Shown: piece after piece, positions 1 through 64,000 of the stretch | How positions within the stretch are numbered: the first letter of the stretch is position 1 | How the letters are laid out: each line of letters begins with the position of its first letter | Program-made: the position numbers and the translations under genes | Source of the DNA: Leucoraja ocellata | Taxonomy: Eukaryota | NCBI GenBank assembly: GCA_036785375.1 | Contig: JAWMAR010000391.1 | Coordinates: 558,001 to 622,000, forward strand | Direction of reading: 5' to 3' | DNA length: 64,000 nucleotides | The notes under the pieces: model-generated | Databases searched by the model: none | Seen by the model: only the letters and a program-made list of their open reading frames with translations | What the model was told of the DNA's origin: nothing

Positions 1-300
1 ATGGTTCCTTGTCTGCGCTCGGTCTCACCAATGTAAAGGGAGCCACAATGGAAGCACCAAATGGAATAGAAGAGGTTAGAGGAGGTACACATGAACCCTA
101 TCTCACTTGTTAGGGCTGCTGGGATCTCTGGATGGAAGTGAGAGAGGAGGTATTACATCTGAAGAGATTGCAGAGGAAACTGCTCAACGAGGAGGCAGGT
201 TGAGACAGATAAGCAAATCAACATATTGCAGAGACAGCGATCTCTATAGAAAGCAGAAAGGGGATGGATGGGTAGATGTAAATGGCATTGGTTCCATGGT
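1..300 (-). mobile_element. Degenerate Penelope-like element ORF (linker Zn-finger plus GIY-YIG endonuclease)
   Basis: Minus-strand translation pieces PSLSAFYRDRCLCNML, SFLCNLFRCNT, FMCTSSNLFYSIWCFHCGSLYIGETERR match the PLE GIY-YIG pattern. Confidence 0.85.
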
Positions 301-929
301 TTCTTTCCAATTGTATGTTGTGCTAACGTTGTTTTTTGTCATGTCTACCTTCAATTTAAATCAGCATCTGCAGTTCTTTCCTACACATTAGTTCAAGTGA
401 ACCATGGTGCGCAGTAGGTGAAATAAGTTAAGTGCAGTAAAAGGCAAGTTAATATTCAAAATAAACAGCAGACACTAAGGTTTCCACTGAATACTGAACA
501 TGTAAGAACTCAATCACCAAAACAGTGGCAAAAGAACTCAGGATGGCAAATTCACTAAAAACATAATTAAATTCACATCTTCGGTTGGGTAAGCTTACAG
601 ATTGCGGAACTAAAAACCTAACGTTTTACCAATTTTCTAAACATTTCCCTGGGTACCAAAGAACAGATATTGATTTTAAAAGCCGGTGCACAAAAAAAAA
701 CATTTTAAAATTCACTATATTCACTGGCAAATTATATACATGGGTAAACATTAGTTTTAACCCAGACATATATGCAGAACAGTAATTATAGCTCTAAACA
801 CTCACCTAACCTCCTTGTAACGAATGGCAGGATTTTCTAGGGTATTCTACACAAGGTAACTTACATTCATGGTTAGTTCCAGGTAATTCACTTTAATTGC
901 GGTGCAGAAGGCTATAAGCAGTATCACTG

Positions 930-1305
930 GTATTCCGCAGAGCATAAGAAATTGAGGTGTGATCTTATAGACTGAGGTATACAAAATCACAAGGGCCATA
1001 TGCACAGTCTTTTTCCCCAGGGTTGGGAAAACAAGAACTTGAGGATGTAAGAGGTGAAAGAAGAAAGATTGAACAGGAACCAGAGAAGGAGCTTCTTCAT
1101 ACAGAAGGTTAATGGGTATATATTAATGAGCTGTCTCATGTAGTTGAGGCAGTACAATAACAACATTTAAAAAAAATACATTTGAACAGGTCCATGGATA
1201 GGAAAGGTTTAAGGGATTTGGGCCAAGTGGGACTAGTTTGGATTTGGGCATCTTGGTTGGCATGGATGAGTTGGGCAGGATGGCCTGTTTCCATGCTCTA
1301 TGACT
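930..1305 (+). mobile_element. CR1-clade LINE 3' fragment
   Basis: gatcttatagaggtatacaaaatc-like start, ggcctgtttccatgctctatgact 3' tail; homologous to 28820-29185. Confidence 0.75.
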
Positions 1306-1306
1306 T

Positions 1307-1440
1307 CAGTCTGAAGAAGGGTCCCAACCCAAAACATTACCTATCCATGTTCTCCAGAGTTGCTGACTGACCCACTGAGTTGCTCTAGCACTTTGTGCCT
1401 TTTCTTGTAAACCAGCATCTGTAGTTACTTATTTCTACAC
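1307..1440 (+). mobile_element. Penelope-derived short repeat, degenerate hammerhead (GAAA mutated to AAAA)
   Basis: cagtctgaagaagggtcccaacccaaaac... homologous to the 23443 copy. Confidence 0.75.
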
Positions 1441-3940
1441 TCTAATGCTATATGGAGGTTGAAACACCATCTTTAAATTTTAGTTTGTTTGTGGGGCATT
1501 TCACGCTATGCATCCCACAAAAATTCAAACAGAAAATCTTCAAACAAAACCATACCAACTCTTCATAAATGGAGATATATTTGGAAATCAATCTGCCCTG
1601 ACACCAGAAAATAAAACAAAACAGGAGAAAAAAAGTATATCCAACCTTGAAGTTTGCCAACTCAGTATTTTTTTAGCCTTTTATGTTTTAGACCAAAATT
1701 TAGAAATACAAAATAGAAAATTGACATTCTGCCAGATATGCGTTTCTCAGCGATCTTAAACCCTTTGATGTTTACTGCTATAGAATAAATTGTTGCCAAA
1801 TGTGGGAATGAGACTGGAAACAGTTCAGATGAAATCAAGTTTTTACAGCAATGAATCCAACACGTTAAAAAGGTGAGACTTCATAACTTTGAGAAAAGAG
1901 AAAGTCATAGTAATGAAAAATATTTTCATAATTTCTCTTCAATGAGGTTCAACTACAGTGACCTTCTAAAAGAACCAAAAGAAAATCTGCAAACAATAAT
2001 ATCAGCCGTGAGAATAAAACGCAGGCAGACTGCAAATGGCTGTCCACTTTCATGCTGAAAGTGAGTCACACACAACGAAGGGTCGGGGGGGGGGTAAAAA
2101 AAACCCACCAGCATACATGGGAGGAGGGGAACCAGTTGGTATGCAGGTCCCCTCTCTGCAAAGCAAAGTTATAAAAGGGTCTGGCAAAGCTCTCCAGGAA
2201 CAGATATCACTGGCAACAGAGAGAGATGACGAAAAAGAAAAAGGTCAAGGAGCAAATAGTCTAGTGTCTGCCATATGTTACGACCAACTTTATCCTCTGT
2301 TGCTGGAAGCAAATATTCTGAGTTTTTGCTCTAAACTTGCTGAAAACAGCCAATTTTATTTTAAATGGGTATCTATTTTTGTTTTACTGGACAACAGCAA
2401 TGAAAATCTGATATTTGAACATTTTCAAGCTGTACAGCTTTGTTTTGACTTTTCTTAAATATGTCAATGGTTCCCACATTTTGAAGACAAGATGGTTTTG
2501 ATTAATTGGTTCCATCTAGGGACAAATCTATAAATTGTTTGCCTCAGTAAATTACTCCGACTACAGCTGTGCCCAAATCCCTTTCATTAAAAAGCTCAGT
2601 TGCTCAACCACAAATTAAACATTACATTCCATCAGCTCTCGACTCTGCTCGTGTCCTCTTGGCTGCTGCAATCCTTCAAAGTGATTCCCTTAGCTTCTGC
2701 AACGCAGATCATCTTGCCTGCTTTATCTGTGTGCTCCAAAACATTTTACAGAAAACTAATGTGGAAGTTGTTACACATCTGGAAAAAATGTGAGCATAAA
2801 CTCTCTATGGAGTTTATGCTCACATCTATGGAGAATCTGGTTTCTCCATATTGACTACATTTCACATGACGTTAACACCAACTCTTGAGCATGGGAGAGA
2901 AGGCAGTCATTTCGTTAACAAAAAACAAGCTACAGGTGCAGTTTATCACCAGCATTCTATTCATCAGGATGAGCTGCTACAACAAGCACATCTTTTTCCA
3001 CACAAACTACTTAAAATAACATGATTTTCTTTTTTAATATAAGGTTTAATTGGAACCACGGCCATAAATGAATGTTTGAAATGCATCAGCACTTAAACCA
3101 CATTGCAAAGTAGATCCTTCTGATTAATCAGTTTTGGGCATGCAACAGGATCCACTCATAGTAGAATAAACAGATTCACAAGACTGCACTTTATACTTCA
3201 ATCGCTAAAATCATTAATGACATCTGCAAGTGGCTTCAAAAGGCAGTATCCTTATGCATTTAATACTGGCATCAGCAGAGAAGGAACAAAAAAGAGAATG
3301 TAAATGAAAATACCAGTTAATACATCATTTTAATATCACATTTGGCTCACAGAGTCATTAGAATTACATCTGGCACTGGTATCTAATGTTACTGGACGGC
3401 AGTTATTGAGATAGTAGTCGTGCTCAAAAATATTAAAAACTGCAAGGATATCTCATGAACGTATCAGAAATACATTAACTCTATACTTCCAGGTGTCGAT
3501 AAACCACTTAAAAAAACTTGTTTCAGAGGAAGATTACAAGATCACAACGTTGAAACCAACAAATAAAATGTACCAATTCATCGTTGCTTCAGTAAACTGA
3601 TAAAATTGTAGATAAGCTTGTTTTCAAATGGCAAGAGTCTTAACTGAGCAGTACCTGTTAAAACAGCTCCAGATTCTGAATATATTCAGTCATCCAGGAA
3701 AAGCCAATTAGCTAACTTCCGCCCTGTCTATTCATAATCATCAACAAAATGAAAGGTTGGTGTGAACAGTGCAATCAAACAGCACTTACTTGCCATAACC
3801 TACTCACCAGTGCCCAGTTTGAGTTTGGGGGTCCAAAGTTTTTCAATAGCCTTGGTATATTATTCACCAGAGCCGAGTTTAGATTGACTAACCATGACAT
3901 CAAGGTAGCATCAAAAATACTGTCGTATAGCTCAAACCAA

Positions 3941-4010
3941 TACCCGCTGAGTTTCTCCAGCATTTTTGTCTACCTTCGATTTTCCAGCATCTGCAGTTCC
4001 TTCTTAAAAA
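3941..4010 (+). mobile_element. 3' fragment of the Penelope-derived repeat family
   Basis: cccgctgagtttctccagcatttttgtctaccttcgattttccagcatctgcagttccttc. Confidence 0.75.
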
Positions 4011-4192
4011 CTCTGGAGAGTTCAGGAGCATACTGAGCACCAACACAGACTGACACTGGTGAATGCTGGGACCATCAACTCAGAACCTGGACATAACTGC
4101 ACTAGTTATTTTTGGGCAGTGTCCTCAAGCAAGGCCATCTTCAATTGAATCGGTGACCTTCCTACCATCACATGGTCAGCAACACTCTCATA

Positions 4193-4422
4193 GAATCATA
4201 GGAAATAGGTGCAGGAGTACGCCATTCGGCCCTTCGACCCAGCACTGCCATTCAATATGATCATGGTTGATCATCCAAAATCAGGACGCCGTTCCTGCTT
4301 TCTCCCCATATCCCTTGATTCCGTTAGCCATAAGAGCTATACATATATATATATATATATAGCTCTCTTGGAAACATCCATTGAATTGGCCTCCACTGCC
4401 TTCTGTGGCAGAGAATTCCACA
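4193..4422 (-). mobile_element. CR1 LINE 3' end fragment with internal (AT)n
   Basis: Reverse complement of the 31040-31235 CR1 3' end. Confidence 0.75.
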
Positions 4423-5300
4423 ACACTCTGGGTCTCGATAGCACCAAGTTCCTACAAGACAGACTCTTGCAGTCCAACTGATCTTAACTGATTTTCCACA
4501 TCTTAACTGTGCATTATGCTGTTTGATGCTGTAACAACTGTGCGAGCACTATACCTGCACAAACATTGAACAGCTTGATTTAGCAAATTATTAAAATTCC
4601 AAAATCAACACCATTCAAATTTAATCTGTCAATTTACTTCAATATTTGTAACAAAGTAAACAATACTGAACAAGTAACCGGCAGATAAATTGTTTGAAGC
4701 TGAAAACTAACCGTTTTTAAAACCATATTTCTCCCCAATTGGGAAGCAACTGATATAAAATATTACATAAGAACATTTACCACAAGGGTAGAGGTTTGAT
4801 GAATTGGGGAGTAAAACAGATGTGGCTTAATGCAAGTTTGAAAGCACTAACTCAACAGGAACATATATTACATTTTCTACAGCAGCATTGCAGCCAAAGA
4901 TTACCATCTTCGATTCAGAAGCAGATTTAAAAAAAAAAAAATGAAATCAATCATGACACATTGGAATTTCAATGTAAGATGACATCATGAACTTCACCTA
5001 CAGCAGAAACATCTTCATGCACAACAGTGTATCAAACTTTGTAGTTATAATTTTGGATGAGGTTAGTCATAATCATTTACTGAATTAAATCTTAACATTT
5101 AATAACTTAACCTATACAAAGAATCTTTACAAAGCAACTGATTTTTCCAACATTTGGAAAGTTGGTGGGTATACCTCGTTCACATGTCATATTTTTGTTT
5201 TAGGTTTAAATCAAGCATAAAAGTTGTGAGAATAATTTCTCACCTATTAACTGTACTTTTCAACCACATTAAAATGAAACTTGTGATAATACAAAATTAC

Positions 5301-5507
5301 CATTGATGCTTGCCGACTGGATGTTACCAGTGCAGATGCTCCAAAGTTTGAATTCAGTCCACCAATTGGCCCATTTTGGGATGGTCCCAGTAAACTATGC
5401 ATGTCGCCATGGCCACCAGACATGCTGGTTGAAGGCCCAACAGCGTGGTTTCTGAGAACGTGGATGGCATCATCCAGTCTGTCTAGACGATCCTCCATTC
5501 GGGTTTG
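5301..5507 (-). CDS. TCF12: TCF12 exon 16 equivalent, 207 bp, [69 protein letters not shown]
   Basis: ttcttgacag|CAA ... ATG|gtaatt; AD2 loop-helix motif [15 protein letters not shown]; phase 0 to 0. Confidence 0.97.
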
Positions 5508-5938
5508 CTGTCAAGAAAAAAATATGCTGAATAAAGACATTTGCAAAGGCAACAATTCTGCTGAGGTAAACTCACAGCTGACTGCTTAATATAATAGGTC
5601 ATGAATAAGAAATGAAAGGGCTAAACAAATGGTTTCAACAGCAGCCACAGGCATTTGGAATATGTTTCAAATTATAAGTAGGATATCTGAGGAAAGGAAA
5701 TTTTCAAAAAACTGCACATTAAAGGGGACCATTTATTTTGTGGAGGCAATTTGACCAGTTCTAATTTTCTCAACAAAAGAAAGAAATATTAAGATGGTAT
5801 TTCTGCTCTTTGACATGCTCCTTTTTTGGATAACCATCTATAAATAAATCAAAATTATTAAAACAGAAAACGTGGATCTAAGCCAGAAGGGAAAAAAAAA
5901 ATGTTTGGCACATTGTTGTAATTCATGCAGATGGTCTA

Positions 5939-6097
<159 letters not shown>

Positions 6098-6480
6098 TTA
6101 ATAGGAACACCACAAAAGTGAAGCAAATCCAAAAGCTCCAGTAAATTAATACTGAGGTTATAACTATTGAACAGAGGAGAAATTTAGTTGGCAATTATTA
6201 TCTCTCTGGTTGTGCTCAATTGAAAAATGACTTTCATCCCCTATTTTTGTAATAAATAACTCAAAAAGCATATACTAGAAGCAAAGAGTAGGATGGGCGG
6301 CAGGCAGCTTCAAATTTACTTTTAATTAATAATTACTTTGGATCTTATTCGTTCTTTGCTCAAATATGGCTATCTCACAACCACTGCATGAAGAGTAATA
6401 TCCAAATATTCTGGCCAGCTTGAAGTAGTCTTGCGATAAAATGTTCACTGACCTTCCTCAACTGTTGTTTAACAGAGTAA

Positions 6481-6694
6481 TGCCCCTGTCCCACTTAGGA
6501 AACCTCTGGAGACTTTGCGCCCCACCCAAGGTTTCCGTGCGGTTCCCGGAGGTTGCAGGTGGTTGCCGGAGGTTGCAGGTAGTGGAAGCGGGTAGGGAGA
6601 CTGACAAAAACCTCCGGGAACCACACAGAAACCTTGGGTGGGGTGCAAAGTCTCCAGAGGTTTCCGTTCAGGTTTCCTAAGTGGGACAGGGGCA
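6481..6694. mobile_element. MITE, probably PIF/Harbinger-derived (214 bp, long inverted arms)
   Basis: TGCCCCTGTCCCACTTAGGAAACC terminal inverted repeats, about 70-bp arms, flanked by TAA/TTA. Confidence 0.8.
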
Positions 6695-6799
6695 TTAGCA
6701 ACTAAAATTCATTCTCCAGAAAGCCAAATGTATTAAAAACCCAGACGATTAGTGCTCAACTGGGTTTGCAGCAGCATCTGCCACTCCAGGACATCCGAC

Positions 6800-7298
6800 T
6801 GCTAAAAGCGGTGAACTCAGCCCCATCCACCGCGAGCATTACTAACCCCCCCCCCATTGAAAACATCCATGAGGCTTTGCCTCAAGAAGGTGGCAACTAA
6901 CATCAAGGATGTCCACCATCTGGGCCATGCACCATTCTTGCTGCTACGATCGGGCAGGAGGTACAGAGGATTGAAGTCCCACACCATCAGATTCAATATC
7001 ATCTACTTTCCTACAACTGTACTTTCCTATATCTATTCCTGCCTCAAGAACTGAGCACTACAATCCAGTTCATGCACTTATATACTTATTTTTGTCAAGA
7101 GTGTTTTGCACAAATGTCTTGCTTTTATGCACATTTGTCTTTCTTTCTAAAATTTTACATGAAATTTAAATTAAAATTGTGCTTTTGTGTTTGTCTGAGT
7201 CTATGTACTTGCGATGTTATCACAAGCAAGCAAGATTTGTATTGTAATTGAACCTCACCATACTTGTGCATGTGACAATAAACGCGGCTTGACTTGAT
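6800..7298 (+). mobile_element. Rex1/Babar-type LINE 3' fragment
   Basis: ORF piece CLKKVATNIKDVHHLGHAPFLLLRSGRRYRGLKSHTIRF (Rex1 C-terminus); tgacaataaa tail. Confidence 0.75.
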
Positions 7299-8214
7299 CA
7301 ATAAGCTTGTAATAACCCCTAGAGTACTCATGAATTTTATATCAGAGAGAAAGTAAGCTTCTTAAAATTGCCAAAGTAGTACTAATTATACCACCAAATA
7401 TCAACTTTGGTAGCTAAATTGCTACACAAAGTAAAGTTACAGTTCAATAGTTGCCTACGGCGATCCTCCAGTGTTGCCATTTATACATTTATGATCCCAC
7501 TAGCTCCTTGTCTTCCCTAAAAGGTTATATTACAGTAAAATTGGGAAATATCCTACTACTTTGAAATTAAGAAACCATAGGTAGAGAGAAAAAAACATCA
7601 AATTTCCAGCTCCACTGCCATTAAAACCAATAAGAGCTTAGTAAACACTTTAATGGCAATGCCTTTTTTAAGTATAGAAAAAATATGAATATCTGAATAA
7701 ATTAAGTCATTCACCCATCATTCACCCCTCTAGTTTAATTCACCCCCAAAAAATGTCATTCGCCCTTGGGTGAACCATTCACCAGTTAAAGAAGCACTGG
7801 TCTAGGTGTGCACTGGTACAATATACCAATGTTCAATCTAATTCACCACTAGTGCAATTCAAAATGCACCTTTTCAACCAGGCTTCTGGTTCGATGCCTC
7901 GCATCTCTCTCAACTCAAAATGTATTCCCTCACCCCAGGCTACAAATGATTGCCTTTGAAAACATGTGTTAAGTATGCTCTATCAACACCAACTTCAAGG
8001 TGTTATACATGCCAGAAGTTAAAAAAAACATGCTGAAATTTCAATTAGAGTCAACGGTCCTTAATTATCCAACTATTGAACATAATGAGTTTTAGCTGGA
8101 TTTTATACTGCCAGATCATATAGGTTAACATTTGAAAAACATGAAGCAGCTCATGAATGCACTTAACATCACTTCAGGTTGTTAGTATGGGCAGATGGAT
8201 ACGTACAAATGAGA

Positions 8215-8903
8215 ATCCGACTGTCAAGTTGCCGACAGTCGCCTGGAAAAACCAGCAACTGGAACGGCGACTGTCAGAGTGGAACACACACAAACACATC
8301 GCTTCTTTCACCAGCCTGTTATGCAGGCGGGGAACAGGGCAAGCAGGGGAGCGCTGTCTAAATAATTCTCACGGTGAAAAGCCAAGGTGATACAGACACA
8401 CACCGCGATGAACAGGAAGATTGGCACTGTAATTAAGACAGCAAAACCACAGTGTACCGTAAGTCCTTAAAAAGAGTGGGGGAGAGGGGAGAAGGAATGG
8501 AAACAACTTTTAAGAAGCCAGAGATAAACTGTGAAGTTCGGGAGACATTTAACATTACCGGTTGGTTCCTTGGCTCTGAAAACTACTGCTTAACTTTTTT
8601 TCTCCCCAATGTGCCAATGAATTTTTCCGGTCAGCACCGGCTCCTACCTGCGATAATCTCCGAGAACTTTCGACCTCCTGGCACGTGAATCCTCGCTACT
8701 CTTCATGGCGGCTTAATTCTAGTCACCATTAATTTTTCAACATGTTGAAAAATTTGCCGCTACCATAATGAGCCTGCGACCAGTTCCCAGAATGCGGGAA
8801 CGCTTCGCGACCATGAAGGTGACTCCCCGGCAACTACCCGCGAACATGTGGGGCTTCGGAGGCTTCGGCCGCAGGCCCTGTGGACGGTAAAATCGGGAGC
8901 TCC
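8215..8903. repeat. GC-rich interspersed repeat fragments (unclassified)
   Basis: CpG-rich block in an AT-rich intron; 8851-8903 resembles 52162-52212. Confidence 0.45.
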
Positions 8904-9410
8904 CACTTTACTATCATCTGCAAACTTGCTAGCCATGCCTTCTACCCTCTCATTCAAATCATTGATATAAACCACAAACTGTAATGGGCCCAGCACTGAT
9001 CTTTGTGGCACAGCACCAATCACAGACCTTCATTCCGAAAAACAACCTTCCAACATCACCCTACATGAAGCCAATTCTATATCTAGTTAGCTAGCTCTTC
9101 CTGGATCCCATGCGATCCAACCTTCCATAGCAGCCTACCATGCGGAACCTTATTAAATGCATTGCTGAAATGCACATAGACAACATCTACAAATTTGCCC
9201 TCATCAACCTTTTTGATTACTTCTTCAAAAATCTCAATCAGATCTGAGACACACGATCTCCCACATACAACTCAGTTTGACTATCCCTAATCATCCTGTC
9301 TATCCAAATGCAATATATTTTAATATTTAGTCTATATTCCCCAGGCTTTTCCTTGCAGCCCTTTTAAAATAGAGGCACAACATTAGCCACCTTAAAACTC
9401 TTCCGGCACT
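8904..9410 (-). mobile_element. CR1 LINE RT-domain fragment
   Basis: VPQRSVLGPLQFVVYINDL...KFADDSK RT motifs. Confidence 0.85.
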
Positions 9411-9751
9411 TCCTTCTTCTCGGAGAAAGCTCAAACCATAATTGGTTCGTCAGGGCTGACATGTTTTAATCTCAACTTTGTTCAATTTTTTTTATTTTTT
9501 TTTTAAAAGGGGTTTAAAGACCAATTTCTTGTGATGGATAAGTAAACAAGCCCAAAGTTATGTAGATATTAGATTTCAGAATTCCCTTCCTGAGAATTGA
9601 TGAAGAATACAAACAATATAGCTACTACAGCCTCTTTATACCCCTCAAGCAAGATCCCAGCAAAAAAAATGCATTTATCAGTTCAAGAACATCCGAATTA
9701 CAATCACAGTACAACATTGCCAAACATTTTAGAATATCTGGTCTGCCTCAC

Positions 9752-9822
9752 CAGTGAATGAAGAGAGTTTTCATAACTCGGAGATGATGGAGTTCCTCCT
9801 GGTCTTGACCACTGATTAGCAC
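9752..9822 (-). CDS. TCF12: TCF12 exon 14 equivalent, 71 bp, (G)[23 protein letters not shown]
   Basis: ttacacag|GT ... CTG|gtgagg; phase 1 to 0. Confidence 0.95.
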
Positions 9823-10090
9823 CTGTGTAAATTAAGACCCAAAGTAAGCCATAAACTTAATATGCAGTTGAGCAAATCAGATACAACAAATAAAAGTTTT
9901 TAGCATCCTTACCTAGTTTGGCCTACACAGGCCAATGTGGTTTACTCTAAAATGGCCTCGGAACTGGAGTCTCAAACAACTTGCAATAGGAACAATATTT
10001 CGAAACTGAGAAAGAATAAAAACACCTAGACAACTACCCATCAATGCACGCACCAAACTGTAAAGTTACACCAGCCCAGTTGAACTTGAA

Positions 10091-10188
10091 CAGTCTGAAG
10101 AAGGGTTTCGGCCCGAAACGTTGCCTATTTCCTTCGCTCCATAGATGCTGCCGCACCCGCTGAGTTTCTCCAGCACATTTGTCTACCT
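10091..10188 (+). mobile_element. Penelope-derived short element with intact minimal hammerhead core
   Basis: AGT-CTGAAGA-A-GGGTTTCGGCCC-GAAA-CG-TT-GC; ttgaactt repeated on both sides. Confidence 0.8.
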
Positions 10189-11554
10189 TGAACTTACAAA
10201 GTCCTCTTTGTAAATATCTGCAGTCCACTGACTACATTGGTAGAGCTTTAGCACAAACTAATCAAGCAAAAGACAGATATGGCTGTACTCACAAAATCAT
10301 ACCACTCAATGTCTATTACAATTCCTAGGTTTGTCCTGTCCCATCAGCAGGACAGGCCCACAGTAAAAAACAAGCAGGATGCAGAAGCTCTGGAAATGCT
10401 CAGCATTGATTAGACCCCCATAAAGCTCCATGGATTCAGGTCAAATATGAACAAGGAAATCACCTCCCTCAGTTGATGAATCAGTGTTCTCCACATGGAA
10501 GAACATTTAAAATAAATAACAGAATATCAATGTCACAGGTTGTACCCTGGGTGGGGGACTTCAAGAACGACTTGGTTGCACCTCCACTAACAATCAACCA
10601 AAGACTGAAAAATGGAGCTGCCAGACCAGCTCGGTGGCAGTTGGTGAGTGAACCAATGGAAGGATGCTTCTTGCCCATCTACCTGTGAGACGCATCTGTC
10701 CAAGGAATGGGTCTGCACAGCCTTGGTGGAGACAAAGACCCAGCTTAACTGCATGGACACACTCTATCGTGTTGTGTGAACACTGTAATCATGTTAAATA
10801 CAGACTCAAAACAGATTTGCCCATTCACAACTGAGTATCTTTGTTGTAATATGTACCTGAGCAGCATCAGAAATACTCATCACCACAACTGAATTGCCCA
10901 CAATATCACTCACTCTCCCACTCCCACCAAGCCTGGGGCTGCCATTGATTCAAAGAGAAATGCAGAAAGTTAAAAATAATGAACAAACCTAAAGAAGTCG
11001 ACAATGTGAAGCTGCAACACGGGACAGCTAAACAAAGAGTATGAAATAAGAGGTAAGCAACCAACAGATCAGATATGCAATTGTCACATATACACGCAGT
11101 CCTACATGAATTGTGATGGAGAATTAAACAGAAATGGTGGCTTCAAGAAAATTCCAATCCCCAATGACAGCAGGGCCTACCTAATGATTGCTAAAAAGAC
11201 TGATTGCATTCTCACCAATGCAGAAATGGGTGATTTATTTCAAGTTCTGCCAGAGGTCCTTATCATCACAGAAGCCAGCCTATTCAATTGGACATAGCAA
11301 AAGTAATGGAACCACATGGATTCCTGTTGAGCAAGGGGTGAGAGGATACAACAGATAGATGGGAATGCAGAGCGGTTCATGATCAGATCAAAGTCCTGTT
11401 GAATGATGCAGGCTCAAAGGGCTGAGAGGTTAACTCCTTTTGATTAATTTGATGTTCAATAGGTAAATTCATTAATTTTGTAAACCATAAACACACATAG
11501 AACTAATTAAGCCTTCAGCTCCAATGACTATCTTAAAAATTACAAAAATAGTCA

Positions 11555-11674
<120 letters not shown>

Positions 11675-14114
11675 TCAAAATTGCCCTTTATTTTTGTTAT
11701 TACTTTGAAATGATGATTGGAGTAATTATCTCCATAACTCTTGCTGGCATAACTTCCAAGAAGCTAAAATACTCAAGGGATTCCGCCTATTTAATATTCT
11801 AAAATCTATTTGCTAAAGAGCCATTAATCACAAAATATCCAGTCTTTTAATCTTTCCAATTCAGGTTGCATTTGAAGGATACCAAAGTTGAATCCTTGCA
11901 ACATAATCCTACATTTATCTGGACTTTTACCACCAATTCCTCTGTATACATTGAAAAATTTAGTTCTAAACACATGCATGAAACATATTAATGTTTGACA
12001 TAATTGGAGCTCACAGACCACAGTATAGAGACTATTTTGTTTGTATGGTCAAAGCACATTGCACGAAGTAAGCATTGTTGGCAAACATAATTCTTGTCAA
12101 ACATAAATCAGTGCATTTCCAGCACAGAAATATACTTTGCGGTTTTCAGCAGATCGCCAGTTTACATTTGGGAGCAACAATAAATGGATGTCTGACATCC
12201 ACTCCCTCAAGGTCAACGAGTTGGAAAATAAATTAAGTTTACAAAAATGTTAAAGATGGAAGATATATTTAAGGATAACATTGCAATATCTAACAGAAGT
12301 ACAGGTTTTTATTTGTTACTAAAATGTCATATACAATTAACATTCATTGTTACGAGTGAAGGTGGAAAGAGAATTGCGCAAGCTATAATTATCTTCAGCA
12401 AATTCCCATCACTTGCTCAGTCACTTTGATTACATGATCCTCTCTATTCTGCTCTATGCAGATTTAATTCCAGAATACAATGTTTCTTTTGACCAAGGGC
12501 AAGGGATCCCAATGGCAAAGAAAAACAAGACAACAGCAAAGAGAAAAATGTAAAAATAAATAATTGTTTCATTTTATTTTAAAAGATAATTACACATAAT
12601 TTTACAGTAAAAAGCAATATGATATTGCCAACTAAATCTCTGCTTAGGCTCAAGGTTACACCCAAGTAAAACAGAGATAGCAATGGGAGACTAAAAACCA
12701 CAATGCTCAAGTGACCACATCAAATAACTCCAGAGATTCTAGGCAATTGCCTTGGAGAAAGCCCGAAGAGAAATTACATTCAAACACAAAGGATCAAAGA
12801 TACCACCATATGTCGCAACTTTATATTTTCCCATCTCAGTAAACTTCCTGCATTTCTTTTCAAAATTATGATGAGCAAAGGATTTTTATAAGGAATCTAT
12901 GAACTTCTCAATTAACCTTAATATCTCCTACAGCAGTTAACTTTCCAGGTCCATTTTACAAAATTGTTTTCTAGATGTATTTTATTCCAGAAGAAAACAG
13001 GAATCTCAGTCAATCTGCAAGACCACCAATTGAAAGCTAAGTGCATGAGTCATTCTGGTGCATACCACTGCAACATTTTATTTTCATCTACATAGCTCAC
13101 TTGTTTCTCAGTCAACCAAAGGTAACAGACAGGTTCCACCAAGATGCAGGACAGAACACCACAGGAGATCCTTCTTCCCTGTGGCTATCAAACTGTACAA
13201 TTCCTCCCCCTTCTGTAGTGGGGTAGACTGAGACTGACCCCCCTCCCCCCCCCCTACAAAAAAAGATTCAAAGGTATTTTATTGGCACATGTACCAATAA
13301 AGGTACAGTGTAGGTTCCAGCATCTGCAGTTCCCTCTTAAACACAAGGTACAGTGTAATACGATTTAAACCTCAAATTATGACAGTTCTGCCTTCTTAAC
13401 TGGTCACCAACTAGGCGCAGCATGGAAGATGTCATTAGTCAAACAAATCATGTAGCATTCTTGGTCAGAAAGATTGTGCAGATTACTTGCTTAAGCACCT
13501 CATTGTCATTATGTAATTTTAAACTTTTTCTCCCATTCCTTCATTGTGAATTTTTAGCTGGTTGATCACACAGAAATGAGCTATAATATCTTGCAGCTTC
13601 TGCACTTGCTTTACAAGGTAAACAAGCAAGCTGGAAAAAAAGGCAAACTTTCCCAGGGAAGCTAATGGAAATGGAATTAACACTAACTTCAAGTAAAACG
13701 TTTTTATTCCTCAAGAAGCCATGGACTATCTCAGGCTTACAATAAATTGTAAATTTATTGCAATTTACTAAACACTGACCAGGTGAAAATAATAGATTTA
13801 TTTTGCAAAGGTAAATGTATAACTAGCTTGTGACATTAAAAACAAAGTTCCTGGCTGCACCTTAAATTGATACCTCAGAGATACTGCTGCTGTATCAAAG
13901 TTATAAAATTAGTATGTTTGGAAAATACTGGCCACTCATTGAAAACAAAATCAAACATTCATGATGTGGAATGAGAGACCAAGTATCCTTTTCAAAATCC
14001 TTACTGAGTATAAATTAATAACACTGCCAACAGATCAGGTAACAAAGTTCATTTTATGTTAGAGTGCTTACAAAACAAAATGCAATCAATTATACTTGAT
14101 TTTTTTAAATCATG

Positions 14115-14830
14115 ATTGTTCCATACACCCACCACCCTTTGTGTGAAAAGATTACCCCTCGGATTCCTATTAAACCTTTTCCCCTTCACCTTGAACCTAT
14201 GTCCTCTGGTCATCGATTCCCCTACTCTGGGCAAGAGACTCTGTGCATCTGATCTGTGAATTCCTCTCATGATTTTGTACATATCTATAAGATCACCCCT
14301 CATCCTCCTGCACTCCAAGGAACAGAGACCCAGCCTACTGAACCTCTCCCTATACCTCACATCCTCTAGTCCTGGCGACAACCCCATAAATCTTTTCTGA
14401 ACTCTTTCAAGCTCGACAATATCTTTCCTATAACATGGCGCCCAGAACTGAACACAGTATTCTAAAGGTAGACAAAATGCTGTAGTAACTCAGTGAGTCA
14501 GCCAGCATCTCTGGAGAGAAGGAATGGGTAACGTTTCGGGTCGAGACCCCTCTCCAGATATTCACAATATTCTAAATACGGACTCACCAACATCTTATAC
14601 AACTGCAACATGACTTCCCGATGTCTATACTCAATACTATGACTGATGAAGGTCAATGGCCCATATTCCCCCAAACATTCATGTTCATGTACCTATCCAA
14701 GTGTTGTAATTGTACCCGCCTTCATTACCTCATTCTACATAGCCGACAACCTGTGAAACAATCGACCCTCAGGTCCCTTTTAAATCTTTCACTTTCACCT
14801 TAAAAATGTGCCCCCTATTTTTAGACTTTC
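14115..14830 (-). mobile_element. CR1 LINE fragments interrupted by a Penelope-derived repeat (about 14466-14558, minus)
   Basis: ORF RLGLCSLECRRMRGDLIDMYKIMRG...TRGHRFKV typical of the CR1 ORF2 C-terminus. Confidence 0.8.
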
Positions 14831-14984
14831 CTGCCTTGTGACCAAACCTATCCCCATTTTATATTATAATTCTGATCCAGAAATGTGATTAAACTACTGA
14901 GTTACTCCAGCACTTTGTCTCCATCTTTGGTATAAACCAGCATCGACTGCTCTTTGTTTCTACACAAAGATGAGAGTTTGCCAT

Positions 14985-15330
14985 GCAAGTGATCTCCGTC
15001 TCCAATACACGTCATACCCAGTCTGGGCATCTCGAATAACTGTAAATGCCTGCAAAGTTGTTTCCACAAATTCCTCCAAATCCACTGGCAGAGTTAGTCA
15101 ACCACAACCAGCTTCCTTCCTATATCTCATGTAGAAAATGCAACAGCCTTGAAGACTTCATTGAATCTCATGGCCGTGATAGCTCATGATGAAAATCAGC
15201 ATACGGAAAATCAGCATTAATGATCGAAAAAAATGTACCACAAAGCACCCACCTGCCCTATTAACACATCTTGCCCCACTTGTGGCAGAGTGACAGTTCC
15301 AACATCGGCCTCAGCCACCTTCAAATCCAG
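14985..15330 (+). mobile_element. Degenerate RTE-like LINE fragment
   Basis: tgccccacttgtggcaga (CPTCGR) C-terminal zinc-knuckle-like piece; heavily decayed. Confidence 0.35.
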
Positions 15331-18209
15331 ACAAATGGACCAGAAGCAAGTTTCCTCATTACCAAGAATATCAAATGAAAGTGTGAACCACACTAATTTG
15401 GTTGAATAAATCCACAATAAGCTATGAGAATGGAGTTCAATACTTTCTCTTCATCATTGGAGTAATGTGCTTTGCTTTCTTCCTTATACCGAGGACTTGG
15501 TCTTACATGAAATGCTGTAGCTTGAATTATACCAAAACAAATTCCTCAACAAAAATGGCCTGGTCTCAATAAATCATTAAGGATTCCAAATGCTTATGTG
15601 CCACAATACAACATAGAGGGAAGGGGGGTGAGGAATACCTGACCAAAGTGCAGAAACATGTCAAGAACAAATTTTAAAAGCCGACACACAACCTAAATTT
15701 TTATATCAATGGAAACTTCAAAAATTAACTCAAATAATACACTCCAACAGATAAACTAAAAATATTCTTCAGAACATATTATTTCTTTAGCAAGCAAAAA
15801 TATTATCAGTAATGATTCTTCCACAGGAGAATTAAAATATTAGTGCACAATTTGGTAGGAATGATGATATCTGTCCAATGGTCTGTCTGAAACCCATTAT
15901 TGGTGTTTACATGTACTGATATTATTTAATTTTTACAGAGCATAATGTAAATGCTGATTTTATTGAAATGATAACTGAATTTGAGCATTATTATATTGGA
16001 TTAATAAATAAACATAGAACATGGTATCCAAAGCACCAAGGCTATTAAACATAATTAAGAACAGAAACAGACTCTTTGAAACTGTTGTGCCATTCATCAA
16101 GACTACAAAACCTCCACCTCAGTGCCATTTTCTTGCATTATCCTTACAAGCCTCAAATAATTTCATTTCCAGAAATCTATCAACCTCTTTTATGAAGGCA
16201 ATCAACAACAGAACCTCTAGGACTCTGCGGTACAGAACTCCACATTCTCACCACCTAAGTTTAGGTCAAATTTCTCTTCATTTTAGTTGTAAGAAACCTT
16301 TAAATACAATCTACTTTAGAACCATCATTGTTACATGAAGATTCCATACGTGAAAAACGTGAAAAACTCTTTTGTTAAGAATCCAAGTATTTTGATTTAG
16401 CACTGAATGTTGAAATAAAACAGATGTTTTTGAATGATTCAGTGCAATATTGTGGGCAAAACTTGAAAGAAAAACTTCTTGGCAAATGTTCAGGAAAATA
16501 CATGAGAAATTTTAATCTGGGGTTTGACTATAATCTACAGAATTTGACTGCTCTCCAAAAATGTTTTACACAAAACTGTTTTTAGCTTATAAAATATATT
16601 GTTTCTTGCTGAATGGTGATTGTCCACTGGAATATTTTTGCTATCAGGGATTCCTCTTCAATAGATAGCATCAAGGTATAAAAATAGAAATTTCTGGAAA
16701 TATTCGGGTCAGACTGTATCCACAGATGGATGAAAAAAGCTAATGCTCTTAGTCAACCATTTATCATCAGGATTAAAAAAAAATTAGTAACAAAATATTT
16801 GTTGCACAGAAAGGGTCGAAGGGAAAAGAGAACAACAGGCAAGCCACTGAGACAAAGAGATCAAGGGAGGTTCAGTAAATCAAGTGGTGGCGATGGTGCT
16901 GGCTAAAAGGTGGTAGAGGTTCCTAAATAACAAAATGGTGTATCTGCGGAATGTGCAAATCGGAGATGACAATATTATCAGGAAAGAAAAATTAAACACT
17001 GGAAATATGCACTACCAGTCTGGAATGGCTGATTTTCTAAAATGGTTGAATTTCTAATATGGAATCAAGGAAACTATTGCATGACAAATTGGAAGATAAC
17101 ATACTGATTCTCAAGCCTGCATTGAACAGGAGGTCAAAGGGCCAAATTTTGCATGTCCTGCTGTTGTACAAGGCAATGACATGCAACTGGATGAATGTAT
17201 GTGTGGACGTGGATCCAAAGCATCTGGGGGGGCGGGGAATTTATCCTGTTGGAATGCTTAAGGGAAGCGGAGGAGAACCCAAAACCTTGATCTGGGTGAG
17301 AGAAGAGGGGATGAGAGCTGGTCTCATTAACTAGTGGAGGGCAAAATCATACTTAATGATGATAGTCTCAGCAGGACCTTGCCCTCATTTCATTTGGAGA
17401 TCTATCAGGCACAACACACCTCCTTTACCTCCTCCATAAAGATCCAAAAGGATAATTAGTCAGTTAAAATCATGCAGCGTGGAAACAGACTTTTAAGCTT
17501 TCTGAGGTCCCTCTAAAGCCTTTATTAACTTCATTCACCGAGTTTAGAATATGAAATATGATATTAGTTCTGCCGGCGAAAATGTTGATAAAGAATGTGA
17601 ATAGCCAAGACACTCCTTGCTATCCCACCAGGCACTGACTGCCAACCCAAAAGGATTTGCTTATTCCTAATCTTTGCTTTGTTTCGATAACTATTTCTTG
17701 ATCCATGGTAATTCCAGGGTGGCAGATTATGGAAGAGGAGGTTAGACGTCAATCTGAATTAAAGTTCAAAGGTAAAGCAGACAGAAGATAAGGTACGACA
17801 GAAGTGGGTGATGTGAAGTGGAAATAGGTAGACTTAGTGATACATGGTTCAAAATATAGATCTCTCAAAAATAGCACCAGCGTTGCACAATCTGATTCTA
17901 TTTTGGACATTGAAAGGAAAGAGGTGAAGGAACAACATTTACTAAAGATACATAACTTTGGTTTTGCTGATATTCATTTGGAAAACTCTGGAGTTATCAG
18001 CATAGATTGAGGAAAAGGGTGTGCGTTTTTGGCTGTTGCTATGGGAGGTAAGATGGGAGCTTGCAGATCACAACGTAAGGCGTGTGCACAGGCCCCAAGG
18101 ATATAGCATAAGTAACAATGTGATCAGAGAAGTGCTGGTCATTCTCTGACAATTGCATTGTAAAATAATAAATGTTTTTTCCCCCGACAGAATAGCCAGA
18201 GTAGCCACA

Positions 18210-18678
18210 GGAAGTTCCTGGCGAGCGCCGTGGTGCCGCAAGAGTGGATCCGGCAGCCGGCCAAGAACAAAGACCCGGGCCTGGTTTCCGTTGCAAAGAC
18301 AGGCCCGGCAGACCACTGCCTGCAGGGGGAAGCTCAGCAGCTCGGAAGACCAGACAGTCAAGAAGGAGCCATTGGCAGTGACAGAGGCGAGGAGTGGGCT
18401 AGTAGGAGAGGGACCAGTGCATTGCCTGCAAGGTTGGCTGCTGGAGGCGTCCCCCTGGACAGAGGCAAACAGGCGAGGACCTGGCAGGACCTGCAGCTGC
18501 CGAGATAGTACTAGAAATCCTGTCAGGTGTGCTCCAGTACTTCCAACAAGTGGACTGGACTTTGGACTGTTTCTTTTTCCTTTGCAAACCACGTCAAAAT
18601 ATGACGACTGTGCATTTGTGAGTTGTGCAAAAGAATTTCACTGTGCTGACCAGACGTGACAATGAAGAACCATTGAAT
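18210..18678 (+). mobile_element. GC-rich non-autonomous retroelement with Rex1-type 3' tail
   Basis: GC-rich body followed by aagaatttcactgtg...gtgacaat tail. Confidence 0.55.
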
Positions 18679-19701
18679 GATTACCAAAGCAACATTCAAA
18701 AATATTAAAATCAAGATGATAAATGGGTTGAACATTCATCAACTGATTTATAAATATACCACCTTTAGTTTCCATATGAGATAGTTGCTTTAATTGCATA
18801 AATTGTAATACATTGTGAATTTTTCGCAAATACTTAAGCCAAATATGTTGTATCAGTGTCTTACTGTAATAAACAACATTTTAATGAACATTTCTTTCTG
18901 CAGAAAGATATTGCAATATGCGTGTACTTGCATCATATCCTGGAATTCACAGGAAATCATTAATTTAAAATTCCCAGCATTGCCTATTGTATGAGAAACA
19001 TCCGGTAATAAGTTAAAGGCTGTAACCTGATCTTCTGGTGCAAATGAAGATTAGCTTCCAGCCTTCTATCTCACTGACATGATGCCTTGAGTTATGGATT
19101 ATTCCTTCCATCAAATTACTTATAGTTATTGGAAAATGTATCAACGCCAAGTTCAAACTAAAAAACCATTTACCTACATGGCTAAGTAGCCAATCACAAA
19201 TTCTCAATGAACAGCAAACAAAGGTTTAAAAGGCACAATGTAACATTTCCATACTTTACAAAATAGACACGATTAAAGCACAGAATCTCTTTTAAAGCTC
19301 ATTTTGACACTGCCCATCAAATTTTAAGCTTTTTGCGGTTTACAATTAAACTCAATTGTTAATACTAGAAATCTTCATCTACTCCCTTGATTAGAAAGAA
19401 GGCTGCCAACAATGTAAAGGATCAAATCATTGTGAGCAACTTCAGGTTTCATCACTAATTCACTTGGTTGACAATCCCAGGTTGCTTATATATTATAGTG
19501 TCATGACAAAAATGACGATAGTTTTATCATTACAACAGCAAAGTATCGGCTACTGCCTAATTTTTTTTGTTCAAAAGTTCACAAGGGAATTACATTAGAT
19601 TAATCAGATCCACAAAACTGGCTTGGAAGCAAGTTATCATTTATCCTAAAGGTTTCGAAACAAAAATGATATAATATGAACAATCACAGTCATCTTTCAT
19701 T

Positions 19702-20360
19702 AAAGGACAAAGGACAAAGGACATTTATTGTCACATACACCATTTCTAGTGAAATTTGAGTTGCCATTTGCAACACACCAATAAAAGTAAGACACCACAT
19801 TAAAAAAAGAACATAAAGTCCAGTCCTCTTCCCCTTCGTTCACCCATGGCCGGGCCTATTGAGGCCTCCGCAGTCGCCGCAATGGCGGACCGATGTTCAG
19901 GCCCTCTCGCCGGATGATGGGGCTTCAGCCTCGAGAGAGCACTCTTCAGCGGCTTGGAGCGTCTGGAACGGCCGCTTGCTGCCAGAGAACGCGGCTCCCA
20001 AAGTCCACGGGGCACGCTGGTCGGAGCTCCGACACTGTCGATCTCGGCGAGAGATCCCAGGCTCCGCGGTGTTCAGAGTCAGCGCCGCCGCGGCTGGAAG
20101 CTCCGCAACAACAGCTCCGCGATGTTGGGAGTCGGCGGTCTCAGCACTCCGGAGCCCACCGCACGGCGACTCGGGCAAGGCATCGCCCGCTCCGCGATGG
20201 CGCCCCAGCGCTGTGCCGCCGCCGAAGTCGAAATTCTAGCCAGCCCCGGCAGGAAATGCCGCTCCAGTCCCGGTGGTAGGCCGCGAGGAAGGGGCGAAGA
20301 TACGGCCCAGAGAAAAGCCGCATCTCCGACCAGGTAGGGACTGAAAAAAATAGTTTTCAA
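19702..20360 (-). mobile_element. GC-rich non-autonomous retroelement with Rex1-type 3' tail
   Basis: (aaaggac)3 microsatellite tail plus tttattgtcac...gaaatt at the left end; CpG-rich body. Confidence 0.6.
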
Positions 20361-20714
20361 AGGGCCCATTTCACACTGTACAACCATGAACTGTTATTAT
20401 ATCATTCATCATGATGATGAATTGCAATTTTATATGTTTTTTAAAACAACAGACCCACCCTCCAAATTAATTAATCTAAAATATTAAGGTGGAAATTAGG
20501 TGGAAATGCGCAAATCATCAAACATACAAAGGGATTGCCTGTAAAGACGGTTGTGATTATAAACTCAGTAGAAAAAACTTGGGATTGGAAATCAACCTGC
20601 AATGCAAATAACCCCCCTGAAATGTACAAATCTGTCTGAGACTAAATTGAAAAATTGCATCCTAGCATCCTAATTCACAAAGCCAACCTTATAAATTGGC
20701 TTTCTTACATTGGT

Positions 20715-21020
20715 AGATTAGTTAGAGTTATACAGCACAGAGGTATGCGCGAGTGTGATCGAGTATCCATTTACACTATCCTAAGCCCATTTTATTCTCC
20801 CCACATTCCAAGTTCCAATCACTCACCTTCACATTCTGGGTAATTTATAGTAGCCAATTAGCCTGCCAATGCATTTGCCTTTAGGATGTAGCAGGAAACC
20901 ATCGCACTCTGGAAACCAATGCCATCACAAAGAGAAAACTTCATACATACAGCAATGGAGGTCAGAACTGTACTGAGGTCACTGGAGCTGTGGGGCAGGG
21001 GGTTTACCAGGCACTGCACC
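20715..21020 (-). mobile_element. Degenerate tRNA-derived V-SINE (HE1-like)
   Basis: Homologous to 63672-63964. Confidence 0.55.
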
Positions 21021-22034
21021 CCAAATATTTTTAACTTAACATTTTCGATATTAAATTCAGACTCCAAGTGCATTGCACCCTAAAGTAAATATTTTTAATT
21101 TAACATTTACAATATTAAATTCAGATGCTCCTTTAAATTTCGTTGTACATGGCTCATGTTACAATGACAATAAAGAAACTATTCTATATTCTATTCTATT
21201 CCAAGTAAACAATATGCACTTTCTCTAGTCATTTTAAAGCTTGGTTCACAAACTAATTATGTACAAAATTAACAGGAATCATATTTCACTATCGGTTGAC
21301 ACGAATGAAATATTTAAAACATTTATCCTCCTTTATCCGATGCCCCTGCTGTACAGAATTAGCAAAACAAAAGTGTAAGTAATTTCCAAAATCCTCTAAA
21401 AAATTATATATTAGACTATTTTTGCAATATAAAAATCGAATCAATTCTGTTCAGTATTCTGTTTTACAGCTAGATGCAAAACATGTTTGACTTAGTTGGT
21501 AATTTAAAACATATGCTTTCTCTTTCACAGAAAACTTCAGTGTTACAAATTTAATGTTGAAACAATTGCAAGTCAGGAAGAACAGATGGACTGAAACAAG
21601 GGATTTATAGTCTGCAGTGTGGTATGTAATGATGGAGCAGATGGAATGCATCATCATCAGCTACAACAAGAATGATTTAAGGAATAACCTGGCTTCTCTT
21701 GCCAAGTAAAATGGGATGACAGAATCAAGTTACTGTAGCAACCCAGGTCCACCTATCAGTGAAATTCTACTTTTCCATTCTGACCTTCCCTCCTTAAACA
21801 ATGCATTTAAAAACATATTTTCAATTTATTCACTCAACAATCTGGTGATAAGTTACTTTGGTTTTGAAGCAGGTGACAAATTATTTTGATGTCACATTCT
21901 TTCAAATGCACGCAAGCATGTATTAAAAAAATAAGATGAAAAAATGCAAAGTGATAGGGCCTGGTTGGTGTACTGAGTTAGCACACTGCCCTTCTATCTC
22001 TGTTCAAAGATAATCCAGCCTACTGAGATGACAG

Positions 22035-22129
22035 GTACACAAAAATGCTGGAGAAACTCAGTGGGTGCAGCAGCATCTATGGAGCGAAGGAAATAGGCAA
22101 CGTTTCGGGCCGAAACCCATCTTCAGACA
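22035..22129 (-). mobile_element. Penelope-derived short element, hammerhead core on the TCF12 sense strand
   Basis: Reverse complement reads GT-CTGAAGA-T-GGGTTTCGGCCC-GAAA-CG-TT-GC; atgacag direct repeat at 22028-34 and 22130-36. Confidence 0.8.
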
Positions 22130-23442
22130 ATGACAGTTTCTTCTCATTGACAATCAATGTTCACCAGGAACTAACAGGGAAGGGTTTCAATTTGAAACTG
22201 TACACAAGGATCTAAACTGCTTCCTCATTGAGAGCGGGGAAAAACATGTATTAACAAGAAGGGACAACATGAGTGGTGGGCAGAGAGCACGAAGGAAGGG
22301 GGCAAAATCAGTAACCAGAACCAAGTTGTTGATAGCAACTCAAACTGATACTGGAGGGGTACATAGATCTTATAAAAATAGGCTGATAAATCAGCTTTGC
22401 TTTGCACCTCGTGCTTAGACACATAAAAATGGATAACATATTGCTGCACCAGTTCTAACCTCTTATTCATCTGTACATCATACCTGACCCGAAACATGAT
22501 CTTCCACAAATATTTTAATCAACACACAAGTATAAGATATATTTCCATCACAAAGCAATAGAAAGCTAACTCTTTTACTTTTGATAACAGCAAAACAACT
22601 CAAAGAGCAATCAAGACAAACAAAGAGACCCACAAGTAACTACGTTTGAAAATATACTGTGATGGTTCAAATTGGGATATTTATTGCGATAAAAACCTCC
22701 ACCCCATCTAAGGATTTGATAACTATTCTGAATGGACGTTGAGATTGACGTGCCACTGCCAAATGGTACACAATGGATAATATAGACCATTCAAGATTGC
22801 ACTACCTTCTAACAACCTATTATTTCTATCATTTTCATTAAATTGTGTAAACGTTTGTTGGTACTTCCATGTTATACAAGATTTAAACCTAGGGCTGTGA
22901 ATAGTTAAGGAATTGGGAAAGGAAGAAAGGTAGTTAATCCTCAAAATTCATTAAGCCGTGTTTACAATATTATATATGGTACACTATTATATATGGCAGC
23001 AACACTTATTTAGAAGCACAATTTAAAATCTTTGTTTCTTTATCATTTGTCCAACTGTGAATTACCATTAAATAGCATGACAAAAGAGTGTAGAAAATTA
23101 TTAAATTTCCAGCATTATTAATATGTTAAATACAAATAAAATACAACCCTGTTGGTTTTGTCCATAAATACTAATTTTCTCGTTTCCCAGAAAACATGCA
23201 AAAACAGATAGAGTCATGTATAAACGAAATGAGCCAATATTGAATCATGACACTTCAATCAAGGACAATATTGGGAAAATAAGAATCAACTTCTCAACTC
23301 CCTAATCAAAAAGGGGAATTTGTTTATTGTTCTCACTCTTGATCATCATTCTCGAGTCCATACATGAGACAACAATTAGGAAATTCAATCTTGGTCATCC
23401 GTTAGCATTCCAAAACCCAGCACTCAACTATCAGTAGGAGAC

Positions 23443-23531
23443 GGTCTGAAGAAGGGTCTTGACTCGAAACGTCACCCAATCCTTCTCCAGATACTGCCTG
23501 TCCTGCTGAGTTACTCCAGCATTTTGTGTTT
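23443..23531 (+). mobile_element. Penelope-derived short element with minimal hammerhead and 17-bp TSD
   Basis: GGT-CTGAAGA-A-GGGTCTTGACTC-GAAA-CG-TC-ACC; aactatcagtaggagac at 23426-42 and 23532-48. Confidence 0.85.
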
Positions 23532-24439
23532 AACTATCAGTAGGAGACATTCAGGTAAGGTATGAGATAATAGTCAGTGACCCAGCAGGAAGAGAAATGT
23601 ATATCAACCATACAGAAATGGATAGTATCAATTTTCAATTTTGCATCTTGTTTCAAGATTCTTAATCTCATCCATTTACCAAACTTTAAATATAGAATAT
23701 AGGTTTAAAACAATAGCAGTGGTCACCTTGAAATTCTCACATACCATTACTTCTTGTCCTGAAAATGTAATCAGTGTGTAATATAATGTGGGCCTCTAGA
23801 CTTCATCATTCCATCAAACTAAAGGCCAGGTATTCTTGTTCTCCCCTCCCTAAAGAAACCCCTTCAAACGTTGTGCTTTACCTTGCATCTTTATCTATTC
23901 ACATTCACCTATGCTCAGTTACACTACATTCCAGTTAAGAATTCAAGAAGGAGCAGAGCTAACCCTTTAAGGCCAGCCATGTCCACTCCACCAAGTCTGC
24001 TTCACAAATGTAATAAAAACAAGGTAACAGTAAAACAATAATCGACCACACCACACAAATATTGATTGTTCGGCATCTGGTTCACTGGAGCTCCTCTTCC
24101 CCATGCTGACTTTATATGCACCATTTCTCATGCTTTCTTCAAACACAATAGCTTCACCGAAACTAATATTTATTATGAAATTGGACAATGTGCAAACAAA
24201 TTGAATTAAAAGCACGTTGGCATATTAATAGGATTAATATACAATTTTTCAGAAACTGCCAGTCTAGCATCACTAAAATATCCTGCAATTTACTGCATAT
24301 CCTTTACTCATTCACTCGCCCATGTATCAGCCTCCCCCCCCCCCATCCCACTTTAGCCCCAAATCTTTTGATCTCAATCTTGAATGTGCTGAATAAAAAA
24401 ATCAACCACACCCCTCGAGAGCAGAAAAAAATGTAGATT

Positions 24440-24830
24440 CATGCCTATTTGAGCTTCCCCTTATTCTGAGGCTGCACAGTGGGTTCCAACCTCTAGAAGT
24501 TATAGATGAAAATATTTTCCACGGATTCCATCCTCCCAATTACACTCAGAATATTGTTAGAATGAGATTCAGCATTCCATTCCCATTATATTCCCATCGA
24601 TTATATAGGCCCATCCTATTCAGTCCCATAAGGCGATACCCCCATCCCTGGAATCTGCACATACTGGTTCTACAGCAAACATATCCTTTCTTGGGTTCAA
24701 AAAACAAAACTGCACTCAACACTCTTGGTGTGGTCTCACCAAAGCCATGTACAATTTGCAGCAAAGTTTGCACTCCATTCCTCTTGCATAAGACCAAAAT
24801 ATAATTTGCTTTCAAAATTGCTTGTTGCAC
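24440..24830 (-). mobile_element. Degenerate CR1 LINE fragment
   Basis: Decayed similarity to the reverse complement of 30712-30900. Confidence 0.5.
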
Positions 24831-27033
24831 AATTATATGTAAAAGGATTTTTAAATTCTCTAAATTCAAAAATGGTTCCAATTCTTTTAACCCGTTTGCT
24901 TCATGACTCGCTTTCAGGACACCGTGCGAATGTTATACAGCTTTAGTTTTAACCAGCTTTAAATTATCAGTTTGCACACTATTCCTTCATCTGGATCGTT
25001 AACAGAGAATGAGGACTGATGCTTGAAGCACTCCAACAGCAAATTCACCAACCAGAAAATTGTCTACTTATTCCAATATTTTCTGATGGCCATGCCAATT
25101 CTGCAGACACTAATGCTGTTGAACAATATATATTCTTTATTGATCCAAACTACATCTTCAAAACCCTAAGTACATTTATAAAATGTTATTTCTTTTCCAC
25201 AGATCTGCATATTCTTAATTAGATGTTAAAATTTCTTGTCATCATTTTCATCATGAATTTCGGCCTTTCCTACACATTATGTTAAGCTAACAAAACTGAA
25301 GTTCCCATTATCTATGATTTTTTTTGTGCTGCATAGGTTATCTTCTAATCTTCTGGGGTCACTCGCGAATGCAGAACATTTTGCAAAAAAACTTCAATTG
25401 TATTCTCAATCAAAGTGGGTAAATAAACCTCATGTACAAGTAATATGTTGGCCTTTGGCCCTATTAAATTCCGCAGAAACATTCATTAATATTAATGATC
25501 AATTTCTCATTCATATGACCCATAGTTCTCTATATATAATTTATTGTCATCTACTTTTACAAAATATTTGCCAAATGCCAGAGTCAGTTATTCCCCGATT
25601 ATCTTTCTATCCTGTCTCTTGCAGGGACTTATTTTAACTTTTTCTTTCTTTCCATTAAACAAAGAATGTAGAAGCTTCACAAATATTTCTTGCTTGATTA
25701 CTTGCATAGTCATTCTTACTTAATTTTGGTTTCAATGACCGAATTGCAAATATTTGCCATTCTTCATACTTTCAAAATTTTAATATTACTTACAGAAACC
25801 AGCTCCTCACACCAAGGTTTAATGACTTTCAAATGTAGCATTAGAACTGCAATTTGTCATTTTGGAACTCAACACTCAACAATGTTTCATTAAAAAAATT
25901 CTCAACCAATTCTCCCATGAACTCACCTTAATGTAACTCCATAAATGCCTATAGCTCTCAAAGAACTTTATTTTTGAGTAAATCCAATTTTAGTTAATCC
26001 ACTCCTGATGATTGTGCCTTCAGCTATTGATCCCTAAGTTCAGGAATTATTTTGCTAATGCCTTCGTCTCTTAACACCTTTTTCCTCTCAGATCTTTGAC
26101 AAAACTTTAATCCATATCCCCTAATCCCCTTATGTGGCTCGGAATCAAATATTGGTTGATGGCATTTCTGTGATACATTTTTTTTCAATGTTAAAGACAA
26201 ATATAAATCATTACTCTTCTAGATAATCACTAAACTATTACTATTTGACAATTTGAATCCAGCAGGATTTAAATCTCAAGTTCAGTTCCAAAATGAAAAT
26301 CTGTCTCCATTGAAGTAATACTATAAACACAAAAACGATATAATCTTCAACTTGATTCAGTCAATAATGTCATACTGTGCAGTGGAAAAACTGTCCTGCC
26401 AACGTTTTCAATCGCTTTACTCATATACAACATTTTTAATAACTCAATTCCCCATAAAGATGTTCACAATTGTCGTCAGCACCTCATGTGTCCAAATCAA
26501 AAAATAGATATAGTTATCATTAACACTATGATTATGATGTGCATATCCATTATTTGTGAATACTACAATTTCAACCAAATACCCAAAAGCTTGCTGAAAT
26601 GGCAACCCACTTGCCTCCAGCCTCTGTCATAACTTTCAAAATGTCACTCTTCATTCTTTCGGGAGAACTTCAAAGCTTAGTACATAATCGAATAGGAAGA
26701 CTTCCCAGACAACAGAAGCGGGTTAAACGTCAAAACTGACATCAGAAAATTCTACTTTCAGCATTCCACTTACTAGCATTTTGGATTATTTATAGCTTAG
26801 TATTTGAACTTGCAAGTTCAACAGCCTAAAAATCAGAAGGAATTTATTGTACTTATTTTTTTAATATTACTTCTTTTGAACAAAGCTGATGCTCTGGAAA
26901 ATAAATTGAAAACTTTACTAAATTGTGATCTACCAACATGCAACTTTTAAGATGTGAAATTGTTAAATTAGTGCAAATATAAAATCAAAATTAAAAAAAC
27001 ATAGGATAATATTACACTGGAAATGTTAGTTAA

Positions 27034-27156
27034 CCCTTTGAGTACTGAACGCCCCTTGCAGCTTTCAAAATGTGTGCATTTTCCATCATTCTTGCAAATG
27101 CCGTTTTATTTTAAAGGTTCTGATTTATGAAAATAAATATTATTGTTCTCAAAGGG
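27034..27156. mobile_element. piggyBac-like MITE (123 bp)
   Basis: TTAA|CCCTTTGAG ... CTCAAAGGG|TTAA. Confidence 0.65.
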
Positions 27157-27343
27157 TTAAATCAGCACACATTAGTGTTGTTGATGAATGTCCTTGAGGT
27201 CAGTATTTTGGTTAAAAATCAAACATGAGGGTCTTTTTTTGCTCCCCTGTGAAATTATGCTACTTGTCAAATAATTTTTGTAAACTAGTTTGGGTAATTA
27301 AGTTTTTTTTTAAAGATGCTAAAAGGTTTGATTCAGTACTCAC

Positions 27344-27408
27344 AGATGCCAAAGCTTTTCCAAGTGCATCACCTGTCTGTGCACCCCAAGCTGCATTTCC
27401 TCTGTTCC
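27344..27408 (-). CDS. TCF12: TCF12 exon 12 equivalent, 65 bp, (G)NRGNAAWGAQTGDALGKALAS
   Basis: tatag|GG ... TCT|gtgagt; QTGDALGKALAS motif; phase 1 to 0. Confidence 0.95.
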
Positions 27409-27659
27409 CTATATACAATATAATTGGAGCATAAAACACTTGGATTATTCAAAGGATCAACATTGTTTTTTGCACTTGAATGAAAATTTTGTTCCATATA
27501 TCTTCAATTAATTGCATAAGCTGGATTTTTTTTTTAAATTAAGGAACAAAATTGCAATTTAGCAGTTGCAAGTAATGCAACTTCATTTTTTTTTTTAATC
27601 AATTAGCTGATTATTACTTTCCACTTGGGCGTGGAAGTGAACATTTTTTTGTAACATAC

Positions 27660-27801
27660 CCAAAAGGTTTTCTGATCCATTGACTGGTGGTGTGTGTGAG
27701 GCTGCAGCATAATGGGAGCTGGTACTTCCTCGATGGAAGCTAGACATTGGGGGAAGACTGGGGATGATGTCTGTAGGTGAAACTGAATGTGGTGGATAGT
27801 T
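27660..27801 (-). CDS. TCF12: TCF12 exon 11 equivalent, 142 bp, [47 protein letters not shown]
   Basis: tttttatag|AAC ... TTGG|gtatgt; [10 protein letters not shown] motif; phase 0 to 1. Confidence 0.96.
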
Positions 27802-28160
27802 CTATAAAAATAAAAACACCAAGTAACAACCCTGGATGAGAACAGTCAAATAATTACAGTAGAACCTGCTTAACAGCCATCCTATTTGACAGAGAAGACT
27901 TCCGTGAAACCGCACTAAATCGGAATGGAACTGCTTGGTTCGTACCACAAGAACATGCTTACAAACACCCTTCTTTTTGAAAAATAACTGATTAGATGTA
28001 TTAGTCAAACATGTTAAAGACACATAATCAAAGTAAAATTAAAACTTCACCAACCCTTTACGTTACTGGTGGATTTTGATTTACAAACAACAAATCTACA
28101 ACATAATAATAAGGAACACGTTACTTTGACATGGTCAGATTTTATTATGTCATTTTATAT

Positions 28161-28356
28161 GGGGGGGGACTATGTATAAACACAGCTGTAATTTCTACAT
28201 GGTGAAACCAAAATGTATAAAAATACCTTTTACTAAAATCTGACAATGTGCACCACAATCACATGTGATTTTTTCTATTACAAATCTCAAATTGTGGAGT
28301 ACAGAGGCAAATAAATAAATGATGGGTCTTTGTGCCAAACATTATGGAGGGCACTG
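28161..28356. mobile_element. Solo terminal inverted repeat of the Tc1 family found at 33582-35229
   Basis: Matches 35035-35229; ends ...gagggcactg|TA. Confidence 0.85.
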
Positions 28357-28819
28357 TACATGACTTCATAACTATCAGTCCAGCAACTCAAGATGATCAA
28401 ACACCATAAGCACTAAAGTCTCGCACTTCCTCAACCATGCCTCTTACAAAAAATGTTTTTTGCTCAAATGAAATGAACTGGATTTTAAATATTATTTAAA
28501 ATATATACACAGTTCTTAAAATATCCATTGCAACATCCCTATTTGAAATAAGATTCAATCAAACGTTTAAACTAGTTTTTTTTTAAAAGAAGTCAAAAGC
28601 ATATGGTATTTTCTTGAATTAGAAATTTCAAAATGAACTGAAAATGGTGACACTAAAATGCTAATTTATCCATAGTAATCAAAAACATGCCTCATCATAA
28701 TAGGAGCTTGTGTGCAAGAGATAGTGTTATTAAACACACTTCCTTAATCCACCTCTTGGCGATCTAACTACAGATTGGCTTCACTGGACAATAAATATGG
28801 GGATAGGGAGAAAGAGAGA

Positions 28820-29185
28820 GAGATCTGGTGACTTTTTAGAGATATTATATAAAATCTTGTGGGGAATGGATAAGTTGAACTCACAGAATCTGTTCACCCA
28901 TTATAGGGGAACCAAGACAGGAGGGTGTAGATTGCAGGTAAGAAACAACCCAAGAGGCAACTTTTTCCACAAAGAGTGGTATCTTTATGGAAGAAGCTGT
29001 CAGAGGAAATCTTGAAGGCAGGTACAATAACACCATTTAAAAGACATTTGGCCACACACATGGTTAAGAACGATTGGAGGGGGTATGAACCAAACATGGA
29101 CAAATGGGACTAGCTTAGATGAGACACCTTGGTCGGCACAGAGGAATTGGATCATAGAGCCCGTTTCCATGCTGTATGACTCTAA
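28820..29185 (+). mobile_element. CR1 LINE 3' fragment
   Basis: GDFLEILYKILWG-like piece; gtttccatgctgtatgactcta tail. Confidence 0.75.
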
Positions 29186-30265
29186 AAGAAAAGGTGCCAC
29201 TTAACCGAAAGAAAATAACCAACTTTCTCAAAGAAATAACTTGAAGCCAAAAAATACATAAACCATGAATTAGTTAAACAGACAATTGATATATCTAAAA
29301 TAGTGTATCAGAGGGAGGAAATAAGAATATCAAATAAAGGTTTGGAGCTAACATGTTTACGAGTCAAACAGAAGCTTTCAGTGCTAAAATTCATGATTCT
29401 ACATCTGTATAAACTAACCTCGTGGAATTCACTGCAATATCAAGAGATACACATTTATAAACCCAGAGCAGTTTGCTAAATACATTTGCATATATAATCA
29501 CAACAGTGATAAACTGCATTTCAGAGCCACCCCCATGATTAAATTGATAATTCCATCTTCTCATTCGTCCAAACTAATTAAAAACAAGTTGTCAAATATT
29601 TCATTAATGGCATAATGAAATTGGTGCTCTTTAACAATTGAATGCATCCTTAATAAATTAAGTTTACAATGCAATTAAAAACCAAATCTTTATCAAAAAA
29701 TATTTCATTCTGATTTTCATGAGTTGTAAATTAATATAATTCAAATAACTTCAGGTCAAGCTACTCAATACAAATATGACTCTACTCAACTCTAAAAAAG
29801 ACTTTGTTTCCATTGTTGTTCTAAACAAAATTTGTTAAGAATTAGCCAGAAAAGGTTTGTGCTTCCCAATTGCTCTTTCCATTCCAACTACAGCTGCCAT
29901 TGAATGTAATGCTGATTAAACTCAGCTGCAAATTGACAAAATGCAACTGTTACCTTAGTAACTTGTGCCTTTGCTCCAAACATGAGCTGAAGCACTTGAT
30001 TTTTTATTTTATTGATGTACCTTCTGCTTTGAACATCAAAGCTACTTATTGGAAAACAAAACTTGACATAAATTTACATGATCTCCTTTGCATTTCCCAG
30101 ATTAAGCCCCACAGAACCAACCCGACTGACATATCTCTAAGTATCCTTATCCAATGTATCATATTTAAAATTCTTGGTGTCATGTCAAAATCCCTTCACT
30201 GCCTCACCACTCCCCTTACTCCACTACTACCAACCACTCTCTTACAATTTCTGAATCGTGCATTT

Positions 30266-30465
30266 AAGAAGGAACTGCAGATGCTGGAAAATCGAAGGTA
30301 GACAAAAATGCCGGAGAAACGCAGCGGGTGTAGCAGCATCTATGGAGCGAAGGAAATAGGCAACGTTTCGGGCTGAAGAAGGGTTTCGGCCAGAAACTTT
30401 GCCTATTTCCTTCGCTCCATAGATGCTGCTGCACCCGCTGAGTTTCTCCAGCATTTTGGTCTACC
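30266..30465. mobile_element. Fold-back (inverted dimer) Penelope-derived element
   Basis: Minus arm then plus arm with CTGAAGA at 30373; ttctgaatcRtgcat duplicated at 30249-63 and 30466-80. Confidence 0.85.
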
Positions 30466-30711
30466 TTCTGAATCATGCATCTTTTAAAGTTTATGTCCCC
30501 TGATATGAAAACATTCACTGGAGGGATTAGTTTCTTATCACTGATCAAATTCCACAATCACCTAAGGCACCTTGAAAAGATTATCCCTTAAATATTCTGT
30601 ATTTGGCTGAACATAGGTTTCATGTTTTACAGCTGTTCGGGACTTTTTTTGAAGTCTAAACTTTTCAATCTACCAAGTATAGGAGTAGGCAGTGAACTTT
30701 ATATGCATTCA

Positions 30712-31245
30712 TCCGTGCAGTTTTGGTCCCCTAATTTGAGGAAGGTCATTCTTGCTATTGAGGGTGTGCAGCGTAGATTTACAAGGTTAATTCCCAGGAT
30801 GGCGGGACTGTCATATGCTGAGAGAATGGAGCAGCTGGGCTTGTACACTCTGGAGTTTGGAAGGATGAGAGGGATCTCATTGAAGCATATAAGATTGTTA
30901 CGGGTTTGGACACGCTAGAGGTAGGAAACATGTTCCCGATGTTGGGGGAGTCCAGAACCAGGGGCCACATTTTAAGAATAGGGAGTAAGCCATTTAGAAC
31001 GGAGACGAGGAAACACTTTTTCTCACAGAGAGTGGTGAGTCTGTGGAATTCTCTGCCTCAGTGGGTGGTGGAGGCAGGTTCTCTGGATGCTTTCAAGCGA
31101 GAGCTAGATAGGACTCTTAAAAATAGCGGAGTCAGGGGATATGGGAGGGAAGGCAAGAACGGGGTACTTATCAGCCATGATCATATTGAATGGCGGTGCT
31201 GGCTCGAAGGGCCGAATGGCCTACTCCTGCACCTATTGTCTAATA
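30712..31245 (+). mobile_element. Well-preserved CR1 LINE 3' end
   Basis: VQFWSPNLRK..EGVQRRFTRLIP..TRGH..FFSQRVVSLWNSLP ORF2 C-terminus with one frameshift. Confidence 0.9.
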
Positions 31246-31459
31246 TCTCTGTTTAAGAGATTGAAATTATTGTCTATTATCTCTGCTTAATTAATTATTG
31301 AAATATTAAAACAGATGTAAAGATCCACTTAAAGGTTCATACAAAGATCACCGCAATTCACTCATAACAATTCTCAGCATAAACTTAAAACAAAACCACC
31401 ATTTCACGTTCTGCAAACAATAAAAGTGTAATTAATTGACAAGCACAAATTATCCTTAC

Positions 31460-31596
31460 CAAGCGATCGTGTGTATGGAGATTGTTGTAATTAGTAGATT
31501 GAGAGACATGAGAAGAGTTTCCCAACATTCCTCCATAACCTGGCTGGTGTATTCCATTTGAGGAATTCCAAAGATCAGAAGAATTATGATTTCCTT
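31460..31596 (-). CDS. TCF12: TCF12 exon 10 equivalent, 137 bp, (E)[45 protein letters not shown]
   Basis: atattag|AA ... TTG|gtaagg; phase 1 to 0; overlaps ORF-track 31385..31624. Confidence 0.95.
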
Positions 31597-31916
31597 CTAA
31601 TATGGAAAATAAATTATTTATCAATTACAGAGAAAATCAAAACAGTTTCTTCACAACAATGGAAAATATATAATACAAAAATCAAGGCGTTCAATGACAA
31701 CTGGAGAATAAGCAACATGGCCATAATTCTTAGCAGATTAAATCAATTTTGGATACAAATTCATTACAGATAAATGTAGCAGATGCCAACAATAAAAAAG
31801 TTAATTTATAATTTAGTTGTTATGACCACTATATTATGAATGATTTTATTTGGATTCAAGCAGCATTTTACATAAACAACACAACCTGGAATGCTCTTTA
31901 CTGATTGCGCTCTTCA

Positions 31917-32081
<165 letters not shown>

Positions 32082-32719
32082 TCAAAATTAATGTCAGATT
32101 ATGTGTTTGAAACTCTTATTATTTCTATTCCAAACTTAAATATCAACAATCAAGTATCAAAATAAAATAGCCATTCTAAAAACTACCATTGAAACTGCAA
32201 ACTTTGACATCCCGTGCAAGTGCTGCTGAAATCTGAAGTCTAAGATTCGATGAATGACAGGTTGCACATCTATCATTACACTCAGTGTGTGGTTCAATCA
32301 CGGAGCCCAAACGTGCTTGGGTTCTTCAGAATTACAGTCGGGAAATCACCTGACTGATCACAGATCAGTCTATGCAGTCTATGACTGCATGTTACGATTT
32401 CTGTGAGGATTCATGGATTTAGAGGCAAAGAGGAAAGTAAATTATTTTATTTTCATTATTTTACTTCAACACTTTAAAAAGTTTAGATCTTTTGGTTCTT
32501 TAAATGAATTAATTTTATTTGTGGATTTTAATGAAAAACTAAAACTAAGAAAGTTATTGAGAAGACAAAGCCTTGCCTGCAGTTTTACCTTTTGTTAAAG
32601 TGGCAGAATTATTCACGGGGTAAGGCAAGGACTGTTGGCACAATTTGGTGGATTAGTTACTGCCAGATTCAGGAGCATTTCCATTATCAGACTACTGAAT
32701 GGTCCTCTCATCAGCCAAG

Positions 32720-32962
32720 GGTAAAGCCCTGATTTCTCAATCTTCTCATTGTGGCCCTTGCATTTATTGTAAATCTGCACACTCTCTGTTGCTGCAACAC
32801 TATAATGCTGCAACACTACATTCTGCACTCTGGAATGTTTCCTCTTACACTACCTGTAGTAAACGTGTATGGCTTGATTGCACTCATGTAAAATACGATA
32901 TGACCTGATAGCACACCAAACAAACCTTCCAATATGTCTCAGTACATGCGACCAATACCAAT
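32720..32962 (+). mobile_element. Rex1-type LINE 3'UTR fragment
   Basis: Similar to 59830-60015. Confidence 0.5.
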
Positions 32963-33581
32963 AGTTCATTAATTGAAAGTTTGCTTCAAATTACTTAGCA
33001 AGAAGTATATTTCAGATATGAAAACGCTAGTTCGATGATTAATGAGTGCATATTCGCGTGTAAATATTTTTGTATTTTGTATTTTTAAATCTTTTCAAAA
33101 GCTGTTGTGTTGTTCTTATGAATCCCACACCAAGGGAATGGGAGTTGTACGCCCAACAAACCTTTCCTTTTAAAAAACTATGTGAACAATTTAAACTCGA
33201 TAACAGTTGAATAAGCTGAGAACTTAGCCTCCCTATCAAATCCATGCTTTTGTGCATCAGCATCCTAAGGTTATGTGCTGACCAGAAAAAGAAACCATAT
33301 AATAACATCGTTTTAACTTGGGTCTTAGGGAACTTTGTCATGTGAATTCCATCATTGCTGCACAAACAAACAGCATTTGATCAGCCTGATGTTTAATCTA
33401 TCCACTGTTCACTGAAAACCAAAGAAAAAGGTAGTTTGTGTTTTAATTGTGAGAAAACACTGAGAAAGTTACAAATATATGTTTTACATCAAGAGTCATC
33501 TCCAGTTTCCAACCACTTTTGAACAGAAAAGGAAGAGAGATTTCAACAGTGCCAAGGTATTTTTTACAAAGTCATGATCTA

Positions 33582-35229
33582 CAGTGCCCTCCATAATGTT
33601 GGGGACAAAGACCCATCATTCATTATTTGCCTCTGTACTCCATAATTTGAGATTTGTAATAGAAAAAACTCACATGTGGTTAGAGTGCACATTATCAGAT
33701 TTTAATAACGGCCATTTTTATACATTTTGGTTTCACCATGTAGAAATTACAGCAGTGTTTATACATAGTCCCCCCATTTCAGGGCACTATAATGTTTGGG
33801 ACACAGCAATGTCATGCAAATGAAAGTAGTCATGTTTAGTATTTTGGTGATTATCCTTTGCATGCAATGATTGCTTGAAGTCTGCGATTCATGGACATCA
33901 CCAGTTGCTGGATGTCTTCACTGGTGATGCTCTGCCAGGCCTGTAATGCAGCCATCTTTAGCTTATGCTTGTTTTGGCAGCTAGTCCCCTTCAGTTTTCT
34001 CTTTAGCATATAGAAGGCATGCACAATTGGGTTCAGATCAAGTGATTGACTTGGCCACTCAAGAATTGACCATTTTTTAGCTTTGAAAAAACACCTTTGT
34101 TGCTTTAGCAGTATGTTTGGGATCATTGTCTTGCTGTAGAATGAACTGCCGGCCAATGAGTTTTTGAGGCATTTGGTTGAACTTGAGCAAATAGGATGTG
34201 TTTAAACACTTCGGTATTCATGATGCTACTACCACCAACAGTTGTATCATCAATGAAGATAAGTGAGCCAGTAGCTTCAGCAGACATACATGCCCAGGCC
34301 ATAACACCCCCACCACCGTGTTTCACAGATGAGGTGGTATGCTTTGGATCTTGGGCAGTTCCTTCTCTCCTCCATACTTTGCTCTTGCCGTCACTCTGGT
34401 ATAAGTTAATCTTCGTCTCAGCTGTCCACAAGACATTTTTCCAGAACTGTGGTTGCTCTTTTAAATACTTCTTGGCAAACTGGCCATCTTATTTTTGCGG
34501 TTAACCAGTGATTTGCATCTGCAGTGTAGCCTCTGTATTTCTGTTCATGAAGTCTTCTGCAGACAGTGGTCATTGACAAATCCACACCCGACTCCTGAAG
34601 AGTGTTTCTGATCTTCAGTCAGGTGTTTGGGGATTTTTCTTTATTATAGAGAGAATTCTTCTGTCATCAGCTGTGGAGGTCTTCCTTGGCCTGCCAGTCC
34701 CTTTGCGATTAGTAAGCTCACCAGTGCTCTGTTTCTTCTTAATGATGTTCCAAACAGTTAATTTTGATAAGCCTAAGGTTTGGTTGATGTTTCTAACAGT
34801 TTTATTATTGTTTCTCAGTCTCATAATGGCTTCTTTGACTTTCATTGGTATAACTTTCATCCTCATGTTGATAAACAGCAATAAAAGTTTCTAAAGGTGA
34901 CAGAAAGACTGGAGGAAATACTAGATGATGATAGCTCTCTTAGATCTTCATTCAGGAGGCTTTCAAATGCACCTGAGTAATTACAAAGACCTGTGAAGCC
35001 ATGTGTCCTAAACATTATTGTGCCCTGAAATGGGGGGGGGGGGACTGTAAAAACACAGCTGTAATCTCTACATGGTGAAACAAAAATGTAAACAAATCGC
35101 CTTTAATAAAATCTGACAATGTGCACTTTAACCACATGTGAGTTTTTTCTATTATACATCTCAAATTATGGAGTACAGAGGCAAATAATGAATGATGGGT
35201 CTTTGTCCCCAACATTATGGAGGGCACTG
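33582..35229 (-). mobile_element. Full-length fossil Tc1/mariner DNA transposon (IR/DR type), 1648 bp
   Basis: TA|CAGTGCCCTCCATAATG TIRs of about 220 bp, TA duplication; frameshifted transposase pieces GRPRKT, WTAETKI, VKHGGGGVMAW, WPSQSLDLNPI. Confidence 0.95.
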
Positions 35230-35287
35230 TATATATTCTTTATATTATTGCCACATTTAGCAAATAAAATGGTAATGTGTAAACATG

Positions 35288-35586
35288 TGGTGTAGCAGTA
35301 GAGTTTCAGGGTATACAGTGCCAGAGACCCGGGTTCAATTCCGACTACGAGTGCTATCCGTATGGAGTTTGTACATTCCCCCCTTGATCGCGTGGGTTTT
35401 CTCCGAGATCTTTGGTTTCCTCCCACACTCCAAAGACGTACAGGTTTGTAGGTTAATTGTCTTGGTATAAATTGTAAATTATCCCTAATGTGTGTCCCTA
35501 GTGTTAATGTGTGGGGATCGCTGGTCGGTGTGGACTCAATGGGCTGAAGAACCTGTTCCGGCGCTGTATCTCTAAACTAAACTAAA
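35288..35586 (+). mobile_element. tRNA-derived V-SINE (HE1-like)
   Basis: B-box-like ggttcaattcc, V-domain ggagtttgtac...ggtttcctcccacactccaaagac, (taaac)n tail. Confidence 0.85.
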
Positions 35587-38419
35587 GCATTGTTGAAACG
35601 TTTTATACATATTAAGTAATCTTGGCTCTAAATAAGCATTCTATTTTGTAAGCAGCATCTGTTCTTTTTCCTATACTCTTGCCTGTCAAAAATATGCATA
35701 CCTCTCAAATATGCAAACAGCCTCAATTCTTGGATCAAAGGCTTTGTGCACCGAACCTTATTGATGTGGTCTCAATAATTTAATCAACTCCAGATGGAGA
35801 ATCAATAGTCAGCCAATCCACAGAAGGACCGAGTTCCTCCAAGTTATAATCAGAACAGATCACAAATGAGAAACAGATCGAGTCATCCAACCTCCTCCAA
35901 ATCATTTGCCAATTAAACGTTTAACAAGCTACTCACAAGTTTCATCCCACTATCACCACACAGAGCATGAAACTAAACAACAGAGCTTAGAAATATTGCT
36001 TAATTACAATTACAGATAAACACCGTTTTGATGGCTCAAGAAGTGTATCTGGTCACAGAAACCAGAACATCCCATCAATAATGCCCAACCAGTGATGAAA
36101 AGTTTATGTCATGAAAATTAAGTTCGGCAGTACAATAAAAGTGGCTGCAGAAGGGTTGATAACTATCTAGTTTAGTCATGAAGTTAAACATGTCAGCCAC
36201 ATTCAACTGCAATGGCTTCTTACATCCAAAATCCATTGGCACTCAACAGCTAGGTTTACACCTTAACAGAAAGATACCAGACAGCATCCTGTGCCTTTGA
36301 TTTTAAGTACACCCGCCATAGAAATTCAATACTTTCAAGAAAAGCTGGCCAAGAAATCTAAACAACATTTTTCAGCAAATGCCACTCAATAAGTGATTGA
36401 TCAGCAACAAAATTATACAGACATCCATTATGAAACAAGAGTGCAATCCTCAAACCCTTTTCATAGAGTTAATCTTTAATTCATGCATTTACAAACTGGA
36501 AACAGATTGAACAGATGAGCATGTCATTCTTTGAATATACATAATTTTCAGCAGTATAGATCAGACCAGTATTGCACCTGATCCTATTCCTTGTTCTTTT
36601 GATATGCTGGTAGAAATGAACATAATTTTCATGCTGAATCATCAATAAAGCATTTTGGTGGACAATATGCCTGCCTGGCAGAAAGTGAAGCTCAATAGAA
36701 TCTTAGAAGAATCCACAGGAGTTAAAGCAAAAAGCTAATAAAACTCATCTTTACTGACACAGCCCTCGTTAATGATTTCTGCCGAAAAAAAGTGTTTTTT
36801 TCTAAAAGCAGAAATGCCCTTCGTTTACGACGAATAACACTATTAAATCCACAGGATAAATCTGAACTGCAAACGCAGACCTCCCATTTTAAAGGGAGAT
36901 TAAAGTTCAAAATATCTTTTATTTTTAAACACGTTAACCAAAGTGTCACAACTGTAGTGGCTTAATTGAATATACTTTAATGAACCCATAGCTTAGTGAA
37001 CAGTTGTAGTTATGGCAAACAGTAGTTCAAATATGATGTAATTTACAGCGGGGAGTGACCCTTAAATAACAAAGGCTCTTTAACCCAAATCTCTTGAAAA
37101 CAAATCAGAAAGGTCATTTATTATTTGAATCTCATGGCATCTGCTTTGACCTCATCTCAATAACATATGCTGAAATGTAAGCAGAACCTAATCCACAAGC
37201 AAAATGGCTTGCACTTTAATAAACCCTCTAAATACCAGACTATAAATTACCCAAGTCCCATGATAAGAAGTTTTTATTCAATACAAATGTGTAATTATTA
37301 AAATCATACAATTGGCCTCTTACAGATTTTAAAATGAAGATGGGGTGAGATCAGCGTAATCAATTGAATGATAGATCACACAATGCAAAGGAATAAATTA
37401 GTACCTCGATTATATGTCTACAACATAACAGGAAAGAAAATATTTTGATACGGCATTCAAGCCATTGCTCACGTTTGAAAAAGCATAATATGCCTACTGC
37501 AGCATAAGCTACAAATATCATAAACCTACTGAGAAGCGAAAGAGGATAAACAATGATTTCAGGTTCTTACATTTAATGAACTCCCACTTTTTCTGATCAG
37601 CAGAAGAGCATGGATCATGGATGACTGAAAAGTCTCTTGCTCAATAATCCAGTCATATAGTGTGATGCAAAATGATTTACATCCAAAATTGTGATTGTGT
37701 GCAACTTTTATGGGAACAGGTTCCCATGCATACGCTGCCCACAGCCTCCATGATAAAAGTTGCAGGCTTGGGAGATGCATTCAGTGTCACTCGGACAATA
37801 ATTGCAGTGTATTTTAGTGGAGGGAATCCATCTGTAAGGGAGAGTTTTTGCTGCTCAAAAATACTTTTTCCTGAATAGAATTGAGCCTCAAATGTTATTG
37901 GTAATGTACTCAGCCAGGAATATGCAGAGCATTCCATCATGTTCCCAACTTTGTCATATAAAGAAAAGGTTGAGGTATTATAAATCAAGTGATTATATTT
38001 TAGATATCCAGCCTCTGCCCTTATAGCAACTTGTGAGAATGGTTCAGTTAATCATCGAGCCAACAGTGAACGCTGCATCCCTATCACCATGAGTATTGAT
38101 GGTGGGACTCAACCATGGTAAAACCACCGAATATCAATCGATTCATGGATATTAACATCTCAGTACATCTTAACAAGATTTTAAGTATCACGAACAAACG
38201 TGAGATAGCGTGAACGAGAGGTTTCATATGAATAATATCTGTGCTGGTGCATTCCAATATCAATCCAAAACTTATTCCATTTACTAATGTCTTGCCCTGT
38301 ATCTTCCATATTTTAAATATTTATCTCCACTAATAAAAACTTTTAAATATATTCTTAAAATAATGAAATAATCAACTAATTACATCCTACTTTATATTAA
38401 CTTCCATATTTTCTTACAA

Positions 38420-38710
38420 GATAGATGGCCATTCAGCCCATTAAGGACATGCTGACACAGGGAACTCTCCCATTCCCGCAATAATTTTTCATGTAATGTA
38501 TTCTCTCCACATTCCCATCAATTCTATCACCCTTCTATACAGCAGGGGCAATATACATTGGCCAATTAAACTGCCAACTCAAATCTGTGATATGTGGTAG
38601 GAAATTGGAGCACCAGAAGAAAATCAACGTGGTTACAGGGAGCACATCAAACTGACCATACCAGGGCTCAATCCTAATCACTGCGGCTGAGTTAGCAGCT
38701 TCCCAAACTT
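38420..38710 (-). mobile_element. Degenerate V-SINE
   Basis: Decayed similarity to 63672-63964. Confidence 0.45.
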
Positions 38711-41174
38711 TACTAATCAATAAAGAAACATAATTTTAGAATACATATTAGCTTGGAATATAACTGTGTGTAATCATGCAGTAAGTTTAAACATTTAAAT
38801 CATATTGATTTGAACCAAAGATTGATTAGGCAAAAGGTTTTCTCCAAACAAGAGAACAATACACCCTAAAATGAGATCCTTGTTGCATTTAGATGGGATA
38901 ATTATAGTTTAGGAGTGGTAAATATTCTAATTAGATTTTCTTCAAATCTGTACCTCCATATGGCAACCCCAATATGCTAGATTCACACCACTACATCATA
39001 GCTCTTTGTATAAGCACTAGGTGATCCATCATCTTGTACTGCTATGACCCCAGTGTTTACTGCATGGTAGCAATTTCACTCAAATACAAAGTCAATTATC
39101 TCCTACTTTGTAAATGTCATGGCGGTGGGTCATTATCATTTACTTAAAAACCTGAATGAAATGCAGAACAGAGCCTGGATGGCATTCAGGTGACCCGATT
39201 TAAAACTCCGCACCCTATTCCAGTGTTGACCATCACATAAACAAACTCAGTTAATTTCTTGCTTTTTACTCAAGTAAAAATAAAAACCATGATGCAACAA
39301 GACTTTAGATAGAGCGAAGGAAAAGAACATCTAATAAGCACCCTCTGAAAACGGCATTTCTGGAGATATCCATTGCCCAACAGATTCAATTTTCTCAACT
39401 AAAGAAAAAAATAGCGCAGGCAAATTATAAAAGTTATTTTATAAAGAAATTAGGGAAAACCAAAAATGTCACCAATTATTGGAGTGATGTCACTGGATCA
39501 ATTGCTTATCAAATGCAATTACAATCAAGTCCCTGCCAATTGAAATATAATCTCAGCGCTTTCTCTTAAAGCCAGAATAAAAGTTAGTTATCGTAACTGA
39601 AGTAATCAACACTAAACATCTGACCCAAGAAAAAATCATATTCAAATAGATTAATTTGTTTCTCCAATATCCAAATAATACCATAACTGAATGTGATGCA
39701 TTTGATTTTCTAAAATCTGCAAATATTACAAGCAAGCAACATTTCTGGCATTTTAAAACCACGATTACCGATTACTAAACTTCAAATCGTAAACCCAATT
39801 CTGCAAGTTTATCCCAGTTTCAGAAAGTTATTCCCATGCTTATTGGTGCCACATTTCATAAAAACAAAGAATATTGCAGGCTCGTTCTTGGGTCAACCAC
39901 ATATAATGAATTATTTGGAATTCACATAGGATTTCAGTGCACTACGGTCCACACATGTCTCTGGCATAATTTATTATCTATTTACTCACTGTGCTAGCTC
40001 ATAAAGCTAACCTTTGACCTACTGCAGGCACATGCTATCAATTTTCTCTGGATGCCCCTCAATATCCAATCCTACTATCCTTTAATAAGCTGGAAATACT
40101 TAAAAGATCAAAGCTGTGCTTGACTGCTTCAAGAACAAAGAGCATATTCTAATGGAGTAATAACACAAAACACAAAATTACATTAACTTTCCAAGACTAC
40201 TCACAAGCCCCAAGAACGCAGATCACATAAGAACAGCTGCAATTAAACATGACAGGCAACATTTTTTTTAAACTACAACTTCCCACAATTGCAAAAGCCA
40301 AGTCCTGCGAGGCAGTCTTGCACAGGGTTTATTAAATCTATTTCAGTTCTCCACATATTTGGTAAAGAATGCTTTCAATTTATGGAAAATGTAGGCACAG
40401 TTGTGTTTAAGATCGGTCCCAAACATTAAAATCAGATTTTTAAGGTTACCAACACAAGATCCTGAAATTGTTCATAATACTTTGTTTTCTCATTCACTTG
40501 ATCCACAATAACAATGTTCTTGGGGGAATAAGTCTGATTGGTCACTTCCTACTTTACACAATGCATCGTTCTGCAGAATAAGATGCAAAACTGTGTGCAA
40601 AGTCCCAAGTTTCAAAGAGAATTTCAATGACGTGGCTGAAAATTAGATTTAACTCCCTGTAGGGTCAAGAATGCTCTTTGATTAGAAGCAGATGGAACAA
40701 TATGAAAGCCAGCTCCTGGACCTCATCTTTAAACAGGAAATTCAGAGCTAACCAACTGGCTGTTTCCTAATTGTTCCCAGAGATTCATATTGTTTCTAAA
40801 TGAACACATCTTTTGTGTTAAAATGTCCTTAAGCTTTCATTCATGTTCAAAATACAAGCACAGATTAAAATGACAATCACAAACTCAGAATATTTCATAT
40901 TGAAATCTTCTGTGATCACAACTGTTAATAATGACAATTTATGCAGAGATACTTTAATGCAACTTTCATAACAGCTTAAAATCTCAATATATAAAACCAC
41001 ATAGAATCTTACTTTAAATAACCATCTATTAACAACTTAAACAAAACTAATTAGAATAATATCTGAGCAGTTATAATTTATAACTGATCACTGGTCTGCA
41101 TTATTATCTATTGATCCACTAATTATGTTATCAGATTACAACAGAAATGTTGCATAAAAGAAAGTCAGTCTTAC

Positions 41175-41243
41175 CGTTTTCCTATTGTAGTAATACATAA
41201 GTGAATTACTACCCATACCAGGCACTGTATAAGCACAATACAT
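41175..41243 (-). CDS. TCF12: TCF12 HEBAlt alternative first exon, coding part (69 bp), MYCAYTVPGMGSNSLMYYYNRKT
   Basis: gcaacATG start, 23 codons, ACG|gtaaga phase-0 donor in frame with exon 9; near-identical to the mammalian HEBAlt Alt domain. Confidence 0.93.
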
Positions 41244-41720
41244 GTTGCTCGCTAAAATCTAGCGTGGAGAGATCAGCAACTGTGCACTTCACTGTGCGAC
41301 ACATTCAACTACTCAATTTCAGGCAGACTAATTCCTTAATCTTTCCACACATGGATCTACTCAGAGGGAACTTATGCAAAGTAGGCTGAACCATTCAACG
41401 CAAGAGCTGGGGAGGGAAGTTGAGCTTTATTGGCTACATTCCGCATTCAGCACTTGACGCAGTCACAGCAAACATAACCAGAGCAACGTTCAAATACAGC
41501 TGGATAGGACCAGGGAAAGTGTGATCTCCAGAAAATGTAATCGATTGCTATATTTTGAAATCTTTAGTTTGTTCATTAACTTCAATTAATGCAAAAGGGA
41601 CAAAAAATATTGAAAGTTAAATCTAAATTTAATGCTTACTTTAGCTAAAAAAAAAAGACCGGAAATTCTTTGATGCACCAGTAAATATGCGCGCGCGCGC
41701 GCACACTCACACACTCACAC
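41244..41720 (-). promoter_or_regulatory. Putative HEBAlt 5'UTR/internal promoter
   Basis: Repeat-free sequence directly upstream of the Alt ATG; CCAAT (plus-strand attgg, about 41429), TGACG half-CRE (about 41455), (GC)n(CA)n tract 41689-41720; TSS not determinable. Confidence 0.55.
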
Positions 41721-42494
41721 AGTGAACAAAATATTTCACATGGGAGAAAAACAATTGACTACTATAAATCTATGAAGCACAGAAACAGGAAACAACTCAA
41801 ATAAAGCTATATTCTTTACCCTCATTATAACATGGATCCCAAGAGTCTAGCATTTAGTTATTGACAATGAGGTTCATGCTATTGTGAAAGTCTGGTTGCT
41901 TTACATTAAGACATAAAGTTGCATCACAATCATATGTAGGCCAGCAAGTGTGTTAAAAATCTACAGATAGAAAGCAGCCTAGCTTAATTTCTGTTGCAAC
42001 CCTCTCTATTTCAGGGTGGCTGGGTCAAAACAAAATTACATGGATGTTTCCTTTAACAAAAGGAGGAAAATGCACCCTCACAGGAAAAAGCAAATTCATT
42101 AACACACACGGAGTCTGCCCTACAGTTAGAAAAGCTCAGCAGCAGCTGCAGAAGGACAATATATACGTCAGGCTAATAAAAAGCAAGACAGAATGACGTA
42201 CAACTTCCTCCTGAGACTATGAGGGCCTATTTTGGTCCTGTGAGGCCAGTGGAAAAGCTTTGATTTACAATTAACAATTCCATTCACTGAATCTCCTTAC
42301 GAATGTTTTGTCTTTTCTGGAAGCGTGATTATGTTACAAAGAGCTTTCAATCTCCCAGTCCCTCTTGACGTCAGTATTCCATGAGATAAAATCTTTATAT
42401 CTAAATACTACATTTTGATGTTTATAGGAAAAAATAGCATCTTAATAGATTGCAAAGTTGTGAACTTCCATCAAGTATTTAAATTGTCTTACTA

Positions 42495-44170
42495 TAGTCA
42501 TAGGGTCTTGCAGCACAGAAACAGGCCCTTCGGTCCAACTGATTTATGCTGACCACGATGCCAATCTATGCTCATCTCACATACACACACACATTTGACC
42601 CAAATACCTCTAAACATATCATATCCATGCACCGGTCCAAATATCTTTTAAATGTTGTTATTGTACCAGCCTCAATCACTTCATTTGACAGCCTGTTCCA
42701 TATATGTGCCACCCTCAGTGGGTGGCACATATATAAAACTCCACATACATAAGTGTCCGTTCAGGTTCCTATTAATACTTTCCCTCTTCATCTTAAATTT
42801 ACGCATTATAGTCCTTGATTCTCCAACCCCAGAAACAATTGTGCATTGATCTTATCTATGCTCCTCATGATTTTATACACCTCTATAAGATCACACCTTA
42901 CCCTCCTTGTCTCCAGGCAACAAAGACCTAGCCTGCCCAACCTCTCCTGAAAAGCCAGGTCCTTGAACCCTGGCAACTTCCTCTTAAATCATTTTTGCAC
43001 TCTCCAACTTAATGGCATCTTTCCTATAGAGGTTTGTATAAAAATGAAGACAAACTCCAGGTGCGGCCACACCAACATGTTTACAACTGCAACATAAAGT
43101 GCCAACTTTGTTTCTTAATGCCTTTACTGATGAAAGCCAGCGTACCAAAAGCCTTCTTCATTTTCAACCTGCGATATCACTTTTGGGGAACTATGTTGCT
43201 GCATTTCGAGGTCCCTCTCCTCTACAACCCTTGAGGGCACTATGATTAATTGAGGAAGTTCTTCCCTGATCTGACTTACCAAAATATCGCACCTCGCACT
43301 TATCTGAATTAAACTCTGTTTGCCATTCCTCAGCCCATTACCCAGATGATCAAGATCCCGCTATAATTCTCAATAACCTACTTCGTTGTCTGTGATACTG
43401 TCTTATTTCAGTATCATCTGCGAACTTACTAACTATGCCTTCTACATGCTCATCCTAATCATTGATATAAATGACAGATATGGGCCTAGCTCCAACTCAA
43501 GGCACACCACGAGTCAAGGGCCTGCAGTCTGGAACTCACCCTTTTTTCATCATGGTTTGCTTTCTACGGTCAAGCCAATTAAGCATCAAACTAGCTAGTT
43601 TTAACTGGATCCAATGCAATCGAACCTTCCAGAACTGCCAACCATGCAGAACATTAACAAAGACCTTGTTGAATGAAGTCCATAGAGACTGTGGCGACAC
43701 TGCTGCATTTATCACCCTTCTCCGTTACTTCTAAAAACTCATATTAGTGGAGAATTAATCAACCATGCACAAAACCATCCCTAATCAAACACTTTCCAAA
43801 TGCATGTATATATTATCAGAATTATTTCCAGTACAGATCTTAGGCCTATTAGTCTATAATTCCCAGGTTTTTCTTTGTTGCCCTTCTTAAATAAAGGCAC
43901 AACATTAGCCACCATCCAAACTTCTCCTTTCGCTTCCCAAAGTGTCCTTCCACAGTACATATCTGATCGGGCCCATCTACCTTCATGTTTAAATGTTGTT
44001 ATTGTACCAGCCTCAATCACTTCATTTGACAGCCTGTTCCATATATGTGCCACTCTCTCTGGAAAAAAAGTGTCCCTTCAAGTTCCTATTAATCCCCTTT
44101 CATCTTAAATCTATGCATTATAGTCCTCGATTCTCCAACCTTGGAGAAAACCGGGCCCATCTACCTTTAT
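42495..44170 (-). mobile_element. CR1 LINE fragment(s) with duplicated 3' segment
   Basis: WMVANVVPLFKKGNKEKPGNYR RT N-terminal motif; CR1 3' tail at the left end. Confidence 0.85.
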
Positions 44171-44755
44171 ATCGGTTTGCGCATTCATCACCTCGACTGT
44201 AATACAGACCATCCTCAAGACACTGATATTAACTTTCCCAAGCACCCCAGCCTTCATGTTTGCCTTCACTGTTTCATTATGAATATAAAAACTCAACAGA
44301 ACTAAAAATAGCAGTATTACTTCTCAGAATATTCAAGCATATTTATTGGTTTATGCAGAAACTATTTCATTGAACAAAATCTCTTTAATCAACAACTGCA
44401 TCTTATTGGCATATCTGCATGGTTAATCCTACATTCTATTTGGCAAATAAGCCAGCAGGACATAACTTTGATTTCAAAACTTTATTACAGCCGACACGGG
44501 ATTAACAAGATGATACAAAATAATGTGGACTGTCATCCATGACATCATACTGGCTAGGAATATATATCTGTCATGCGCAAATGTGCTGGATAAATTACAC
44601 CTTTGAAAGCAGGTATGTGATTTATAGCTCAGTCAAGCAATCATGAATTGCTATGTGATGGCAAGCTTCATAGAATATTCACAATAAAGGTGGCCAGCAG
44701 CCCACAACATCCATGTCATTCACCCCAATGAAAATAAAAACTAACTATGTGGAGT

Positions 44756-44938
44756 GTTTAAGAAGGAACTGCAGATGCTGGAAAATCAAAGGTACACAAA
44801 AAAGCTGGAGAAACTCAGCGGGTGCAGCAGCATCTATGGAGCGAAGGAAAAAGGCAACGTTTCGGGTCGAAACGTTGCCTTTTTCCTTCGCTCCATAGAT
44901 GTTGCTGCATCCGCTGAGTTTCTCCAGCTTTTTTATGT
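44756..44938. mobile_element. Fold-back Penelope-derived element with 16-bp TSD
   Basis: Near-perfect palindrome centred on cgtttcgggtcgaaacg; actaactatgtggagt at 44740-55 and 44939-54. Confidence 0.88.
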
Positions 44939-47900
44939 ACTAACTATGTGGAGTTTTGTTCTGTGGAATCGTTCAATTGATTGAAAGAATTGCCAAAGTA
45001 GTGTAGAAAAATGTGATTCATCTGAGATGGATTCAAAGGTGAAAATTTTAGATATTTCAGTTTATTTGAAAAGATAAATATCTTTATAAACATAATCAAA
45101 TATTCCGTACCCCTTTCATATGCTGAGATCATTCATCCCAACCGATGCCATTTCTACTTCAATTTTAGCACAATGATACCTGCATCAAATTTGAGGATAA
45201 CATTATTTTGATTCATACTGAACAAAATACAGTTATGATAAAATATTCATATTTATCATTTGGTGTACATTAAATTCTAAACTAAGTCAGAGGTAAGAAC
45301 GTAAATTATTAAAATCTATTGCGTACCATACTAAAAATAAGTGGCACACAATATCAAGTGTAAACAAGAACTATGAAGTATTGGCTCAGCCTTAATTTAT
45401 TTCCAACAGAACCATAGGGATTAACTCCCTGCCCCACCCCTCAATCCAGTAGATGGAATTCTATTTTTAGAAATCCTTCCTTCTTATTTCAAATTCTTCA
45501 AATTTAGTTGATTTCAAAATTCTCAATATTAATTATAAATAATAATTAACATCACAATAATGGTAACATTCAGGGAATGAACTGAAAAAAGAGAAAGGAT
45601 TGCAGCAATGGTTTGTTATTCAATCCCACAATTAAAAACAATACCTGTACTGGATAACATGTGAAATTCGGGTGCAGTGAATTAAATCCATTTGATGCAG
45701 AGCTATCATTACAACATTCAAATGTGAGTAACTTTTAAAGCTATTGAAGCAAGATTAAATTAATTTTATTAAAATTAAAGAAAGCAAAAAAAACCAAACA
45801 CACAGGCTAACCAAATATCCACTGCCACCTAGTGTTGCTGTATTATAAAACAATTGCATAATATTCAAGTCAGTGAGGACAATGCTGATGGATATTAAGT
45901 AACAGAAATGTTCACCAATTCAGCTACAAAGTAATCAGATTACCAATCTAACTTGCAACTCAATTTCACAAAAATAGTTATGGGCAATTAGCATTAAATA
46001 TGCATATTAATATCTTAAGAGAATAGTAACCCTTGTTTGAGACTGGAATGTTTAAATTTTCCACAACACACAGTAATGTGTTTTAATATTACTATTTTGG
46101 CTAATCAAAATCACAACAAGACAATGAGACGTGGCCAGACTATCCACAATCAGTAGAGGGGATGGGGTTGAGGTTGAGATTGAGAGGGATGTAGGTGGCA
46201 CCTGAAGGTTATGTGGAAGGATGGAATTGGGAAATGCAGTAGAGGTCAGGGGAATGGTGGAACTGTGCCCAGGAGAGGGGAAGGTGAGAGTCGGGGGATG
46301 AGAGAGGACGATAGGATTGCACAGTCGGGAAGGAAGTAATTGTGCAGGAGATTGTGGAAGGGTAGCGGTAAGGAAGGGAAATAGAATGTGCTGGAGGTAT
46401 ATAAGCTGCCCTACTTAACAGCCAACCTTAAAAATTGACCCGTTCTTTGTGTATCCGTTTCCCGCCTTGCAGAGTATTTGAACCATTTTCAGTTTTAGTG
46501 CTTTGGAACACAAGTGGTATGCATGTTATATAGAGATTAAAATCTGCAATCTGCAATTTTAATCTGACAATAATATCCGGGCTCACAGTGACATGATTGT
46601 CCCAAAGGATAAACAAAAGCTCAATGAAATCAGCATATTTAATACAACCAAACAGAAATTTAACTCATTACAGGATGTTTCTGTTACATGGCTTAATAAA
46701 ATAACACAACCCTTCAATGAGGGCATAGGACACACTATTCCAACTATATTGTTAAAAGTCACCAATCCCTGTACGTCATCACCAGTTGAAAAGAAAACAA
46801 AAACAACCTGAATAAAGCCTAATATTTAAACCTTAATATTCAATTTGAGCAGCTCCAATAATTATGATAATATTCCTTTAAGTAGCCATATCTTCAGAGA
46901 AATAGCTCATTAGACAATTCCTTGTGGAATTGATTGAGATTTTAGATTTAACAATTGACAACATGAAGATAGCAATTTTAATTATGCGTTGTGCATTAGT
47001 ATATACATTAAATAAACCACTAGAGCTCGGCATTATGATGCACACAAAAATGAATAACACACCTGCATGATGCTCAGCAGGTAGTAGGCTGGTACAACTT
47101 CTGATTTCCAGCAGATGGCACTTTCAATAAAAGATTGTGACATATTTTAATGATAATCTTAAGTAAATAATAAGAATGTAAATAATTTGAATTGAAATAA
47201 TACATGAGATGACTTTCAACCATCAATGAGATTAGCCGTCCCCCCCCCCCCCCCCCCACCCCCCATATCAATGGAAATTGCAGAATCCTACAAAACAACC
47301 CAACCTGTGAAGTCCAAGCATTATCTGCCCAGATATCAACAAGAAGAGAATGGTTTCCTTGGTTATTATTGTCACAGGTACCCAGGGACAGTGAAAAGGG
47401 CTATCCAATCAAATCGGATAACATTATACATAAATATAATCGACAAACTCAAGGAAGTTTTAAAATCTCTCACCAGTTACAGAATTGTTATCCCTTATGC
47501 AGATCACTCATATACTTGAGGCACAGCAACATTATTTCAAATCACAAGGAAGCAATTCTTATATTTACCCCTCTATATAGAAGTCAGTGGAGCAGGATTA
47601 TAGTTGAATGATCTGCTGAAAATCAGAAGTCAATCTCCTTGTCATTTTCTGTCAGCGATCAAGCCAGCTCAGCTGACCCCAAGCAATTTTTTTTCCTCAT
47701 ACACTACCTTGACTAAAACAGAAATGTCAATTTTTGGCGATATATCTGCAGGACACCAATATTTAAACCTAGCTTCTTTGTTGAAGTATTTTAAACAACT
47801 GCCATAAAAAATTACAGCTCATAATCTGAAATACAAATATTTATTTCTGTGACTAGAACAAACTTTAAGATTTCAAATTAACACTGCATAGACTTTCCCT

Positions 47901-49332
47901 TACTCTTCTTTCAACTAATACACTCAGTTTAATCAGCAAATACAGAGCTATGTTCACATCTTCCTTTAAGTGCTTTGCAGTCAATTATAACACCAAACTA
48001 TAATAAATAAAATGTAAATTGCTATCTATTTTTAGTTAATGCAAATTTTCTTTGCCTAGGGAATAATGATTGGAAGCTCTGCATTTGTTCTGTTTATCAA
48101 GTAGCTATTCAGCCTCCAGTGGGCCAAGTGCTTATGCAAGCATGCCGTTTAAGAGAGTCTGCAGCTGTACACACGGCTTCCAGGTAGGCTGCAGGTTTTA
48201 TGAACAGCTGCCCATGGCTACACTAACTACTGCAGTCCCATCTGGAATGAAGGTCATAGATATTTCCAGGTTCAAGATTTGCAGTTTAAGAAAGCACTTG
48301 CAAAAAAAAAAAAAAAAATTACAAAAAAAATCAGGCGATGCAGAATCAAAATGTCTTCATCTATTCTATTTGTTAAACATCGCGCAACCAGTCCATTCAG
48401 CATATATCAAGATATGACTCATCCAAGTGCACCTGCGTCCATGTGTTAACTGAAATGCTGACAAATAAAAACCATATCAGCATTTGCACAACAAAGAGAT
48501 GATTCCGGCAAGACAGCATCATTTTCTCTCTTGCTCTCTCAGTATTTGGAATAACCAAGCTTTTCTTGGCAACATGGGATTTTACTTCACGCAGGATTAT
48601 AAACAGTCATTTACAATTTTGTTGTTTTAAAGAATAAAGCACATCTAATGCTACAGAAAATCCTGAAAGCATTAGATTATCAGAGGTATTAATGATTTTT
48701 TTTACCAAAACCTACCAACCTTTATTCATCAAAGCATTTTATTCTCAAAGGATAAATTTCAGTGCAAAGAGGAATCAACAAAAGCGTTGCTTGAAAGCCT
48801 TTCTGATGTAAGCCTGAAGTTAGGAAAGGCTTAATGAAGCTTTAAAATCCACCAGGGCTTCACAATGAACATCTGACTTGGTGATTTATGCATATTAATA
48901 ACCTCAGCCTACTCAGGCAATCTGAGTTGTACATGTCCTCGGAATCTTAATGTCTTCAGCTCCATTGGGATTATTACAAATGTAAATTTCTAAGATTCAG
49001 AGCTATTAATCTCTGTCTGTCCTCCTGTTCAGCAACATAATGACTAATTAAACATCAAAAGACCTGTACAGACAATCTTCTTTGACAGCTTCTGTCCTGG
49101 TTTCTCTCCCACGAGGGATTCAAATGACTGGGACAAGAGGTTAGATTGTACAAATAAGCCACATATCATCGTTACTAAATCCAGCAACTAGACATTTGCC
49201 ATCAATAAGCATCGCAAGTTATTTCATTACTACCTTTTGTTGTCATGATCACAACATAAAATTGACAAAAAAAACTCTTCATTAAAAATACAATGACAAT
49301 CACAAGGGTGCATTACGAAAAACTATACTCAC

Positions 49333-49385
49333 AGATGAAGGCAAACCAGGAGGCACCTTTCTTACTTTTTGTGCTTGTGAAGGAT
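49333..49385 (-). CDS. TCF12: TCF12 exon 8 equivalent, 53 bp, (D)PSQAQKVRKVPPGLPSS
   Basis: cacag|AT ... TCT|gtgagt; KVRKVPPGLPSS E-protein NLS motif; phase 1 to 0. Confidence 0.95.
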
Positions 49386-49944
49386 CTGTGCGGAAAGAAA
49401 TAATATGCAATAATGAAAATACAAGAAACCCTGTTCAGTGAAAATTATGTAATTTCATTCAAATTTAGTATTTCCAGTAGTTTGATTTTATACAAATCAA
49501 TGTTGCTGGCAATACGTTGCATATTGCACCTTCAAAAGATTTTCTTTAAAAAGAGGTTTGGGGCATAACACGGATAAAGTCACAGAATGATCAAAATAGA
49601 TTCCAATAGTTTTCAGGACAAACAATTGTGAAAGTTGCTAATGATGTCATGGTGTTAAGATGGATACAAAGCACTGCATGAAGAGCAACTGAAAGTTTTT
49701 GGGAAAGTTTGCAGCAGTTCAGAATTTGAGCTAACATAATTTTTGAGTCTGTGGCTTCGTCTGTAGGTAGATGAAAGCACATCCTCGCCTCCTTTCCCTA
49801 AATCCCCATAGTCAGAGCAGATATCACTGCCTCATGGATCTGTGTCCCGCTAGTTGTGGGGGAAAAAAAGGGAGAAACTCAACTAACCGGATGAAAAAGG
49901 AGAGAAAAAGACCACAGGGGTCTGAAAGATAAATTATACTGGGC

Positions 49945-50170
49945 AGTGTAGTGATACAGCAAGTGGAACCACTGCCTCACAGTGCCAGAGATTCAGGTTC
50001 AATCCTATCCTCGGGTGCTTTCTCTGTGGCGTCTGTGTATTCTCGCAGTGGCTATTTTCTCTGATTTCCTCCCACATCCTAAAGGCATGGGGGTTGACAA
50101 TTAACTGCCGACTGTAAAGTGCCCCCAATGTGCAGGTATGTGATAGAACTTGGTGGAAGTTGATGAGATT
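49945..50170 (+). mobile_element. Degenerate V-SINE
   Basis: ggttcaatcc B-box, tttcctcccacatcctaaag V-domain. Confidence 0.6.
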
Positions 50171-51320
50171 GTAGGAATAAGTATGATAGTTGATGAAGAT
50201 GAGGGATATATCTTTAAATTACAGCAAGAGGGAATGTCAACTCAGAATTCGATGAGGTTACCAGATACCAAAGCACAAGGCAAAACAAATACCAGTGTCT
50301 GTGACAACTGGTAGCAGTGCCCCAAGGGAAAAGAAAGAAATGCTGCAGGGTACATAAGGAGGAACTTAAATGGTAGATGATGCACTCACATGGTCCCAGC
50401 TTTGATTCTGGGTCGCAGCCACAATGATGTTATCTGATAAAGTTCAGTCATAGTTCCACATGACTGAACTACAGTGGGCAGGAGTGAGGATAGGCACATG
50501 CAATATTTTTATAAAATTGGCCAACATTTAGGGAAACATCACATTGTATTTGCAGGCATTGTGAAGGCAATTAGATACTGGGGCTGGTTTGTCTTGGTTT
50601 GATTCAAGACAATTTTACCACTAAAAAAAATCGTAGTTTTAAAGGCGTGCCCTCACCCTTTCTAATTCCTAATTCTTTGACGAAGACAAACGAGACATTT
50701 GACAGAATTCAAGTAAATAGTTTGGGATGAAGTTTCAAGAGGACAAGGAACTCTGTTTCCATGACGACCTAAAGAAATTGATTACTTCTTTCGGGAATTT
50801 ATTCCAAAGCATCTTAGAAGCTTTGTCTTGGCTGTCTGACATGACACATATTAGGAGAAAATATTCAACAAAATTCATCAGCTTCAATCAATTAATTTTC
50901 TATTGCAAGTTAATGGCATTTATGCATTTAGTTCAATAGCAAAATAAATATTAAAATTAGAATATAGGTGTTCAGAATCAATATCAACACTTTCTGATCC
51001 AATTATGAATTGCAACAACCCAGCTTTATCTGGGGGTAACGATTAGCCTTATTCTTCTTTCCCCATGGGCAACACCAGGTTTGATATATATTTAAGTCGC
51101 AAAATCAATTATGATTATTTAGCATTCACTTTCCGTAACTGCTTGCCAAATTGAACCCATCCTATCAACTGCCAAGCCATGAGACATGCTCTTGTACTGA
51201 TTTGTCTTGTTTGATCATACTCCAAGATGGTGGCAGATTTTTCTGCTTATAACAGATGCTCATTCTGCAACCCAAGAATATCTCCAAGCTTTCAAGGTGA
51301 ACGTGACAGATGAAGTAAGA

Positions 51321-51431
51321 CAGTGGCGGACTGGGTCTAAAAATATTGGTTGCCAGGAGACAAGGGGGGCCCACTTCATCAGGGGCCAACTTGCCATCGG
51401 GCAAGCTGACGCCCTGGCCAGTCCGCCACTG
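51321..51431. mobile_element. hAT-type MITE (111 bp)
   Basis: Perfect 14-bp TIR CAGTGGCGGACTGG; 8-bp TSD aagtaaga. Confidence 0.9.
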
Positions 51432-51835
51432 AAGTAAGATGTTACAGAGATATTTTGATTTGTTTTGTGGAGCCAACATCTCCAGCTCCGCATCGCTCCT
51501 CTCCCAAATACACTCAGAAAACTGTTCCCTTTGACACTCGGTTCTCCCTTCACTTTTCTTGTAATCTATACTGAGGGTTTGAACTGAGATGTGCTTTTCC
51601 TATATTGTGCTCAACAGTACCCATTCCAATCCTAGCTGAGCTCAGAAAATCTTCATGACAATTGGGGAATAATTGTAGGGGGGGGGGGAGATTGGAAATG
51701 TTGGGTCTTTTCACATTGTAATGCGACTGAGAAGAGGAAATATGTATCACAATGGCAAATAAATAGAAAAGGATCAGGATTTGCACCTTATCTGAGACAT
51801 CCATGAACTGAGTCAGATATACATATGCATTTTTA

Positions 51836-52659
51836 GATGGTGGCGCCTCGCGGCAGCGGCCTCTGCAGTCCGTCTGTCTTTTTTTTCCATTTTTGTCCTG
51901 TTGAGTGTATAGTTTGGTTGTAGTTTATACATTGTTTTTAGCTGTGTATATGTGGGGGGCGGGAGACTTTAAAATCTTTTCCCTATATGGGGGACCCGAC
52001 CTTTTCCCTGTCGGGTCTCCGTTGTCGTTGGGGCCTGGCACTGTGGAGTGGCCTCCAACCGGAACGACCTGGGGGCTCCAGTCGCGGAGCCTGCTGACTC
52101 ACCATCGTGGAGCTGGCGGCTTCGGAGCATGGAGAGTTGTGGTGGCGCGCGGCTGCGACCTGCCTTCGGAGGCTCCAGCTGCAGGCCCGGTGGACGGTGA
52201 CATCGGGAGCTCGCGGGTCCCTGGTGGGAGACCGCTTTTCAGAGCTTCCACAACGGCAACTTCTCCCGGCCGAATTGCGGGGTTGAAAACGACCCGGAGC
52301 GGGGCCTTATACCGCCCGGCGCTGCTTTAACGGCCGTGGGACTTGCCATCGCCAGCCGGGGGTTCCAACATCAAGACCCGGAGCAGGGCCTTACATTGCC
52401 AGGCGCGGCCTTAACAGCCGCGGGACTTGCCATCGCCCGCTGGGGGCTTTAACACCGGGAGAAGAATGGAAAACAGGGGTGAGACAATGACTTTGCTTTC
52501 CATCACAGTGAGCAGGAGATTCACTGTGATGGATGTTTGTGTAAATTGTGTTAATTGCGTGTCTTGGTTTTTTTCTTCTTGTTGTATGACTGCAGAAACC
52601 AAATTTCGTTTGAACTTCATTTGAGGTTCAAATGACAATAAACGGTATTGTATTGTATT
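51836..52659 (+). mobile_element. GC-rich non-autonomous retroelement with Rex1-type tail and internal ~84-bp tandem subrepeat
   Basis: 3' aatttcg-stem-loop(tttgaacttc/gaggttcaaa)-tgacaataaa-(gtatt)3; subrepeats 52291-52362 and 52375-52446. Confidence 0.65.
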
Positions 52660-53182
52660 TGCTGTATGTTTGATGACAGCCATCCATACAACTAGAAAGC
52701 CAACATCTGACCGTGACTACATAACTAGATTCCTGGACTGCAATCCAAATGTTATCCAGGGACCCTTACAGTGTGATACAAGTTAAGCATTTCTCCAATT
52801 AATATCCAAATTAAAAAAATCCCTGCCATTTGATCAAATTAGCAATGTTTTAAAGAAAGAAGCCAGAACACTTTCCAGATGACTGTAAACCAACTCATGT
52901 ATAAAAGCAAAATATATTTTTAATCAAATAAATAAGAAAGCTGAGAAGGTGCGAGTGCAGCATACAATTATTAAAACCGGAGACAGGGAAAACTGCCTTT
53001 TAATAACCTCAATAAGAGAAAATCCATGGAGATTGGATTCTATAAACAATGTTCCAATGAATAGAACAGATTAACTGTGTTATTCCATATATCCACTCTG
53101 TATCTGTTTCTAGTTTATACTACGGGTTCTTCAAACTTTCTAAGATACTAAATGGGCTCACAGACTGACTGTAAACACAAAC

Positions 53183-53318
53183 CAAGAGCTGGTGTGTCAT
53201 GAAGAGGTCTTCTGCGTGGATTTGTAGCAGTAAAAGGATAGTACACTGTTCCAGGTTTTCCTGAAGATGGTAAAGGCGCAGGGCTGCCTATTCCCACGTC
53301 TGATCGATGATTACTGGA
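53183..53318 (-). CDS. TCF12: TCF12 exon 7 equivalent, 136 bp, [45 protein letters not shown]
   Basis: ttttgcag|TCC ... CTTG|gtttgt; GKPGT-YY and RRRPLHD motifs of HEB; phase 0 to 1. Confidence 0.95.
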
Positions 53319-55744
53319 CTGCAAAACAATGCAACAATAGTCACTTAATTCCACTCTGCTGCAATGTTCAATATTGTCCATTCAACTCAAAACAACATTT
53401 GATCTTTAATCTGATTTATCTCAACACTTTCTCACAAAACAAACTGAAAAATTAGAACAGTTTTGAATGCATAAATTTTGGCTTCAGCTTTAAGTGTCGA
53501 AACAACTTTACAAACGACCAGAAACAATTTATTGATAATACTAGTTTTCAATTTTCACCTATATAATAAATTGGCATGAATGTCCAAATTTAGCAGGCAG
53601 CAAGCTTTTTCCAATCTAAAGATGTGTGATGCAACAGTTAACAAAGGTCAACAAATACGAGGAAGCCTGTTACATTACCAAGACCAGCTGTAGATTCTAT
53701 TTAAACGAGAACACGAATCAGACCTCAAGTGACATTGCATTTATTAAGGATATACATTTAACGGGAAATTTGGACTAAACACTCCAGATTTACCTTCTGT
53801 AAAATGCTATACATTCTTAATATTAAATACCAGGCTTTCATTTCTCATCATTTGTAAATTGACATGGATAACTTATGTTACTTTGCTTTCAAAATTTAAT
53901 TTTTCACAGATAGCACCTATTAGTAACCTCGCTTTACCCTGAACATGACAGGGAATTTGTTTTTTGGAGTTTTAAATATTATACTGATTTGGAGATTATA
54001 TATTGAATTATTACAATTTCATGGAAACAATACAATCCATCCAAGAGATACTGTTATATCTTTGCAAAAGTGTGCTTCACATTAACTTATTCACCGACAC
54101 CATGATCCATAAAAAGAACATTTGTGTTTGAATAGAACATACTCACAACAAGGCACAACATTTCACTTTTTCAGATCATTTCCTTACTGTTTTCAACCTA
54201 CTGATTACAGTTTGGAAAATTCAATAGTTGAATCTTTGGCTTTGTACGATCAATAAATATTGATTGCAACTCCTTTGGGAGGTTTAAGCATTCAGAAAGA
54301 TAATCTGCTTGATGAAAAATGAGGTAGTATTTGAAACTGTCACATATCTGCCATCTGCTCTAAACCTGTGAAACCAGGGTCACTATTTAATATACATTTC
54401 ACTCTAGAAAACAGTCCACTTCATTTCCTTCAACATATCAGTCAATATTCAATGATTTCTACAAAGTAATTTAAATACTTGTAATTGTGAGTTTTAATGC
54501 GTGATTCACAAAAACACGGAACATACATCCAATAATAAGCATCCCTAAAATAAATATTAAATATAACTAAAGTATACAAGCAGTTTTGGTCAAAATTAAC
54601 TTGAAAGAAAATATCTATTTGCTCTATTTCAAAGATATCAGGCCAAAACCAGTGTCATATCAATGAGTTATTTCAATAAATAAAGTCGTAGAAATGTGAT
54701 CAACAAAAACAGAAACTGATTATAATCCTTTCCAATGGTTTGTCCTACGCAAGATTCTATTAAACCCCTCTTATTAACTTGCAATGTTTCAAATCTTGTC
54801 TATTGTGCTCCGTTTTAATTGCTTTATGGAACTCGGCTCAAGGCTTAAAAGAATGCAAAGAAAAATTGACAAATGTCTGATTCTACATTATTGGCAACAA
54901 AAAAAACCTTTTAACTGAATGACAAAAACATCTGCAAAATCACAATGCTTCAAGGCAATCTCTTGAAATTTTAATTATCATCTTTGACGCTAAAAGGTCT
55001 TGCAGACATGGAGATAATGACAGTCATCCATCAACTGCATCCTGCCCGAGTAATCAGGCTAATCTAGCTCACTGGAGAAACAGACAGCAACCTAGGGTAC
55101 CGAGTAATAAAACATTGTAGTACAATAAACAGATGCAAAGTAAATGTTGTCTGGGGTAAACATTGCTCTTGATTTACACCAGTGCATGGAAACAGTGAGC
55201 CCGATCAAGTCCAATTCATTGGTTGCCAATCCAGTCTCCAACACAAATAGCATTTCCAACTACTGAATCTGCACATCCCACAAGTGACCTTCCACTCTAC
55301 CCCTAAACTTACCAACTATTAACTTTAATCAAGGACGTTGTTTTTCTTAATTTTGCTGTATAGTTCTTTTAGTAAATTGTACTTTAAAAAAAATGATACT
55401 TCATAAACCCATTTTAACTTTTTAAACAGCTTTGAATATCCAAGGCTTTAGAATCTGCAGTAATGCCTTTGACAGCAGCAGGCAGTCATAAATCGTCAGT
55501 ATTGCTCAGGTGGGACAGTGGAATTCACCACCAGCAGCCCACACTCTCTTGCACAGGACTGTGGAATGGAGTGCTCCAACTACAGCTCGTCACAAAATGG
55601 CTGCAGGATTAGCAGAACCAGGTCTACACAGTAGTCTGGACTCAAAATGACTACTCCAGCCATTGAAAAGTACCAAAAGAAAAATAGAGTATGGAATCTG
55701 GTTTCACATTTATTGTACTTAAACAATTCAACCATTATTCGCAG

Positions 55745-56100
55745 AGCTAGTTATACAGCATCAAGGCAGGCCCTTCAGCCCACAAAGTCCATGCCAACCT
55801 TTTTGCCCATCTACTCTTGCCTATTTGCCCACATTAAATGTATATTATTTTATGTCTTACCTATTCAAGCTCCTGTCAAAACATCACCTAAATGCTGAGG
55901 TTGTATGCAATTTCACCACCTTTCTATGTCTTGCCATTTCAAGTGCCTGTCTAAAATCGCTTAAATGCCATAGTTGTATCAAGTTTCACCACTTCCTCTG
56001 GCAGTGAGTTCCAGGTATAAATCACTCTGCAGGGAACAAAACATTCCTCTCGCTCAAACCCTCTATAAAATACCTTGCTCTCGCCTAAACTGATGCCATT
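55745..56100 (-). mobile_element. Degenerate CR1 3' fragment
   Basis: RVIYTWNSLPEEVV..TTMAFKR piece. Confidence 0.6.
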
Positions 56101-57934
56101 CTCTTTGTTAGGCTGTGCCATCACTAAATAAAGTGGGTTTTTTCTAAACTCAGTTAGGATGTGGGTGTTACAGGCTGGGCCAGTATTTATTTTCCATCCC
56201 CAATTGACCTTACGATCAATGCTGTCATCTTGAATCATATGGTGAAGATATTCCCATGTTTGTTGGGTCAAAAATATCAGTACAAAGACATTACAGGCGA
56301 TCATATCCTGGCATTTGTGCAGTAGCAATGTTAGATACCATTGATCAGCACATGCATGGACTGCTTCATTAGCTTGTGTTCTCAATGAATGTCGACACTA
56401 TTCAATCTTCAGAGAACATCCGCATATCTGACTTTAATGGAAAGTAAGTCATTAATTCACTAGCCCGAGAAATCCCTCCAATTATGTTCCAAGATTAGAA
56501 CAATCACTCTCCAACAAGGCATCAGCTTCATCTGGTGCAAAATACAATTCCACTCAATGGTGAATTTCTCCCCAATTGTCAAGAGTGTTTTAATGCATAT
56601 GCCCCAAATCAGAATAATTAATGTTTTACTTACAACAGCACAACAGGTATGTAAACGTAGTACTCAGCAGGTACCATAATAAACTTGAAAATTACCATCA
56701 GCTGATTTGGTTTCTCATCCGATATGTCACGTTATCTTCATAAACATGTTCAATTGCAAAATTTGCAATTCTATCGTTTTAGAAATATTCAGGATATAGA
56801 GTATCAAAGTCTACCTTACATACATCAAGAAAATGTAAATGACAGTCAAACTTAATGTTACTGCTCCAATAGCCCCATCCTGATCTGAGAAATGTCTTTG
56901 CAACTGGTGGAAGTAATGTGTGAAGGAAATTTCAGATTCATCATATAAAAGCCATTTTACAACTTTTGCATAAAGAAACAAAATACCCCAGTGTTTGCTA
57001 GCGCTAACTGCCCAACCACCCCCCTTCATTCAAATTCTACCATAAATTCAAGAATTGTTCAAGTTGCAGAATTCCAAAAACCTCCAGGAGTCATGGGATA
57101 GGTGGGATGGGAGTAGCACCTAGTTAATTCAAAAGACAAGCTGTTCAAAAAAGATTTGACATAAAACCTCCCTGCAGTAATCAAACTGACGCCGTTGTCT
57201 AATAAAAACACATGCTGCCGATTCAGGCTGTTTAAGAGAATGGAGACTGTTTAAGAGATTTGTTTGAAAACAGACAAGGTAGTCTTTTTTACTTGTAAAA
57301 GTGCTTTATTAAACAACGTAACATCCACTGAGATAATTGAAATTCGCCATTGGATGTAGGACATTCAAATTCTATAACATTGTAATCACAGAGGGGAAGA
57401 CATGAACAAATGTTTAGGTTTATCGAACCCCAGTGAAATTGTTCTTTTATGGAAGAATCAGGAACTGAACCCTTACGTAACTCAGGGACTGCTTGTATCT
57501 AAAAACCATTGTAACCCCAAAACATTGCAAAACAACCTCAAAAAGAACTAACTAAAAAGAAATTTGCCTTCCCACTTGTCCCCAAATCAACTGTCTTACA
57601 TTTCCCACAAAACTACTCTGCAAAATAACTGCTACAAGATCTAAAAAGTAATGCCTCAGAATAAATGTCTGGGTATCTTACTGACACTGGACTCCATGTC
57701 CAAATTCAATAACAGCAGGATTTCTGCATTTAACAAGCCATGAGCGGAGGCTCTTAAATGACTGCAGCAAAACAATTAAATACTGATGGTTATCTGCAAA
57801 TTGTCAGCTCCTGACAAGTAGGTTACCATGTAAACAGAGCTGAGAGATCAGCCAAAAGATGAAGCATTTCCAAACACTTTTCCATTAGATTTCTCAGATA
57901 GCACTACATTAATTTTTTTTTAAATCCAAGAGTG

Positions 57935-58076
57935 ACACAGGGAACTGCAGATGCTAGAATCTTGCTTACAACACAAAGTGCTAGAATAACTTGGTGGTCT
58001 CAACCCGTAATGTCATATGTTCATATCCTCCAGAGATGATGCCTGACCCGTTGAGTTACTCCACACTTTGTGTTCT
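57935..58076. mobile_element. Degenerate fold-back Penelope-derived repeat
   Basis: ggaactgcagatgct...gcctgacccgttgagttactcc. Confidence 0.6.
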
Positions 58077-58373
58077 AATTAAAACACACGGTGCATCAGG
58101 CTTTAGTTTTATGGCCAGAAGGGAAAAATAAACATTTGAAGATGTGTTATGTGAATGGCTGGTGGCTCTAGCTGCAGTTAACAATATTTATTTTGCAGTA
58201 ACTATATTCATACAGATTTCAATCATTTAAGTGAGTACATTTTCCCACATCTTTCAAACAATACTTTAATATGAATTCTGCAACATAATCTTGCTTTTCC
58301 CAATAACATATGGTACATATTTGAGAATGTAGCAAATAGATGCAGATGCATTCAATTAAAAAATGCTGCACAT

Positions 58374-58522
58374 GACAGAAAATGCAGGAGTAACTCAGCG
58401 GGACAGATAGCATCTCTGGAGAGAAAGAATGGGTGATATTTCGACCCAAAACATCACCCATTCCTTCTCTCCAGCGATGCTGCCTGTCCAGCTGAGTTAC
58501 TCCTGCATTTTGTGTCTATCTT
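58374..58522. mobile_element. Fold-back Penelope-derived element
   Basis: Inverted arms aaaatgcaggagtaactcagc.../...gctgagttactcctgcatttt. Confidence 0.8.
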
Positions 58523-59309
58523 CAAGGAAAGGGTTGGAGCTTCATGGTCAAACTGTGCACCATTTGTTCATTTATCAGGCTTTCAAAGATGTTAGATTCT
58601 CTCTCATCTTATCCATGCATTCCTGCCCCACCAATGTTCACCAAGACTTCATAAATTCTTCCTTTTGTCATGTCCGTACCGGCATAAAGCATTCACACAG
58701 CTTGATACCTCCTATTCCATGCTCTAAAGTTATTTAGTGGAAGGGAAGTTGCACAAGCAGCTGGCTGCTGCGGTAACTCAGTGGGTCAGGTAGCATTTGG
58801 GTAAGATTTCAATTTGAAGCATCCCTACAGAAAGTCCATTTCCCTCCACATATATTGCCTGACCTGCCGAGTTCCTCCAGCAATTTGCTATTTGATCAGG
58901 ATTTAAATAACATACAAGTCCAGTTTGCAATTAAAAGTGTATCCTGAGTGTGGAAGAGGAGGATGTACATACTTCTGTGATGTTCTGTGGCATCTTCCCT
59001 ACCACCTAATTCAAAATTTTAGGATTTTTCTTGATTTTGCTGGAAGTATATTTTTCATGCGTTCTCTTTATCTTCCTGTGTAGGAAGGAGCTACAGATGC
59101 TCGTTTACATCGAAGATGAAATAGTGGACCACAAGAACACTAATATTACTGTTATTTAAAAAAAGGCATACATTAAGTCAATTTAATATTGGCAGTGAAC
59201 AAGTAGTTGAAATAAATTCTAAGTGAAAGCACAAACAAGCAATTAAAGAGTAATTGGTCACAGTAAGTTATTCCTAGTGATAGATAAGTGGTCGAATCAA
59301 ATTTAGTTT

Positions 59310-60017
59310 TAAGTTTAGTTTATTATTGTCATGTGCATCAACGTACAGTGAAATGCTTTTGTTTGTATGCTATCCAGAGAAAAGACTATACATGAACATG
59401 ATTAAGCTGCCCAGTGCACAAGTAAAGGATGAAGGGTACAACATTAAGTGCAATATATAAAATTAAAGTCCGATAAAGACTGCTTAAAGATAGTTTGAAG
59501 GTCTCCAATGAGAGTTGAGAGGTCAGGACTGGACTCTAGTCGATGAGAGGATCGTTCAGTTGCCTGATAGCAGCTGGGAAGAAACTGTTCCTGAATCTGA
59601 AGATATGCATTCTCAAACTTCCAAACCCGCAATTGCAGCAAATTATGGATGCAGCCCAGACCATCACACAAACCAACCTCCCTTCCATTGACTCCATTTA
59701 TACCTCACACTGCCACTGCCTCTTCTACATACCTCTTTATACCTCAAACCTGCCTCCAGTTTCTTCCCAGCTGTTATCCGGCAACTGAATCATCCTACCA
59801 CAACTAGAGAACAGCTGTGAACTACTATCTACCACATTGGAGACCCTCAAGACGATCCTTGATTGGGGTTTGCTGGCTTTACCTTGCACTAAGCGTTATT
59901 CCTTTATCATGCATCTCCAATGGCTCAATTGTAAACATTTATTGTCTTGCTGCTCACTGGATAGCACACAACAAAAGCTTTTCACAGTACCTCAGTACAT
60001 GTGACAATCAACTAAAC
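59310..60017. mobile_element. Two Rex1-type LINE 3' fragments in inverted orientation
   Basis: 59310-59620 minus and 59620-60017 plus; both carry the ttcttcccagctg(c/t)tatc motif and tgacaat tails. Confidence 0.65.
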
Positions 60018-61521
60018 TTCTGCACCACGCTGATGGGAGAGGGGTGAAAAGGGAGTGACGTAGTTTATGTCATTCCTTCGTTTTTCAGCTAAGACATCGA
60101 ACAGAAGAGCATGGAGAACATACAAGTGTTTTAAGATACTAGTTAGGCCACAGCTAGAATCCCATGTATAGTTTTGACCAACTCACCCCAGAACACAAGA
60201 GGATTCAGAGGATACACAAATATAATAATTTCACTGAAATGGGGCTGCAGGATTCTTTTAAAGCACAAAACTGATAATCATATTTCAAAGATGATCTTGA
60301 AGAGATGTAACCCTCAAGATCATGAATTCTTTATTATGCTTACACCTCCAATATCTCAGTCACTAATCTAAACTGCAACATCAGCACCATTAATTTCCAT
60401 TCACACCCTCCTCCCCAGCATTTTCACTTCCTTACAGCCTCATATTCTTCTAAACAAATCTTTGTGCTGCCACACACAAAATCGTATTTATTCATTCCCT
60501 TATTTACCCCACTTCTCAGAATTAAATTATAGGGTTTTTTTTGTCCAAAACCTCAAAATATTTGGTTTCTTTTTAAATGTTATTTATCTCTAAATTTTCT
60601 TCATTTTCTTTCTGAATTTCACGTTTAATTTCATTTCTTTACTTTTGATGTTCTTCCAAAACTTTTGAGTGTGTTAAGTTCTTCATTTCTGACATGCTTT
60701 CCTTTTTTGACTTATCCTACCCTCCAAGCACATCATCTTCCAGGGGGCTTGTTATTTGTAGAGTACCATGGATTTTTTGGTGGGATGATATTAACCCTGA
60801 ACTCCTTGGATTTCTTTTTTTTTTTTTAAACATTCCATTACACCAAGACCAATTTACCTTCTAGTAGCTGTTTCCAGTCCACTTTGTGACAGCTTTGCCC
60901 TAATTCATTGTTCTCCTGGCAATAAAAGATATACATAGCAACATGGAGTCCACACATCAATGCAAGTGACATTCTTCTCCTTGCCAATATGAAGGAATTC
61001 TAAGTGCAAGGATACCACTGCAACAACAATCCAAACACGGGTAGATATACATTTCATCCTTTTATATTTATACAGTTACAGGATTTGATTGGGCAAATAA
61101 TTAACACAGAAAATCACTACAGTTCACCACAGATATCAGAATAGGATAGCAACCATAAAGATGTAGCCCTGAACGTATTATAACTCAGGGATGTTATCGG
61201 GAATCTTGACATGCTAAGTAACTACTGAATCATTTTTTCAGAAATGCTGAGATGCACACTCTCAAAAATGATAGACAATATAGATAATATTGTTGACAGT
61301 CAAGTTGAACGTGGATAAATCACCAAATTTCTATGTGATGGTTCTCATTCTTTGTCCTAGTTTAGGCAGGATGGAAATGATACAAAATTCAAGATATCAA
61401 AATAAAATCTCACATGCAGTTGCAATCTGAATTAAGCCAAAATATTAACTGTGCATTCTTCAGAATTTGTTTCAGATGCTTGACAAACATTTTGTCAGCA
61501 CCATGAAAAGCATAAACTTAC

Positions 61522-61586
61522 TTGACATAATGGTATCACTGGATCTCTATTGTATGGTGGAAGAGAACTCCTCTCTGAAACTTTTC
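61522..61586 (-). CDS. TCF12: TCF12 coding exon (human exon 6 equivalent), 65 bp, (G)KVSERSSLPPYNRDPVIPLCQ
   Basis: Pyrimidine tract ttttctttctttcaag|GA ... TGTCAA|gtaagt; phase 1 to 0; resembles human [22 protein letters not shown] with the same length. Confidence 0.88.
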
Positions 61587-61799
61587 CTTGAAAGAAAGAA
61601 AATCCAATTTAAGACAGGAGACTAGTGGTAAACAAGATCATCCTGCATTACAGATTAAAGAGAATACATATCTTTTGGGCGTTCAAAAATAACAGAACAC
61701 AGATTAATGATGCTAAATAACGTGACACTATAAAAAGTTGGCATTCAGAGAAATCTCAGTCATTTCATACAACTCATACAAGTAACTAAGACAATTAAC

Positions 61800-62370
61800 A
61801 TGTGGGTACTCTAAGGCAACAAGAAAAATAAATGGAATTGTGACCTTTCTTGCAAGGGTCAGAGTATGAGAGCAAGGAACTCCTCAAGGCAGAGTCCACA
61901 CCAGAATTATGCACACAGTATTAACCGTCTTATTTTAGCAAAGATACATCGATCTTCAGGTTAATTAATTTAAGGGTCACTGGATTTATTCCTAGGATTA
62001 CAGATTTGACTTCAAGGAAGATTGAACAGAAAGGGTCTAGACTGTTGGAGTTTAGAAGATTAAGAGGTGATCTCAATGAACACAAGAATCTGAACAAACT
62101 TGATAACACGTGTTTACTACGGGTGGAGCAATCTCCAACTAAGGGAATTAGATTAAGACAAGAGGTAACCTTTTTAAGAGAAAAATTCTCTTCTCACAGA
62201 GGGCTGTGAATCATCGGAATTTTCTATCCTCGAGGGCTGTGGATGCTCCACTTTTAAGCTGATTCAAGATACATGGACAATCGAGGAATAGGGTTTCCAA
62301 GGATCAGGCCAGAAGATTGAATTGCGGCCAAAAAACAGAGCAGCTATTGTTTTATTGAATGACTAAGACC
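61800..62370 (+). mobile_element. Degenerate CR1 3' fragment
   Basis: LEFRRLRGDL motif. Confidence 0.6.
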
Positions 62371-63459
62371 GCTCACGGAACCGTTGTCCTCAAATTAAAT
62401 AAGCTATTTATATAATAATTTGACTTTATAACATTGCGAAATCAAATTTTTAATCAGTATTACTACAGACAAAAAACACCAATGAATATCCAGATGGGTA
62501 ATTTGAACTTTTTTTTAGGAAATGGGGAGAAATAGGTTTTAGAAGAAACACATTTGACATACTTTGACATTTTTAAACCTACATCATAAAGTTCAAGAAC
62601 CATTGGAACTTGAAAGTGTAATACAGGCTGCTTCTACAAATGTGAAATGTACAATCAGTTTGTAAAAACTATAAATTCAAAGCTGCAAATAAAATCCTCA
62701 AAGTTAAATCAGTTTTTACAGGCCATAGAACCACTGGCACACTTAAAACACTGAATAAACATGTTTACATTTGTGCACCTTTAGGTTTTTTTAATCTATA
62801 AAAACTAATCCCATAGGATTCAATCAAACTTTATTTTTTTTATAGGGATTTCCACATGTTCTGCATTGTAATATACCATTCTCTCAGTACATTTTCCATA
62901 TACGGGACAGTTTGCAATATTTTGAACATCTATTTGTGTAAACATTCATCCCAGTGATTAAAAAAAAAGGCCACAAGGACTCAAACCTGATGGGAGAGAT
63001 TCAATGTATTAGCAGCAGGAAAGCCACAAATAAAGATAACAACATATGCAAGATTGGAAAAGGAACAGGAAGCTGGAAATGACCAATTGCTTGGAAAGTC
63101 ATATGCCAAGTAAGGGTTGAAATATTTCTCTTTTCTCAAGAAATAATTATATTTTAAAGAATGAATCACAGAAATGTGTCCTTGCCAGCAAACAAAACTG
63201 AGCTCAGATCCGGTAGTTTATCATGCACCAGGGTGCAACAAAATTCCTTGTTGACAAGAAGCTTAGAGTAAACCGTATACATATAATAACAAATAAATGA
63301 ATGTAAAACAGCAGAATTATGTAAGATTATTGTGCAAAAACAGACGTGCAAAATAATATAAAAATACAATAACTGAGTAATCAAATGATTTAGAATTAAC
63401 AGTAAAAGCACATGGCAGAAACTCCAGGAATGGGATGTGAAAGGGGTATTTATTTATTT

Positions 63460-63663
63460 GTTTAAGAAGGAACTGCAGATGCTGGAAAATCGAAGGTACA
63501 CAAAAATGCTGGAGAAACTCAGCGGGTGCAGCAGCATCTATGGAGCGAAGGAAATAGGCAACGTTTTAGTCTGAAGAAGGGTTTTGGCCCGAAATGTTAC
63601 CTATTTCTTTCGCTCCATAGATGCTGCTGCACCCGCTGAGTTTCTCCAGCATTTTTGTGTACC
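63460..63663. mobile_element. Fold-back Penelope-derived element
   Basis: Minus arm plus plus arm with CTGAAGA at 63571; gtatttattta duplicated at 63446-56 and 63667-77. Confidence 0.85.
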
Positions 63664-63671
63664 GGAGTATT

Positions 63672-63964
63672 TATTTAGTTTAGTTCTGAGATACAGCAAA
63701 GAAACAGGCCCTTCGGCCCACCGAGTAGCAATACCTGCACACCAACACTATCCTACACACACTAGGGACAATTTACACACACACCAAGCCAATTAACCTA
63801 CAAACCTGTCTTTGGAGTATGGGAGGAAACCGAAGATCTCAGAGAAAACCCACACAGGTCACGGGAAGAAAGTACAAACTCCGTACAGAAGGCACCCGTG
63901 GTCGGGATCGAACCCGGGTCTCTGGCGCTGCAAGGCAGCAACTCTACCGCTGCGCCACTGTGGC
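63672..63964 (-). mobile_element. tRNA-derived V-SINE (HE1-like)
   Basis: Reverse complement has A-box gtggcgcagcggtagag, B-box ggttcgatcc and V-domain; homologous to 35288-35586. Confidence 0.88.
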
Positions 63965-64000
63965 TGACCAAATTGACCAAAAAGAGTTTGATAGAAGTGG

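Follow-up and report, generated by a model that had tools for sequence, protein, structure and literature searches.

The short hammerhead-bearing repeats scattered over the analyzed stretch of skate DNA (Leucoraja ocellata; 64,000 nucleotides, hereafter the window) are, in our judgment, likely the 3' end-pieces of an endonuclease-bearing Penelope-like element (PLE), comprising the end of its pseudo-LTR (pLTR) and an optional tail, inserted by the element's own enzymes from RNA that was probably not cut by the hammerhead. The source PLE is probably of the Neptune type. Self-comparison of the window revealed 16 pieces of the family, amounting to 1773 bp (2.8%). As proposed in an earlier sequence-only reading of this DNA, there are two subfamilies, S1 (GTT/GCC) and S2 (GTC/ACC), with S1 copies differing from the S1 majority at 0-5 positions and S2 copies being older and mixed. 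The pieces and the associated features are as follows.

1-290, minus strand: decayed PLE linker/GIY-YIG coding remnant (motif reading, by-eye comparison, Atlas lead)
342-387, plus strand: copy of the tail, in inverse orientation to the PLE remnant beside it (80% over 46 nt, E 5.6e-6)
1306-1440, plus strand: copy A, old, with decayed hammerhead and tail, starting TCAGTCTG
3942-4010, plus strand: copy B (S1), starting at unit position 61, without hammerhead, with tail
10092-10187, plus strand: copy C (S1), intact motif, without tail; 8-bp duplication 10080-10087/10188-10195, within chance range
13313-13344, plus strand: copy D, tail alone; 13/13 duplication 13300-13312/13345-13357
14467-14562, minus strand: copy E (S2), decayed core, inside a LINE-like remnant; 13/14 duplication
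14876-14958, plus strand: copy F, old 3' part with tail
22035-22129, minus strand: copy G (S1), intact motif, without tail; 7-bp duplication, within chance range
23426-23442, plus strand: left target-site duplication of copy H, 17/17
23443-23531, plus strand: copy H (S2), hammerhead and 3' part, without tail
23444-23476, plus strand: minimal type I hammerhead motif of copy H, cut predicted from sequence between 23473 and 23474
23532-23548, plus strand: right target-site duplication of copy H, 17/17
30264-30465, both strands: inverted copy I, tailed on the minus arm, the plus arm tailless and bearing the core; 14/15 duplication
44756-44938, both strands: inverted copy J, arms joining within stem II, only the minus arm tailed; 16/16 duplication
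57941-58072, both strands: inverted copy K, old, with the minus arm tailed
58374-58523, both strands: inverted copy L (S2), both arms without tail, no duplication found
58766-58887, both strands: very old inverted copy M
59077-59115, minus strand: isolated tail piece
63460-63663, both strands: inverted copy N, tailed on the minus arm, the plus arm tailless and bearing the core; 15/17 duplication

Copy H, the 89-bp insert earlier noted with a perfect 17-bp target-site duplication, is present exactly as described, its letters matching the string then given: CTGAAGA at 23446-23452, an extra A, stem II at 23454-23465, GAAA at 23466-23469, followed by CG and TC. It is an old copy, about 10% decayed, with 11 differences from the window S2 majority over 93 aligned positions, and comparison with reads showed that it lacks 3 bases present in other copies. 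In two related organisms (organisms B and G), contigs enter H from both flanks with the insert at the same site, those of organism G having 35 other letters over about 630 bases at this locus. Because both organisms carry H at the same place, the insertion predates their split; no empty site of H was found among the 15 listed of 498 joints.

To assess target-site duplications, 14 family sites were searched with mismatches allowed, with 300 random site pairs as control. The scores were 17 for H, 16 for J, 13 for D, 12 for I, 11 for both E and N, 8 for C and 7 for both A and G, with nothing useful at B, F, K, L and M. Recognizing that the 300 random pairs never scored above 8, we regard the six duplications with scores of at least 11 (6/14 sites; 13-17 bp) as real and those of C, A and G as within chance. 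The copies also have two alternative 3' ends: with the first core C counted as position 1, the sense arms of C, G, H, E, I, J and N end near unit position 90-93, and B, D and A, together with the inverted arms of I, J and N, extend 36 nt further, to about position 129. This optional 36-nt tail was likewise found behind the subfamily of H in reads (10,480 RNA reads, agreement 0.5). Six copies (I, J, K, L, M and N) are inverted head to head, and the tail lies on exactly one arm in 4 of the 5 that are clearly resolved (I, J, K and N), L having it on neither arm and M being too old to score. The centres of the inverted copies differ and have short overlaps, with J and L joining inside the self-complementary stem II. 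At 5 of 6 3' junctions, 2-3 nt are shared between the target and the continuation of the element, which may reflect pairing at priming or merely a TT-rich cutting preference. The 5' ends vary, ranging from tail-only through mid-unit to one arm that reaches the PLE endonuclease; insertion can proceed without the hammerhead, as seen from the 13/13 duplication flanking the tail-only copy D and from copy B, whose first position is 61. Staggered duplications, two 3' ends, inverted pairs and the lack of ends at the cut site are observed facts about how these copies were inserted.

The tail, the one-tailed inverted arms, the tail-only insert and the GIY-YIG remnant, all overlooked in the sequence-only reading, are published hallmarks of PLE insertion, and its proposal that Penelope-type enzymes mobilised the family gains support from these marks of PLE ends (tail, inverted arms). 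Insertions of endonuclease-bearing (EN+) PLEs are described, in the passages drawn on here, as 5' truncated, with a second truncated copy next to them in inverted orientation and with one end bearing a tail of 30-40 bp (Craig et al. 2021, PMC8557442), and the same layout with palindromes at the inverted junctions has been reported (Arkhipova et al. 2013, PMC3846280). The skate family resembles the EN+ PLEs of these two papers in its 5' truncation, inverted partner, one-end tail, variable target-site duplication and junction palindromes, but its duplications are 13-17 bp vs. 8-10 bp in rotifer EN+ PLEs, and it has a single dominant 5' stop, of which the passages cited from PMC8557442 and PMC3846280 describe none for EN+ PLEs. 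De novo PLE insertions in Chlamydomonas have a median length of 128 bp (PMC9977147, in the part cited).

The closest mechanistic parallel is PAc, a Poseidon PLE of Anolis carolinensis, which, like the skate family, places its hammerhead some 100 nt ahead of two alternative 3' ends, which in PAc are separated by 30-40 nt (Frangieh et al. 2024, PMC11167929; all statements on PAc are from the sections drawn on here). In PAc, uncleaved RNA is the template, both target strands are cut and extended, and reverse transcriptase (RT) has two internal start sites whose spacing equals the 30-40 bp PLE tail; hammerhead mutants still insert, with insertion unaffected, and cleavage occurs only with protein, with no RNA-seq ends at the cut site (PMC11167929). 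There are differences as well: 1) the PAc ORF starts at stem II, whereas the skate unit has no frame tied to an RT or PLE protein (2 protein matches); 2) the skate remnant at 1-290 (minus strand) is Neptune-like by its linker cysteines as compared by eye, whereas PAc is a Poseidon; 3) PAc is reported to prime without homology, in contrast to the 2-3 nt shared at 5/6 junctions in the skate family. By analogy with PAc, we surmise that the GIY-YIG domain would nick both target strands some 13-17 bp apart and that RT would start inside the uncut RNA at one of two sites, yielding copies without or with the tail. RT would then copy some 30-130 nt before stopping, with the hammerhead's 5' edge as its commonest stop, and where both nicked strands prime, the two cDNAs would join via a 1-5 nt overlap, often in stem II, to generate the palindromes. 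Two-strand nicking, internal priming on uncut RNA and cDNA joining are steps that we infer from this analogy.

The link between the unit and a PLE coding region comes from the left edge of the window, where 1-290 (minus strand) can be read as a cysteine-bearing linker followed by a GIY-like strand, a pair of cysteines and YIGET. This reading corresponds to the PLE signature, with GIY-YIG and CCHH-type cysteines, given in the portion of PMC8557442 cited here, and the remnant resembles, by eye, the Neptune rows of the alignment in that paper in its linker cysteines. An Atlas search with it led to eukaryotic clusters at 0.90-0.94, one with GIY-YIG PF01541 on 10% and another with PF26215 on 18% of its members, and Pfam, PHROGs and PDB gave no significant match. 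The inverted tail at 342-387 lies about 50 nt upstream of the remnant, and the two together appear, from their sequence, to be arranged as in I, J and N, one of the arms being long. Pfam on 75 of the 167 window ORFs of at least 70 aa found no RT or GIY-YIG; DNA pattern scans of viral and metagenome contigs for the unit gave 0 loci; a metagenome protein scan with the GIY-YIG piece gave 592 pattern matches, none confirmed; and homologue searches with the tail-frame peptide and the GIY-YIG piece, weak as evidence, returned none. Since no full-length element was found in those scans, the tie between unit and ORF rests on one decayed remnant. A candidate second PLE remnant at 46249-46410 (minus strand), in a pyrimidine-rich stretch (46100-46430, minus strand) resembling a PLE linker by eye, gained no support (Atlas 0.76, recognition 1144, no match to the first remnant).

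With regard to the hammerhead itself, the related cores named earlier all exist (10095, 30373, 63571 and 1311 on the plus strand, 22126 and 14557 on the minus strand), and the full core is present at 10095, 22126 and 63571 but not at 30373, which has two core changes and fails a strict descriptor comprising the core, a stem II of at least 3 bp, self-pairing 15.2/16.2, UH and a stem I of at least 2 bp. This descriptor gave 4 matches (10095, 23446, 63571 and 22126), being copies of one family and not independent events, vs. a mean of 0.017 in 60 order-3 Markov windows; a loose hammerhead pattern, seen 8 times vs. 5.4 expected, was not significant. Rfam had no hammerhead match over the whole window at E<=5; the microRNA and CRE matches in Rfam are the palindromic copies, all below the gathering score. 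Some details required revision. Stem I, read before as 3 bp, is 2 bp in the family, with the third pair forming in only 2 of 7 copies; the family letter before 23444 is A and not the G of the proposed GGT start (the loose-end consensus ends in TCA in 4/4 runs); and for stem II, taken as 5 bp closed by a 2-nt loop, 4 bp and a 4-nt loop are the better reading. Over the seven core-bearing copies stem II is 96% paired, compared to 12-53% overall in slid controls. None of the stem pairs in these 7 rows displays a two-sided change, and the one-sided U-G/U-A changes in stems I and II retain pairing.

Judged on these sequence features, the motif reads as a real minimal hammerhead of the PLE type. Like the minimal hammerheads of metazoan PLE pseudo-LTRs (Cervera and De la Pena 2014, PMC4209133, as described in the sections used here), it is without helix III and has a palindromic 15.2-16.2 (CG in H, C, G and E), an extra base between 9 and 10.1, a G10.1-C11.1 pair (G-C in 6/7 copies) and a short helix I; as differences from them, the skate motif has 4 bp in stem II and 2 bp in stem I. 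Those motifs are described in PMC4209133 as mostly single and dispersed, probably truncated PLEs, with pairs on opposite strands and thousands per fish or amphibian genome. In copy E (14467-14560, minus strand), the core carries two A-to-G changes by which it pairs better with the downstream arm of the 5' hairpin (fold z -3.9), possibly a fold-back repair or chance.

Does the ribozyme shape the unit? Cleavage after position 28 would leave a 5' end at position 29, and the 15 measured arms start at -4, -2 (five arms), 1, 13, 14, 16, 18, 20, 20, 22 and 61, with 0/15 at the cleavage site; the RNA run had no pile-up of read ends at the cut site either, fragmented RNA-seq being a weak test. The expectation that the core would be more conserved than its flanks was not borne out in inserted copies, where the core decays as fast as the rest: the 15 conserved core positions were changed in 3/90 cases vs. 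27/764 elsewhere in S1, and in 9/69 vs. 67/477 in S2 (p=1.0 for core vs. rest). Between the subfamily majorities, there were 0/15 core vs. 13/64 downstream changes (p=0.05), or 0/15 vs. 23/98 with the tail included (p=0.025), the S2 tail resting on one copy; this lends modest support, at the level of sequence, to selection on the core in the source elements. The best fold of H pairs the core with sequence after the cut site, the hammerhead shape lying 13.9 kcal/mol above it in the H monomer, 4-8 kcal/mol in C, G and N, and 25-40 kcal/mol as tandem dimer, in energies that omit tertiary contacts, Mg and protein. Published minimal hammerhead activity, in the passages at hand, is low or protein-dependent (PMC4209133, PMC11167929). 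Given the 0/15 cut-site starts, the neutral decay of the core and the lack of Pol III boxes, the ribozyme is likely a passenger that did not itself give rise to a SINE. Selection on the hammerhead likely acts in source elements only, with inserted copies such as 23443-23531 being probably inert.

Despite the variable 5' ends of the family as a whole, all seven core-bearing arms start within 6 nt (-4 to +1), at a TCAGT motif. Under smooth truncation, the probability of this shared start is 7e-6 or less, and random truncation fails to explain the common edge. In DNA contigs, the 30 letters upstream of the edge agree at 0.33-0.34, compared to 0.32-0.34 for random flanks, and the flanks end in TCA in every run; since they are as mixed as random sequence, a fixed short unit dominates. 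In RNA reads, by comparison, pyrimidine-rich sequence lies upstream of the core, with an agreement of 0.40 over 3427 reads vs. 0.32-0.34 for random, and this shared sequence indicates that longer parents are transcribed and that a minority of copies extend further. Contigs under-count long copies because they collapse shared sequence. Run-off at a transcription start, a stall of RT, or a short non-autonomous master would each produce such an edge. TCAGTCT at the edge is a perfect Pol II initiator match, and initiator matches occur at 1.3% of sites in the window. The same letters also fit a 3' splice site after a pyrimidine tract, and the edge may be a splice junction, with an upstream exon joined to TCTGAAGA, as in Drosophila Penelope, where the start site is inside the pLTR and an intron ends at helix I (PMC2377424 and PMC4209133, in the parts cited). 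We suggest, tentatively and with considerable doubt, that the edge is the RNA's own 5' end, with the short copies as run-off ('strong-stop'-like) cDNAs and the G at 23443 as a copied cap. On this run-off reading, the PLE enzyme would prime in the first pseudo-LTR of the transcript and reach the cap after 95 or 130 nt, and palindromes would form if each of the two target nicks primed, using one start site apiece; our literature search on cap-derived G found nothing. A hairpin with its base at the 5' edge forms in H and E but takes a different form in S1, and so gives no support to a stall of RT at one conserved structure.

The high copy number and the absence of an ORF claimed earlier both hold. 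In three DNA runs from related organisms, 122,524, 86,789 and 107,174 contigs matched a 2.4-kb stretch that contains copies G and H, almost all of them at these two repeats. In one poly(A) short-read RNA run, 38,533 of 12,895,792 reads carry the unit, both strands alike, and 99% of them run on into other sequence, as befits a repeat of very high abundance that is transcribed passively. RNA reads with a joint back 41 bases within 23488-23528 (676 reads, 158 starts), far above their share in DNA contigs, probably derive from one highly expressed transcript with a partial tandem copy. A representative search with the unit translation gave 2 proteins (P0001 and P0002), one without Pfam family and the other a TRIM-type (RING, PRY, SPRY) host protein with the repeat translation mid-protein. 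Because neither has a PLE domain, the unit gives no sign of being a PLE N-terminus. Repeat translation in public predicted proteins is likely gene-model contamination or exonisation. The family was not found in searches of the literature on cartilaginous fish or for two 17-base motifs (Repbase and Dfam being outside those searches), nor among the searchable supplements of PMC4209133 (file 1 not covered); this kind of genomic debris is already described, and the sequence family itself was not found in print.

We weighed these end-pieces against a dedicated non-autonomous short element, in which short masters or host transcripts carrying a 130-nt unit are copied in trans by PLE enzymes as a lineage of their own. 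The sharp 5' edge common to 7/7 core-bearing arms, the random-looking flanks upstream of it in contigs of three DNA runs and the unit-bearing poly(A) reads are all in line with such an element; moreover, pLTR sequences are all that mobilisation in trans requires (PMC3846280) and there are PLEs of the non-autonomous kind (PMC8557442), each as stated in the portion drawn on. However, the 5' ends range from tail-only to coding sequence, RNA reads contain upstream family sequence, the contigs bearing those flanks collapse shared sequence and so under-count long copies, and there are no Pol III boxes and no tRNA head, a weakly controlled finding as the control repeat is also without a B box. A separate SINE-like family, as the sequence-only reading had it, is therefore not upheld: the unit has no tRNA, 5S or 7SL head, no A/B box (with the same weak control) and variable 5' ends, along with marks of PLE ends, and no A-rich or microsatellite 3' tail was found on it. 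A SINE-like master survives as a reading because 7/7 core-bearing arms share one 5' boundary, and overall we deem the non-autonomous element unlikely.

Far less probable still is a non-LTR retrozyme, whose head-to-tail repeats self-cleave, circularise and are reverse-transcribed so that the ribozyme defines the unit. Head-to-tail joints (23529 back to 23444) do occur, in 21, 28 and 31 contigs of the three DNA runs and in 7 RNA reads, and the core is conserved between subfamilies; but the window lacks a tandem array, no arm starts at the cut site and read ends do not pile up there (the latter a weak test), the motif is minimal and not canonical, and adopting the hammerhead fold costs 4-14 kcal/mol over the best fold for a monomer and 25-40 for a tandem dimer, in the energies described above. 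Animal non-LTR retrozymes (Cervera and De la Pena 2020, PMC7229834; Li et al. bioRxiv 10.64898/2026.07.22.740005), present also in a chondrichthyan in the survey, are, like the skate family, ORF-less and PLE-pLTR-related with a type I hammerhead, but they form tandem arrays, mostly of 170-400-nt units with a working ribozyme each, whereas the skate copies, of 30-130 nt and with a minimal motif, lie scattered as monomers or paired head to head. With no array in the window, the unit is not a retrozyme as defined in the cited parts of PMC7229834 and the 2026 preprint. Finally, the palindromes could be MITEs of a DNA transposon, or the short copies LINE-dependent SINE tails, with an incidental hammerhead look. 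Long inverted arms and the commonness of LINE- and Tc1-like remnants in the window fit this idea, but the arms are unequal (tail on one), the centres differ between copies, the duplications vary over 13-17 bp, there is no A-tail or microsatellite tail, and the strict hammerhead motif is far above chance, leaving it with hardly any credibility.

The window, which is animal DNA, also holds LINE-, SINE- and Tc1-like debris that may resemble the repeats of skates or rays. At 6478-6697 there is a 220-bp imperfect palindrome with matching ends, a MITE in appearance and unrelated to the hammerhead family. Three copies of a repeat of about 200-235 bp (28161-28366, 33569-33805 and 35002-35234; 88-90% identity) are presumably SINE-like; the one copy scanned had no B box. 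At 33850-34890 (minus strand), HTH Pfam matches below cut-off mark what we assume to be a Tc1/mariner-like transposase remnant. In addition, 59311-59587 and 59757-60019 form an inverted pair of LINE-tail-like pieces of about 270 bp with 67% identity, and short tandem duplications lie at 52291-52446 and 55851-55992 (periods 84 and 73).

If the repeats are PLE end-pieces, as we favor, then debris of PLE ends makes up about 2.8% of the window, is readily mistaken for MITEs, microRNA hairpins or SINEs, and leaks into gene models. PLE integration is partly worked out, and this family, with its long duplications, its two 3' ends and its one dominant 5' end, supplies natural junctions in numbers large enough to decide between run-off at a transcription start, a stall at an RNA structure and a non-autonomous master. 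Should the run-off reading be true, tens of thousands of copies or more would record, in nature, the still unsolved integration cycle of PLEs, and transcripts that start at the edge would all behave as promoter-bearing, SINE-like passengers.
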